From a virus: DNA of 43,753 nucleotides. Made by a program: the position numbers and the translations under genes. This document shows positions 1-43,753 of this stretch, piece after piece; within the stretch, counting starts at the first letter, position 1, and each line of letters starts with the position of its first letter. The stretch lies in the IMG/VR virus record IMGVR_UViG_3300045988_081405, one strand, 5' to 3'. The notes beneath the pieces are model-generated. The model had not been told where the DNA came from. It saw only the letters and a list, made by a program, of their open reading frames with translations, and did no database searches.

Positions 1-55
1 TGTTCGTTTATTATTCTTTAATTCCGCTTTCAACTCGTTCAATGATACGGAGGCT
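1..55. repeat. Terminal direct repeat, identical to 43699-43753 (circularisation/assembly overlap)
   Basis: TGTTCGTTTATTATTCTTTAATTCCGCTTTCAACTCGTTCAATGATACGGAGGCT occurs at both ends of the window. Confidence 0.97.
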
Positions 56-453
56 GTTTCCAATGAGCTCGCTTGCTCGGTTATTACTTCTGATGCCTTC
101 GCTAACTCTTCGCCCTGTTTCTTGTTGATATCCTTCAAGGCGATTAAGTCCTTCTCCCTCTCTTCGTTGATAATCTTCAATTCTTGCAATTCTGTCGCTT
201 GCTTGACTGTTAAGCTCTGAGCTTCGTTCAATGACAAGTTTGAGTTCTTGATTGAGGCGTCGGCTTCGATTAAGTTCGTTTTGAGTTTGTTCCAATCGCT
301 CAATGGCACGGTTATAGTTTCCTCTTGCTGTGAGGTAGCCGTCGATGAGCTGGCATGCACCAACGATGAGCAACAAAGCACCAGCAGACACAATAAACCG
401 CTTAACAGTAATTTGAGATTTAACCGCGTTGAGGTATATTTTACATTTCTCAT
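1..453 (-). CDS. N-terminal 151 codons of a 177-aa +1-frame ORF overlapping the spanin gene; continues across the circular junction to the stop at 43618
   Basis: Hand translation from the ATG at 453 shows no stop in this frame (MRNVKYTSTRLNLKLLLSGLLCLLVLCCSSLVHASSS...). It is absent from the ORF track because it runs off the window start. Confidence 0.4.
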   Translation of the reverse strand, partial: MRNVKYTSTRLNLKLLLSGLLCLLVLCCSSLVHASSSTATSQQEETITVPLSDWNKLKTNLIEADASIKNSNLSLNEAQSLTVKQATELQELKIINEEREKDLIALKDINKKQGEELAKASEVITEQASSLETASVSLNELKAELKNNKRT

Positions 454-457
454 ACAT
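11..457 (-). CDS. Spanin-like lysis protein (N-terminal TM helix plus charged coiled coil; i-spanin-like)
   Basis: Last gene of the holin-endolysin cassette. Hydrophobic FIVSAGALLLIVGACQLI segment followed by an E/R/Q-rich helical region. RBS AAGGGGG lies 5 nt upstream of the ATG. Confidence 0.6.
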   Translation of the reverse strand: MYEKCKIYLNAVKSQITVKRFIVSAGALLLIVGACQLIDGYLTARGNYNRAIERLEQTQNELNRSRRLNQELKLVIERSSELNSQASDRIARIEDYQRREGEGLNRLEGYQQETGRRVSEGIRSNNRASELIGNSLRIIERVESGIKE

Positions 458-472
458 ATTAACCCCCTTATA

Positions 473-862
473 TTAGTCCTGGTCAGTCCAACGAGCAACC
501 CAACCTCTAACATCAACATGAACGAAATCTTGATTGTAATATCGACCAATACCATCCGCCCCACATTCCTCGGCAACTTGTGCAAGGTAATCAACATCAA
601 TGCCGTCATAGGTGATATCGGCTGCCGTCCCTAATACATGTTGAGAATTAGGAACACCGCCAACTTCTGCGTTATGTTCAAGGCACCGATAACCGCTTAA
701 TACTTCAATAGGCTTACCAATGCGTTCGCGGATAGCATCCAATACGTCAACTAAACGCTTATCAATGATATGGTCTAAAATAGGATGACCTTCGCCGTCA
801 TATCCATGACGGCCGCATTTGCATGCGAATTCATAATCATCAAAATAAGTTCCTACTTTCAT
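473..862 (-). CDS. Endolysin, peptidase M15 (D-Ala-D-Ala carboxypeptidase/L-Ala-D-Glu peptidase-like, zinc)
   Basis: SGYRC..HN, SQH..G.AADI and VHVD zinc-ligand pattern; position next to the holin. Confidence 0.8.
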   Translation of the reverse strand: MKVGTYFDDYEFACKCGRHGYDGEGHPILDHIIDKRLVDVLDAIRERIGKPIEVLSGYRCLEHNAEVGGVPNSQHVLGTAADITYDGIDVDYLAQVAEECGADGIGRYYNQDFVHVDVRGWVARWTDQD

Positions 863-887
863 AAGTACACCTCTTTCAAATATAAAA

Positions 888-915
888 AGCTACGTTTCTA
901 ATATATGAACGTAGC
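888..915 (-). terminator. Terminator-like hairpin between holin and endolysin
   Basis: On the minus strand: GCTACGTT, 11-nt loop, AACGTAGC, then TTTTTAT. Confidence 0.4.
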
Positions 916-933
916 AACAAAAACAACACCATA

Positions 934-1464
934 TTATTTTTTTAAAATCAAATCTACCTTAGCATGTACTACATCGAGCAGTCCTGCTATAGCTGTATTT
1001 CCACCATCTCGCATGTTTTCTAAAATAGATAAAAACTCTACGGATCCGAGATATAACCATACTAGATTTACAGCGAAAGCGTATTGACCTGCCATGTAAT
1101 CAAAACACCATGCAGCTCCAGTCGCTAGGCAATAGGTCAATACCTTTGTTACAAACGGCTTCCGCATGTGTTTAGATGATATCAACCCCTTACCCCATGC
1201 TACAGGAATAGCAACGTATTTATCCCAACTGCTTATATTATCAGGATTAGCTCCCATATCAATTAGCATTTTATAGCTAATAGCCGACCAACGAGTAATT
1301 AAATCAAGAAATACCAGGATAATGAATATACCCAATACCTGAATATGCTTTAAACCAAGGATGTATATTGCTACTTCGGCAATAACTGCAAGCATAGCTT
1401 TAATTGCAAAAGACTCTGATAGAGTTCTCCACGCATCATCTATAAAGTTAATTACTTCTTGCAT
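934..1464 (-). CDS. Holin (multi-TM phage holin family)
   Basis: 176 aa with several hydrophobic helices, located directly upstream of the endolysin. Confidence 0.7.
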   Translation of the reverse strand: MQEVINFIDDAWRTLSESFAIKAMLAVIAEVAIYILGLKHIQVLGIFIILVFLDLITRWSAISYKMLIDMGANPDNISSWDKYVAIPVAWGKGLISSKHMRKPFVTKVLTYCLATGAAWCFDYMAGQYAFAVNLVWLYLGSVEFLSILENMRDGGNTAIAGLLDVVHAKVDLILKK

Positions 1465-1632
1465 CTATTCTCCTTTCGTTGGTTCGGTTTCACTTTCGTT
1501 TTCGTTTAAAGACAATAAAGCATTATGTACACATCCTTCAGTAGGACACGTGCCATCATCATTGAGTACTTCCCAACAGTACTCACAAAATTCCATTACA
1601 GGAACTTTGCTTTCTCCAACATATTTAGGCAT
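1465..1632 (-). CDS. Small zinc-ribbon-like protein (55 aa), not in the ORF track
   Basis: Hand translation gives MPKYVGESKVPVMEFCEYCWEVLNDDGTCPTEGCVHNALLSLNENESETEPTKGE. RBS GGAGGTG is upstream. Its stop TAG abuts the holin ATG. Cys pattern is CxxC...CxxxxC. Confidence 0.55.
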   Translation of the reverse strand: MPKYVGESKVPVMEFCEYCWEVLNDDGTCPTEGCVHNALLSLNENESETEPTKGE

Positions 1633-1633
1633 A

Positions 1634-2026
1634 TTATTGCACCTCCTTGATTCGTGCTACCATTTCATTATTCAATTTGATATATTGCGCACTAATTGCA
1701 TTAGTAGGTTTCCCCATAAGTAGCAAGCGGCGTTGAGCTTCTTCTAATGTTTTAAATCGAGGTTCATACTCTGCTTTAATAGCATTAATTTTATCTTCTT
1801 TTGTTGGAACATATTCAACTATAGGTGGATCTACAAATTCACCATTTACATACGCTTTACCACTGATGAATTGTGATTGCATTTCACTATCCCCTGTTAC
1901 GATGTTAGCAGATGGATATGTTTGTTTGGCTAATTGTTCTGTTTCTTCAAGAGTATCCGCATGAACACCTACAACGTAGGAAGTTTGGCGAACACCATGC
2001 TCATTTAATACAAATACATAGTTCAT
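1634..2026 (-). CDS. Hypothetical protein (possibly tail-fibre associated or assembly-like)
   Basis: 130-aa ORF with an AAAGGA RBS. First minus-strand gene after the shufflon block. No recognisable motif. Confidence 0.5.
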   Translation of the reverse strand: MNYVFVLNEHGVRQTSYVVGVHADTLEETEQLAKQTYPSANIVTGDSEMQSQFISGKAYVNGEFVDPPIVEYVPTKEDKINAIKAEYEPRFKTLEEAQRRLLLMGKPTNAISAQYIKLNNEMVARIKEVQ

Positions 2027-2052
2027 ACTTTTATCCTTTCTTGGAGGTAGAA

Positions 2053-2958
2053 ATGAAATTAATCGAGAAATTAAAAGGGGCTCATGAACGCCCCTATGTT
2101 GCGTATAAAGTTGTTGGTTATTATTCCTCTTATAATGAGGCTATGGATGCATTATCCCATGTGCATACATTAGATGATGTGTATCATTCGTGGTTAGCGT
2201 TACATTCATTAAATGTTTCATCACATACCATGAAAGGATATGAATGTGCTTATCATCATGTATCATCAATATCTCACCGCCCTATCAACGAAATCACATA
2301 TATGGAGTTGCAAAATATAATATCAGATATGCTAAATAGCGGACTCTCTTATTCCTCGTGTAAGAAAGTTCGCTCTTTACTTAATCAACTATATTCATTT
2401 GCAATTATTAATGACTGGTGTTCAAAATCATACAGTCAATATTTGAATATTGGTCACAATATTCCAGTTCGTCCACGTAAGGTGTTTACTACGAATCAAA
2501 TCAACCGACTTTGGAATATCAATGCGGAATTACCTTTAATGCTCTTATACACTGGAATGCGTGCCAGTGAATTAATTAATCTAAAAAGTACAGATATTAA
2601 TCGAAAACAACGATATTTAAAAGTTACATCAAGCAAAACTAAAGCAGGAATCCGCATCATTCCCATCCATCATCGCATATGGCCATTTATTGAATATCGA
2701 CTATCTAATAAATGGATCATAGAGGAAAGGAATTATGTTTCTCTTTCGCACGCCTTTAAGTTAGCCATGAAAGCTATTAATGCTAAACACACGCCCCATG
2801 ATTGCCGTCATTCATTCGCTACTAGATTAGATGATGTAGGTGCCAACTACAATGCTAAACGATTATTGCTCGGTCATGCATCATCCAATGTTACAGATGG
2901 TGTATATACTCATAAATCACTTAGGCAATTACGCAAGGCAATCGAAATGCTTAAATGA
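2053..2958 (+). CDS. Tyrosine recombinase (predicted shufflon-specific invertase, Rci-like role)
   Basis: GGAGG RBS at 2043-2047 and ATG at 2053. Motifs are TGMRASEL (Arg), HDCRHSFATRL (HxxR) and LLGH...GVYTH (His/Tyr). Its stop codon abuts the first CCAAGGGGGAA site. Confidence 0.85.
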   Translation: MKLIEKLKGAHERPYVAYKVVGYYSSYNEAMDALSHVHTLDDVYHSWLALHSLNVSSHTMKGYECAYHHVSSISHRPINEITYMELQNIISDMLNSGLSYSSCKKVRSLLNQLYSFAIINDWCSKSYSQYLNIGHNIPVRPRKVFTTNQINRLWNINAELPLMLLYTGMRASELINLKSTDINRKQRYLKVTSSKTKAGIRIIPIHHRIWPFIEYRLSNKWIIEERNYVSLSHAFKLAMKAINAKHTPHDCRHSFATRLDDVGANYNAKRLLLGHASSNVTDGVYTHKSLRQLRKAIEMLK

Positions 2959-2969
2959 CCAAGGGGGAA
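2959..2969 (+). repeat. Recombination core site A (CCAAGGGGGAA)
   Basis: Exact 11-mer, immediately after the recombinase stop codon and at the start of silent cassette A. Confidence 0.8.
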
Positions 2970-3190
2970 GAGTAAATATTACTGTAGGGCGTAATATTTA
3001 CAATGATGACACTGTATACCCTATTGCATTTAATAATCTCCCATCAGTTAATATTATTAATATTGCTGATGCATTAGACCAAGATGGATGGGTAACTAGC
3101 GCAATTAAATCTATCACAAATTTAAAATTCACTTATATGACTGCACAAAATAGTGTAACTGGCATTAGTTGGATTGCTATTGGTAATTAG
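2960..3190 (+). other. Silent tail-fibre C-terminal cassette A (76 aa, QGGRVNIT...WIAIGN)
   Basis: Open frame beginning QGG at the core site. No start codon or RBS of its own. Shares the YPIAF and IAIGN-stop motifs with the expressed fibre tip. Confidence 0.75.
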
Positions 3191-3201
3191 CCAAGGGGGA
3201 A
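3191..3201 (+). repeat. Recombination core site B (CCAAGGGGGAA)
   Basis: Exact 11-mer directly after the cassette A stop TAG. Confidence 0.8.
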
Positions 3202-3431
3202 GAAAATTAAATTTAACCATTTATGATGGTAAAAAATATGATGTTCAATTTCCTATTTCTTATGCAAAAGAATGTATTGGTGTTTTACAAACATTAGAAT
3301 GGCCTATTGCTATTGGTGGTGCATCAGTTGCTTATACCGATAAAAGAACTACTACTGGTTATACAATCGTTGCTGATGCATCTAGTGCAGCATATAATAG
3401 TGATTTATTTTATGTTGCGTTCGGAATTTAG
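3192..3431 (+). other. Silent tail-fibre C-terminal cassette B (79 aa, QGGRKLNL...YVAFGI)
   Basis: Open frame from QGG at site B, in a different frame from cassette A. No start or RBS. Carries the FPISY and VAFGI-stop motifs. Confidence 0.75.
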
Positions 3432-3442
3432 CCAAGGGGGAA
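3432..3442 (+). repeat. Recombination core site C (CCAAGGGGGAA)
   Basis: Exact 11-mer directly after the cassette B stop TAG. Confidence 0.8.
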
Positions 3443-3696
3443 ATGATAGCGATACACAGGCCTATTACGATATAGGAAGTCAACAAAGGCAAGAGCAGTT
3501 TACTTTCCCGATAGCATTTAAATTTAAGCCATTACATGTACATCCATATGCAGTTAATAAAGTAGAATTAAGACATTTATCACGGATTGGAATTAGTGAT
3601 AGCCAAATTACACCTACTGGATTTACAGCTGGAATAAGCGAGAATTCTAATGTAATAGAACAAATTAAAATGAGGTATATTGCTGTTGGTATTTAA
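3433..3696 (+). other. Silent tail-fibre C-terminal cassette C (87 aa, QGGNDSDT...YIAVGI)
   Basis: Open frame from QGG at site C, in the third frame. Carries the FPIAF and IAVGI-stop motifs. Confidence 0.75.
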
Positions 3697-3707
3697 ATAC
3701 CAACAGC
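3682..3707. repeat. Perfect 26-bp palindrome GCTGTTGGTATTTAAATACCAACAGC at the convergent ends of cassette C and the expressed fibre tip
   Basis: Both convergent reading frames end with the identical codons GCT GTT GGT ATT TAA, and their stop codons overlap. Confidence 0.9.
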
Positions 3708-4679
3708 AAGCCAACAACCATTATTACGAGACTTAGGATAGTTAGTGTTATTGCTACCACTTACCATTTTAAACGTGCTCGCCGTGATCGCCTTTGGTCT
3801 AATCATCATCTCGTGCCATGGAGTTGGCTCATCTAGCATCATAGGAAGTACTGCCAGTACTTCGTTAAAACGAATAGGAAATGTTATAGATGCAATTTCA
3901 GGGACAAATTTTCCCCCTTGGATAATTAAATTCCCAAGCAGCTTGCCCAAACAGATATACCACGCATTTACATTGCTGAAATCATATCTGATTCCAAGGC
4001 CTGTTGCTTTCTCACTTTCCAAGGCATTGACTACATCGGTTGCGTTTTTGATGTTTAGTCCGCTCAAAATGGTTTTCACAAGTTGTAAAGTAGGTGCTTT
4101 TGCTAATGAATCGCTATCATCTACGCTAGTAATCATGTTATTTACTTGCTGAATAACAGCGTTGAAACGATCGTCATGTGCATGTTCGTCCTTATTATGA
4201 TGAGCAATACCATCTTCTAGTTGTTCATAAGTAATGTACAAATGACTTTGATAATTTACCTGAACAACAGCATCGCCTACCCCTAATTGAATACCTAACA
4301 TTTTTTCGTCAACGCTTGTATTCGGCGGAATATAACTAGCATTAGAGCCTGCATTTGTATAAGCAAATAATTGCTCTTCACCTTCTTCACCGAGTTTAGC
4401 GAACAACCCCAATTCTCTTGCGAAGAACCCTACTGTCAATCCACTATTGCTAACAGTAGACACAGCTTCGATTTCACCGTTGCCTAAATGATTGATTTTA
4501 GGAACATTTCCATCCATCAAACGATGTTTTAGGCCTGTCATAGTTTCGATAGTTTCACCATTTAACAAGCCATCGCCTAATGAAATTTTAGTAAATATAA
4601 TTGCAGAATGAGTTCTGATTGACTCCGTAACCATATTCTTCCCTTGATTGGTGGTTACAATTCTTCCATAATCACTCAT
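3693..4679 (-). CDS. Tail fibre protein (tail-collar fibre N-terminus; currently expressed C-terminal cassette D at 3693-3920)
   Basis: N-terminus is like P2/Mu-type fibre N-domains. Follows the baseplate genes. Contains the inverted core site inside the codons for IIQGGK. Confidence 0.8.
   Translation of the reverse strand: MSDYGRIVTTNQGKNMVTESIRTHSAIIFTKISLGDGLLNGETIETMTGLKHRLMDGNVPKINHLGNGEIEAVSTVSNSGLTVGFFARELGLFAKLGEEGEEQLFAYTNAGSNASYIPPNTSVDEKMLGIQLGVGDAVVQVNYQSHLYITYEQLEDGIAHHNKDEHAHDDRFNAVIQQVNNMITSVDDSDSLAKAPTLQLVKTILSGLNIKNATDVVNALESEKATGLGIRYDFSNVNAWYICLGKLLGNLIIQGGKFVPEIASITFPIRFNEVLAVLPMMLDEPTPWHEMMIRPKAITASTFKMVSGSNNTNYPKSRNNGCWLAVGI
3911..3921 (-). repeat. Recombination core site D (inverted copy, TTCCCCCTTGG on the plus strand) inside the tail-fibre gene
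   Basis: Reverse complement is exactly CCAAGGGGGAA and encodes Q-G-G in the fibre frame. Confidence 0.8.
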
Positions 4680-5311
4680 CGACTACCTCCATAGATTTTA
4701 ATTTTATCAACATTAATAAGCACCATTCCGATTTTAGGCTGTCCTGATGCACGGATAACAGGATCACTTTTAGCGTATTTTATTGTTTGCTTATCAAGTA
4801 CATTAACCACACCACCTATACAGAGTTGCGTATGTGCTTGATGTAATTCAGCAACAACATACGTCAAATGAGCTGGCTTGTATTTATCGACCAGCTCACG
4901 AACTGTTTCAACGTAAGCAGCTACGTCTAATGCAACTTTAAATTCATTAGGTTTAGTGTTTTCTAAAACATGAGCACCACATACAGGAACTATTTGATTA
5001 ATAATTGTTTCTAACTGTTTAACGGTAATAGTTTTAGTACCTTGAATTTTCACTAACAGATTTTGCCGACGTTGATTTATTGTTAAATGCTTGTTAGTTT
5101 TTATACCATATACTCTTTCCCAATCAGAAAGGCCCCATGTAGCACTTTCAACAAACAACTGTTTGCATATATCAATAATAAGCAATCTTTGCTTTTCATG
5201 TTCTTCACTTAAAGCGTCTTCAGTAGCTTTAAATGAGCCATCATTCTTAAGAAATTTAGGTAAATAGCGAAGCACATCAACTTTATAAGTCCTTAATAGT
5301 TCAAATATCAT
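4676..5311 (-). CDS. Baseplate/tail protein, XkdU/DUF2313-like (Mu gp48-like)
   Basis: Synteny after baseplate J; sequence resembles the YmfQ/XkdU family. Confidence 0.6.
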   Translation of the reverse strand: MIFELLRTYKVDVLRYLPKFLKNDGSFKATEDALSEEHEKQRLLIIDICKQLFVESATWGLSDWERVYGIKTNKHLTINQRRQNLLVKIQGTKTITVKQLETIINQIVPVCGAHVLENTKPNEFKVALDVAAYVETVRELVDKYKPAHLTYVVAELHQAHTQLCIGGVVNVLDKQTIKYAKSDPVIRASGQPKIGMVLINVDKIKIYGGSR

Positions 5312-6345
5312 TGTATGTTCACCTCACCTAATGTAGGTAAATCTTCATCGTTAATAACAATGCTTTTATCATCATTGTTAATTCGCAAATTTTGATAGTC
5401 AATAGCGCCAGCATCGATAATAAAGCTACCTACTTTTGCAATCGATAATTTATTAATTTCACCGTTATTAATGACTGACTTTTCAAGATCTATTAAATAG
5501 TCATTCATCATTTCCTTGAATTTGTCTAATACAAAGCCTTTACCTTCAACAGTAGCCGTTATATTAATCACTTTAGGAGTTGCACTAACTACAGTTACCA
5601 TAGCACCCATAGGGCGAACGCTTTCAATGTAATCTTTAACCGCTGTTATTAGCTCAGTAGAGGCTTGTTTAAACTCAGAATTAATAATAATGACTTTAAC
5701 AGAACCAGGACCATTCCATGTAGGTATGATTTTCACACCCCCTACACCAGGAACAGACATAGCCCATTCATAATAGTGCATTTTATTTCCGGATGTGCCA
5801 GGATAGCGAACATGCAACAAATAGCGTTCGCGTAAATTATCATCGCTCTCTTCTTCGAAACCGTCTTTTGTTGGTTGTGCATTGATAACGCTGTTAATAC
5901 CAGGAATTGACATCGGAATTGTATCAATCGTATTTACTGCTACATTACCACCACTACCAGTTGCAATAGCTTGAACCTTAACTTCTTGACTGCCGTTAAT
6001 CGTTGCAGTTTCTAGCGTTTCGAATAGTACTCCGCCAGCGGTAGAAAATTGACTACCTTTAGGCAATACTCCATTGCCTTTAACAGTAACAGATCCTATC
6101 GCATTTGTAGCTACCTTTCGAATGATACCAGCTTCTTTAGCACGCATAGTTAAGAAATCGCCGTATGATGTATCCGCAAACGCTACTTTATAGAGTTCAC
6201 CTAATTCAACATAGGTCTTCATAAATTCAATAGCATTAGACGAGAATACATCATATTCAAATGTACCCTCAAATTTACTCATCGGAAGTTGCGATTGTAA
6301 TTGGAGGCTTTTTAAAATCTCGTCTGATGTTGGAATATTAAACAT
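5308..6345 (-). CDS. Baseplate J-like protein (XkdT/Mu gp47-like)
   Basis: 345 aa; position and family-like sequence. Confidence 0.7.
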   Translation of the reverse strand: MFNIPTSDEILKSLQLQSQLPMSKFEGTFEYDVFSSNAIEFMKTYVELGELYKVAFADTSYGDFLTMRAKEAGIIRKVATNAIGSVTVKGNGVLPKGSQFSTAGGVLFETLETATINGSQEVKVQAIATGSGGNVAVNTIDTIPMSIPGINSVINAQPTKDGFEEESDDNLRERYLLHVRYPGTSGNKMHYYEWAMSVPGVGGVKIIPTWNGPGSVKVIIINSEFKQASTELITAVKDYIESVRPMGAMVTVVSATPKVINITATVEGKGFVLDKFKEMMNDYLIDLEKSVINNGEINKLSIAKVGSFIIDAGAIDYQNLRINNDDKSIVINDEDLPTLGEVNIQ

Positions 6346-6766
6346 TTATATTAATACCTCCATATATCGTTGTTAATTCAATTTGACAATCGACCTTATC
6401 ACCATTCGCATCGAACTCGATACTATCAACCGACTTAATATAAGGGTTAACCATAAGGCACTCTATAATCACTCGTTTAAGTTCTGAATAGCGTTCACCA
6501 ACGCTCATGACTTTACCTATGAACGGCTTCAACTCAATACCATATCGAGTAGAATATGCTAGGTATTGATTGCGTTCGGTTTTAAGTGCTTTGTATACCC
6601 AAATTTTCAACGCTTCATCACCCTCTAAGGCTATTCGTTTACCACTTGAGTCATATCGGAATGTATCGCTTTCAAAATTCCAATCATATTCACGAAATAA
6701 TGGTAAATCATTTTGACTAGACTCAACTGTACGAGTTAACCCGGCAAAAGGATATTCTTCGCTCAT
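6338..6766 (-). CDS. Baseplate protein, XkdS/DUF2634-like (gp25/W-like)
   Basis: Size and synteny in a PBSX-like baseplate operon. Confidence 0.6.
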   Translation of the reverse strand: MSEEYPFAGLTRTVESSQNDLPLFREYDWNFESDTFRYDSSGKRIALEGDEALKIWVYKALKTERNQYLAYSTRYGIELKPFIGKVMSVGERYSELKRVIIECLMVNPYIKSVDSIEFDANGDKVDCQIELTTIYGGININV

Positions 6767-7185
6767 AGTTTCACCACCTTTTGACCTATGTAATAAAGCT
6801 GTTCACCTTGTCCGTATACAGGAAATACAGTTACTTCATCACCTACTCGCAAGGTATCAGTCATATTAATGGTATCGGTATAGTCATTGTGAATATCATG
6901 CGTATGACTAGCAAATTCTGCTAACCCACCACCGCCTGACCGTGGTTGTGTTTCGCTTATGATGTGGCCCTCAGCTTCACGATGATGTCCTGGCTTCCAA
7001 TAGTCATTCAAATATATTTGCTCGTTGGTAATGTCGATATTATCAACGCGAATAACCAGGTTAGGAAATGGCGATGTAACAAGTCCAATTCGCATCCCCA
7101 TAGGCTGTTCGCCTTTAGCTATACCGTGAATTGTATCAACCATTTTAGCCATCGAATGTGCAGCACTAGGAATATCATTCAACAT
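6763..7185 (-). CDS. Baseplate spike/plug protein, XkdR/DUF2577-like (Mu gp45-like)
   Basis: Size and synteny. Confidence 0.55.
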   Translation of the reverse strand: MLNDIPSAAHSMAKMVDTIHGIAKGEQPMGMRIGLVTSPFPNLVIRVDNIDITNEQIYLNDYWKPGHHREAEGHIISETQPRSGGGGLAEFASHTHDIHNDYTDTINMTDTLRVGDEVTVFPVYGQGEQLYYIGQKVVKL

Positions 7186-8314
7186 AATGAATTTCTACCT
7201 TTCTTTTAGTCGATTTTCGAGTAGACCTTCGACCTTTACCCTTAGGAGTTTTATTTTTCTTTTTAGCCTCACGCTCTAGGCGTTTCTTTTCTTTAGCTTC
7301 TAAGGAATGGTCTACCTTTTCTTTAGTCATAAGATTTTCAAATTCAATCTCGAGTTTCATGGTATGTTGACCGTTTTTGAAATCATGAGTATCACTCTTG
7401 ATCCAGAACTTGCCACTTAACTCGGTAATCACATCTCTAATTTCAACAGAATACGAGGATAATGCGTCATAATCACCTAAACAATCAATCACGCCAGTCC
7501 GTTCAGGTTTCTTAAATATATCCTTTACTTCATCCGCCGTGTTTTTGTTCTTATTCTCCTTATAGACTGCTTGTATCATAGAGTAGCGTTGAATTTGGTC
7601 GTCTTTACTTTCATACCTAACAAAGTTACCTTTATCATCAACAATCATGACTTTATTAATCATGTTTTCAATTGACTCTTTAAATGATGAGTCAGTAATA
7701 TTCCTGTATTGGTCTATTACTAGTCCTTCAATCAATGAACCTTTCTCTATGACGTCGAGTTCGTCTCCCTCCATCATAGCTTGATATTTTTTGTTGGTCT
7801 TTTTAGCGGCCTCTGTATAAGCCATAAGTATGATTTGATAACCTGACTTGTTATTAGCTATAAAAGTTATCTTTTCTTTGGTTTCAGCAAGGTTACCTAC
7901 TTTAATCCCCATTTCCTTGCATACAGCCTTTGCTATATCTTCAGCGGTCATATTGGTGAATTTACGAGTAGTCTTTGATTTACTTAATATAAACATGTTG
8001 TCATAACATGTTACTGTAATTCGTGATGCAGATGTTTTGCGTTCGGTGGTATATATATTACCTACGAATTGCACATCGCCATCTTCTGAGTACCCTTTAA
8101 TGGTTTCACCGATACTCACTGTATAGATAGGCCAGTTCGGATCGCGTGGTTCTTGTACTAAGACAAATTCAAGTTTTCTAGCTGCTTGAATACGCGAACC
8201 GGACCAGTTAACATGCTCAACTAAATGAGTAATATCATTTTCAACAGGAACTTTTTTCTCTTCGCCAGTCTTTTCATCTTTAACTGTTTTAGTGCCAATA
8301 TGTTTAACTATCAT
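7175..8314 (-). CDS. Tail/baseplate hub protein, XkdQ (late control D-like)
   Basis: 379 aa; position after the XkdP-like protein and the tape measure; basic C-terminal tail. Confidence 0.6.
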   Translation of the reverse strand: MIVKHIGTKTVKDEKTGEEKKVPVENDITHLVEHVNWSGSRIQAARKLEFVLVQEPRDPNWPIYTVSIGETIKGYSEDGDVQFVGNIYTTERKTSASRITVTCYDNMFILSKSKTTRKFTNMTAEDIAKAVCKEMGIKVGNLAETKEKITFIANNKSGYQIILMAYTEAAKKTNKKYQAMMEGDELDVIEKGSLIEGLVIDQYRNITDSSFKESIENMINKVMIVDDKGNFVRYESKDDQIQRYSMIQAVYKENKNKNTADEVKDIFKKPERTGVIDCLGDYDALSSYSVEIRDVITELSGKFWIKSDTHDFKNGQHTMKLEIEFENLMTKEKVDHSLEAKEKKRLEREAKKKNKTPKGKGRRSTRKSTKRKVEIHYVE

Positions 8315-8315
8315 A

Positions 8316-9023
8316 TTATTTCACCTTCAACTTTCTAAGCTGGCTAAGATTATTAATCGCTAAATTCTTTAGGTCATTTGATTGGATAATGCGTTCATAA
8401 TGACGATAATTGCCATATGCCTTTTTAGCAGCATCCAACACATCAGAACCTTTACTGAACAATGTTGCTGTTTTAGGTTTTTGAGCAACAGAAGGCCTAT
8501 CTTTTAAGCCTGTCGTTTCATCAACTGGCTTATCATCACCAGTGGCAGGCGTGTTAAGGTCTTTATGTTCCTTAAATGTTAGCGTGTAATACATATCCCC
8601 TGTATTTTCCTGTTTCTTATATGGGAATGACTCGATTCCCATCATTAAATTAATAGGGCCATCGCTTATGATGACCCTAACAGGTTTCTTTGATGTTTTC
8701 CACTTTTCTATGAGGTTAATAATTTCAATAGGCTTACGCTTATCGCCAACAATAAACGGATAATCTTTCGCTGGAAAAAATCCTTCGAATGATAATGTTT
8801 TGAGTTTAGGGTTTCCAAATAAAAGCACCTCACCTATTTGAGTAATATCAACAGTTTTGTTCTCCTGTTCATTACCGACCTCATATTTAACTGGAGTAAC
8901 AGGAAGCACCAACTTTTCTTCATCTTGCGAAATAATGATAGTTGGTAGTTCTCTTGCTCCTTTACCAAATGCGAATGATAAAAGCGATAAGGCACGCCCT
9001 ATACCGCTAACGAATTTTGACAT
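8316..9023 (-). CDS. Tail protein, XkdP-like with a LysM-like C-terminal segment
   Basis: Immediately downstream of the tape measure. C-terminal GSDVLDAAKKAYGNYRHYERIIQSNDL resembles LysM. Confidence 0.5.
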   Translation of the reverse strand: MSKFVSGIGRALSLLSFAFGKGARELPTIIISQDEEKLVLPVTPVKYEVGNEQENKTVDITQIGEVLLFGNPKLKTLSFEGFFPAKDYPFIVGDKRKPIEIINLIEKWKTSKKPVRVIISDGPINLMMGIESFPYKKQENTGDMYYTLTFKEHKDLNTPATGDDKPVDETTGLKDRPSVAQKPKTATLFSKGSDVLDAAKKAYGNYRHYERIIQSNDLKNLAINNLSQLRKLKVK

Positions 9024-9025
9024 GC

Positions 9026-11854
9026 CTATACACCTCCATAATTTGTTTCAGCAGCACCAAACATCGAGAATAAAGAATGAGCAATACGGTCTATATCTGC
9101 TTCTTCTCTAACAACAAATGTATTTCCTGTAACGGTGTAATTGTTACCACCGCCACCAGCTCCGCTAAATTCTTTTGCTAGCATTTTTTCGGTTGTTGCA
9201 TGTGGGTAAATTCTAGATCCACTAGGTAGGTCTACAATTTCACCGCCACGTTCATTAATTTCAGTCCAGCCACCGCCGAAGTAATTCGTACCAGTAGCAT
9301 GACCTGTTAAGCCTGTAATTTGTGCACCCCTTGCTTGTGCAGCACTTAACGCATTACCCAAACCGCTAAATACTTCACTTGCTTTAGCTTTTAATGGTCC
9401 CCAAACGTTAGCATCGAACCAACCTGCAACAGCACCCCAAATGCCTTTAATTGATTCCCAAGCACCACTAAAGAACCCGGTAACGCTATCCAACATACTG
9501 CTAGCATAGCTTTTAATAGGCTCCCAAATATTGCTGTTAAACCAATCGGCAACAGGCCCAAATATTGTAGATATCGCATCCCAAGCAAACCCAAACAAGC
9601 CTGCAATAGTATTAATAACAGGAGTACAAGTATCAACAATGCTATTCCATTTGTTGGAGAACCATTCTGTTATACCGTCGAGATTATTGGTAATTCCGTC
9701 AAATATTTCTTGAGCGAACTGTTCCCCAAATATTGCACCACCGATACCACCTAATGCACCACCAATAGCACCACCAACGGCAGTTCCCACACCAGGAGCA
9801 ATAGAACCTAATGCGGCACCACCCATAGCACCAAGTTTAGCACCAGCCAAACCACCGGCAAGACTACCGCCAATACCTGCAGCTGTTCGACCTTTATTAT
9901 CGGAGTTAGCCATATCGTATGCACCCATGGCTACAGTTAAAGGTAAAAATGCTTTACCACCGACTTTAGATAGTAGGCCTCCTAACTTGCTTGCACCTTT
10001 TCCGAGAATACCAAACCCTTTAGATACACCTCTACCTACTTTGCCAAATTTACCACCGCCAGTAGTTTTAGGTGGAACAGTACCAACGCCACCACCTTTA
10101 CCGGAAGCCTTTCCTTTACCTCCACCACCTGGGCCATAACCACCACCGTCATAAACGTTCTTTCCGTAGACATAAACATTAATGCAATGAATAGTAGTAT
10201 CGTCGCCCATAGCATCTTCAATACCGCCACTAGCACCGCCTTTACCACCTAGCATGCCTGCAATACCTTTACCAGCACCCCAAACTTTCTTACCAAGTTT
10301 AAAAGCACCAACACTAAGGGCAGCCAATGCGGCCGTAGATAATATAGACGGTAGTCCGTCCATTTTTGCGGTTTGTTTAACCATTTCTTTAATGGCAGAT
10401 GTAATGCCATCAATTACTGATTTAACTGTAAAGCCGTTCTTTTCAACGTTTTCAGTAAAGCCAGTAAACCAGTTATCAATGCCTTGAACAATATCTCTAA
10501 AGCCACCAATTTTACCGCTCATTAATTTAGTAGTGAACGAATCCCAGTCGCCTGATAGTTGTTCTAGGTCGCCTTTTAAGTTGTCCATACGGATCTTCGC
10601 CATTCGTTCAGCAGCACCGTTAGAATTATCAATAGCCTCTGCCAACTTTTCGAAATCACCATCTGACGAGTTAACTAATGCCAATAGACCTGACATAGCT
10701 TCTTGACCGGCAAGCATACCAGCTACCGCCGCTTTACTTTCCGGAGTTAATTTCTTCATACCTTCGCGAATGTCGGCGATAATATCCCTAAATGGTTTCA
10801 TCTTGCCGTTTGAATCTGTAATGCTAAGACCTAATATATCCATTGCTTGCCCTGACTCTTTTGTCGGTTTAACTAATCGAGTCATCATAGAACGGAGCGA
10901 TGTACCAGCTTCGGAGGCTTTAATGCCTTGGTTAGCCATAAGGCCAACAGCAAGAGCAGTATCTTGAATACTGAACCCTAATGCACCTGCTACTGGAGCA
11001 GCGTATTTAAACGTTTGGCCCATCATAGCAACGTTGGTATTTGAGTTAGTAGCTGCTGCTGCTAACACATCAGCAAACATAGCAGAGTCTTTGGCTTGTA
11101 AACCAAATGCAGATAAGCTATCAGTTACAATATCAGAAGTCATAGCAAGATCTTCACCGGATGCGGCCGCTAAGTTCATGATACCGGCAATACCGCCTAT
11201 CATATCTTCAGTTTTCCAGCCAGCCATCCCCATATACTTAAATGCTTGTGCAGATTCTAAAGCACTGAACTTTGTATCAGCGCCCATTTGAATTGCTTTT
11301 TCATTCAAGCGTTGGAACTCGTCAGCCGTAGCACCTGAAATCGCTTTTACAGCAGACATTTCTTCTTCAAAATCAGCATAGCCTTTTACAGCGTCGAATA
11401 TACCAAACCCAATGCCACCCATAGCGGCCATTTGAGCACCTGCACCTAATAAGGCGCCATTTAACTTATTAGAAGCAGCACCAACAGCACCAGTCATTTT
11501 TTGTTTAACTGCTACCGTAGCGGTATATACTTTACCTTTAAAGCCGTTTAATTGAGATTGTACTTGACTGATTGTAGAGCTTGCATTGTTTTTAGCCTTG
11601 ATATTAACAGATACATTACTTCCGGCTTGCTTTAACTTTGTAATGCTACTCGTTGCACTTTGAGCGGCTTGTTGCACCCCTTTAACAGAGCTTGTAGCCG
11701 TACTCATATTTCTACTAACAGACGAAACGGCAGGAGATAAACCAGTAGTTGATTTAACTAAACCTTGCAATGATTGTTGGGCTTTTTGTATCCCTTTCGT
11801 AAACCCTCTATCATCAAGAGAGAGTTCAACGCTTAATTTTTGTGTATCAGCCAC
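9026..11854 (-). CDS. Tail tape measure protein
   Basis: 942 aa with GTG start and AGGGAGG RBS. Helical N-terminal half, Gly-rich central tract and W-x repeat tail. Position after the chaperone pair. Confidence 0.9.
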   Translation of the reverse strand: MADTQKLSVELSLDDRGFTKGIQKAQQSLQGLVKSTTGLSPAVSSVSRNMSTATSSVKGVQQAAQSATSSITKLKQAGSNVSVNIKAKNNASSTISQVQSQLNGFKGKVYTATVAVKQKMTGAVGAASNKLNGALLGAGAQMAAMGGIGFGIFDAVKGYADFEEEMSAVKAISGATADEFQRLNEKAIQMGADTKFSALESAQAFKYMGMAGWKTEDMIGGIAGIMNLAAASGEDLAMTSDIVTDSLSAFGLQAKDSAMFADVLAAAATNSNTNVAMMGQTFKYAAPVAGALGFSIQDTALAVGLMANQGIKASEAGTSLRSMMTRLVKPTKESGQAMDILGLSITDSNGKMKPFRDIIADIREGMKKLTPESKAAVAGMLAGQEAMSGLLALVNSSDGDFEKLAEAIDNSNGAAERMAKIRMDNLKGDLEQLSGDWDSFTTKLMSGKIGGFRDIVQGIDNWFTGFTENVEKNGFTVKSVIDGITSAIKEMVKQTAKMDGLPSILSTAALAALSVGAFKLGKKVWGAGKGIAGMLGGKGGASGGIEDAMGDDTTIHCINVYVYGKNVYDGGGYGPGGGGKGKASGKGGGVGTVPPKTTGGGKFGKVGRGVSKGFGILGKGASKLGGLLSKVGGKAFLPLTVAMGAYDMANSDNKGRTAAGIGGSLAGGLAGAKLGAMGGAALGSIAPGVGTAVGGAIGGALGGIGGAIFGEQFAQEIFDGITNNLDGITEWFSNKWNSIVDTCTPVINTIAGLFGFAWDAISTIFGPVADWFNSNIWEPIKSYASSMLDSVTGFFSGAWESIKGIWGAVAGWFDANVWGPLKAKASEVFSGLGNALSAAQARGAQITGLTGHATGTNYFGGGWTEINERGGEIVDLPSGSRIYPHATTEKMLAKEFSGAGGGGNNYTVTGNTFVVREEADIDRIAHSLFSMFGAAETNYGGV

Positions 11855-12035
11855 CTAGTACCTCCCTTAGAGCAATTTTAGCAACCTCGATACGTTCTTT
11901 TCTTTCTTTATCCATAGCTACACGGCACATGATTTTTTCCATAGTAGTTAGCCTAAAGAAATAATCAAACGTATGACCCTTTAAAACTAAGTAGGCGGCC
12001 GTAGCCGCCTCCCAGTCTTCTTCTATTACTTTTTT
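11847..12035 (-). CDS. -1 frameshift extension of the tail assembly chaperone (G/GT-like)
   Basis: Slippery A_AAA_AAG at 12029-12035 in the zero frame just before the chaperone stop. The -1 frame stays open for about 61 codons, to the TGA at 11847, overlapping the tape-measure start. Confidence 0.6.
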   Translation of the reverse strand, partial: KKVIEEDWEAATAAYLVLKGHTFDYFFRLTTMEKIMCRVAMDKERKERIEVAKIALREVLGG

Positions 12036-12388
12036 GCTTCGTCAATGATAGCGTGGTTGAGTTTCTTACCAGCGCCTACAGATTCAATCAATACAGTACT
12101 AATCGCTTTTACTTCGCCAACATCAAATACTTTATCAACGATATCCATCGGTTCAACGCATTCATATGCTTGTTGTAATTCTTTGTCTTTCAAGTTAGGT
12201 TCAATAATGCAGTTATACACCACATATTGGTCATTATTACTTTCAAGGCCTAAGGCTTCCGCCATAATAGAAGCAGTAGGTTTTTTCGCTACTACTTCAC
12301 CAATGGAAGTTTCAATAGTTAATTTTTGCGCTTTACGAGCGTTAATTTCTTCACGTTTAGCGATTAGTTCGTTAATAGAAATAGACAT
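12026..12388 (-). CDS. Tail assembly chaperone (XkdN-like)
   Basis: 120 aa, between the tube and tape-measure genes. Confidence 0.7.
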   Translation of the reverse strand: MSISINELIAKREEINARKAQKLTIETSIGEVVAKKPTASIMAEALGLESNNDQYVVYNCIIEPNLKDKELQQAYECVEPMDIVDKVFDVGEVKAISTVLIESVGAGKKLNHAIIDEAKK

Positions 12389-12405
12389 AGTTAATTTCCT
12401 TTCAA

Positions 12406-12897
12406 TTAGTCAATAGATTCCATGAATTGTGCATCTTCAGGAGTGAAGCCAAAAGGTAATTCAGTTTCAACAACTTTACCTTTTTCAAAATTCATAAGAG
12501 GAATTTTAGTAAACCAAACATTATCAATCGTGATACGTTCTTTTTGACCGTCCACTGCGTCAGGATCATCAAGTAAACCAATAAGAGTAGTACGAGGGTC
12601 GTGGCCTGCACTCCATTCTTCTAACAATTTACGATGATTGCGGTTAATAACGTTTTTAATTTTAATTGTGCCTTCGCCTTTGAGTGCTGTTACCTTGCTG
12701 TCAACAGAGTTGCCGATGATTACATCTTCTCGTTGAGACTCAACGCTAGCTTCGAAACTTTCAATTTCGAATACCAACTCACCATCAAGCCACAATTTGC
12801 CGTGAGAGCCGTTCCAGCGACGGCGACCACGGAATTTAACATCTTCAGCAGCACGAGCGAATGTTTGTAAATCAAATGTAAATTTGTCTTTATTCAT
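12406..12897 (-). CDS. Tail tube protein (XkdM-like)
   Basis: 163 aa, directly after the sheath gene. Confidence 0.75.
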   Translation of the reverse strand: MNKDKFTFDLQTFARAAEDVKFRGRRRWNGSHGKLWLDGELVFEIESFEASVESQREDVIIGNSVDSKVTALKGEGTIKIKNVINRNHRKLLEEWSAGHDPRTTLIGLLDDPDAVDGQKERITIDNVWFTKIPLMNFEKGKVVETELPFGFTPEDAQFMESID

Positions 12898-12914
12898 GCT
12901 TGTATTCCTTTCTA

Positions 12915-14045
12915 TTACATTGTGAATGTAATCTTCAAATCTTCCATAGCATCCACGAATTTAACTTTGCCGGATAAACCGATTTTAGCGCCAGTATTGT
13001 ATTCACGAATTTGCATGTCAGTCATTTGAGATACATCCTCGCCTTTAATGATTGCGTAGTCTTTTTGGAATTGGAAGTCGATATCTACGGTGTTACCTGC
13101 TCGACCATCAAGCACGTTACCAGCCAATTGACCAAAGTATACTAAGATAGCGCCAATGAATAGCATTTTATGGTCGTAGTCATTGATGTATTTACCAACA
13201 TAGTATTTTTTAAAGGTATCGCGAACATCATCTGTTACCATATCCACGCCTTCCATAATTTTGATTTTACGGAATTCTTCGCCCTTATCAGTTGTGAATG
13301 TTTGCAAAGAGTTGCAAGCACGAGCGATTTTAACACCTTCGCCATCTTCTTCGTCGAATAAGTGCAATTCGCCTTTATCAATGCGGTCATTCAAGTCTTC
13401 GTACACTTTAACAGACTCAACTTCAGTCAATTTAAAATATGTTGCGGAACGGTCCAATGCCAAGCCTGCTAAAATACCAGCGATACGAGCCGTATATTCA
13501 ATTGGAGTATATGTTTTATAAGTAGTTTTACCAGCTGTATTTTGACCTGTAGCAACTTTAATTTCTTCCGTGCAGAAATTAATAACGCCTTCATGGTCTG
13601 CCGCTACACCACCAACAACTGCTTTAACTGTTTTACGGCTGTTATTGCGTTCTGCTTTAATGTAGGACGCCAAATCTTGTTGGTCTTGCAATGTGCCAGT
13701 AGGAGATGCGATGTAGTTATAGCGAATATGCTTCAATTGTTTTAACAATGTAGCTTGTGTATTTTTAGGTGCTTGAACGCTTGCTTTAGGTAACGTATAT
13801 ACCAAAATACGTAAAGGAGTACCGTCAAGACATTTCTTAATAAGATCCGTACTTGCTTCATCAAATACACCTTCCGGAATTTCAGATACATCAGAAATTT
13901 TATATTTGTTAGATGTATCCGTGCTTTCGCATTTCAAAATCAATACAACCACGCCACGTGCAGAACGTTTAATCGCTGTAATACCTTTGGTTTTAAAGTC
14001 AATTAAGACCTGTGGTAAGCCAAATTTTTCGGTTTCGTTAGCCAT
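12915..14045 (-). CDS. Contractile tail sheath protein (XkdK-like)
   Basis: 376 aa; synteny and family-like sequence. Confidence 0.8.
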   Translation of the reverse strand: MANETEKFGLPQVLIDFKTKGITAIKRSARGVVVLILKCESTDTSNKYKISDVSEIPEGVFDEASTDLIKKCLDGTPLRILVYTLPKASVQAPKNTQATLLKQLKHIRYNYIASPTGTLQDQQDLASYIKAERNNSRKTVKAVVGGVAADHEGVINFCTEEIKVATGQNTAGKTTYKTYTPIEYTARIAGILAGLALDRSATYFKLTEVESVKVYEDLNDRIDKGELHLFDEEDGEGVKIARACNSLQTFTTDKGEEFRKIKIMEGVDMVTDDVRDTFKKYYVGKYINDYDHKMLFIGAILVYFGQLAGNVLDGRAGNTVDIDFQFQKDYAIIKGEDVSQMTDMQIREYNTGAKIGLSGKVKFVDAMEDLKITFTM

Positions 14046-14514
14046 TAGTTACCTCCTCGGTTAAATTAATACCATTAAGGCTAAAAGTAAGAGTTTGAGC
14101 GACTTCATTTCGAATAAATCCTACTTCTTCATCTGTGAATGCGTCCTCAAATTCTAGGTTGAAAATAAAGTGCAATACTTCATCTATGAATGTATGTTCA
14201 AAGTCGTTAATAGTAATGTATCTATCATCGACTTTAAGCACTGGTCTAAATAAGCACTCTAAACTATCAGACATTTCATATAGTTCAGAGCGTTTAATTC
14301 GTCCGTATTTATCCTCAATAGGTCTAAAGGTTATATCAACCTGTACAGTCCTATCAAAGTATGTATAATCACCAACACCGGACCGGACGAACATTTCGAT
14401 ATAAAAATAAGGTGCATTCGACTTTTCTATGTTGTCGAAATACACCTTATAATTAGGATATTTACTTTTTAACAGCTCGACTAGAGCTTTCTGTATCGCC
14501 CTTAATTTAATCAT
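14038..14514 (-). CDS. Tail completion/neck protein (XkdJ-like)
   Basis: Position between the HK97 gp10-like protein and the sheath. Confidence 0.5.
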   Translation of the reverse strand: MIKLRAIQKALVELLKSKYPNYKVYFDNIEKSNAPYFYIEMFVRSGVGDYTYFDRTVQVDITFRPIEDKYGRIKRSELYEMSDSLECLFRPVLKVDDRYITINDFEHTFIDEVLHFIFNLEFEDAFTDEEVGFIRNEVAQTLTFSLNGINLTEEVTNG

Positions 14515-14872
14515 TGGTTAAGCTCCTCAATATAATTCTCGCATTCCTAGCGAATTGACTACGCATGCCAACTATTGAGCGATGTAACATTTTACGGCCT
14601 TTAACATACCCGCCATTGCGTGTACGATGTCCATATTCTACATGATTTGCATACTCGGTATTATTATAGATCTCAACTTTACCATTCATAACCCCTGTAC
14701 GTTTCCATGAATTTCGTAACAGGCCAGTATCAACAGGCGTTTTCATCTTAACATCGTTAATCATAAGTTCAGCACTTTGAGCGAGTACTGTGTCAACGTG
14801 TTCAGGATACTCACCTAATGAATCGGAGAACTTTTGAATGAGTTCATCAAACCCTGTTAACTTAACACCCAT
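14507..14872 (-). CDS. HK97 gp10-family head-tail joining protein
   Basis: 121 aa; the LRNSWK..EYGH pattern is typical of the family. Confidence 0.6.
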   Translation of the reverse strand: MGVKLTGFDELIQKFSDSLGEYPEHVDTVLAQSAELMINDVKMKTPVDTGLLRNSWKRTGVMNGKVEIYNNTEYANHVEYGHRTRNGGYVKGRKMLHRSIVGMRSQFARNARIILRSLTND

Positions 14873-15237
14873 TATGCTTCACCGTCTTTCAATAACTTAA
14901 TTTCTTGATGTGTCATATATTTGAACGGCGTATCAGCACGCATGACAAACGATTGCCCCTCGTGCGAAATAAAGATAATGTCATTAGGTTTAACATCGTA
15001 TTCAGGGGATAAACACAAACGCAATCTATCACTTAATGTAAACGTGCTGTCTGTCTCGGTTCCATTAGTACTAGCAGATTGACCTGTTTGACCTAATCTA
15101 CATGGAACATCACTGTATACCGCTGTTAATTCGTACACATCAGCACCTATATCGTCAGTAGTTGCCATTTGCCGTGAGATTGTACAAGTATCTTTGTACA
15201 TAATATCCGCAAGCAGTTTGCCATATGTATTAGCCAT
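14872..15237 (-). CDS. Head closure/head-tail adaptor protein
   Basis: Size and synteny. Confidence 0.5.
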   Translation of the reverse strand: MANTYGKLLADIMYKDTCTISRQMATTDDIGADVYELTAVYSDVPCRLGQTGQSASTNGTETDSTFTLSDRLRLCLSPEYDVKPNDIIFISHEGQSFVMRADTPFKYMTHQEIKLLKDGEA

Positions 15238-15628
15238 TCGACCACACCACTTTTCTATATAGGTTTAGTTTAGTACGAATGCTTTCAAAGTCCTTTTCAC
15301 TAATACAGCCAATAGGAGATACGTCCTCAACAGCCCATGTGAACTCAACATCGTTTTCTTTTAACGATTTAAGAGGGCCGTGCGTATCACTAAACTTATC
15401 CTTGATATACTTAACAGCTAATTCAGAAGCGGTATAAATCAACGTTCTTGGAAAGTCCGCTCTATGGCAGTAGTCCATGCAATCAAGGATAAACTTTTCT
15501 GCGAATACATCTAAATATGTATCATAATTCACGTTGTTTAGACTGCTAATAGCTGATACAAGGCGATGAGTGGCGTCAATAATGCCTTTCTTTGCCTCAT
15601 CAAAATCTAAATATTTAACATTTCCCAA
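15230..15628 (-). CDS. Head-tail connector protein (gp6-like)
   Basis: Size and synteny. Confidence 0.5.
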   Translation of the reverse strand: MGNVKYLDFDEAKKGIIDATHRLVSAISSLNNVNYDTYLDVFAEKFILDCMDYCHRADFPRTLIYTASELAVKYIKDKFSDTHGPLKSLKENDVEFTWAVEDVSPIGCISEKDFESIRTKLNLYRKVVWSNG

Positions 15629-15639
15629 AGTTACACCTC

Positions 15640-15885
15640 TTAATATCTAACATGTTCCCAAAGTTCTTCATCGAATTGTTCGAGCGGTTCATTATTTGCA
15701 ATAGCAGCAGCGAGCATCTTCGTACTATCATCTAGTTCTTCAACTGTAATTTCATTTGGATGAATCACGATAACACGATCCAAAGAATTTTCACCAAACA
15801 TAGATATATATGCTTCGCACATGCTATTAAATCTAGTTAAAGCATCATTAAACGCTTTATTATCTTTTATTGCCATAACAAACAC
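15640..15885 (-). CDS. Small acidic hypothetical protein (candidate immunity/partner of the MuF C-terminal domain)
   Basis: 81-aa ORF immediately downstream of the MuF-HExxH gene. Confidence 0.5.
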   Translation of the reverse strand: MFVMAIKDNKAFNDALTRFNSMCEAYISMFGENSLDRVIVIHPNEITVEELDDSTKMLAAAIANNEPLEQFDEELWEHVRY

Positions 15886-15890
15886 GCTCC

Positions 15891-17792
15891 CTATACTGTT
15901 AATATCATACCAATAATAAAATGCAAAAACTCTTCATCATCCTTGATAGTAGCATATACTGGTTTATGATTTTTATAATCCCAATACTTATATTGCCCAT
16001 TTTCAGTAGGTTCAAATACACTTTCTAAACCTACGCTTAAAACTTCAGTTGAACCACCCTTATAGGTTTTACCAATATATGGGGTTATAAAATTATCTTT
16101 CTTAGCTACTTCGCGACCGTAGCACCGCATATTTAGAATGTTATTTAACTTCTCTTCGACCTCACCTTTAGTCCTCATATCTATGAATTCATTAGATAAA
16201 CGGCTTGCATATTTACTAAAATACTCTACCATGTGGCCTATTTCGTGAAAAGGAGTAGTCTTTCGCACACCATTCATGTTAATTGTAATAAAATTTTCAG
16301 GATTAGGAATATTAGCATATCGAGAAGGACGGCCAGTCATAGCCGCCACACCTGCGAAATAGCCACGCTTAACCTTTCTTGTACTAATTCCTTTTCCGTT
16401 TTCTTCTAGCATATGTCCCCAATCACTCGGATATACATTAAAAGCACTTTGTAATAAAGTTTGGTTTTTCTTAACGCTACCAGGAGCCCAGGAGCTGTCA
16501 GGAATTTTATAACCAACATCACGATATTGAGAGATGACTTTTGCTAATTCGTCTTTATTACCTATCAAATTGATAATATCGTGCTTTTCAACAGCAGCTT
16601 TTCCTACATTAATTATATCTTGCGGAGTCGCTTTTGATAAATCAAGTTTAGTAATCATATCGGTAAGAGTTTCAGTTTTAGGTTTAACAATTTCAGAAGT
16701 TACTTCTCTTATGCTTTTTTGTTCACTACGCCATTGAGAGAACGTTTTAGACTTATCAACATATACTGCCTTCCAGTTATCATAGTCCATATTGCGAGGT
16801 ACTTTCTCGTATCGTGTAGGCTCGTTCTTATTAGCTTTTGCCATTTTAACAGTACGAGAACCGCTAGTCCCTTTTTTATCTAGCGTACCTGCTATTGTGG
16901 ATCTACATCGTGGATGTAGTGGTGGAACATTCGTTCCAACTTCAGCATCGGCAATAGGATATATATTGTTATCGTGCTCACGGCAAGTTGAGGATGTTCG
17001 CTTATCTATGGTAGCTATGAATTGAAAATACTCCATATTAGCAGACTTCAAGGAGTCTAATGTAGCTTGATTATGAACATAATTGAGTTCAGTCCTAACA
17101 AGTCTAACAGCGTTATTTTTCGATACGTTCATACGTTCTTGAACTTCTTTAGCTAGCTTTTCGACTGATGTTCCTCGATGTACATTACTAACAATAACAT
17201 CCTGAATAGTCTTTGACAGCTTATCAGAGTTATCCCAAATGCGAGTACTATAATTCTTACCGCTCCACGGAGTACGCAACACGCTTTCAACATGTTTGTT
17301 ATCAACAGCAACGCCTAAAGGGCCTTGTCCTCGTTTAGCTAGTTCATATGCAGAATGTAACCGATTATCTTTATACGCAGACTTTAAAAAGCCAGTAATC
17401 GATGCATTTGTTTTTTGCCCTAGCTTATCTATCTCAATAAGTGTATCGCCATACAACTTATCAAGCCTAGATATACGAGAACGCATGGAAAGAGTATTTA
17501 ATTCCAGTAACGTTTTAGGGTTGCCAGTTTCTTTATACTCTTTCATGTACTCTTCAACGTCTTTTTTCCAAGTTCTAAACTCAGGACCATTGATTAACTT
17601 TTTAGCTTCGGCAATAGATATACCATTATCACTAGCGAACTTTCCATAAAGCTGTTCAATGTTAGCTTGAATGCGTTGAGCTGACCGTTCATATTGAGCA
17701 GCAAGCTCTTTTTCTACGGTTTCCTGGCTCTTCTTATTCCATTCTTCCTCGCGTTCAGTGCTTCTCCTAGCCCAATATGAGTCAGCTCCCAT
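15891..17792 (-). CDS. Minor head protein (MuF/SPP1 gp7 family) fused to a C-terminal HExxH metallopeptidase-like domain
   Basis: MuF signature CREHDN...PPLHPRCRST in the N-terminal half. FHEIGHMVE is encoded at 16233-16247 within a roughly 300-aa C-terminal extension. Confidence 0.75.
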   Translation of the reverse strand: MGADSYWARRSTEREEEWNKKSQETVEKELAAQYERSAQRIQANIEQLYGKFASDNGISIAEAKKLINGPEFRTWKKDVEEYMKEYKETGNPKTLLELNTLSMRSRISRLDKLYGDTLIEIDKLGQKTNASITGFLKSAYKDNRLHSAYELAKRGQGPLGVAVDNKHVESVLRTPWSGKNYSTRIWDNSDKLSKTIQDVIVSNVHRGTSVEKLAKEVQERMNVSKNNAVRLVRTELNYVHNQATLDSLKSANMEYFQFIATIDKRTSSTCREHDNNIYPIADAEVGTNVPPLHPRCRSTIAGTLDKKGTSGSRTVKMAKANKNEPTRYEKVPRNMDYDNWKAVYVDKSKTFSQWRSEQKSIREVTSEIVKPKTETLTDMITKLDLSKATPQDIINVGKAAVEKHDIINLIGNKDELAKVISQYRDVGYKIPDSSWAPGSVKKNQTLLQSAFNVYPSDWGHMLEENGKGISTRKVKRGYFAGVAAMTGRPSRYANIPNPENFITINMNGVRKTTPFHEIGHMVEYFSKYASRLSNEFIDMRTKGEVEEKLNNILNMRCYGREVAKKDNFITPYIGKTYKGGSTEVLSVGLESVFEPTENGQYKYWDYKNHKPVYATIKDDEEFLHFIIGMILTV

Positions 17793-17803
17793 AATTACAC
17801 CCC

Positions 17804-18772
17804 TTAACCTAATTTATGAGTAAATTTAACAATGCGAATTTGCTTAGGTTCATACACACGTTTCCAGTTACCTGCATCTTTTAATTCTGCACGAGAAACA
17901 GACTCAGCATGTGCACGAGTTGTATTTTGCCATGCTACCCCACGTGGATGCATGATAAATGCTTTACGCATAATCAAGTAGTCAACACCGGAACCTTTCT
18001 TTTCGTCGCGGTCTACAGCTGCTTGTTTCAAGCCTACTGGATTGCCAACACCAAATGCAATAGCACCTTCACCAAATAAGTAAGTAGTGTACTTATCTGT
18101 ATCAACAGGGCAACCATCATCAACGATAACACGACGGCCCATGTAAGTATCAAAAGATACTGCATCAGATTGACGGATCGTTTGGATTAAGTTCAATTTA
18201 TCAAGATAAGATTTTGTAGCGGAGTGCATAACAACTGCTGTCAAAGAGTTACGAGCATCGCCCATAAGTTGCATTGCGTCGATGAACGCTTCGCCGGAGA
18301 AGTTAGCCGCTTTACCTGTTTTACCGGAAATATCTAAAATATGGTCTGTCATGCTAGTAGATGCAAATACACCATCAAGGATATTCAACAATTCCTTTTG
18401 ATGGTCGCGAGCCCAAAATCCTGCAGCTAAATCACCAATAGCTTTCATAGGGTCAGTACCAGCTAATTGAGCAGCCAAGTCTGTGGAGCTCCACATTTTA
18501 GCACGTCGAATTGTAGTGGACGTATCTTTATTGGATGTGATTTTTGCTGCTGTAAGGTCTTGACCTTCGATTACGTCTTCAGAGTCGCCAGTTAAATCGT
18601 TAAAGAATGGCATGTTATGAACCTGTGCTGGTTCACTTGCTAATTTGTCGAATTGAGAGTCGCGAGTGATAATTCCAGATTGGAAAATAGCGGACAATTC
18701 AGCCGTACGATTTACAACATAATTTGCAAAGAACGGCGTAGGGTTAATAATGTCTTGTAAAGTTGTTCCCAT
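17804..18772 (-). CDS. Major capsid protein
   Basis: 322 aa, directly after the scaffold gene. Confidence 0.75.
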   Translation of the reverse strand: MGTTLQDIINPTPFFANYVVNRTAELSAIFQSGIITRDSQFDKLASEPAQVHNMPFFNDLTGDSEDVIEGQDLTAAKITSNKDTSTTIRRAKMWSSTDLAAQLAGTDPMKAIGDLAAGFWARDHQKELLNILDGVFASTSMTDHILDISGKTGKAANFSGEAFIDAMQLMGDARNSLTAVVMHSATKSYLDKLNLIQTIRQSDAVSFDTYMGRRVIVDDGCPVDTDKYTTYLFGEGAIAFGVGNPVGLKQAAVDRDEKKGSGVDYLIMRKAFIMHPRGVAWQNTTRAHAESVSRAELKDAGNWKRVYEPKQIRIVKFTHKLG

Positions 18773-18788
18773 TAGTTACCTCCTAGGG

Positions 18789-19421
18789 TTAGAAATTAAT
18801 TTCAACACCTGCTTCACTTGCTAATTGTTTAGCTTTAACAGGGTCTTTAGAGAATAGTTCCGCTTGTTGCGTTAGATTGTAATGTTCTTTAGAGAATGGG
18901 TTATTTGTAGGCGTGCCACTTCCCTTGTTAGGGTCATATTTGAATTTAGGGTCGCCTTCAGGTTTAAATAAGAATGATTTGTTGGTCTTTAATTCCTTTA
19001 ATTGCTCATTCAAACCAGTTACTTTGCCATCTTCCCCAAGAATGAGTTTAGACTTATCAATCAAGTTAGCTACGAGTTCAGCGTCCTGAGCTGTATCACC
19101 GATTGCTAATTGAACAGCAGTAGATATTTTTAAGTTCTTTAAATCTTGCTCCGCTTTTAAAGCATTAGCTTTATTTTCGGCTTGCAGTTTAGTGATTTTA
19201 TCTTTAAGAGTTGTAATATCACCCTCGCTGTCCTTTAATGTCTTTAACTGTTTATCACGGTCTGCAACAGTGGTTTCAAGGTTTTTCTTTTCCGCGATAA
19301 CCTCGTTAAATCGCGATTTAGGTACATATTCACCATCCAAGAACGCTTTAAATTCTTGCGTTGCGTTTTCGATTTTATCTTCCGCAATGCCTAATTTTTG
19401 TAATAATTCTTTTAGTGTCAT
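18789..19421 (-). CDS. Scaffolding protein
   Basis: 210 aa, charged coiled coil, between portal and capsid genes. Confidence 0.7.
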   Translation of the reverse strand: MTLKELLQKLGIAEDKIENATQEFKAFLDGEYVPKSRFNEVIAEKKNLETTVADRDKQLKTLKDSEGDITTLKDKITKLQAENKANALKAEQDLKNLKISTAVQLAIGDTAQDAELVANLIDKSKLILGEDGKVTGLNEQLKELKTNKSFLFKPEGDPKFKYDPNKGSGTPTNNPFSKEHYNLTQQAELFSKDPVKAKQLASEAGVEINF

Positions 19422-19494
19422 GTAGTTTCTCCTATCCGGTTTTTACCGTGGTTTACCTGCCACGAGTTACTAGAGATTAAATTTATATATATAA

Positions 19495-20934
19495 CTATTG
19501 GTCCTCGTGTTCATCATCGTCATGGTCGTTCATAGAGCCATCGTCATGATGTTCATGTTGCCAATCATCATAAATACCATTGTTAGATTCTGCCTCTTCG
19601 GCTTCGATTTGTTTAAGTTCCTCGTTTACATCTTCAACGAATGGGTGATGAGCGAGAATACTACGTTTAGAAACAACTCCCATTGATTGAGAGCACATGT
19701 TAACTAAATCACTATCATTCTTAACCGATGTACGAGTCCATGTTTGATTAATAGTTACCTTATCATTGCCATGAAATTTGCAAATAGCACGGATAAGTTG
19801 ATTAAAACCTAACTGAAATTCTGTTTCCATCATGCCAGCTTTTAATTCAAGCAACGTATATAAGAACTTCATCGCCTCACCACTCGTTCCATCTAATCCT
19901 TGTTGCTGTGGATCCACACCTTGGCCCATATCAAAGATAGCTTTGCGAGTAATATCAAGCAGTTCCTTGCGTGCTTCAATTGGAATATCAATCGTTAATG
20001 TAGAAATACCGCTTTTATCATCAGGACCAGTAGAGTCCATTTGAATTGCCTTATATTTCTTCATTCCGTTTAAGAACTCAGCTAAATCTTCGCCACCATA
20101 ATTAGTCAGTACAAATATAACTTCTTGCACATCCTCAAGGTCATTTAAGAAACCGCTGTATGTTTTGTCATACACATCAATAAGTTTCTTAATACGGTTT
20201 AAATCAGGCGTATATGTAGCATTGTTAGCAAACGGAATAAAAGGAACTGCGCCCATATCATGTGGCATAGTATCGACTTCAACCATAGCACCAGTAGGGT
20301 CAATCATCGCAAACGCTAAATAAGGTTGGAGCTGGTCTACTACATCACCACTTCGAATAGAAAAGGCTTGTACTTCCTTATCATTCCAAAATTCATAAAC
20401 CGTGATATTTTCGCCTACCTCGTTTGTATCCTCATATACCCTAAACACGCCCTCTAGTTTAGTATTGATATGATTATTCCATACAGGCACAATTTGAGTC
20501 GCTGGAATGGTGGCCCATTGAAAGTTCTTATCTTCATCTATCCAATAATGAACCCAAGCGATACCGCCATTTGTTGCTTTAACGCATAAATCTTTACATT
20601 TCTTTTCGTAAGCATCGCCTAAATCTTCAAGAATAGCATCGTTTAACACGTCATTCTTAACATCAAATATAGGTGGTGCTGTAAACATGTATGCGGTTTT
20701 TTGATCTACTAACAATGGGTAAAAAGAATAGGCGATACGATTATCTGCTTGATGCATAGGGTTAAACGTGTCGCCTTTTCGTTGTGCCTCTTCCTGGCTT
20801 TTAGGTTTTTCTTTTAGGTAATTAATATCGTTATCTACCATGTAATAGCGTTCAGATACCATCATTTGTGAAATAACATCACCATGTCGAGGCATATGCT
20901 TTTTAATTAGCTTTTTAATTAATTCAATATCCAA
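19495..20934 (-). CDS. Portal protein (SPP1 gp6-like)
   Basis: 479 aa after TerL, with an acidic/His-rich C-terminal tail. Confidence 0.8.
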   Translation of the reverse strand: MDIELIKKLIKKHMPRHGDVISQMMVSERYYMVDNDINYLKEKPKSQEEAQRKGDTFNPMHQADNRIAYSFYPLLVDQKTAYMFTAPPIFDVKNDVLNDAILEDLGDAYEKKCKDLCVKATNGGIAWVHYWIDEDKNFQWATIPATQIVPVWNNHINTKLEGVFRVYEDTNEVGENITVYEFWNDKEVQAFSIRSGDVVDQLQPYLAFAMIDPTGAMVEVDTMPHDMGAVPFIPFANNATYTPDLNRIKKLIDVYDKTYSGFLNDLEDVQEVIFVLTNYGGEDLAEFLNGMKKYKAIQMDSTGPDDKSGISTLTIDIPIEARKELLDITRKAIFDMGQGVDPQQQGLDGTSGEAMKFLYTLLELKAGMMETEFQLGFNQLIRAICKFHGNDKVTINQTWTRTSVKNDSDLVNMCSQSMGVVSKRSILAHHPFVEDVNEELKQIEAEEAESNNGIYDDWQHEHHDDGSMNDHDDDEHEDQ

Positions 20935-20947
20935 TCTTTCACCTTCC

Positions 20948-22213
20948 TTATTTCAATATGCGAACACCTTTACGGCCATCGAACTCTTCCATAGCGTAAC
21001 GCATGGCGTCCATTAAATGGTTGAAATCATCTATAGGCTTATTTATCGCATTGTCGAACTTATCTTTATCCCATGTGTAATTACTAATTTCTGTAATGAA
21101 ATTAACACACCTAGGATGAATAATAATTTTATAATCCTGGATAATCGAAATGCCGGCACGAATTGAGTCAGGTCCTTTTTTGGCTGCTCTAATTCTAGTG
21201 AGGCCAGCCTTGCGTAAATACGCAATCGATTTAGGTTCCGCGCTATCTGCTTTAATTCGTTCTTTGGAATATCCCATTCCGGATACTTTTGACAAAATAT
21301 CTTCATTGCTCATACCCTTTTCGTACATTTCGTCAAATACATATATTTCACGAGCTACTGTATCAACCAGGCCACAAAACAACGTGCTAGGGTCATTGAC
21401 ATACCCAAAGTCCATACCAAAGGCGGAACGTACACTAGGCTTTATTGATATTTCATGTACATCAAATACACGCTCTTCCCAATTTTCATAAACTAGACCT
21501 TCAACGATACCCCACTCACCAAGGCCAGCGGTTCTATACCGACGAGGGTTTTTCTTCATTTCCTCAAATAGTACCAAGTCCGCTTCGCTTAGAAACTCAT
21601 TGCACATGTAATTCGTAGTCATCGCCAGTACATTTTTACTAGGCTCGTCAAAGAATCGTTTCTTTAACCAGTGTCTATCAGACCATGGGTTAAAAGTAAG
21701 CACAACCTGGTGATACATTCCTTTAGGTAGCTGGCCACGAATACTTTCATCTAGTCGGTCAAACGCGTCCTCGCTGGTTATTTCGTACGCCTCCTCTATC
21801 CATAGCCTACACAACGAACCAACTTCAACGGTAATGGATGTAACCTTTAAAGGATCATCAAGGCCGCGGAATAATATTTTTTGTCCAGTCGGTTTATAAG
21901 TTATTTCCAAAGGTGATGTGCTGCACTTGAAAAAGTTATCCACCTTCAATCGGTGGATAGCCCATTTGAGTTGTGCATAACAGCTATCACGCAATGTGCG
22001 TTCAACTTTGCGAACTACCAACCAATTAATATTAGGGTTTTCAATAATTTCAGTAATAACCTTAAGTGATTGAGTTGAAGATTTTTTGCTTGCACGGCTA
22101 CCCTTAACAGCTTTATAACGGCCTTTAAATCGCCAAAATGCACCATAATGCTTTCCTACAATGCTAGGAAGATGAACGATAACTTGATTATCTTTAGTCT
22201 TCAATTTCATCAC
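20948..22213 (-). CDS. terL: Terminase large subunit (PBSX/XtmB family)
   Basis: 421 aa with an ATPase N-terminal and nuclease C-terminal layout. Overlaps the TerS stop. Confidence 0.85.
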   Translation of the reverse strand: MMKLKTKDNQVIVHLPSIVGKHYGAFWRFKGRYKAVKGSRASKKSSTQSLKVITEIIENPNINWLVVRKVERTLRDSCYAQLKWAIHRLKVDNFFKCSTSPLEITYKPTGQKILFRGLDDPLKVTSITVEVGSLCRLWIEEAYEITSEDAFDRLDESIRGQLPKGMYHQVVLTFNPWSDRHWLKKRFFDEPSKNVLAMTTNYMCNEFLSEADLVLFEEMKKNPRRYRTAGLGEWGIVEGLVYENWEERVFDVHEISIKPSVRSAFGMDFGYVNDPSTLFCGLVDTVAREIYVFDEMYEKGMSNEDILSKVSGMGYSKERIKADSAEPKSIAYLRKAGLTRIRAAKKGPDSIRAGISIIQDYKIIIHPRCVNFITEISNYTWDKDKFDNAINKPIDDFNHLMDAMRYAMEEFDGRKGVRILK

Positions 22214-22907
22214 CGCCTACAATAATAGGAACGAGCGTTTTATTATCTTCGTTTTGTTGTTTGATAACAGAAACTTCATTTTTGAGTTTAGCAATACGAG
22301 CTTTTTGCTCTTCAGTAGCTAATTCACTTCGGCACAATTCGTCATACTGCTTAATTAATCTCGCCAGTGTATCCATCGCTTTTGACTGTGCTTTAAGGAA
22401 CTTCTCCATACGAATATCTGCTGTAATTGTGTCAACATGCTTTTCAATTCGTTTAGTGTTCCCAAACTGGTCGCTTTCCTCAACTGTTTGAGTAACGCTT
22501 TCAATTTGCTTGTCTGCATTTTCACTTTCGATGAACATTATCTTTTGTGCTCGTATGATAGCAGCATATTTAATACAAATATTCCCCCATAGTATTTCTA
22601 TGGGGGTTATTGTTTCGATGTCTTCAATTACACCAATCATATCGAGTGGCAAGTACTTCGCAAATAAACCATGTTTAACTGAGTTTCGGTTTCCTATTGG
22701 TGCTCCTCCACTATTGCCAAGTGCGTTCTTATTGCCAATAGGAGCACCTACTTTTTTCTTTGGTGCAGGCTTCTTCTTAGGACGTTTCCAACCATGACGC
22801 TTGCGCCAAGATTTAACTGTTTCGATTGATACACCGTACTTTTCGGCTATATCTTTATAAGGAATGAACTTCTTATAGTCTTTCTCGGCTGCCTCATAGT
22901 TCTTCAC
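22194..22907 (-). CDS. terS: Terminase small subunit (XtmA-like)
   Basis: N-terminal HTH (IAEKYGVSIETVKSWRKRHGW) and repeated GAPIGNxNA motifs typical of this TerS family. Confidence 0.75.
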   Translation of the reverse strand: MKNYEAAEKDYKKFIPYKDIAEKYGVSIETVKSWRKRHGWKRPKKKPAPKKKVGAPIGNKNALGNSGGAPIGNRNSVKHGLFAKYLPLDMIGVIEDIETITPIEILWGNICIKYAAIIRAQKIMFIESENADKQIESVTQTVEESDQFGNTKRIEKHVDTITADIRMEKFLKAQSKAMDTLARLIKQYDELCRSELATEEQKARIAKLKNEVSVIKQQNEDNKTLVPIIVGGDEIED

Positions 22908-22936
22908 ATACTCACCACCTGCCCCTCTACCGATAC

Positions 22937-23128
22937 TTATTTAAGTATTTCATTTGATTTGTGTTTAAGTTTTCCATGTTCTCGTATGCACATACCACCA
23001 ACATGCTTTTTAGCGTGTGTATGAGTTATATATGACTGGCATAAGCCATCATATTCAATAGAATTAGCTGTGCATAGACCTTTTCTATTGTTCAAGCATT
23101 TACGCTTAATACAATTAATAACTGTCAT
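22937..23128 (-). CDS. Small Cys-rich protein (DUF1540-like)
   Basis: 63 aa containing 6 Cys. Confidence 0.45.
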   Translation of the reverse strand: MTVINCIKRKCLNNRKGLCTANSIEYDGLCQSYITHTHAKKHVGGMCIREHGKLKHKSNEILK

Positions 23129-23691
23129 TTCAAACTATCAATAAACTCACGTGTTAAGTCATAATCACTTGTGAATCTACCTTTTTTTGTGGTTGTTACT
23201 GTGTTAGATCCACGCGATTTAATACCGCGAGCTGTAACGCAACTATGCTTCGCTGTGATATGAACAATTACATCCTCACTATCAGTAGCAATAGAAATAA
23301 CTTCGGCGATGTCTTCACCGATTTTTTCTTGTAGTTGTAATCGTTTACAGCACATTTCAGCAATGCGAGGAATTTTAGACAACCCAATCACCTTGCCATT
23401 AGGAATATATCCTACGCTAATATTCATATCGTACATTAACGCTAGGTGATGTTCACACATGGAAAACGTTTCAATATCTTTCACTACAACCATTTGAGAG
23501 GTTTCAACTTCAAATGACTTGCCAAACTTTTCGGCGATTTGTTCGTTTGTGTAGTTCATACCCTCTAATAATTCTAAATACATTTTTGCAGCACGTTTAG
23601 GCGTTTCAACAATACCTTCACGTGTTAAATCTTCACCAAATCCTTTCAAAAGGAGTTTGATGCCTTGCTCAATCATATCTTGATTCATCAT
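23125..23691 (-). CDS. folE: GTP cyclohydrolase I
   Basis: 188 aa with the CEHHL motif and ETPKRAAKMY. Confidence 0.9.
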   Translation of the reverse strand: MMNQDMIEQGIKLLLKGFGEDLTREGIVETPKRAAKMYLELLEGMNYTNEQIAEKFGKSFEVETSQMVVVKDIETFSMCEHHLALMYDMNISVGYIPNGKVIGLSKIPRIAEMCCKRLQLQEKIGEDIAEVISIATDSEDVIVHITAKHSCVTARGIKSRGSNTVTTTKKGRFTSDYDLTREFIDSLK

Positions 23692-23695
23692 ATAG

Positions 23696-24340
23696 CTACA
23701 CTCCTTTCATATCAGGCGGCCAAATAAACTTATGAATTTGTAATTGTAACCTAACGCCTTGTAGGTTATATGTTTTCATATAGTCAACAATGTCTTTAGG
23801 TTCAATCTTGCCAAATACTGGTGATACATAAACTTGTGCTTTAAACTCATTTTCTTCAATCAGTTGACGCATGCGGTTAAGATCATCAAGACTACCGACT
23901 ACGAATTTAATAACATCGCAGTCCTCTAAATCTTGTAATGCTTCCCCATTATTCATAAACTCCTCTTGCTTAGAAGAAGGGCACTTGTAATCAACTGTGA
24001 ACATGACGTTTGGATAATTGCCGTATGAAACCACCGGATTAATGCTGCCGTTAGTTTCAATATTAACGAAATACCTATTCATAACGTTTAGTAATTCCGT
24101 TAAATCTTGCAATAGTGGCTCACCACCTGTGATAGTTACATTTACATTCCCATAACCATCGACTACTTGCATAATTTCTTCAACAGTCATTTCTTTACCA
24201 CCGGTAAAGCTGTATTCAGTATCGCAGTAAGAACAGCGTAAATTACATTCTGCCAAGCGAATAAACGTACATAATTCACCAGCTCGTGTGCCTTCGCCCT
24301 CAATACTACTAAATATTTCAATCACGTTCATATGTTGCAA
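23696..24340 (-). CDS. queE: 7-carboxy-7-deazaguanine synthase (radical SAM)
   Basis: IEGEG and the CNLRCSYCDT radical-SAM cluster motif. The true start is probably the MNVIEIF Met. Confidence 0.85.
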   Translation of the reverse strand: MQHMNVIEIFSSIEGEGTRAGELCTFIRLAECNLRCSYCDTEYSFTGGKEMTVEEIMQVVDGYGNVNVTITGGEPLLQDLTELLNVMNRYFVNIETNGSINPVVSYGNYPNVMFTVDYKCPSSKQEEFMNNGEALQDLEDCDVIKFVVGSLDDLNRMRQLIEENEFKAQVYVSPVFGKIEPKDIVDYMKTYNLQGVRLQLQIHKFIWPPDMKGV

Positions 24341-24656
24341 TATTCCCTTCTGTTTCTTGTACTTCTACCTTGTAGCAGCACTCACCTAACTGGTCGCATA
24401 TCCATTTAGCCATGTTTTCAGCTGTAGGGTTAATATCACCTACTACATCATTAATATGAGCATGGTCCAATCGGTCATGAATAGAACGTTTAATATGAGT
24501 AAAGTCCATAATCATTCCATTATGATTTAGTTTTTCACCTTTCATAAATACAGTTACTATCCAATTATGGCCGTGCAAGTTTTGACATTTGCTTTCATAG
24601 TCTAAATTTAATCTATGACTACCTGCAATCTCCATTCGTTTTGATACATAATACAT
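24318..24656 (-). CDS. queD: 6-carboxy-5,6,7,8-tetrahydropterin synthase
   Basis: 112 aa, T-fold, with the SHRL...C..LHGHN motifs. Confidence 0.85.
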   Translation of the reverse strand: MYYVSKRMEIAGSHRLNLDYESKCQNLHGHNWIVTVFMKGEKLNHNGMIMDFTHIKRSIHDRLDHAHINDVVGDINPTAENMAKWICDQLGECCYKVEVQETEGNIATYERD

Positions 24657-24666
24657 ACATTTCCTC

Positions 24667-25566
24667 CTAATCTTGACTACCTGCTACGCTTTGATAGTCT
24701 AATTTATTTAACAATGCTGATATAGCACAATCGGCTGTTCTAGGTAACGATTTTTCTTTTACCCCAAACAGCCGAGCTTGCTCCATATATTGTTGTCTAA
24801 TTTCTTTATTGTGATAGTTAATGTGCATATTGCCTTTTGACGTTCGGCTAATTCCAAACTGTAAAGGTGCTAGCCACGATGTACTATCTGCTGAGGTACA
24901 GAACTTATTTTGTTTTAGCATTTTAAGATCCGTACAGCCTAATAAGTGAATATCAATTTCAGGCTTTTTATTCTTAATGTACCATGCTAGTCTATGCGTA
25001 TCTTCTCTAAATGTTTTAGGGTTAGTGATACGCAACTCAGGAACACTAATCGCGATATACTCGGCAAATTCAATTAAGCGGTCTAACCCTTTACGGCCAT
25101 CCTCTTTGTGAAATACGTTGATTTGTCTATTCTTTAACTTATTACGCATCCTATATCGCAACTTCCAAGCATCTTCTGGAGATAACACCTTTTGACAATC
25201 AACTTCAACGCATGTCTGCTGTAAATCATTACTGTTAGTAAACTTGATTAATTTATCTTGCCAATCGACCAAATCATCATATGTAAGTTGTTTATCTTTT
25301 GCAGCACCAAACATTAAGGTAAATAACCCACTATCTTGAATTACATGTTTAAATTGCAAATCTTTTCTCATCATTGGAGCATCAGATTTCAATGTAAAGT
25401 CGTCTGTTATTTTTTTGTTGACAATAAACGGATAGCAAGTATACAAGCGATAATTCACGTCTGCTAACTTCAACCCAACAATGCTATTAAAGACATTATC
25501 TGAACCAGCAAAATGGATTTTGATGTTGTTTCCGAACAAGAACGGCACCTCCGTTTGTATCTTCAA
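24667..25566 (-). CDS. dpdA: DpdA-like DNA transglycosylase (TGT superfamily)
   Basis: VIQDSGLFTLMFG (catalytic Asp region) and SADSTSW motifs; context with folE, queD and queE. The start is uncertain (TTG at 25566, or a downstream TTG after GGAGGTG). Confidence 0.7.
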   Translation of the reverse strand: MKIQTEVPFLFGNNIKIHFAGSDNVFNSIVGLKLADVNYRLYTCYPFIVNKKITDDFTLKSDAPMMRKDLQFKHVIQDSGLFTLMFGAAKDKQLTYDDLVDWQDKLIKFTNSNDLQQTCVEVDCQKVLSPEDAWKLRYRMRNKLKNRQINVFHKEDGRKGLDRLIEFAEYIAISVPELRITNPKTFREDTHRLAWYIKNKKPEIDIHLLGCTDLKMLKQNKFCTSADSTSWLAPLQFGISRTSKGNMHINYHNKEIRQQYMEQARLFGVKEKSLPRTADCAISALLNKLDYQSVAGSQD

Positions 25567-25867
25567 TTACTTTGCAATAAGTTGCCGTTGGATATTCCGC
25601 CATAAGCCATTCAGCAATATGTTCACATGACATACTTTCGAATTGTGCATATCCTAAACTATCGCCGAATTCTTTTAAAATACGGTCTTTAATAATTCGT
25701 TGTTCATCGATGAACTCAATTTCACGATTAAGATCCATCACTGGGATATGTAATTCAATATTGAACATATGACGATGATTATTTCTTAAATACCCATATT
25801 TAGCAGGTGCATTTCTCCAGTAATGAAAGCCTTCTACGGTTACATTACATACAATAAAACTATCCAT
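25496..25867 (-). CDS. QueD-like T-fold paralogue of unknown function
   Basis: VEGFHYWRNAP..YLRNNHRHMFNIEL parallels the QueD pattern H..L....C..LHGHN..V.V. GAGGTG RBS. The ATG at 25867 abuts the ParB-like stop. Confidence 0.55.
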   Translation of the reverse strand: MDSFIVCNVTVEGFHYWRNAPAKYGYLRNNHRHMFNIELHIPVMDLNREIEFIDEQRIIKDRILKEFGDSLGYAQFESMSCEHIAEWLMAEYPTATYCKVIEDTNGGAVLVRKQHQNPFCWFR

Positions 25868-25868
25868 A

Positions 25869-26399
25869 TTACACCTCATACACAAATAAATTAGCGTCTA
25901 AATAATCGATAAGTTGTTGATAGTTTTCATCATCACATACAACCTTAACAACTTTTCCGTTATCTTCTTGTGCTGGTTTATCGTCTTTATCTTGTTGTGC
26001 TTCTTCTTCATCAAAGAAATCTGTTCTTAACTCATCTGCATTTAAGAAACCAAAATCTTCCATGTCGAGAAAATTAATATCTTTTAATTCATCAACTAAA
26101 GCACTCAAGTCCCATGTAGCAATCTCACCAACTTTATTGTCAGCCAACCTAAACGCTTTAATCTGCTCATCGGTAAGATCATCAGCAACAATACAAGGAA
26201 CTTCTTTAATACCTAACTGTTTAGCAGCAAGCAAACGAGTATGACCGCAAACTACAACGTTATCACTATCAATAACAAGAGGAACCTTGAACCCAAACTC
26301 TTTGATAGAGTTCGCTACATATTGAATAGCTTCTGTATTGTTACGAGGGTTATTTTCATATGGTACGAGTTTATCTACTGCAATATTTACAATCTCCAT
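25869..26399 (-). CDS. ParB N-terminal (ParB/Srx nuclease-like) domain protein with an acidic tail
   Basis: KLVPYENNPRNN...VVCGHTRLLAAKQLG signature. No methyltransferase domain is attached. Confidence 0.75.
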   Translation of the reverse strand: MEIVNIAVDKLVPYENNPRNNTEAIQYVANSIKEFGFKVPLVIDSDNVVVCGHTRLLAAKQLGIKEVPCIVADDLTDEQIKAFRLADNKVGEIATWDLSALVDELKDINFLDMEDFGFLNADELRTDFFDEEEAQQDKDDKPAQEDNGKVVKVVCDDENYQQLIDYLDANLFVYEV

Positions 26400-26434
26400 A
26401 TCCTAACTCCTTTCTTTATTTTTACATACAAAAA

Positions 26435-26459
26435 GAGCACCCCATGAGTAAAGGTGCTC
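26435..26459 (-). terminator. Intrinsic terminator-like hairpin 35 nt upstream of the late-operon start
   Basis: On the minus strand: GAGCACC, 11-nt loop, GGTGCTC, then TTTTTGT. Confidence 0.5.
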
Positions 26460-26554
26460 CTTTTGCGTAGATGTTTTCTGTTTATAAGAGAGTGAAAGTC
26501 CACATTTTGGCAATTCGCCCTTTGTTGACATCTATATGATACCACCGTCAATAG

Positions 26555-26634
26555 GGTGCACTCAATAGCATTTTAGGTGCACCTGGTGCAAATTTTGTTC
26601 ACATAGCGTTAATATAGGTGCAATTAGGTGCACC
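26555..26634. promoter_or_regulatory. Array of five GGTGCA motifs (two as the palindrome GGTGCACC) in the late-operon upstream region
   Basis: GGTGCA at 26555, 26576, 26585, 26617 and 26627. GGTGCACC at 26576-26583 and 26627-26634. Confidence 0.5.
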
Positions 26635-26694
26635 ACACTATGTATTAATGCAGTAATCATCTATATTCTTATGGTAAACATTAGGCCACGAGAA

Positions 26695-27159
26695 TTATTT
26701 CAAGTTTTTTTCGTAAAACGCTTCTTCCGCTCTACGGAGTAGTCTTTTGATGTAGTTTATTGAGTTGTTCGGCATGCCTAAACTTTTGTAAATTAACGAT
26801 ATAGCGTAAATATCACGCCTATTAATGTAACGTTCAGTAAGTACGGCTCTATATTTAGGGTCGCTAATATTGAAGATGCACCTCATCACATCGAGTTCGC
26901 ACTCAACCGCCTTTTCTTTTAAATCGAAAATACTTGATTTAAGCTCTGTGAGTTGATGAAACTGTTCCATGATACCTACTTCACCACCACCGCCTACGCT
27001 ATCCCCTAGCGAGCTTTTAGGTAAACCAGCTGGCCCCATTCGCTTTTGTAAGAGTTCTAGTTGTGCATGTAACGCTTGTTCTTCTAGGTAATAGTCATTG
27101 ATACGCATAATATACTCCCTAGCTTTTCTGCGTTGTATTTCTTTAGTAATTTTCTCCAT
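26695..27159 (-). CDS. Late-gene transcriptional activator (ArpU/RinA/DUF1492-like)
   Basis: Position upstream of the packaging block. The C-terminal region (RAVLTERYINRRDIYAIS...) resembles sigma-70 region 4. RBS AAAGGGG precedes the MEKITKE start. Confidence 0.55.
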   Translation of the reverse strand: MEKITKEIQRRKAREYIMRINDYYLEEQALHAQLELLQKRMGPAGLPKSSLGDSVGGGGEVGIMEQFHQLTELKSSIFDLKEKAVECELDVMRCIFNISDPKYRAVLTERYINRRDIYAISLIYKSLGMPNNSINYIKRLLRRAEEAFYEKNLK

Positions 27160-27190
27160 ACTAACCCCTTTAACGAGAACACAATATTCC

Positions 27191-27631
27191 TTATTTGTTA
27201 GTGCTACCAAACCCACCTGTACGCTTTGCCGTAGCAGTATCTTTATTGACTACCCTGTACGGCATAATAATAAGCTGTGCTAGGCGTTCGCTAGATTTGT
27301 AATAGAACGGTTCATCACCTAGATTTCTAATCGGTATCATGATATGACCTTCATTATCGTCATTGTTGTAGTAGTCAGCATCGATAATACCTGTACCATT
27401 AGCAAGCATGACATCGTTATTAATTCCCACGCTAGATCTTAAATGTAATTGAATATGCTCATCGTAGTTCAATCTGCATTTAATACCAGTCGGAATAAGT
27501 TTCGTTTGATGTGGTAATACGACGCCAGTTTCATAAGGCTTCACATCGTATCCTGCTGCATACTCTGTTTTTCGTTCCGGTAAATCAGCATCTTCATATC
27601 CTGTTACTCGCTCAAATTGGTTTTCATTCAT
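27191..27631 (-). CDS. dut: dUTP diphosphatase (trimeric dUTPase)
   Basis: AAGYD, RSS and GIIDADY motifs, with C-terminal RTGGFGST. Confidence 0.85.
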   Translation of the reverse strand: MNENQFERVTGYEDADLPERKTEYAAGYDVKPYETGVVLPHQTKLIPTGIKCRLNYDEHIQLHLRSSVGINNDVMLANGTGIIDADYYNNDDNEGHIMIPIRNLGDEPFYYKSSERLAQLIIMPYRVVNKDTATAKRTGGFGSTNK

Positions 27632-27632
27632 A

Positions 27633-28052
27633 TTAATATCCCCTTTTCTTTAAATACGTCCATACCGTACTGGTCGCTTTGTTAACACGCAATGCAATAT
27701 CACTTAATTTAAACCCTTGTTTCTTTAAGGCTACGGCTTCATTAACCCATGCTTCAGGTTCTTTTCTAGATAGTCGCATTTTTTGCCCACAAGAGGCACT
27801 GCATGTTTTTTTAATATTTCTTAGTCTATACGCTACTGTATAGGCCGCACCGCATATCGGACATACCTTTTCAACAACGTGATTAGACATTCTATCTGTT
27901 ACATCAAATTGATGTGTTTTTACTGGTTTAACTTTCTTTATTTGTTTATTTGCTTTTACCTGGTCTAATGGATTTGCTTTCCATATTGGCAAATGTTCTA
28001 AGAACTGCGGAATATTATTCACGATATCTCCTTTCATCTGAACACTTAGCAA
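27633..28052 (-). CDS. Zinc-ribbon plus C-terminal HTH DNA-binding protein
   Basis: CPICG...CSASCG motif and C-terminal LSDIALRVNKATSTVWTYLKKRG. The start is probably the Met at 28037. Confidence 0.5.
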   Translation of the reverse strand: MLSVQMKGDIVNNIPQFLEHLPIWKANPLDQVKANKQIKKVKPVKTHQFDVTDRMSNHVVEKVCPICGAAYTVAYRLRNIKKTCSASCGQKMRLSRKEPEAWVNEAVALKKQGFKLSDIALRVNKATSTVWTYLKKRGY

Positions 28053-28128
28053 TAATGCATAAGCAAGTTGTAATAATGCCTATACAAGCTCCGATAATTA
28101 ACCCTAGTAAGAAAAAGACAAACGTCAT
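28015..28128 (-). CDS. 37-aa hydrophobic peptide (single TM), not in the ORF track
   Basis: Sequence is MTFVFFLLGLIIGACIGIITTCLCIIAKCSDERRYRE. Its ATG overlaps the rusA stop as ATGA. Confidence 0.4.
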   Translation of the reverse strand: MTFVFFLLGLIIGACIGIITTCLCIIAKCSDERRYRE

Positions 28129-28541
28129 TTATTTCTCCTCCCCCATATATCGTGCAATATGTGAGGTTCCTCTGCTTTTATAATCTCAATTTCTGTTCTA
28201 GGGTTATACTTATCAACCCCAACGATTTGAGAACCGTCATAGTTAACGATCCACATATCATCATCGATGATGTTTGCAGAGGTTAATATATCGCTGGTAG
28301 CTTGTAAGAGGCCGACCAGGTCTGGCCAAGAACGTTCATTAGGCATGTAATAGCGGCACCTAACTATAACCGGACCAGATACATAGGCGCGTTTTCTGAA
28401 GAATTGAAGCTGTTTTAAGCTGTCTTTTTCATAATCACAAAATGCTTTTGATGGTAAGACTCGAGGATATTTTCCGTGATACACAATACGCGAACTATTT
28501 TTTTTAGTTGTTGGTCGACCATAAATTACAAGACTACTCAT
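28125..28541 (-). CDS. rusA: RusA-family Holliday junction resolvase
   Basis: 138 aa with TKKNS, DLVGLLQATSDIL and IIDDD motifs. Confidence 0.75.
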   Translation of the reverse strand: MSSLVIYGRPTTKKNSSRIVYHGKYPRVLPSKAFCDYEKDSLKQLQFFRKRAYVSGPVIVRCRYYMPNERSWPDLVGLLQATSDILTSANIIDDDMWIVNYDGSQIVGVDKYNPRTEIEIIKAEEPHILHDIWGRRNK

Positions 28542-28678
28542 TTGAAATTATCACCTCACATATATTTACGATTTAATTTTCTAATTTAAGCTATGAATGA
28601 GGCTCATTTTGATATGTGTAATTCCTTTCATGAGTGTTTTATCGTTACACATATTAAATTGCCATACAGAGCGAATAA

Positions 28679-29410
28679 TTAAATTTCGCTATCACTTAAA
28701 GGTTTTCGTTTTGACTCACCTCTTAGCAGTAAGACAAACGATGAACCTTTTAGCCTGTCATAGATACGGCTGTCATAGCCTTGTTGTATCTGTTTCATAG
28801 TTAAATTCGTTGTAATGATTGTTGCTTTGCAAGACTCAACCCTATCCGCTATGATTGAGTCTACCTTGTTAGCAACCCATTTGTTTTCATATTCAGCGCC
28901 AAAATCATCAAGAACTAATAAAGGCGTGTTACGAATACGATTTTCAAAGCGAATATAATCGCTAGTTTCTCCTTTACTCAATGAGAGCAAGGTGTCGAGC
29001 AAGCTCATCATCGAAATAAGGTAGCCGTTATATCCCTTATCAATTGCTTTTCGTAAAATGCTTATAGCTAGCGACGTTTTACCAGTACCAACAGGGCCTA
29101 ACAATATTAAGCCGTTGCCTTTACTGATATGGTCGCGAATATGTTCTGCGTACTTAAAGGCTTTGTTGTATGTTTCTCTGTCTTCAGTAGGTGTTCCATA
29201 CGCCTTTAACTTATCGAATGTCATGGTCTTGTATTTGTCCTTAATGCCATAAGCTGATAGATTTACATTTCTTTCAACTACAACAGGTGGAGCATATACA
29301 GGTTGATAATACTCATAACCAATCTGCGGTCTCTTTGGACCAGTCGATTTCAGTATCGACTGCTTTTGTTTTATCCTTTCGATTTCCGCTGCTACGTTTA
29401 CTTGTTCCAT
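28679..29410 (-). CDS. DnaC/IstB-like helicase loader ATPase
   Basis: Walker A GPVGTGKT, Walker B LLVLDDFG, strong GAGAGGAGG RBS. Confidence 0.8.
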   Translation of the reverse strand: MEQVNVAAEIERIKQKQSILKSTGPKRPQIGYEYYQPVYAPPVVVERNVNLSAYGIKDKYKTMTFDKLKAYGTPTEDRETYNKAFKYAEHIRDHISKGNGLILLGPVGTGKTSLAISILRKAIDKGYNGYLISMMSLLDTLLSLSKGETSDYIRFENRIRNTPLLVLDDFGAEYENKWVANKVDSIIADRVESCKATIITTNLTMKQIQQGYDSRIYDRLKGSSFVLLLRGESKRKPLSDSEI

Positions 29411-30218
29411 TTGCAGCCTCCTCTCTTATCTTGTTGTTCAATATCGCTGTAATGTATGCAATGCTAGCTTTTCCTACTTCACTAGCTTTACTAATAGCCG
29501 TGATAACTTCATCTTCACCAAAATCATTAACCAGGTATTCTAGTTTCTCTTTTGTGATAGACGAAATTTCACCAACGTCATTCATATAAATTTTGAACAC
29601 GTTTTTATATGGATCTTGTTTGTTAGAATTTTCATCAAACATGGTTAACACATTTTCAGAATTTTCGTTTTCGCGCGCGTCCCCATATGAATATGAATAT
29701 GAATTATTTCCTTTCCTTTCCTTTCCTTTAGCTTCGTTTGCTTCGTTTGCTTCGTTTGCTTCAAGCAATTGCTTCGTTTTGCTTCGAGCTTTACCGCTCT
29801 TAAGACCGCCTAAACGCCCAGCCTCACTGCGTTTCTTAGATATTTCTTCTTGCTTTTTTTTACGAAGCAAATTTCGTCTAAGTAGTGATGGTGACCAAAA
29901 AAATTCACCATCGGTTTCAAGCAGTTCGCACTCATTAATAAGCAAAATTACAAATGCTTCAGCTTGCTTCGCGGTGCTTAATTTTGCTTCGTTGCTTGAA
30001 GCATTTGCTTCGTTTTGCTTCATTCCGAATGCTATTCCAAGTCCGGTAAAGGTAATTTTATCCATAGGAAGTTTATATTCCTCTTGTGCTGCTAATTGCT
30101 CAATTAAGATCCACCACCAGGCATACGATATAACACCGCACAATTCTTTCATAACAATGATTTTAGGGTCATTACTGGCATTAACATCGTGGCTAAAATA
30201 ATACGTATCCTTTGCCAT
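29313..30218 (-). CDS. Replication organiser (DUF4373-like N-terminus, DnaD-like C-terminus)
   Basis: N-terminal YYFSHDVNASNDPKI and C-terminal SIAYITAILNNK. Low-complexity linker containing EANEANEAN. Confidence 0.7.
   Translation of the reverse strand: MAKDTYYFSHDVNASNDPKIIVMKELCGVISYAWWWILIEQLAAQEEYKLPMDKITFTGLGIAFGMKQNEANASSNEAKLSTAKQAEAFVILLINECELLETDGEFFWSPSLLRRNLLRKKKQEEISKKRSEAGRLGGLKSGKARSKTKQLLEANEANEANEAKGKERKGNNSYSYSYGDARENENSENVLTMFDENSNKQDPYKNVFKIYMNDVGEISSITKEKLEYLVNDFGEDEVITAISKASEVGKASIAYITAILNNKIREEAANGTSKRSSGNRKDKTKAVDTEIDWSKETADWL
29731..30022. repeat. Two clusters of TTTGCTTCG iteron-like repeats inside the replication gene (candidate ori)
   Basis: GCTTCG at 29731, 29740, 29749, 29771, 29781, 29966, 29986 and 30007, plus GCTTCA/GCTTGA variants. 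The two clusters are separated by an A/T-run-containing spacer. Confidence 0.55.
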
Positions 30219-30227
30219 TGTTACCCC

Positions 30228-30449
30228 CTAATAGAACAATTCATCATGCTTTAACCCCAGTACTTTACACCAGGTAAACCGCTTTTTATCAAATGCGATT
30301 GGCTTTCCTGAAAGATACAACACTAAAGACTTTGGAGTTGTTTGTGATTGATTGGAAAAGTCCATAAGTGTTAATTGTTTATCTTCCAACGCTTTAATAA
30401 ACACATCAAATTTAACTCGCACAACATCACCCCTTTTCTTGATGTACAA
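30228..30449 (-). CDS. Hypothetical small protein
   Basis: 73-aa ORF in operon context. Confidence 0.45.
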   Translation of the reverse strand: MYIKKRGDVVRVKFDVFIKALEDKQLTLMDFSNQSQTTPKSLVLYLSGKPIAFDKKRFTWCKVLGLKHDELFY

Positions 30450-31143
30450 TCACCAACTTCCCTGTGGCTGCTTGTACCGCTTTTTTAAATTCTGCTTCAT
30501 TGGAGTTCTCGTTCGATAAATGAATAAGGTGTATGTCTTTACACTTCGATAAGTCCATTGATTGTAGAAATTTATTTACGTTTTCGAGTGCAAAATGTGA
30601 TTTAACTAATCTCTCCATACGTTGCTTTGATAGTTCATCGTCATACACTCTATTCTTTAATATTTCGTAAGAATGATTACACTCTACGAGGATATGATCC
30701 ACATCCTTAAATGTGTAACGGCAGTAATAGGTATCAGTTATGTATAGCAATTTCTCTTCACCATCAGTAATTAAGAACCCAACATTCGGCACATCGTGTT
30801 CCAACTCAAAAGGTAAAACTGTAAATATGCCAACTTTAACAGCTGTTTTAGGTTTAATCTCTATCCATGTTCGAGCGTCTAATGCATGAACAGCTTGTGC
30901 AGTATCTTTTGTCATATACACTTTGTGGCCTAATTTTAACCAATCACTAACCGACCTTGAGTGGTCGCCGTGTTGGTGAGTTATTAGAATACCGTTTAAA
31001 TGCACGAAATTATACCTACAAGCTCTTTGAATATCTTTAAAGGGTAAACCTATATCAACCAATATTTCATCGCCGTTTACGCTTGATTTTAATCGGTAGC
31101 AGTTCCCTAAGGAGCTACTACCGAAACATTCAATATTAATCAT
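30427..31143 (-). CDS. Metallo-beta-lactamase fold hydrolase (putative nuclease)
   Basis: The HQHGDH motif. Confidence 0.8.
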   Translation of the reverse strand: MINIECFGSSSLGNCYRLKSSVNGDEILVDIGLPFKDIQRACRYNFVHLNGILITHQHGDHSRSVSDWLKLGHKVYMTKDTAQAVHALDARTWIEIKPKTAVKVGIFTVLPFELEHDVPNVGFLITDGEEKLLYITDTYYCRYTFKDVDHILVECNHSYEILKNRVYDDELSKQRMERLVKSHFALENVNKFLQSMDLSKCKDIHLIHLSNENSNEAEFKKAVQAATGKLVIVHQEKG

Positions 31144-31853
31144 TCACCAAACATCTCATTTGCGTTTAATACTTCACCAGTTTCTTTATCAATAAGTTCT
31201 GATGTACCAGGTTCAATATCTATAACTTCTGTATTTGCGTTGTGTTCGATAGTTGTAATTGCATCATCTAATACATCACTGACGTTACCTTCAACATCGA
31301 TTGCTTCATCGGCTGTTGGTAACCCCATAGAAATTTCAGGTGCAGTTGTACGGATCAACCAAGCTGCTGCCCTGTAACGTAACATTTGGTCCGGCATCGT
31401 TCTCCATTTAGAGCCTTTCTTGTCATACCAGCCTTCTGCCTTAGCGATAGAGATTGTTGCTTCAGGACCTGCGATAATTTCATCACTACCTTTTTCGCGA
31501 GTGTAAGCAATGATGCCTTGACTATCTGTACCCTTTTTACCAGTTTCTTTATATTTAATAGCTTCAAATCTACCACATTGATTAAATGTGGCAATTAAGA
31601 ATTTAGAAGACCAACTAGGGTTGCCATACACTACATATAGATTTTGCATTACCATTAATGGACTAGCATTAATGCGGACCGCCATTTCTAATGCGATACA
31701 AGCATTACCAAAATTTTGAGGGCCTCTAAAGTTATCAGGTACCAAGCTAGATTCATTGAACATTTTTGCTTGACGTTGTAATAGTTCAAAACTTGCTACC
31801 GAATTAAAATTAGCGGATACTTCATTCTTCTTTGTTGTAATTTCGTTTGCCAT
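31140..31853 (-). CDS. recT: RecT-family single-strand annealing protein
   Basis: RecT-like core. AGGAG RBS precedes the MANEITTKK start. Confidence 0.8.
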   Translation of the reverse strand: MANEITTKKNEVSANFNSVASFELLQRQAKMFNESSLVPDNFRGPQNFGNACIALEMAVRINASPLMVMQNLYVVYGNPSWSSKFLIATFNQCGRFEAIKYKETGKKGTDSQGIIAYTREKGSDEIIAGPEATISIAKAEGWYDKKGSKWRTMPDQMLRYRAAAWLIRTTAPEISMGLPTADEAIDVEGNVSDVLDDAITTIEHNANTEVIDIEPGTSELIDKETGEVLNANEMFGE

Positions 31854-31863
31854 ACTAAACCTC

Positions 31864-33768
31864 CTATGCAACTGTTAATTCTTTAAATGTTGCGTCTACG
31901 AATAATTGAATTACTTGACTATGACAATGGATAAAGCTAGTTACAGCTTCCGCATTGTCTATAAATACAGGTGCATTCACTTTGAAATAGCTAGTTAATG
32001 CGTTGATAATATCAAGACCTACGTTCATACGAGCAGCATTATTCATGCTACGGTAAGGAACGCCTTTATAAGTTGTTTCACAACATTCTTCAATATTGCC
32101 ATTCACTAACACGTTGAACATTTTAAAGCGAGCATATTCGAAGTGGCTGTTGATAGATTGTTCTAACATATCAACTTTCGCTTTTATAAATTCATCCATA
32201 AGGAACATGGCTTCATCTAGCTCATTCTTATCATTGGCTAGTTGTTGCTGTTTACGTTCCAATTCCTTAACTCGTTCATCGATAATTTCAATCAACTCAT
32301 GCTTATTAAGTTCATCAACGAGTTGAGTACGTTTAACTTTCATCTCATCGATGTCTTTATTAATTGCTTCATAAGAGTTGGTTGTATCGGTATCATCAAG
32401 TTCAGACTCTAATAAGAATAGTTGTGCTTGTAGATCCATATATACAGAATCTTTATTAATATCAGGCTGTTCTAGGTCTTCATAAGCCTTAAATTTACGT
32501 TCATAGTCTTGTTGTTGCTCTTTAACTTGATTAGTTAAGCCATCAATTTTAACAGCAACAATTTCTTCTTGTTCGATGTAAGAACGTTTCATATTTTCTG
32601 CACTATCAATTAACTTTTGCCATTCCTCAAGGTTAGTAGCCTTTTGCATGTTAAATGCTTCTTTTAGGCTTTCTCTTTTATCATCAGGATACGGCTGACC
32701 GCATGTAGGGCAGTTCACATCGTCAAATTCTTGAATATTAAAAGCGTTAAATTCTTCTTTTAACTTTTCAATTCGCTTATTTTCGCGTTCAATGTTTCTT
32801 CCTGTTTCATAGTTATGATCCGCAAGTCTATCTCGCTCTTGTTCAATAGCCTTTAATTGATTTAATGAGAACTCATATTCACCACGTAAGCGAGTTTTCT
32901 CTTTGTCGTAGTCAGATAATACCTGGTTACGTCTTTCATCGATTGTACGCTTAATATTGCGAATTTTAGACTTGACCTCGGTTTCTTTTAGGCCATTCTT
33001 AATAACAGCAGCTTCCTCTTCAAGTTGATTAATACCAGTATTAAACGTTTCAATATCAGCTTTTAATTTATCTTTATCTGACTGCACCTCCGGTTTATTA
33101 CGAATGGCTTCATCAATTCGTACTGGTATCATGTCGAGTTCTTTGTTAATGGCTGTTTTTTTAGCAGCGACTATTTTTTTATGTTCTTCAACAGTACGGC
33201 CGTTAAGAATGGATAATAATTTTCGTAGTTCGCCATGATTACGAATTACGGTTTCATCATCAATACCGCCACATATTTCGAGCAGTAATTTGCGTCTGTT
33301 TTGCCAACTGTATTGCTCATTGAAATATAGTGGGTTGGTAATTAACTTGAATACGTCCTCATTAATCATGTTATTGATAAATGCTTTATATTCTTTTTCT
33401 TTGACTGGCACTTCATTAATAAAGTAATCGGTTGTATGTCCAGTTAGTTTTGTATCACCACCGCGCGGGTTTGTGTATTTCTCGCGATATACACGCTTTA
33501 ACGTGAATTGTGTTCCATCATCGTTACTGAACTCACCTTCAACTTCATGATTAACTTTGTGAATTGGTTCGCCGTTAACGAGAGTTTTAATTTCAAAGTC
33601 GCTACGGTCTAGGCTGTCTTTACCAAATAATAACCAACACATACTATCAAAGACAGTTGTTTTTCCTGTCGCATTATCACCAAAGATGATTTTGTTTTCT
33701 CCGTCAAATTCAAAATTAGATTGACGGATGCTTTTAAAATTAGTAAGCGATAGCTTTAATAGTTTCAT
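31864..33768 (-). CDS. Rad50/SbcC-like SMC-type ATPase with a CxxC zinc hook
   Basis: Walker A GDNATGKTT, long coiled coil, CPTC encoded at 32701-32712, C-terminal VFIDNAEAV. Confidence 0.75.
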   Translation of the reverse strand: MKLLKLSLTNFKSIRQSNFEFDGENKIIFGDNATGKTTVFDSMCWLLFGKDSLDRSDFEIKTLVNGEPIHKVNHEVEGEFSNDDGTQFTLKRVYREKYTNPRGGDTKLTGHTTDYFINEVPVKEKEYKAFINNMINEDVFKLITNPLYFNEQYSWQNRRKLLLEICGGIDDETVIRNHGELRKLLSILNGRTVEEHKKIVAAKKTAINKELDMIPVRIDEAIRNKPEVQSDKDKLKADIETFNTGINQLEEEAAVIKNGLKETEVKSKIRNIKRTIDERRNQVLSDYDKEKTRLRGEYEFSLNQLKAIEQERDRLADHNYETGRNIERENKRIEKLKEEFNAFNIQEFDDVNCPTCGQPYPDDKRESLKEAFNMQKATNLEEWQKLIDSAENMKRSYIEQEEIVAVKIDGLTNQVKEQQQDYERKFKAYEDLEQPDINKDSVYMDLQAQLFLLESELDDTDTTNSYEAINKDIDEMKVKRTQLVDELNKHELIEIIDERVKELERKQQQLANDKNELDEAMFLMDEFIKAKVDMLEQSINSHFEYARFKMFNVLVNGNIEECCETTYKGVPYRSMNNAARMNVGLDIINALTSYFKVNAPVFIDNAEAVTSFIHCHSQVIQLFVDATFKELTVA

Positions 33769-33780
33769 TTCTTATCCTCC

Positions 33781-35454
33781 TTAACTGACATGTGCTTCTA
33801 TATCTACTGTATGTGGCTGTATCTTTAACTGATTAGCCCATTTCATAACAGCTGTATTAATCTGTTCATTTTCTGATACTCGCTTATTAGCAAATAGCTT
33901 TGCTTGAACGAGTTTAGAAAATTTGTTCTTTCCATTCTTATTAAGTTCTAGGCAGGCAACAGGTTTCATATTGTCATCTGTTACTACAACAATAGCAACG
34001 GATCCTTTCATCACTCTATCCTTATATGAACCAACACAATTATTTAATGATTTACCAACATTTAATAGGTCGGCAGCAGTTCTAGGTATCACAAAGTGCA
34101 TACCATCGATATCTGCGTTAAGTTTTTCAATCATAGGTAGATTTACATCACCATATTCTTGCTTATTGTAGATATTCACTAACAAATCATGGAACTTCTT
34201 TAACTTGCATGGTTGACTCCACACCAGCTCCCTATATTTAGGCTTTAAATCTAGATACATGTTTGGTATATCTTTAATTTCAGAATAATCAGCACTTAAT
34301 AAGTAGTTAAGAACACCAGTTTCACCATGTCGCTCAATTAATTTAGACCACATATCCTTAACCAGTTGAGTAGTAACAGCCATTGCATCTTTAATACTTT
34401 TAGCGGTTAATACCTTTCCTGTGTAAGGACCTCTATAATGCGGTGAGTTCATTAATTCAACGCTATCAGTCCTATCTAGGATTAATATAGTTCTGCGAAT
34501 GTTCTCATCTTTAAATAGATTTAATACGTTCGTCATATTAACTGCCATAATGTCTGTACTCATAGCTTTTCTTAATGATCTTGAATTTGGGGCGTGATAT
34601 TGTTTCATTAAAGATTGAACAAAGTTCATACCTTTCTTTGTGTCCTCAAATACACAATCACTAAATGGAATATGACGTTTAAGACAATAGTTATCGCTCC
34701 AACGGTTAGTGCTTTCTATTATCTTCGGAAGTGGTGGCATGTCAGGTGCTGCTATTTTAAAAGCCATATTAATGAGCATCGTCGAGAAGTAACCGCCATC
34801 TTCGTTAACACTAGGAGAGATATATACACATTTTGATTTAAAGCCATATGTTTCTTCTAACCTTTTTTCAAATGCAGTTCTTAACGTTTTAAACACTTCA
34901 TTCAAACGCTTTTTATTAACGCTATGAACAGCATATGAACTACCTAGATAAGTTAGTACTGGCATAATACCGTGTTCTTCGTATCCGTCGCCTCGTAGAT
35001 ATGCAACAGATATTTCATGTCGATTTCTATCGCGGTCAATGAATATTGCACATTTCTTTTTAAAGTCATATCGCATAGTTTCACAATATGTCTTTTCTTC
35101 ACTTTTAGTGCCATTCATAAATAACTGGATACCACGATATTTAATTCTTAAATCAAGGAAATTCTTATAATTAATCACCTCGATAAACATTGATATTGGG
35201 TAAATTTTCTCCTCTCTGTGAGAGGAGAAAACCTTATGCACATCAGGCGATGAGTGAACGCCACATTTAGGGCATGTATAATATTTTGCGGCCGTTGTAT
35301 AGCCGTTAAAATAGTTATATTTTCTATCCCATTGGCTACCGAACGCGTGGCCACAATCAAAATGATATATAGTTGTATAGTCGCAACTCCATTGCGTTTC
35401 TAAAACGATAGAGTCAAACATTTTAGGAATGTTTATATAGTTTAAATACTCCAT
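33781..35454 (-). CDS. PcfJ-like protein
   Basis: C-terminal LNNCVGSYKDRVMKGSVAIVVV PcfJ-type motif and an N-terminal Cys/His finger. Confidence 0.6.
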   Translation of the reverse strand: MEYLNYINIPKMFDSIVLETQWSCDYTTIYHFDCGHAFGSQWDRKYNYFNGYTTAAKYYTCPKCGVHSSPDVHKVFSSHREEKIYPISMFIEVINYKNFLDLRIKYRGIQLFMNGTKSEEKTYCETMRYDFKKKCAIFIDRDRNRHEISVAYLRGDGYEEHGIMPVLTYLGSSYAVHSVNKKRLNEVFKTLRTAFEKRLEETYGFKSKCVYISPSVNEDGGYFSTMLINMAFKIAAPDMPPLPKIIESTNRWSDNYCLKRHIPFSDCVFEDTKKGMNFVQSLMKQYHAPNSRSLRKAMSTDIMAVNMTNVLNLFKDENIRRTILILDRTDSVELMNSPHYRGPYTGKVLTAKSIKDAMAVTTQLVKDMWSKLIERHGETGVLNYLLSADYSEIKDIPNMYLDLKPKYRELVWSQPCKLKKFHDLLVNIYNKQEYGDVNLPMIEKLNADIDGMHFVIPRTAADLLNVGKSLNNCVGSYKDRVMKGSVAIVVVTDDNMKPVACLELNKNGKNKFSKLVQAKLFANKRVSENEQINTAVMKWANQLKIQPHTVDIEAHVS

Positions 35455-35495
35455 ACTATATCACCGCCTATTAATCACCAAACATATCGAATACA

Positions 35496-35816
35496 TCATC
35501 GGACGATTTTCCTCTTTTGTAGGTTCTTCAACAGTTGGAGCAGGTTTAGACGCTTTTTTAGTCTTAGTAGATTTTGTTTGTCTACTGTCTCACTACTGTC
35601 TTTCTTCTGTCCATCTTCTGTCTTTTTACTGTCTTTCTCTACTAATTCGATAGCGTTTAGTATTGTCTGTGATACAGTTTGATTAGTTTCGCAAAAATCT
35701 ATAGCGCGTTGATACGCTATAGTGTTTTGTGGATCTAATTCTATTGCCTTTTGTAGCACCTCGATTTGAGGTGCTACATTATCAACTACTCTTTTAAAAT
35801 CATTAACGTATGCCAT
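35496..35816 (-). CDS. Hypothetical protein
   Basis: 106-aa ORF that contains the 11-bp phased repeat array. Confidence 0.5.
   Translation of the reverse strand: MAYVNDFKRVVDNVAPQIEVLQKAIELDPQNTIAYQRAIDFCETNQTVSQTILNAIELVEKDSKKTEDGQKKDSSETVDKQNLLRLKKRLNLLQLLKNLQKRKIVR
35585..35639. repeat. Five CTGTC(T) motifs at an exact 11-bp period
   Basis: CTGTC starts at 35585, 35596, 35607, 35618 and 35629. The unit is approximately CTGTCTTTCTT. Confidence 0.85.
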
Positions 35817-35833
35817 TGTGGTACTCCTATCTC

Positions 35834-36331
35834 TTATTTCATTAATTCTTTTAATTCGTTAACGATTGCATCAGTTAACGCTGTGGATGTAGGTTTATCT
35901 ACGCCGTTATTTTGGAAGATTTTAAGGGCTGCCATAGCTCGTTCTTTATCGCTACCCATCCACGTTTTGAACTCATTCCAAAACTCTTTAGGGTCAAATA
36001 CTTCAACTTCATCAATAGACAATTCTTCGGTAGGTTGATTAATTTCATTGCCGTCAAAATCAGTAACGGGCACATCGTCAGGCTCGATAGATACGTTTTC
36101 AACGATTTCTTTTTCAACCTTAGCACCAGGAGTTGGTTTTTTAGGTGTTTCTAAAACAACTTCAGTTGGTTCAGGCTTAACTTCGTCTTTAGGAACAGTT
36201 ACCACCTCAACCACTTTAACTGGTTTTTCTACTTCAACTGGTTCAGGCTTGCCATTCATTAATTCGTTATATTCAGCGATTTTCTTTGCAAGATCTTTAG
36301 GGCTTTTAAATTCAATAGTAAATTGGTTCAT
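35834..36331 (-). CDS. Hypothetical acidic protein with a P/E/V/K-rich linker
   Basis: 165-aa ORF in operon context. Confidence 0.5.
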   Translation of the reverse strand: MNQFTIEFKSPKDLAKKIAEYNELMNGKPEPVEVEKPVKVVEVVTVPKDEVKPEPTEVVLETPKKPTPGAKVEKEIVENVSIEPDDVPVTDFDGNEINQPTEELSIDEVEVFDPKEFWNEFKTWMGSDKERAMAALKIFQNNGVDKPTSTALTDAIVNELKELMK

Positions 36332-36355
36332 GATGTTACTCCTTTTCTAATTCCA

Positions 36356-38032
36356 TTATTTAGCCTTCAATTCATTAACTTCTTTAGTTAACGCTTCAAC
36401 GAGCTTTTCGAGTTGGCTAATACGAGCATTTTCGCCTTTGGCTTCCGCTACATAGTCGCTGCCTTTACCAACCTTGAAAGCGACGTTTGCGGTAAATTGC
36501 TTTTCAGCACCTAAACTCATACCAGTGCCGAACATTATTCTTTCATTAGGACGATAAAACGCACCTAATGCAACCGCGTTGCTACTTCTATAATGGCCGT
36601 AGCTAATAGCGTAGGACGCTTTGTCGTCCTTATTAAAATCTAATGGATGCAAGCCTGCCAATGCTGCAGAACTAGCTCCCAATTTGTTCAAACGTTGATT
36701 TGTTGCATTGATTTCGTTTAAACCTGCTTGGCTTTGTGCTTTTAGTTGTCGCATGTTAACTGCATCAGCATCCGCAACTCCATCCGCTACATCGTGAATT
36801 TGTTGATTACCAGCAGTAATATTTTGAGTTGTGAACTCAATATGTTTGCCGTTGCTATCAGCAACCATTCCATCCATATTGAATTGAGCATTGTCTAAAT
36901 TGTCTGTGTTTTCTACTTTGAAGCCATTAGCTCCATATTCGGAGTTAATTTCTCCATTAAATACATGGCTACTATTTTTGCCAATATAGTTATGTTGTGG
37001 ATCATTAACCGTGCCCAATTGAATGGAATTCATGTTAACCAGGTCTTTATTCACATGAACCGCGAACTCTTTACCACCATCAATATTTGTTGATTGTGTA
37101 ACAGTTGTATTTCTTCCTTCGGCAACGGTAGTAAATTTAAGAGCGTTAATCACTGCATTAAGTTGGGAGCCGTTGATTGCGTCGGTAGATGTACCATCTA
37201 CTCTACCTGCTGCCACGTTGGTTAGTGTTCGCTTATAGTTTTGAACACCACCATTACCAGCTTTATTATTTGCTCCGATAGATACAGTACTGTTAGCTAC
37301 ACCGCCGGCGAAATCATATTTTTCACCATTGATGAAAATGTGGTCTGTGGAAATAACTTCTTCAGTAGTAGCGTTGGTACCTAACGCTACAGAATTTTGC
37401 ACATCGGCTACAGTATTATTACCGAGGGCCAAACTATCTACTGCTACTGCTTGGCTATGAGAACCTACAACAGTTGCCCCTTGATTTTTAGTTTTGTTAT
37501 TTGAACCAAATGTTAGCTGTTCTTTAGAATTATCAAGCACTTGGTTACTATAACCAACTACTGCGCCTTGCCCACTTTTTACTTCGCCATTGTTAGAGCC
37601 GACTACCGTCGCGTTTTCAGCGTTAACGGTATTAGTTCTACCTAATACAACTGTTGACTCGCCGTTTGCGTACGCACCATTACCGATAGCAATAGTGTTA
37701 TAGGCAGCAGTACGAGCTTGACTGCCGATAGCTACGGTATACTCGATAGTTGCTTCTGCATGTGCACCGTAAGCGAAACTATCACGGCCCAACGCTTTAC
37801 TATCATTGCCACCTGCGAACGAATTCGTGCCAGCTGCGATATTGTTTTCACCAAACGCTACCGCATTATTCCCTTTAATAGTATTTTGATACCCTACAAC
37901 ACCTGCACTCTTAACGCCTGCTTCTACAACGTTATCTGTACCACCAATAAAGTTATTGTCAGCAGCCAATACATTGACCGCCAAGGAACTAATTGCTAAT
38001 GCTGTTACCATTGCTTTTTTATTTGTATTCAT
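36356..38032 (-). CDS. YadA-like trimeric autotransporter adhesin with a C-terminal coiled-coil extension
   Basis: Signal peptide (SSLAVNVLAADN), repeated head motifs (NS.A.G), INGSQLNAV and VNMRQLK neck motifs, and a YadA-anchor-like AALAGLHPLDF...VAFKVG. This is followed by 35 aa of heptad sequence. Confidence 0.8.
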   Translation of the reverse strand: MNTNKKAMVTALAISSLAVNVLAADNNFIGGTDNVVEAGVKSAGVVGYQNTIKGNNAVAFGENNIAAGTNSFAGGNDSKALGRDSFAYGAHAEATIEYTVAIGSQARTAAYNTIAIGNGAYANGESTVVLGRTNTVNAENATVVGSNNGEVKSGQGAVVGYSNQVLDNSKEQLTFGSNNKTKNQGATVVGSHSQAVAVDSLALGNNTVADVQNSVALGTNATTEEVISTDHIFINGEKYDFAGGVANSTVSIGANNKAGNGGVQNYKRTLTNVAAGRVDGTSTDAINGSQLNAVINALKFTTVAEGRNTTVTQSTNIDGGKEFAVHVNKDLVNMNSIQLGTVNDPQHNYIGKNSSHVFNGEINSEYGANGFKVENTDNLDNAQFNMDGMVADSNGKHIEFTTQNITAGNQQIHDVADGVADADAVNMRQLKAQSQAGLNEINATNQRLNKLGASSAALAGLHPLDFNKDDKASYAISYGHYRSSNAVALGAFYRPNERIMFGTGMSLGAEKQFTANVAFKVGKGSDYVAEAKGENARISQLEKLVEALTKEVNELKAK

Positions 38033-38097
38033 TGTTAATCTCCTGTGATATAATCAAATTGGTTAATTTTTAACTGTGGACGTTCTACTAATGCCAG

Positions 38098-38262
38098 TTA
38101 GTGGACGTCCTTTTTTAGTTCATGAAACATAATGCTTATTGCAGCTATCATGCACACGATTAATAAAGCCCATGTTGCAGAGCTTAATTCATAGCCCTGC
38201 ACGTCGGAGCCTTCTATAACTCCATACGATGCGATGCATAGCATCGCCGATACCCATTTCAT
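38098..38262 (-). CDS. 54-aa small membrane protein, not in the ORF track
   Basis: Sequence is MKWVSAMLCIASYGVIEGSDVQGYELSSATWALLIVCMIAAISIMFHELKKDVH. GGAGGTG RBS lies 6 nt upstream. Confidence 0.45.
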   Translation of the reverse strand: MKWVSAMLCIASYGVIEGSDVQGYELSSATWALLIVCMIAAISIMFHELKKDVH

Positions 38263-38277
38263 CTATTTCACCTCCTT

Positions 38278-38574
38278 TCAAATTTCGTTAACTAGCACCA
38301 ACATTTCACTAGTTACTTTTCTGATTTTTTGCTTTAACTCGTCATTTTCTGTGGCGAGTTTTTTATTTTCTAATTTGAGTTGCCGATAGTTGTAAGGTGT
38401 GAACTCATCTTCAATACCTATGAATGAGTACACATCATTCGCATTAAATAGCACTCTACCGATATTCTTTATCGCCGGTAATTTACCGCTATTTCTTAAT
38501 TCATATATCGTTTGTGGTGTTACTTTTAACAGTTCAGCAACCTCATTCACTGTATAGACAAGATCCATAATCAA
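38278..38574 (-). CDS. Excisionase-family/MerR-like HTH protein with a coiled-coil tail
   Basis: YTVNEVAELLKVTPQTIYELRNSGKLPA HTH_17-type motif. Confidence 0.6.
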   Translation of the reverse strand: MIMDLVYTVNEVAELLKVTPQTIYELRNSGKLPAIKNIGRVLFNANDVYSFIGIEDEFTPYNYRQLKLENKKLATENDELKQKIRKVTSEMLVLVNEI

Positions 38575-38813
38575 ATACCTAATAATGATTTAATTTCGTA
38601 GCAACGATTTAAGAATGAAACCAATATCCAACGTTCTTTAGTTGTTGCTTCAACGTTGTTCATAATGTTTGCTACTGCGTTTTCAAATCGCACTATCAAC
38701 TTCAAGAAATCTTTTTTGCTTTCACCCCAGTTAGTTACAATAATTAATCCGTATCGTTCATACATTTTCACCACTTCTTCGTCTGAAACGAATTGCCAAA
38801 ACTCATTTTTCAT
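38571..38813 (-). CDS. Hypothetical protein
   Basis: 80-aa ORF with a GGAGG RBS. Confidence 0.5.
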   Translation of the reverse strand: MKNEFWQFVSDEEVVKMYERYGLIIVTNWGESKKDFLKLIVRFENAVANIMNNVEATTKERWILVSFLNRCYEIKSLLGI

Positions 38814-38860
38814 TTGTTTACCTCCTAAAATTTAAATACCAGTTTTTCGCCACTAAAAGT

Positions 38861-39010
38861 CTAATCATAATTAGGAGTTAGTACGGCGATATAGTTTGGC
38901 GAAGGCTCGATATCATCTTCAGTGATAACCGCAACAACTGTATCGTTATCTTCCCTCTTTATAACAATCTTTGTGTATTGGTCTGTGTTTAAAATACTAT
39001 TTGGTTTCAT
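38861..39010 (-). CDS. 49-aa hypothetical protein, not in the ORF track
   Basis: Sequence begins MKPNSILNTDQYTKIVIKREDNDTVVAVITEDD... RBS AAAGGGG is upstream. Confidence 0.35.
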   Translation of the reverse strand: MKPNSILNTDQYTKIVIKREDNDTVVAVITEDDIEPSPNYIAVLTPNYD

Positions 39011-39042
39011 TTATGCTCGCCCCTTTGTAGTAAATTTAAATT

Positions 39043-39057
39043 TTCACATATTGTGAA
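39043..39057. promoter_or_regulatory. Operator-like palindrome TTCACA-TAT-TGTGAA
   Basis: Inverted repeat just downstream of the cro-like gene. Its 12-mer CACATATTGTGA is repeated at 39360-39371. Confidence 0.45.
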
Positions 39058-39060
39058 CTT

Positions 39061-39267
39061 TTATGGTAAAAAAATATCTTGCATGTTTAGGCTTGTATCT
39101 ACTTCGTTAAATTTAGTAAATATAAGTCCTATTTCACGTTGATTAAAGTTTCTTCTTCCATTCTCCTTTAAACTATAAGCGCTTTTTGTAATGCCTAACA
39201 CATTGGCTAATTCTTGTTGACTAAACCCTAGCGCATGTCTCAGCTTAATCAACTTTTCTTGCTTCAT
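39061..39267 (-). CDS. Cro-like XRE-family HTH regulator
   Basis: 68 aa; FSQQELANVLGITKSAYSLKENG HTH; divergent from the cI-like gene. Confidence 0.75.
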   Translation of the reverse strand: MKQEKLIKLRHALGFSQQELANVLGITKSAYSLKENGRRNFNQREIGLIFTKFNEVDTSLNMQDIFLP

Positions 39268-39311
39268 TATATCCCTCCTCGTTTACATTTTGTTAACTAC
39301 CTTATGACTGT

Positions 39312-39340
39312 ATTGTAGTATACATTTTGTAAACAATCAA
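39312..39340 (-). promoter_or_regulatory. Candidate early (cro) promoter TTGATT-N17-TACAAT
   Basis: -35 at 39335-39340 and -10 at 39312-39317 on the minus strand. TACATTTTGTAAAC lies in the spacer. Confidence 0.4.
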
Positions 39341-39357
39341 GTAAAAGTTTTATAAAT

Positions 39358-39372
39358 TCCACATATTGTGAT
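39358..39372. promoter_or_regulatory. Second copy of the CACATATTGTGA operator-like motif in the cI/cro intergenic region
   Basis: Exact 12-mer shared with 39045-39056. Confidence 0.45.
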
Positions 39373-39422
39373 TTTACAATTTGTTTACAATTATATATAA
39401 TCAAACCATGGAGGTATACAAA

Positions 39423-39806
39423 ATGAAAACTATGGGAGCGAGGCTAAAAGAGCTGCGACTAAAGCACAATTACACAGGCGAAGAAATAGGACGTAAATTG
39501 CAAGTATCTAAATCTGCTATATCAATGTGGGAGAAAGATTTACGCTCCCCTAGTGCTGACTTAATAGAAAAGTTCGCTACTATCTATGGAGTGTCTACCG
39601 ATTATATAATTACTGGCAAAGATAGTAACATAACAAACGATAGTTATTATTACGATACAGAAGTTGCGGAACTCGCCGAGCAGATTAAAAACGATCCTGA
39701 GTTACGAATACTATTAGATGCTAAACGAAATTTATCAAAGCAAGATATGAAAGCTATTATAAATATCACCAAATCGCTTTTACAACGTGAGCGAGGAGAT
39801 GAATAA
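39423..39806 (+). CDS. CI-like repressor (XRE HTH)
   Basis: GGAGG RBS at 39410 and ATG at 39423. YTGEEIGRKLQVSKSAISMWEKD HTH. Confidence 0.8.
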   Translation: MKTMGARLKELRLKHNYTGEEIGRKLQVSKSAISMWEKDLRSPSADLIEKFATIYGVSTDYIITGKDSNITNDSYYYDTEVAELAEQIKNDPELRILLDAKRNLSKQDMKAIINITKSLLQRERGDE

Positions 39807-39834
39807 CACTAACTATATAGGGAGATGATTAGTA

Positions 39835-40050
39835 GTGATTAACACGATTTATAGTAACGATTTACCTTTAACGTGTGGTGGCTTTGCCAGGAAGAATGAA
39901 GATGATACTTATACCATAGTTCTTAACCCTAAACATTCCTACCACCAGCAACGAGCAACATACATGCACGAGCTATTACATATCGTGAACAGGGACCACG
40001 ATTCGGAAAAGCACGTGAACTTCATTGAAAGCATGAGACATAATATATAA
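39835..40050 (+). CDS. Short ImmA/IrrE-like HExxH metallopeptidase
   Basis: HELLH motif; position immediately after an XRE repressor. Confidence 0.55.
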   Translation: MINTIYSNDLPLTCGGFARKNEDDTYTIVLNPKHSYHQQRATYMHELLHIVNRDHDSEKHVNFIESMRHNI

Positions 40051-40078
40051 ACATAATTCTTATAGCGGAGAGTATCTT

Positions 40079-40387
40079 ATGAACGATTTCAATGTACTAG
40101 AACAAGAATTCTTTAACACAATAAAAGCAATTCAACCAGGTTTCAATCATGAACTGCGTAGGCTATGTGATGGCACTATTGATTTTGAAATTGGTAGAGT
40201 TAAGCTAACCGGTCGCAAGTATAAAATTCAATTACAATTAAATGATGGCGCTATATGGTTAACAGGCACAAAAGAGGATATATTTAACGCTATCCCTTTA
40301 ATGTTATCTTCTACTCTGCAAAGCGTTATGCTCACATCATCAAATAAGAAGAAATTAATATATATAGGTAGCGACGATGCAATATAA
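40079..40387 (+). CDS. Hypothetical lysogeny-module protein
   Basis: 102-aa ORF between the ImmA-like and int genes. Confidence 0.5.
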   Translation: MNDFNVLEQEFFNTIKAIQPGFNHELRRLCDGTIDFEIGRVKLTGRKYKIQLQLNDGAIWLTGTKEDIFNAIPLMLSSTLQSVMLTSSNKKKLIYIGSDDAI

Positions 40388-41435
40388 CTTCACTGTTCGT
40401 AAAAAAGACAAAGGCTATCAAATCATTGTCGGATATAAAATAGGCCGTACCTGGAAGCAAAAATCAAAACAAGGTTTCAATACACAACGCGAAGCCAAGG
40501 CATACGGCGAGCAGATTTTAGACGAAATAAAAAAGAACGTCATATCACCGCTCGACGATACAATGCAGGATATAACGTTTATAGAGTTCTATTCGGTTTA
40601 CATGAGTGAAAAGCACGAGCTGTCAATCAATTCACGAAGAACATACGATAATATAATATATAAAGACTGTACAAAACTTCATAATATGATGATTAAGGAT
40701 ATTAACCACAAGGATATTATGAACATATTAGTTAACTCTAATAAATCAGCAGCAAGTAAGAACCTTTGCATTGTATTATTAAAAGCTATATTTAAGCATG
40801 CTATATCGCCGTATAGGCTTATTAGAGATAATCCATGTGCTAGTATCAAGAAATATAAAAAAGCGTCAAATAGCGATGTTAATACAATTAGCAACGAAGA
40901 TATGGATACACTATTTAATAACATTAAAGATAAATACCCTATTTATTATCTCGTATGCTGTATCGCTCGCTATACTGGAGCACGTTATGGTGAAATAGTC
41001 GGTTTATGTTGGGAAGATATAGATTTTAACAACAAAACCATTTCTATTAATAAGCAATGGTCTCGCAAGACGGATCATGAACACGGCTTTAAAACACCTA
41101 AAAGCGTTAATAGTATTAGGACTATTCCTATACCTCAAATACTAATAGATGAATTACATAGTATTAGCAGTAATAAAACTGGTCGCATATTCAACTTCAA
41201 GAATAGCAGTACATCACGAGTGAATTATATTATAAGCAGATATTTGCAAGATAAGACTATTCATATGTTTAGACATACATATGCTACCTCTCTACTGGCT
41301 AATGGCGTTGACATGCAAACCGTAGCTAGCTTATTAGGAGATGGACTAAATACAGTGATTAATACCTATATCCACTATTCACAAGAAATGCGAAATAATG
41401 CTGCCAAAAGCGTTGAAAATATCTTTAGTAAATAA
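40377..41435 (+). CDS. int: Phage integrase (tyrosine recombinase)
   Basis: ARYTGARYGEI (Arg), HMFRHTYATSLL (HxxR), LLGD...TYIHY (Tyr), and an N-terminal arm-binding-type domain. Confidence 0.9.
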   Translation: MQYNFTVRKKDKGYQIIVGYKIGRTWKQKSKQGFNTQREAKAYGEQILDEIKKNVISPLDDTMQDITFIEFYSVYMSEKHELSINSRRTYDNIIYKDCTKLHNMMIKDINHKDIMNILVNSNKSAASKNLCIVLLKAIFKHAISPYRLIRDNPCASIKKYKKASNSDVNTISNEDMDTLFNNIKDKYPIYYLVCCIARYTGARYGEIVGLCWEDIDFNNKTISINKQWSRKTDHEHGFKTPKSVNSIRTIPIPQILIDELHSISSNKTGRIFNFKNSSTSRVNYIISRYLQDKTIHMFRHTYATSLLANGVDMQTVASLLGDGLNTVINTYIHYSQEMRNNAAKSVENIFSK

Positions 41436-41459
41436 AATTTTTGACGTATATATGACGAA

Positions 41460-41498
41460 AAGAGGAAGAACCCTTATTTTATCAAGGTTCTTCCTCTT
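41460..41498 (+). terminator. Intrinsic terminator after int
   Basis: 13-bp stem AAGAGGAAGAACC/GGTTCTTCCTCTT followed by ATTTTTAT. Confidence 0.75.
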
Positions 41499-41525
41499 AT
41501 TTTTATAACTAGCATATTATACTAC

Positions 41526-41545
41526 TTGATTATACCTATAATCAA
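41526..41545. promoter_or_regulatory. Candidate attP core: palindrome TTGATTATA-CC-TATAATCAA
   Basis: Perfect 9-bp inverted arms in the AT-rich non-coding stretch just downstream of int. Confidence 0.35.
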
Positions 41546-41630
41546 ATATTTATAACTCATCATATATAATCTAATTTTTTGGAAAATTCTGTACATAAAT
41601 TTTTATATAAATAATTTGTTTTAAAATAAG

Positions 41631-41651
41631 TTTTTGCCGTATTTTTGCCGT
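41631..41651 (+). repeat. Tandem TTTTTGCCGT x2 (candidate integrase arm-type sites)
   Basis: Copies at 41631-41640 and 41642-41651. Confidence 0.35.
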
Positions 41652-41672
41652 TAGAAGTTTTAAAAAATAGAA

Positions 41673-42044
41673 TTATTCACATAGATTTTTGTATTTAAAG
41701 TAAAACTTTATAACTCCTTTTGGCTCATTTTTATTATATCTATATATTCCATACACACCTTTAACTTCTTGATGCGTAAAATTTATTGGATATTGTTCTC
41801 TATGTATTTGTATTTCTATATTTTCTTTAACGCTTCTATTAAAAATATGGTCGATTAGTAAGAATAAATCTTCTTTATTTCGCTCCACAGGTCCCTGCCT
41901 ATTAAACCCATATTTTCTTGCTAACACATTTATCATTAGTTCAGTAAATGAGCCTTTTATATAGTATGTGTCAAATTCAAAATCATCAGATATATTACTT
42001 AATAAAGTATCTTTCACTATTTTTATTTTATCGATAATTTCCAT
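41673..42044 (-). CDS. Hypothetical protein in the AT-rich moron island (possible toxin/effector partner of the RHH protein)
   Basis: 123-aa ORF, K/I/N/Y/F-rich, 53 nt downstream of the RHH gene. Confidence 0.5.
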   Translation of the reverse strand: MEIIDKIKIVKDTLLSNISDDFEFDTYYIKGSFTELMINVLARKYGFNRQGPVERNKEDLFLLIDHIFNRSVKENIEIQIHREQYPINFTHQEVKGVYGIYRYNKNEPKGVIKFYFKYKNLCE

Positions 42045-42097
42045 TTTTAAACCTTTCTATATATATGTTGTTTAAATAGGCTTTTAAGTTTAGGTAA

Positions 42098-42286
42098 TTA
42101 AAGGTCAAAGGCCTCTCTTATTAATTGAGATATAGAAATACCGTTTCCATCCGCCATGCGTTTCAGTTCCTTATATTCGGCATCACTCAAGGATATAGCT
42201 CGTTGTTTCCTTTTGTCATTGGGTTTTACTGTTACAGGAGCACCAGCGCCCTTTCGAGCGCCGCCCCAATTTCGTTTGTTATCCAT
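42098..42286 (-). CDS. Ribbon-helix-helix (CopG-like) protein
   Basis: KRKQRAISLSDAEYKELKRMADGNGISISQLIREAF is a typical RHH pattern. Confidence 0.6.
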   Translation of the reverse strand: MDNKRNWGGARKGAGAPVTVKPNDKRKQRAISLSDAEYKELKRMADGNGISISQLIREAFDL

Positions 42287-42318
42287 GAAATAACCTCCGC
42301 TTTACTAATATAGATATA

Positions 42319-42657
42319 TTATACACGTTCGATAGTAAAGCCACTAGCACCAGCACGCTTCATAATCGTTTCTACATTCTTTATAGTACATAATTTATTA
42401 GGCTTAAATTTTGCAGTCTTATCTCCAAACAATACATGATACCCTTGTTTTAACGATATTACTGCTCTTTTAATACGAGCGGTAAAAGCTGTATCATCTC
42501 CATTATCCCAGTCTAATATATCTCCTATATCGCCTGCATCATGCACCGTGTAATAATCACAATATTCATATGATGCAATATAAAGTAGCTTGTTTAAATT
42601 TTCAGCTTCTATATATTTGTTATTTTCTCCGCTAATTTTCAATACATATCTAGCCAT
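42319..42657 (-). CDS. Hypothetical protein
   Basis: 112-aa ORF whose start overlaps the upstream stop (TAATG). Confidence 0.5.
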   Translation of the reverse strand: MARYVLKISGENNKYIEAENLNKLLYIASYEYCDYYTVHDAGDIGDILDWDNGDDTAFTARIKRAVISLKQGYHVLFGDKTAKFKPNKLCTIKNVETIMKRAGASGFTIERV

Positions 42658-42977
42658 TATGCCACCTCGATTTTATAATTCAACATTAAATCATCTATCA
42701 ATCTAATTACACTCTCTTCGTTGTATTCCACAGGATCAACAACTGGCTCGGCTATCCAATCTGCAGTCCATACATAATCAACGTTATCAGGCCATACAAA
42801 ATTAGGGAATATTTCGTCAACAGTTTCCCATTCATCCCATTGTTCTTTGGTATTTTTGCAAATGCAGTTAGAAGACTTCATTTCTTGCTCGTATATTACA
42901 TCCCAAGCCTCTGCATATGTATCAACTACCGCTCTTGTTATAGGTTTAAAACCGTTTAAATCGATTACTTTTAACAT
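42657..42977 (-). CDS. Hypothetical acidic, Trp-rich protein
   Basis: AAGGAG RBS 8 nt before the ATG at 42977; 106 aa. Confidence 0.5.
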   Translation of the reverse strand: MLKVIDLNGFKPITRAVVDTYAEAWDVIYEQEMKSSNCICKNTKEQWDEWETVDEIFPNFVWPDNVDYVWTADWIAEPVVDPVEYNEESVIRLIDDLMLNYKIEVA

Positions 42978-43032
42978 TTTATACACTCCTTTTTTTACCC
43001 TCTTACTTAATCGCAAGAGGGCTTATTATAAA

Positions 43033-43371
43033 TTACATATTTAACTCTGTATATTCTTCATCAATTACGATATATAATTGTTCGTTAAATGTATTTTGCA
43101 ATAATCTCATTAATGACGCACTTTCTTCTTTTGTTAGATTTCCGATTTGTTCTTTGACTATTTTCGTAACGCCACCCATTAACTTTGTCAAAACAACACC
43201 AACCGGCAATTCTTTTTCTATAATGCAATTGCATTTTACTTCGTTAATAAACTGGCTGTCTTTTGATGTTAATTCTCTGAGTAAACTCGCTTTTTTACCT
43301 TTTAAATTGAATTCAAATAATTTAATAGTAGTTAAAGCGATGATAATTGAAGTTTCTGTTTTGATTTTCAT
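43033..43371 (-). CDS. Hypothetical protein (first gene of the moron island)
   Basis: 112-aa ORF with an AAGGAGG RBS. Confidence 0.5.
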   Translation of the reverse strand: MKIKTETSIIIALTTIKLFEFNLKGKKASLLRELTSKDSQFINEVKCNCIIEKELPVGVVLTKLMGGVTKIVKEQIGNLTKEESASLMRLLQNTFNEQLYIVIDEEYTELNM

Positions 43372-43394
43372 TTTGTTACCTCCTTAATATGTAA

Positions 43395-43439
43395 CCTTTA
43401 TCTTGATTACATTATATAACTTATTCAAGATAAAGGCAA
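43395..43439 (-). promoter_or_regulatory. Promoter TTGCCT-N17-TATAAT bracketed by a perfect 12-bp inverted repeat (operator)
   Basis: CCTTTATCTTGA at 43395-43406 and TCAAGATAAAGG at 43425-43436. -10 at 43411-43416 and -35 at 43434-43439, both on the minus strand. Confidence 0.5.
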
Positions 43440-43469
43440 CCGGATATTTAAAAATAAACACAAAAAAAT

Positions 43470-43515
43470 AAGGCCTATCGTGTTAGCACTGATAAATACT
43501 AGCACAATAGGCCTT
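43470..43515 (-). terminator. Strong intrinsic terminator ending the late/lysis operon
   Basis: On the minus strand: AAGGCCTATTGTGCTAG, loop, CTAACACGATAGGCCTT, then ATTTTTTTGTG. Confidence 0.75.
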
Positions 43516-43617
43516 ATAATCATTTGACAATCTTTTGAAATTCAACAATCAACCAACATTTGACTGTTCCTATGTGTCCACCTTCACATAGTAAGGAGAT
43601 ACAGGATCACCTCCGAA

Positions 43618-43698
43618 TTATCTTCGTAAAGCACCAGCTAGGAAAAGAGCAGCATTACTTATCGCCCATGTATCACGTTGCCTACGTAACCTTTGTTC
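43618..43698 (-). CDS. C-terminal 26 codons plus stop of the junction-spanning +1-frame ORF (see 1-453)
   Basis: Continues ...KRTEQRLRRQRDTWAISNAALFLAGALRR-stop. Hydrophobic C-terminal segment followed by RR. Confidence 0.4.
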   Translation of the reverse strand, partial: EQRLRRQRDTWAISNAALFLAGALRR

Positions 43699-43753
43699 TG
43701 TTCGTTTATTATTCTTTAATTCCGCTTTCAACTCGTTCAATGATACGGAGGCT
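43699..43753. repeat. Terminal direct repeat, identical to 1-55
   Basis: Exact 55-bp identity with the window start. Confidence 0.97.

Follow-up and report, generated by a model that had tools for sequence, protein, structure and literature searches.

A probable host-range shufflon with four alternative tail-fibre tips in a temperate, contractile-tailed Veillonella phage

The tail-fibre gene of the Veillonella phage recorded as IMG/VR IMGVR_UViG_3300045988_081405 is accompanied by three further fibre tips that lie on the opposite strand, without a promoter and without a start codon, raising the question of whether, and by what means, the phage can exchange one tip for another. The record is a complete and circular phage genome of 43,753 nt, the whole of which was analysed and is called the window below. 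It encodes sheath, tube, sheath initiator and Baseplate_J proteins, indicating a contractile-tailed virion. We consider it very probable that the locus is a host-range shufflon, that is, a multiple-inversion system, in a circular 43.7-kb temperate contractile-tailed phage.

The expressed fibre is a 328-aa minus-strand ORF (3693-4679) made up of a constant part of 253 residues and a tip, and its last 75 aa are preceded by the inverted copy of an 11-bp core; the three further tips are arranged head-to-tail on the opposite strand (Table 1). Since tip D is currently fused to the fibre, it is the tip that is expressed. In agreement with the preliminary description of this DNA, the silent cassettes encode 76, 79 and 87 aa when the count starts at QGG; each occupies a frame of its own (CAA at 2960, 3192 and 3433) and begins directly 3' of the preceding stop codon (TGA at 2956-2958, TAG at 3188-3190 and TAG at 3429-3431). 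Cassette A lacks both a start codon and a ribosome-binding site. The motifs (YPIAF, FPISY, FPIAF and FPIRF) and endings (WIAIGN, YVAFGI, YIAVGI and WLAVGI) by which the four tips had been judged to be paralogues were all found. Tips C and D lie tail-to-tail and converge on a perfect palindrome, where both use the same codons for ...AVGI and the stop and their ORFs overlap by 4 nt; they form a central unit that inversion cannot split. The fibre gene follows a Mu Gp48-like gene (4676-5311) and a Baseplate_J gene (5308-6345), its constant part corresponds to the PHROG tail fiber protein phrog_7037, and an identical fibre protein has been deposited as DAN03937.1 under the name 'tail-collar fiber protein'. 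Within the invertible DNA we recognised no gene for fibre assembly.

Table 1. Features of the fibre-tip locus (positions in the window)
Feature	Position	Strand	Details
Shufflon invertase	2053..2958	+	Pfam PF00589 E 1.3e-18; XerD 1a0p E 1.6e-11
Site A	2951..2969	+	left arm TTAAATGA (last recombinase codons and stop), core CCAAGGGGGAA 2959-2969; breakpoint vs L076, L047, L042
Silent tip cassette A	2960..3190	+	76 aa from QGG and stop; PF21882 E 8e-5
Site B	3183..3201	+	left arm GTAATTAG (tip A end and stop), core 3191-3201
Silent tip cassette B	3192..3431	+	79 aa and stop; PF21882 E 6.9e-5
Site C	3424..3442	+	left arm GAATTTAG, core 3432-3442; breakpoint vs L076, L042
Silent tip cassette C	3433..3696	+	87 aa and stop; PF21882 E 7.2e-5, H_lectin E 4.8e-4
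Perfect 30-bp palindrome	3680..3709		inverted repeat, 15-nt arms, 100% complementary, 0 nt apart
Tip D, fused to fibre	3693..3920	-	75 aa from QGG and stop; PF21882 match at fibre residues 249-327
Site D, within fibre gene	3911..3929	-	core 3911-3921, left arm TTAATTAT 3922-3929; breakpoint vs L076, L042, L014
Fibre constant N-terminal part, residues 1-253	3921..4679	-	phrog_7037 E 3e-30 over residues 1-173

Each tip starts at the same asymmetric site of about 19 bp, in which a semi-conserved left arm is followed by an invariant CCAAGGGGGA(A) read as Gln-Gly-Gly. The exact 11-mer CCAAGGGGGAA occurs four times in the window (2959+, 3191+, 3432+ and 3911-), with three direct copies and one inverted copy within the fibre gene, and the statement that it is found nowhere else in the window holds with one mismatch tolerated. 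Shuffled sequences contained a mean of 0.25 copies, and none of 100 shuffles reached four. Every core encodes Q-G-G within an open frame (site D reads ...L-I-I-Q-G-G... in the fibre frame), and the flanks of the four sites are those quoted previously. The conserved site exceeds 11 bp, however: 5' of the core lies the left arm (tTAAtTa.), and among 170 unique sites 98% have T at -3 and 88% have A at -6. This arm is kept across three different coding contexts, and the site logo has no dyad symmetry.

We compared the window with 79 related Veillonella-phage loci, which together with it form our comparison set; the loci were recruited by the junction sequence itself and the set is biased towards intact sites. 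Its 693 kb contain 231 exact cores, compared with about 0.1 expected, and the core nucleotides are invariant in all copies, synonymous positions included. A complete tip ORF of 50-140 aa in the QGG frame follows 208 of the 231 cores, while 21 run off contig ends and 2 precede tips of aberrant length. It had been asked whether the 11-mer is common outside cassette boundaries in relatives; none of the 231 lies away from a cassette start. Cores that have T at position 11 accompany tip H regardless of left flank and orientation, indicating that the crossover occurs 5' of position 11.

The ORF that had been proposed as a dedicated tyrosine recombinase is a member of the Phage_integrase family, and its stop codon directly abuts the core of site A. 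The 301-aa protein is armless and consists of a SAM-like core-binding domain (SAM-like matches are weak) and a catalytic domain; the gene is preceded by a ribosome-binding site, GGAGG, at 2044-2048. XerD (1a0p) is the best solved relative, and with the catalytic motifs aligned to it the R-K-H-R-H/W-Y set is complete (R170, K197, H249, R252, H275 and Y285). The protein is indeed distinct from the integrase at 40377-41435, with 26% identity over the catalytic core, and this second recombinase has an Arm-DNA-bind_4 domain, whereas the shufflon recombinase has no arm domain. The recombinase gene adjoins the first core, and with it the cassettes, in 37 of 37 complete related loci, and in mapped relatives with as little as 61% identity, which use the same core, the first copy follows directly on the recombinase stop codon. 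In human metagenomes the recombinase family is abundant, comprising more than 1,000 protein clusters (the nearest holds 1,653 sequences), and its members, where named, are called 'integrase'.

Sequence comparison identifies the tips as homologues of the foot by which R-type pyocin fibres bind their receptors, and as putative lectin-like domains. Against PF21882 (Gp53-like_C) the window tips score 23.5-24.1 bits, just below the cut-off of 24.9, and 20 of the 22 tip families reach E <= 0.01 (best 3.4e-8). A tip profile matches the R1 pyocin fibre foot (6CXB, E 9.8e-6) and 6CL5, with weaker matches to the F2 pyocin fibre and AP22 gp53 (4MTM); over the pyocin and AP22 foot structures the E values range from 1e-5 to 6e-2. 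Shared between these feet (6CXB, 6CL5, 4MTM; PF21882) and the window tips is the scaffold ...TFPIAF...(W/Y)(I/L)A(I/V)G-x. Tip C also has an H_lectin match, which is weak (Table 1). The pyocin and AP22 fibres have one fixed tip, whereas in the window phage and its relatives the tip is a modular domain of 66-93 aa, bounded by a recombination site and belonging to one of at least 25 families. At the protein level, nearly all tips keep the Q-G-G. Even a cassette that is silent in most loci evolves as coding sequence, with 168, 115 and 341 variable sites at codon positions 1, 2 and 3 (p = 7e-30) in an analysis of nine families, eight of which occur both silent and expressed and one of which, H, was seen only in the silent state.

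Inversion products with breakpoints at the cores occur naturally among the related loci. Homologues of tips A, B, C and D are each found fused to a fibre constant region, the junction of constant region and core being followed by a homologue of A in at least 8 loci, B in 13, C in 11, D in 16 and other families in 23. Tip D is a silent cassette adjoining the recombinase in L001, L012, L063 and L068; in L001, whose recombinase is 92% identical to that of the window, tip C is on the fibre. The 37 complete shufflons display 33 arrangements. Loci L014 and L069 are 99.8% identical and differ by a single inverted segment of 544 bp, with alignment overlaps that correspond to both cores, and this inversion replaces fused tip C with E. 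The recombinase genes of L035 and L045 are 100% identical, and their cassette orders differ. The cores of the window itself serve as breakpoints, with alignment boundaries against its nearest relatives (L076, L047 and L042) at 2959/2969, 3432/3441 and 3911. The comparative data for the phage family match the earlier prediction that inversion between D and A, B or C fuses another tip in frame through Q-G-G. Inversion keeps the cassettes in the order '>...> <...<', from which none of the 79 loci departs, and the tail-to-tail unit of tips C and E, which has no core between the two, is intact in 30 of 30. Assembly breaks also occur at cores: of 93 true contig ends, 19 are found at a distance of 0-2 nt or 43-45 nt from one, and one of these 19 belongs to the genome of an isolate, V. 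montpellierensis DSM 17217. The sum of 11 and 44 is 55, a common assembler k-mer.

The system is not strictly inversion-only. Cassette number varies from 2 to 6 per locus, and a single core-to-core unit is all that separates L058 from L070, indicating that deletion or gain at direct sites takes place too. Most relatives have C/E as the central pair, whereas the window has C/D, which requires at least one event other than core-to-core inversion.

We propose that the recombinase would bring the site of the fibre gene together with any site of opposite orientation and invert the intervening DNA, so that the constant part would acquire another tip in frame. For the window locus, 12 arrangements would be reachable by inversion alone, with all four tips expressible. 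As the tips appear to be lectin-like foot homologues, switching should change the host surface structure that is bound, and receptor specificity probably differs between tips. The related loci suggest that inversion is ongoing in the window phage as well, with the window recombinase as its probable catalyst.

We think it unlikely that the locus is a fossil, in which the family shuffled once or elsewhere and the window phage is frozen, with passive cassettes and a fibre that always carries tip D. Such a history would fit the single arrangement seen in the one source sample: all public assemblies with the exact window fibre protein come from run ERR589696, and the three predicted chimeric isoforms of this fibre are absent from public records. 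It would also fit the past non-inversion event implied by the C/D pair and the lack of a significant promoter signal for the recombinase, for which we found no convincing candidate and fewer promoter-like matches in the region than in shuffles. However, the window retains four perfect cores, three intact silent tip ORFs and every catalytic residue, and across the family the cassettes are under coding constraint and inversions separate very close relatives, all of which speaks against a frozen locus.

It is very improbable that the tips are instead swapped by general recombination between co-infecting phages, with the 11-mer kept for a structural Q-G-G hinge and the recombinase irrelevant. The tips and recombinase are conserved while the fibre constant regions show strong mosaicism, sharing 35-55% aa identity with the window, as might be expected from such exchange, and the near-universal Q-G-G would be consistent with a hinge. 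Yet 11 bp of identity is too short for efficient homologous recombination, and both the invariance of the core at synonymous positions and the conservation of the left arm over three coding contexts go beyond the protein level. General recombination would leave the inverted, start-less silent cassettes beside the recombinase unexplained, and the orientation order held by 79 of 79 loci, the precise inversion between otherwise identical genomes and the contig breaks at cores also stand against it. That a host or phage invertase acts in trans and the adjacent recombinase is a second integrase or Xer-like dimer resolvase is scarcely credible. Among cultured phages, the homologues most similar to it (26-33% identity) are ordinary integrases between lysis and lysogeny modules, its nearest NCBIfam families are Xer (below their cut-offs) and inversion without a flanking recombinase has been proposed for another bifidophage locus (PMC6109161), but its stop codon is part of the first site in mapped relatives, 61-65%-identical ones included, its gene adjoins the cassettes in all 37 complete loci, the phage has a separate arm-type integrase, and a scan of 29 other window ORFs yielded no serine recombinase or resolvase-family match.

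How does this shufflon compare with known systems? The preliminary view that multi-site tyrosine-recombinase shufflons are known from R64 and are not standard in phage fibres is out of date, since Rin shufflons acting on phage receptor-binding proteins have been published for the Bifidobacterium prophages Bb423phi1, Bl157phi1 and Bl30698phi1 (Mavrich et al. 2018, PMC6109161) and for Eggerthella lenta clade 1 prophages (2022, PMC8778435). The window system is a further instance of the Rin-type architecture. Both have an armless XerD-like tyrosine recombinase of about 290-300 aa, which flanks the cassettes and is distinct from an arm-type integrase; small promoterless cassettes, weakly similar to one another, for alternative C-termini of a receptor-binding protein; and a short asymmetric repeat before each cassette (11 bp in Bifidobacterium and 8 bp in Eggerthella for Rin) that is rare outside the locus. 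An inverted copy of the repeat in the expressed gene divides the constant from the variable part, and inversions between related genomes coincide exactly with the repeats. H-type lectin domains are present in the Eggerthella cassettes, comparable to the weak H_lectin match of tip C. In contrast, the recombinase lineage, the site and the tip fold are unrelated to those of Rin. The two recombinases share 20% identity over 270 aa (pairwise E 9e-5) and the same domain layout, with 289 aa for Rin and 301 for the window, but are not orthologous, and the shared kind is therefore architectural and not a protein family. The window site CCAAGGGGGAA differs from TTCCCTAACCC in Bifidobacterium and TTCCGTAT in Eggerthella, its core is translated, as Q-G-G, and its tips are of the PF21882/R-pyocin-foot type. 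The host is a diderm Negativicute rather than an actinobacterium, and the window phage is contractile-tailed, whereas the bifidophage Rin locus adjoins a tape-measure and distal-tail module and resembles the receptor-binding proteins of lactococcal TP901-1 and 1358 (PMC6109161).

In the R64/IncI1 shufflon, too, a tyrosine recombinase, whose gene borders the cassettes on one side, drives multiple inversions between several short asymmetric sites in opposite orientations, and C-terminal segments of a surface adhesin are swapped in frame, although this adhesin, pilV, belongs to a conjugative type IV pilus and not to a phage tail. The likeness to R64 drawn in the preliminary description does not extend specifically to the recombinase, which is 22% identical to Rci (E 0.004) and is without its C-terminal extension; Rci has 384 aa and continues well past the aligned region, whereas the window protein ends 16 residues after the catalytic Tyr. 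The R64 site, sfx, comprises 19 bp, of which 7 form the spacer and 12 the conserved arm. Its sequence is unrelated to that of the window site, which is asymmetric in having an invariant core and a semi-conserved left arm; in the phage family the orientation order is kept, but cassette loss or gain at direct sites occurs too. Alternative tail-fibre C-termini are likewise chosen by inversion in Mu Gin, P1 Cin, e14 Pin and p15B Min, but there the catalyst is a serine recombinase and the sites are dyad-symmetric, whereas the window has a tyrosine recombinase (PF00589) and asymmetric sites. The serine invertase Min of p15B acts on multiple crossover sites and generates many isomers (PMC6109161).

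We found no description of the Veillonella-phage shufflon in the searchable literature; the phages that carry it are understudied. The principle was already established by Gin, Cin and Min, and then by Rin, and nothing is overturned. A more tentative proposal, which we hold to be possible but somewhat doubtful, is that the invertase evolved independently and is minimal: an armless protein of 301 aa without an Rci-type C-terminal domain would achieve inversion-biased multi-site recombination from the asymmetric site of about 19 bp alone, and would drive a widespread 'plug-and-play' library of at least 25 lectin-like tips in oral and gut Veillonella phages. If so, it would provide a tractable model for directionality in armless recombinases and a compact tool for multiplexed inversion. 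The question of what governs directionality in armless tyrosine recombinases was raised for Rin (PMC6109161), and the 33 natural arrangements, the defined 19-bp site and the small recombinase make it approachable by experiment. Reading the locus as a host-range shufflon corrects the 'integrase' annotation and accounts for the assembly breaks at the fibre in phages of this group. Host-range prediction from a single assembly captures one of several expressible tips, and the tip library is a ready-made set of predicted Veillonella-binding domains.

The 11-bp core CCAAGGGGGAA occurs four times in the window, at three direct sites (A, B and C) and one inverted site (D), and no other copy was found even at one mismatch. 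Shuffled versions of the sequence held 0.25 cores on average, and none reached four. The TGA of the recombinase ORF lies immediately 5' of the first core. Sites A, B and C each head a silent tip cassette of 76, 79 or 87 aa counted from the Q-G-G read through the core; the three are in different frames and each begins right after the preceding stop codon. Site D lies inside the 328-aa tail-fibre ORF, 75 residues from its end and ahead of the expressed tip, where the constant part of the fibre runs through ...AATTTAATTAT into the core. The tip motifs and endings quoted in the preliminary description were all found in the ORF list, and its account of the locus, made from sequence alone, was thus confirmed. 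The ORFs of tips C and D overlap tail to tail by 4 nt, with identical codons for AVGI and the stop. In most relatives this position is occupied by tip E, a further tip family, and the palindromic C/D junction may be the scar of a rearrangement away from any core; another possibility is that the palindrome forms a hairpin in either transcript. On the far side of the recombinase gene, a 130-aa ORF whose position is kept in other assemblies of the source run could encode a constant fibre-assembly factor while the tips change.

Features of the shufflon locus and of other regions of the phage genome
Feature	Position	Strand	Remarks
Identical 55-nt ends	1-55, 43699-43753		
130-aa ORF	1634-2026	-	no Pfam match; between recombinase gene and lysis genes, beyond the shufflon from the fibre gene
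Shufflon recombinase	2053-2958		ends at site A
Terminator-like hairpin	2076-2095	-	AGGGGC...GCCCCT then T run; inside 5' end of recombinase gene
Site A	2959	+	
Site B	3191	+	
Site C	3432	+	
Palindrome	3680-3709		perfect, 30 bp; at tail-to-tail ends of tips C and D
Tail fibre	3693-4679	-	
Site D	3911	-	
GTP cyclohydrolase I (FolE), radical-SAM protein (QueE-like), 6-pyruvoyl-tetrahydropterin synthase-family protein (QueD-like)	23125-24656	-	consecutive
299-aa ORF	24667-25566		no Pfam match; adjoins the FolE/QueE-like/QueD-like row
YadA-type trimeric autotransporter adhesin	36356-38032	-	558 aa; head repeats, stalk, membrane anchor
Second recombinase (integrase)	40377-41435		Arm-DNA-binding domain; 26% identity to shufflon recombinase over catalytic core

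The comparison covered 79 related loci (L001-L079). Of these, 73 came from viral and metagenome collections scanned for AATTTAATTATCCAAGGGGGAA, the junction of fibre constant part and core, and six were added from Veillonella genomes, among them V. montpellierensis DSM 17217 (L003) and Veillonella sp. VA142 (L005). Megablast of window positions 1900-6400 against 50,697 phage records gave no match. The window and the 79 loci (693 kb) hold 231 exact cores, against about 0.1 expected from composition; 208 are followed by a complete ORF of 50-140 aa in the Q-G-G frame, the ORF after 21 is cut off by a contig end, and two stand before tips of aberrant length. The objection that the core might be common outside cassette boundaries therefore fails (0 of 231). 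Decayed cassettes number two of 210 (L050, site 3408, minus strand; L079, site 8346, minus strand), one being a 165-aa ORF through a B-like tip and the other a tip A cut to 45 aa.

Evidence for inversion comes from comparing these relatives. The fibre junction is followed by a homologue of window tip A in 8 loci, of B in 13, of C in 11 and of D in 16, and in 23 more by other tip families or more divergent A/B-like tips. The same cassettes stand in 33 different arrangements across 37 complete recombinase-to-fibre loci. L001, with a recombinase 92% identical to that of the window, has tip C on the fibre and tip D beside the recombinase, the flanks being exchanged precisely at the core. A clean case of recent date is the pair L014 and L069 (99.8% identical), which differ by one 544-bp inverted segment that changes the fused tip from C to E, and the overlaps of the alignment are the two cores. 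L035 and L045 have identical recombinase genes and different cassette orders. Alignments of the window with its nearest relatives (L076, L047 and L042) break at 2959/2969, 3432/3441 and 3911; in L076, which has the most similar constant region (94%), tips A and B are inverted and A is on the fibre. All forward cassettes precede all reverse ones, with no violation in 79 loci, and the C/E unit is unbroken in 30 of 30 loci amid permuted neighbouring cassettes, as expected because inversion between opposed sites must preserve both this order and an unsplit central tail-to-tail pair. Contigs also tend to break at these sites: among 93 true contig ends, 19 are at a distance of 0-2 nt or 43-45 nt from a core, the latter distance reflecting a graph branch at k = 55, and one of the 19 falls exactly at a site in the V. 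montpellierensis DSM 17217 isolate genome. These breaks are an indirect sign that alternative junctions coexist within samples. Although the cassettes are silent in about two-thirds of loci, they have kept evolving as coding sequence, with 168, 115 and 341 variable sites at the first, second and third codon positions (p = 7e-30). Relatives differ in their number of cassettes, and L058 differs from L070 by exactly one 232-bp core-to-core unit; exchange at direct sites thus also happens over evolutionary time.

The recombination site spans about 19 bp (logo of 170 unique sites), comprising a semi-conserved left arm, tTAAtTa., and the core, and has no dyad symmetry. The left arm is kept in three coding contexts, namely the fibre constant part, the recombinase end and the tip end. 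A core variant with T at position 11, CCAAGGGGGAT, travels with tip H, a further tip family, regardless of left flank or orientation, which places the crossover 5' of position 11, with positions 1-10 as the predicted interval; no within-genome core variant was informative for mapping it more finely. Tip H adjoins the recombinase in six of its seven loci (L014, L024, L029, L051, L061 and L069; the seventh is L059, position 1061) and is fused to the fibre in none of them. The variant site may recombine poorly. In L003, a distant relative (Veillonella montpellierensis DSM 17217), sites 6941, 7170 and 7605 all carry the position-1 variant ACAAGGGGGAA, indicating that they changed together.

Both the recombinase and the tip cassettes are far better conserved across the related loci than the fibre constant regions. 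Between phages, amino acid identity is 91-97% for the recombinase and 35-55% to the window for the fibre constant part, except in L076 (94%). Judged from this pattern, the invertase and cassettes seem to move as a module between fibre backbones. L017 (IMGVR_UViG_3300045988_006772, 6357-8400) has two facing fibre constant regions across a single C/E unit, C forward and E reverse, and no recombinase between them; either the assembly is a chimera joined at the cassette unit that both sides share, or the two-fibre arrangement is real.

The shufflon recombinase is a Phage_integrase-family protein (Pfam, E 1.3e-18) with weak SAM-like core-binding matches and without an arm domain; in NCBIfam it had only Xer-like matches below threshold, and the fibre had none. 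Its best solved relative is XerD (1a0p, E 1.6e-11), and alignment to it places R170, K197, H249, R252, H275 and Y285, with 16 residues from the Tyr to the C-terminus. We infer that this enzyme catalyses tip inversion, because its gene position is invariant, with the stop codon inside the first site and the same core, down to relatives of 61% identity, because the phage has a separate arm-type integrase, and because no serine invertase was found among the 29 other window ORFs scanned. Cultured-phage relatives were considered as analogues and rejected, as tblastn of the recombinase gave at most 33% identity and the three inspected (Butyrivibrio phage Idris, Ruminococcus phage phiRgPS_6 and Fusobacterium phage phiHugo) have ordinary integrases between lysis and lysogeny modules and no cassettes. 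A scan of 1400-4900 for promoters and terminators detected fewer promoter-like sites than there are in shuffles and is uninformative on recombinase expression. Its one terminator-like hairpin, a single consensus match not above chance, could stop late transcripts running from the fibre through the shufflon.

The fibre ORF comes after Baseplate_J and Mu Gp48-like genes, and its N-terminus matches PHROG tail-fibre families (E 3e-30). PF21882, the model for gp53-like tail-fibre C-termini, is matched separately by the final 80 residues of the fibre and by all three silent ORFs (E 5e-5 to 8e-5), with scores slightly below the gathering score. The window and related loci hold at least 25 tip families of 66-93 aa with 14-30% pairwise identity, which have in common the Q-G-G, a strand reading (F/Y)PI(A/S)(F/Y) and a final (W/Y)(I/L)A(I/V)G-x, and whose interior is hypervariable. 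PF21882 is matched by 20 of 22 tip families, and H_lectin also by three. A profile of the 22 families matches the C-terminal receptor-binding foot of the R1-type pyocin fibre (6CXB, E 9.8e-6; 6CL5, 4.3e-5) and, more weakly, the F2 pyocin fibre and AP22 gp53 (4MTM). On these profile matches, the cassettes probably encode the distal receptor-contacting domain. A single-sequence AlphaFold model of the fibre was discarded (pLDDT 32).

The identical 55-nt ends show that the window is a complete phage genome assembled as a circle of 43,698 bp, and a k=127 assembly of the same run (43,825 nt) agrees with this circle. By gene content it is a complete temperate contractile-tailed phage, encoding terminase, SPP1-type portal, scaffold, capsid, sheath, tube, tape measure, baseplate and fibre together with holin, M15 endolysin, integrase and repressor. 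Scans of the window for tRNA genes and for Rfam families were negative. The source run, ERR589696 (PRJEB6997), is a human oral metagenome, and the host is placed in Veillonella, whose genomes contain relatives of the recombinase. All assemblies with the exact fibre protein (DAN03937.1) stem from this one run and agree in their arrangement, and none of the three chimeric fibres predicted for this phage had an exact match on record. Elsewhere in the genome, the FolE/QueE-like/QueD-like row looks like a 7-deazaguanine precursor pathway, through which some phages modify their DNA. The YadA-type adhesin may contribute to lysogenic conversion, with an effect on how the diderm host adheres.

In the proposed mechanism, the recombinase would bring site D together with A, B or C and invert the intervening DNA, and each product would be an in-frame tip fusion because every tip reads Q-G-G through the core. 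Breadth-first enumeration showed that inversion alone can generate 12 isomers of the 2951-3929 segment, with all four tips expressed among them. Overall, the comparison supports the proposal of a shufflon swapping tips onto the tail fibre for the phage family as a whole, and this reading is very likely for the window phage too.

The earlier view that multi-site shufflons driven by a tyrosine recombinase are not a standard feature of phage tail fibres needs revision, since Rin of Bifidobacterium prophages (PMC6109161, 2018), described again in Eggerthella lenta prophages in 2022 (PMC8778435), is a device of the same kind. Several isomers have been seen for Rin. A two-rix pattern recovered 60 Rin-type loci from the viral collection, and the 289-aa Rin was compared with the window enzyme. 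The two are both armless and are 20% identical over 270 aa (E 9e-5), but the window system differs in its unrelated recombinase lineage, site and tip fold, and in its contractile-tailed phage and diderm Firmicute host. The Bifidobacterium rix repeat TTCCCTAACCC occurs in pairs 280-310 nt apart in 60 IMG/VR viral contigs (L086-L145), and a 289-aa armless recombinase abuts the terminal site in five of six inspected; Rin-type shufflons are thus common in gut viromes. Rci of the R64 shufflon (from NC_005014) is 22% identical to the window recombinase (E 0.004) and 83 residues longer, whereas Gin, Cin, Pin and Min are serine invertases. The literature searched, which does not span all journals, gave no report of inversion or tyrosine-recombinase systems in Veillonella phages, and a 2025 long-read preprint mentions inversions in passing only.

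Follow-up and report, generated by a model that had tools for sequence, protein, structure and literature searches.

With moderate confidence, we interpret a six-gene block of the viral sequence IMGVR_UViG_3300045988_081405 as a late-expressed, QueC-independent module that substitutes 2'-deoxy-7-deazaguanine (dDG) for part or all of the G in virion DNA. The whole stretch of DNA analyzed, 43,753 nt, is referred to here as the window. That QueC is lacking poses no fresh puzzle, since published work already accounts for it, and the pathway itself is known; what is new is a different insertion enzyme, which is not DpdA3, with a constant ParB-like partner.

Genomic setting of the block

An exact repeat of 55 nt at its two ends shows the window to be a closed phage genome of 43.7 kb. 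Its source is a temperate phage of Veillonella, an anaerobic Negativicute, and its tail genes indicate a contractile tail. On the minus strand (26399..23125), the genes for a ParB-like protein, a QueD paralogue, a DpdA-like protein, QueD, QueE, and FolE are contiguous and co-oriented, directly upstream of terS and terL, with a single 63-aa ORF intervening before terS (Table 1). All six genes are intact, and a site scan found no terminator-like site between the block and terS.

Table 1. Features of the block and its surroundings in the window
Feature	Coordinates	Strand	Remarks
terL	22213..20948	minus	after terS
terS	22907..22194	minus	downstream of FolE and the 63-aa ORF
FolE, GTP cyclohydrolase I	23691..23125	minus	PF01227, E = 9e-60; TIGR00063, 187.7 bits (cutoff 181.6)
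QueE, radical-SAM 7-carboxy-7-deazaguanine (CDG) synthase	24340..23696	minus	best match TIGR03963 (Clostridial-type QueE), 1e-74
QueD, 6-carboxytetrahydropterin (CPH4) synthase	24656..24318	minus	PF01242, 4e-30
DpdA-like	25566/25539..24667	minus	phrog_887 "queuine tRNA-ribosyltransferase," 5e-21; TGT fold (model)
A7 homopolymer in dpdA	25410..25416	minus	codons about 48-52
QueD paralogue (DpdL)	25867..25496	minus	123 aa; QueD/PTPS fold (model)
ParB_N-like protein	26399..25869	minus	176 aa; PF02195, 3e-8; phrog_620, 1e-53
GTGCACC/TGCACC box cluster and promoter-like site	26555..26634 (promoter-like site 26565..26536)	minus	within the gap of 295 nt that precedes the ParB gene
DUF1492 late-regulator gene	27216..26695		just upstream of the candidate operator/promoter region

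The location of the block between the late regulator and terS suggests that it would be co-transcribed with the packaging and structural genes. Five of the seven GTGCACC matches in the genome (genome-wide expectation, 2.5) lie in the 80-nt stretch 26555..26634 upstream of the ParB-like gene, and a promoter-like site, TTGAGT-18-TATCAT, that has an extended -10 occurs in the same gap; very tentatively, boxes and site together could be taken for the operon's operator and late promoter. Within the block, the QueD paralogue starts at an ATG (25867) with a GAGGTG Shine-Dalgarno sequence, one base past the ParB stop. For the DpdA-like gene, the likely start codon is the TTG at 25539, which is preceded by GGAGG; depending on the start, the product is 290 to 299 aa long, and the gene overlaps the 3' end of the upstream gene by at least 44 nt.

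The identity of the supply enzymes was clear. QueD retained CxxxHGH and scored 96.7 bits against TIGR03367 (cutoff, 89.25), while QueE matched PF04055 (2e-11), carried the CxxxCxxC cluster motif as CNLRCSYC, and scored 250.7 bits against TIGR03963, slightly below the cutoff of 260.1. QueC, on the other hand, was not found. The SGGxDS motif did not occur in any six-frame segment of at least 30 aa in the whole genome, and a QueC profile built from nine diverse seeds and run over all six frames with filters off gave a best score of 4.2 bits (E = 1.2); in a leave-out control, the divergent QueC of Bacillus phage BCD7 was recovered at 2e-31. Pfam scans of every called gene revealed no QueC, QueF, ArcS, or Gat-QueC. 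The original prediction had placed contiguous FolE, QueD, QueE, and DpdA-like genes upstream of terS in a genome lacking QueC, Gat-QueC, QueF, and ArcS, and in these respects it was borne out by the profile matches and coordinates, the closed genome, and the above searches.

A TGT-fold transglycosylase and its putative ParB_N-like partner

The DpdA-like protein had no match at an E of ≤0.01 in Pfam or NCBIfam, TGT models such as PF01702 included, and its family profile found no TGT or DpdA among the PDB sequences; PHROG 887 was its only match in the profile libraries. Its structural model (pLDDT 91, pTM 0.89) is a TGT-type TIM barrel. The top structure matches in the PDB were TGTs (1iq8, 2nso, 1s39, 6h62), among them archaeosine TGT (1iq8), bacterial TGT, and QTRT1, and the viral ones included annotated phage queuine tRNA-ribosyltransferases and nt-1 R9TGF0. 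The active site of the bacterial DpdA comprises a general acid/base Asp with a Phe at +4, a base-recognition Asp, and a nucleophile Asp, plus a His and a Leu. In 33 sequences of the family, D72-x3-F76, D117, H147, L203, and D221 were invariant, and these parallel D95/F99, D130, H181, L236, and D256 of the Salmonella enzyme, as matched by order and spacing only.

The protein was then placed relative to DpdA1 (SE1), BCD7, DpdA3 (phiST), and DpdA4. The hhalign value was 96.5% (E = 1e-9, 206 columns) for BCD7_0021 and 40.5% (E = 3e-4, 141 columns) for SE1 DpdA1; the latter similarity is weak but detectable and is bridged by BCD7_0021, which itself aligned with SE1 DpdA1 at 93.8%. Membership in DpdA3, the subfamily of phiST and CP220 linked to dDG and complete G replacement (PMC10516641), was rejected, the BLASTP match to phiST CGPG_00065 having an E of 0.046 over 27 residues only and hhalign giving 2-3% with the HxLG...DS motif alone aligned; DpdA4 membership was rejected at 2%. 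From its profiles and model, we judge DpdA to be a TGT-fold DNA guanine transglycosylase whose clade is separate from both DpdA3 and DpdA4. This large clade is missed by current annotation: more than 1,500 homologues lack a Pfam or NCBIfam match. They reside mainly in gut and oral prophages, with Veillonella, Faecalibacterium, Oscillospiraceae, Bacteroidales, and Treponema as hosts.

The ParB_N-like protein matched phrog_498 (2e-41), the N-terminal domain of phage ParB-methyltransferase fusions; it has a short acidic tail and carries the canonical ParB GxxRxxA NTP-binding motif as GHTRLLAA. We surveyed 116 loci, which fall into 40 DpdA clusters; a ParB_N-like ORF was contiguous with the module in all 35 evaluable clusters, with GxxR kept in at least 80% of clusters. 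No such ORF was present in any of six reference DpdA loci, and close homologues were found in Streptococcus phages without DpdA. The bacterial DpdA requires the ParB-fold ATPase DpdB for base exchange (PMC10164549). The strict gene linkage and the analogy with DpdB suggest that the ParB_N-like protein may be an accessory NTPase or DNA-loading partner of DpdA; inspection of its sequence found neither DGQQR nor the DpdB C-terminal domain.

DpdL and the predicted fate of CDG

The QueD paralogue of the window is DpdL, as indicated by homology, signature motif, and fold. DpdL is the proposed CDG decarboxylase of Cellulophaga phage phiST, which encodes FolE, QueD, QueE, and DpdL but not QueC and in whose DNA dDG replaces all G, with dG not detectable (PMC10516641). 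In tblastn, the window protein matched phiST CGPG_00067 (DpdL) at 4e-12, with 37% identity over 88% of the query. Where QueD has CxxxHGH, it has LxxxHRHxF (YLRNNHRHMF), the catalytic Cys being changed to Leu and the metal-binding His being kept. L27, H31, R32, H33, and F35 were invariant in 18 homologues, and LxxxHRHxF was present in 147 of the top 150 DpdL family representatives, CxxxHGH in none. The protein had no Pfam match. Its AlphaFold model (pLDDT 89) adopts the QueD/PTPS T-fold, and the top 19 Foldseek matches in the PDB were E. coli QueD (4ntk) or other PTPS (best E, 4e-6).

DpdL turned out to be the gene most tightly linked to DpdA in the survey: it was present in 30 of 37 evaluable clusters, in all 30 directly upstream of DpdA. 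It occurred in every one of the 17 evaluable clusters with QueD-QueE-FolE versus 13 of the 20 without them (Fisher P = 0.009). Precursor supply was modular: clusters carried the de novo genes, or a YhhQ-type transporter, or the two together. Twelve clusters had DpdL and the transporter without FolE, QueD, and QueE, which is a point against the decarboxylation of CDG, as DpdL could act on a different base. Since the paralogue is DpdL, the pathway continues past QueE, where the original prediction had it stop, and the view that the paralogue and the ParB protein lie outside the pathway is not borne out either, given their linkage to DpdA across the family.

For the modified base, the chemistry of DpdL, and the role of the ParB_N-like protein, we infer the following sequence of steps. 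By the established route, FolE, QueD, and QueE, whose gene identities are documented above, would convert GTP to CDG. DpdL would then decarboxylate CDG to 7-deazaguanine, a prediction also made in the literature (PMC10516641). After replication, the divergent TGT-fold DpdA, with its substrate predicted, would exchange G in double-stranded phage DNA for this base, and the co-translated ParB_N-like protein would act as its NTP-dependent partner. Modification just ahead of packaging would protect the DNA from host restriction in the next infection. It counts against dDG as the product that this DpdA is not DpdA3; which base it inserts, and into how much of the DNA, is therefore a matter of prediction.

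It is conceivable, but unlikely, that DpdA inserts CDG itself, in which case DpdL would work on DNA or dCDG would be the final product. When queC is mutated, the DpdA2 of VH7D inserts CDG with low efficiency; CDG has been considered as a possible common precursor inserted by DpdA3, and natural dCDG occurs in STSV-2 (PMC10516641). Against this, phiST DNA had no detectable dCDG, and the structural analysis of that study gave the free base as the predicted substrate of DpdL (PMC10516641). An apparent DpdL-YhhQ transporter fusion (P0157), a single case, also suggests a free-base substrate.

We consider it rather improbable that host QueC turns overproduced CDG into preQ0, which DpdA would insert to give dPreQ0 as in CAjan-type phages, with DpdL unrelated or regulatory. 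This would fit a phage without QueC and a DpdA on the DpdA1/BCD7 side, away from DpdA3, and preQ0 is inserted by most of the DpdA enzymes tested so far (PMC10516641). However, DpdL and QueC never co-occurred in the 116 loci, the sole QueC-bearing relative (L031) lacking DpdL; such mutual exclusion is expected if the two are alternative fates of CDG. DpdL was also present in all the clusters that make CDG, as reported above, and phiST, with the same gene set, contains dDG and not dPreQ0 (PMC10516641). The original prediction had offered host QueC and a base derived directly from CDG as alternatives; the latter gained support, and the former is disfavored by the mutual exclusion.

The poly-A tract in dpdA raises the question of whether, in much of the population, the module is degenerating or turned off, with many virions then carrying unmodified DNA. 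An A8 variant that frameshifts dpdA was found in 6 of 11 near-identical assemblies, the six being independent of one another, and 83 blocks of the contig collection have an entry for cluster P0004, the truncated product. The intact A7 is nevertheless present in the window, the prophage of the isolate V. montpellierensis, and three IMG/VR contigs, and the window retains six intact genes with the family-invariant residues, all of which makes decay quite improbable as an account of the module. Finally, although FolE, QueD, and QueE belong to the queuosine pathway and the transglycosylase has a TGT fold, it is hardly credible that the block serves tRNA queuosine metabolism of host or phage, as an auxiliary metabolic module, rather than DNA modification. 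The phage has no tRNA genes, no preQ1 riboswitch precedes the block, QueC and QueF (needed for tRNA preQ1) are missing, the transglycosylase, with its minimal barrel of 290 aa, escapes even the TGT models, and the module is linked to a ParB-like, DNA-binding protein in a late packaging operon.

Relation to known systems and implications

Like the window, phiST combines FolE, QueD, and QueE with a DpdL of QueD fold and LxxxHRHxF motif, without QueC, and has a TGT-like transglycosylase adjoining DpdL (PMC10516641). The two differ in the transglycosylase, which is DpdA3 in phiST, and in the neighbors of DpdL, which in phiST are a P-loop kinase-like gene (CGPG_00066, AAA_18) and a MazG-like gene with no ParB. 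The host of phiST is a marine member of the Bacteroidota, and no lysogeny genes appear in the stretch of the phiST record that was examined, while the window phage is temperate in a Negativicute; dDG was measured in phiST and is predicted for the window phage. Salmonella Montevideo likewise encodes a TGT-fold DNA transglycosylase beside a ParB-fold protein (PMC10164549), but DpdB is about 400 aa long, with DGQQR and an SspE-like alpha-helical C-terminal domain, and the phage protein is a 176-aa GxxRxxA protein. Moreover, the base put in by the bacterial DpdA is preQ0, from which DpdC makes ADG, and the window is without the DpdC-K restriction module. Phages of the 9g/CAjan/SE1 type (DpdA1; PMC6884629) share a phage-borne de novo deazaguanine pathway with DpdA but encode QueC or Gat-QueC, insert preQ0 or G+, and have no DpdL; no ParB-like neighbor was found at the SE1 locus.

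Among cultured phages, Faecalibacterium phage Roos (PP479939; PMC11792537), which is temperate and inducible, comes closest to the window in the core genes. ParB_N, DpdL (43% identity), and DpdA (50%) are kept in the same order, but a Vut_1/YhhQ-type transporter replaces FolE, QueD, and QueE. All of these Roos genes are annotated as hypothetical, and DNA modification is not mentioned in the Roos paper (PMC11792537).

A bolder proposal, which we regard as possible but doubtful, is that DpdA enzymes of this clade strictly require the ParB_N-like protein as an NTP-driven cofactor, the phage counterpart of DpdB, and that ParB-DpdL-DpdA forms a self-contained cassette writing 7-deazaguanine in thousands of temperate phages of gut and oral anaerobes, fed by CDG synthesis or a YhhQ-type importer and maybe switched by the poly-A tract. 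An importer-fed cassette implies that DpdL would also process a salvaged base. The authors of the phiST study detected no dDG upon expression of dpdL and dpdA in E. coli (PMC10516641), which counts against the predicted activity of DpdL; candidates for a missing factor are the P-loop kinase-like protein of phiST and, in the window, the ParB-like partner, and if the proposal is true, the lack of such an NTPase partner would explain this failed reconstitution.

The survey provides independent genomic support for DpdL, with its predicted function, as the alternative to QueC, the two being mutually exclusive and DpdL always being there when CDG is made. Two tractable systems stand out: phage Roos, which can be induced, and the V. 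montpellierensis DSM 17217 prophage. Deazaguanine-modified DNA may be common in temperate phages of the human microbiome, which would bear on restriction evasion, glycosylase-based defenses, and the sequencing and cloning of such phages.

Gene content of the modification block and absence of QueC

The original prediction placed FolE, QueD, QueE and a DpdA-like transglycosylase side by side just upstream of terS, and the profile matches bear this out: six co-oriented minus-strand genes fill 23125-26399, and FolE is followed by an ORF of 63 aa and then by terS and terL. The genes are densely packed, the ATG of the QueD-like paralogue (DpdL) lying one base past the ParB stop, with its Shine-Dalgarno sequence GAGGTG inside the last codons of ParB, and its 3' end being overlapped by DpdA. 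A promoter and terminator scan returned 12 sites versus 18.8 expected by chance, i.e., no excess, and was used solely for one promoter-like site and for the absence of any terminator-like site between the block and terS.

Features of the phage genome discussed in the text
Feature	Position	Strand	Evidence or description
ParB_N protein	26399..25869	-	PF02195 3e-8; phrog_620 1e-53
QueD-like protein (DpdL)	25867..25496	-	123 aa
DpdA-like transglycosylase	25539/25566..24667	-	~290 aa; phrog_887 'queuine tRNA-ribosyltransferase' 5e-21
QueD	24656..24318	-	TIGR03367 above cutoff
QueE	24340..23696	-	TIGR03963 1e-74
FolE	23691..23125	-	TIGR00063 above cutoff
63-aa Cys-rich ORF	22937-23128	-	phrog_33034, function unannotated
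GTGCACC cluster	26555-26634		candidate operator
dpdA poly-A tract	25410-25416	-	A7; codons about 48-52
Candidate shufflon-like switch	1912-4679		tail-fibre tip
Tyrosine recombinase	1912-2958		candidate invertase
AGCCAAGGGGGAA, direct	2957, 3189, 3430	+	13 nt; encodes QGG
AGCCAAGGGGGAA, inverted	3911-3923		within tail-fibre gene
YadA-type trimeric autotransporter adhesin	36356-38032	-	558 aa; early/lysogeny region

The start of the 63-aa ORF overlaps the FolE stop, and the ORF is kept in the close relatives L012-L015 of our locus survey. Of the seven genome-wide matches to GTGCACC, five, two of them palindromic (GGTGCACC), fall inside 80 nt of the gap that separates ParB from the DUF1492 late-regulator gene; this putative operator of the late operon adjoins a promoter-like site whose -10 is extended.

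The claim that no QueC is encoded anywhere in the genome was also confirmed. The SGGxDS motif occurs in none of the six frames, and a QueC profile seeded with nine diverse sequences of phages and bacteria reached no more than 4.2 bits on the six-frame translation, HMMER filters being off; as a control, a leave-out version of the profile recovered the divergent QueC of Bacillus phage BCD7 at 2e-31. In the Pfam scans, none of the genes of the window matched QueC, QueF, ArcS or Gat-QueC. QueC is absent from the phage genome.

DpdL and the step after CDG

The module had further been thought to stop at QueE, with the QueD-like paralogue outside the pathway; neither view held. Pfam and NCBIfam gave no match for the paralogue, and its match was exactly to CGPG_00067 (4e-12, 37% identity), the QueD paralogue (DpdL) of Cellulophaga phage phiST proposed as a decarboxylase of 7-carboxy-7-deazaguanine (CDG) (PMC10516641). 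In DpdL, the motif LxxxHRHxF replaces the CxxxHGH of QueD (PMC10516641). The window protein reads YLRNNHRHMF, the LxxxHRHxF motif is invariant in its alignment with relatives, and its predicted fold resembles that of E. coli QueD; the neighbouring true QueD retains CxxxHGH. An exhaustive profile search of the family gave 3,059 representatives at the 50%-identity level, and among the best 150 of these the exact DpdL motif was present in 147 and the QueD motif in none. By match, motif and fold the paralogue is DpdL and belongs to the system, with a predicted role as decarboxylase; since the predicted step after CDG is thus encoded, the pathway goes on beyond QueE. A base made directly from CDG, offered originally as one of two alternatives, is supported, and we infer such a base here; what had been missed is the part of both "extra" genes and the fact that a QueC-less gene arrangement with DpdL is already published.

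The other alternative was that host QueC supplies the step after CDG; an E. coli queC mutant builds up CDG. We weighed it by scanning 116 loci, taken from GTDB genomes, IMG/VR and contigs of metagenomes, with local profiles; the loci formed 40 DpdA clusters at 90% identity, 37 of them evaluable for gene content. Hosts in the records include Veillonella, Faecalibacterium, Oscillospiraceae, Bacteroidales, Paludibacteraceae, Prevotellaceae and Treponema.

Gene content of the 37 evaluable DpdA clusters
Genes present	Clusters
DpdL and QueD-QueE-FolE	13
DpdL and YhhQ-type (Vut_1) transporter only	12
DpdL and both supply routes	4
DpdL only (contig ends 2 nt past DpdA)	1
Transporter, without DpdL or QueC	5
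QueC and transporter, without DpdL (L031)	1
None of DpdL, QueC, transporter or de novo genes (L045)	1

DpdL was present in all 17 clusters with de novo genes versus 13 of the 20 without them (Fisher p = 0.009), and QueC in a single locus of the 116, one that lacks DpdL. Such a distribution would follow if CDG were consumed by either DpdL or QueC, and it speaks against a phage that relies on the QueC of its host.

The sole QueC-bearing relative (L031:2163-5752) has the order DpdA-QueC-Vut_1-ParB-ParB and is presumably a natural "swap" variant making preQ0 from host-supplied or imported CDG. The transporter-only clusters (ParB-DpdL-DpdA plus Vut_1/YhhQ, without FolE, QueD and QueE) include the cultured, inducible Faecalibacterium phage Roos (L001) and the loci L016, L023, L028 and L029; for the 12 clusters with DpdL plus transporter, gene content points to no obvious source of CDG. 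One metagenomic protein-cluster representative, P0157, is an apparent DpdL-Vut_1 fusion, a single case which suggests that DpdL may act on an imported free base.

The DpdA clade and its ParB-like partner

Because neither Pfam nor NCBIfam matched the DpdA-like protein, and the family profile gave chance matches alone against PDB sequences, we turned to fold prediction. The model (pLDDT 91) is a predicted TGT-type barrel, with archaeosine TGT, bacterial TGT and QTRT1 as the best PDB matches. Invariant in the family are D72-x3-F76, D117, H147, L203 and D221, whose order and approximate spacing are those of the catalytic residues D95/F99, D130, H181, L236 and D256 of Salmonella DpdA, matched by sequence order only. 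We first assumed a DpdA3, since this is the partner of DpdL in phiST; BLASTP and hhalign spoke against it (hhalign probability of 2-3% to phiST CGPG_00065), and hhalign ruled out DpdA4 as well. The nearest reference turned out to be the TGT-like protein of BCD7 (hhalign, 96.5%), which links on to the 9g-type DpdA1 by hhalign; the sole DpdA2 comparison, with that of Vibrio phage nt-1, ranked 18th in Foldseek with the predicted model. The family comprises 1,545 detected homologues, nearly all metagenomic and none with a Pfam domain.

The poly-A tract leaves dpdA intact in the window, and A7 is also found in the prophage of a V. montpellierensis isolate and in three IMG/VR contigs. Six other independent assemblies carry A8, a frameshift after which the called product is only a 235-aa C-terminal fragment (L012-L015, L064 and L066 were set side by side with L021 and L053-L055). 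The A8 allele occurs in about half of the near-identical relatives, and the tract could be an on/off switch of DNA modification that works by strand slippage, or dpdA could be decaying.

Bacillota phages commonly have a ParB_N gene upstream of terS, and we at first thought the ParB protein, likewise placed outside the pathway by the original prediction, a positional coincidence. Once the filters were switched off and the profile iterated, each of the seven seemingly ParB-negative loci turned out to hold a ParB_N-like ORF, divergent in sequence, just upstream of DpdL; Pfam recognises two of the seven, weakly. Such an ORF lies immediately upstream of DpdL (or DpdA) in 31 of 35 evaluable clusters (filters off, one iteration) and elsewhere within the same block in the remaining four. 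On the window the iterated profile matched the ParB ORF alone, and it gave no match in the reference loci of phiST, BCD7, MA9V-3, SE1, HVTV-1 and BUCT-ZZ01. Found in the block of all 35 clusters, the ParB_N-like gene is not incidental to the module.

At least 80% of the clusters retain GxxR, the core of the motif by which ParB binds nucleotides; the Arg of this core is lost in four Bacteroidota-type partners (L125, L034, L035 and L038). Many partners, mostly Bacteroidota-type, have a conserved zinc-ribbon-like tail, CPHCG(K/E)N (L125, L036, L034, L123, L039, L121 and L032 among them), which the window ParB lacks.

Bacterial DpdA needs DpdB, a ParB-fold ATPase (PMC10164549), and a ParB-like ORF adjoining DpdA in a mycobacteriophage was suggested as a dpdB homologue (PMC6392294). 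Unlike DpdB, the phage protein has neither the DGQQR motif nor the C-terminal domain, and its nearest match is the ParB_N domain found in ParB-methyltransferase fusions of phages; membership of the DpdB family was rejected, and we infer, by analogy, that the protein would work like DpdB. In phiST, the gene that separates DpdL from DpdA3, CGPG_00066 (L002:6323-6802), encodes a P-loop kinase-like NTPase (AAA_18), and in about 20 of the best 150 DpdL relatives (P0145, P0162, P0207 and others) DpdL is joined to a domain of this P-loop kinase-like kind (AAA_17/18/33), so systems of this type may generally include an NTPase partner. Its lack could explain why 2'-deoxy-7-deazaguanine (dDG) was not detected in E. 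coli expressing DpdL and DpdA alone (PMC10516641). That study gives dDG an [M+H]+ of 267.109 with a base ion at m/z 151, and it monitored dCDG at 311.1->177.1, dPreQ0 at 292.1->176.1 and dADG at 310.1->194.1.

The phage, its host and the place of the locus

The exact terminal repeat of 55 nt shows that the window is a closed genome; its length is 43,698 bp. The genes, all scanned with Pfam, are those of a temperate phage whose tail is contractile: an integrase, CI/Cro/ImmA and an excisionase-like HTH protein for lysogeny and early functions; RecT, DnaD and a DnaC-like protein for replication and recombination; dUTPase and the DUF1492 late regulator, with the modification block after them; the terminase and the genes for SPP1-type portal, capsid, sheath, tube and baseplate; and a holin and M15 endolysin. 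No tRNA gene and no Rfam family, the preQ1 riboswitch included, was found in the window. A DNA-level search found no close known phage, matches to known phages being limited to the ParB region (~70% identity, Streptococcus and Lactobacillus phages).

A prophage of Veillonella montpellierensis DSM 17217 encodes a DpdA 96% identical to that of the window, a relationship which fits the YadA-type adhesin gene. The adhesin has signal peptide, head, stalk and anchor domains; its gene may serve in lysogenic conversion and would mark the host as a diderm (Negativicutes). Near the other end, matches to the QGG site number 5 versus 0.62 expected by chance; three promoterless fragments each begin at such a site and end like the fibre C-terminus (...A[V/I/F]G[I/N]), and the tyrosine recombinase adjoins the region, which, judged from its sequence, may be a shufflon-like switch.

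The locus is a variant of the known dDG/DpdL system rather than a new kind of system. It differs from phiST in its DpdA clade and its ParB-like partner, and also new to the system are a temperate lifestyle and hosts from the human microbiome.
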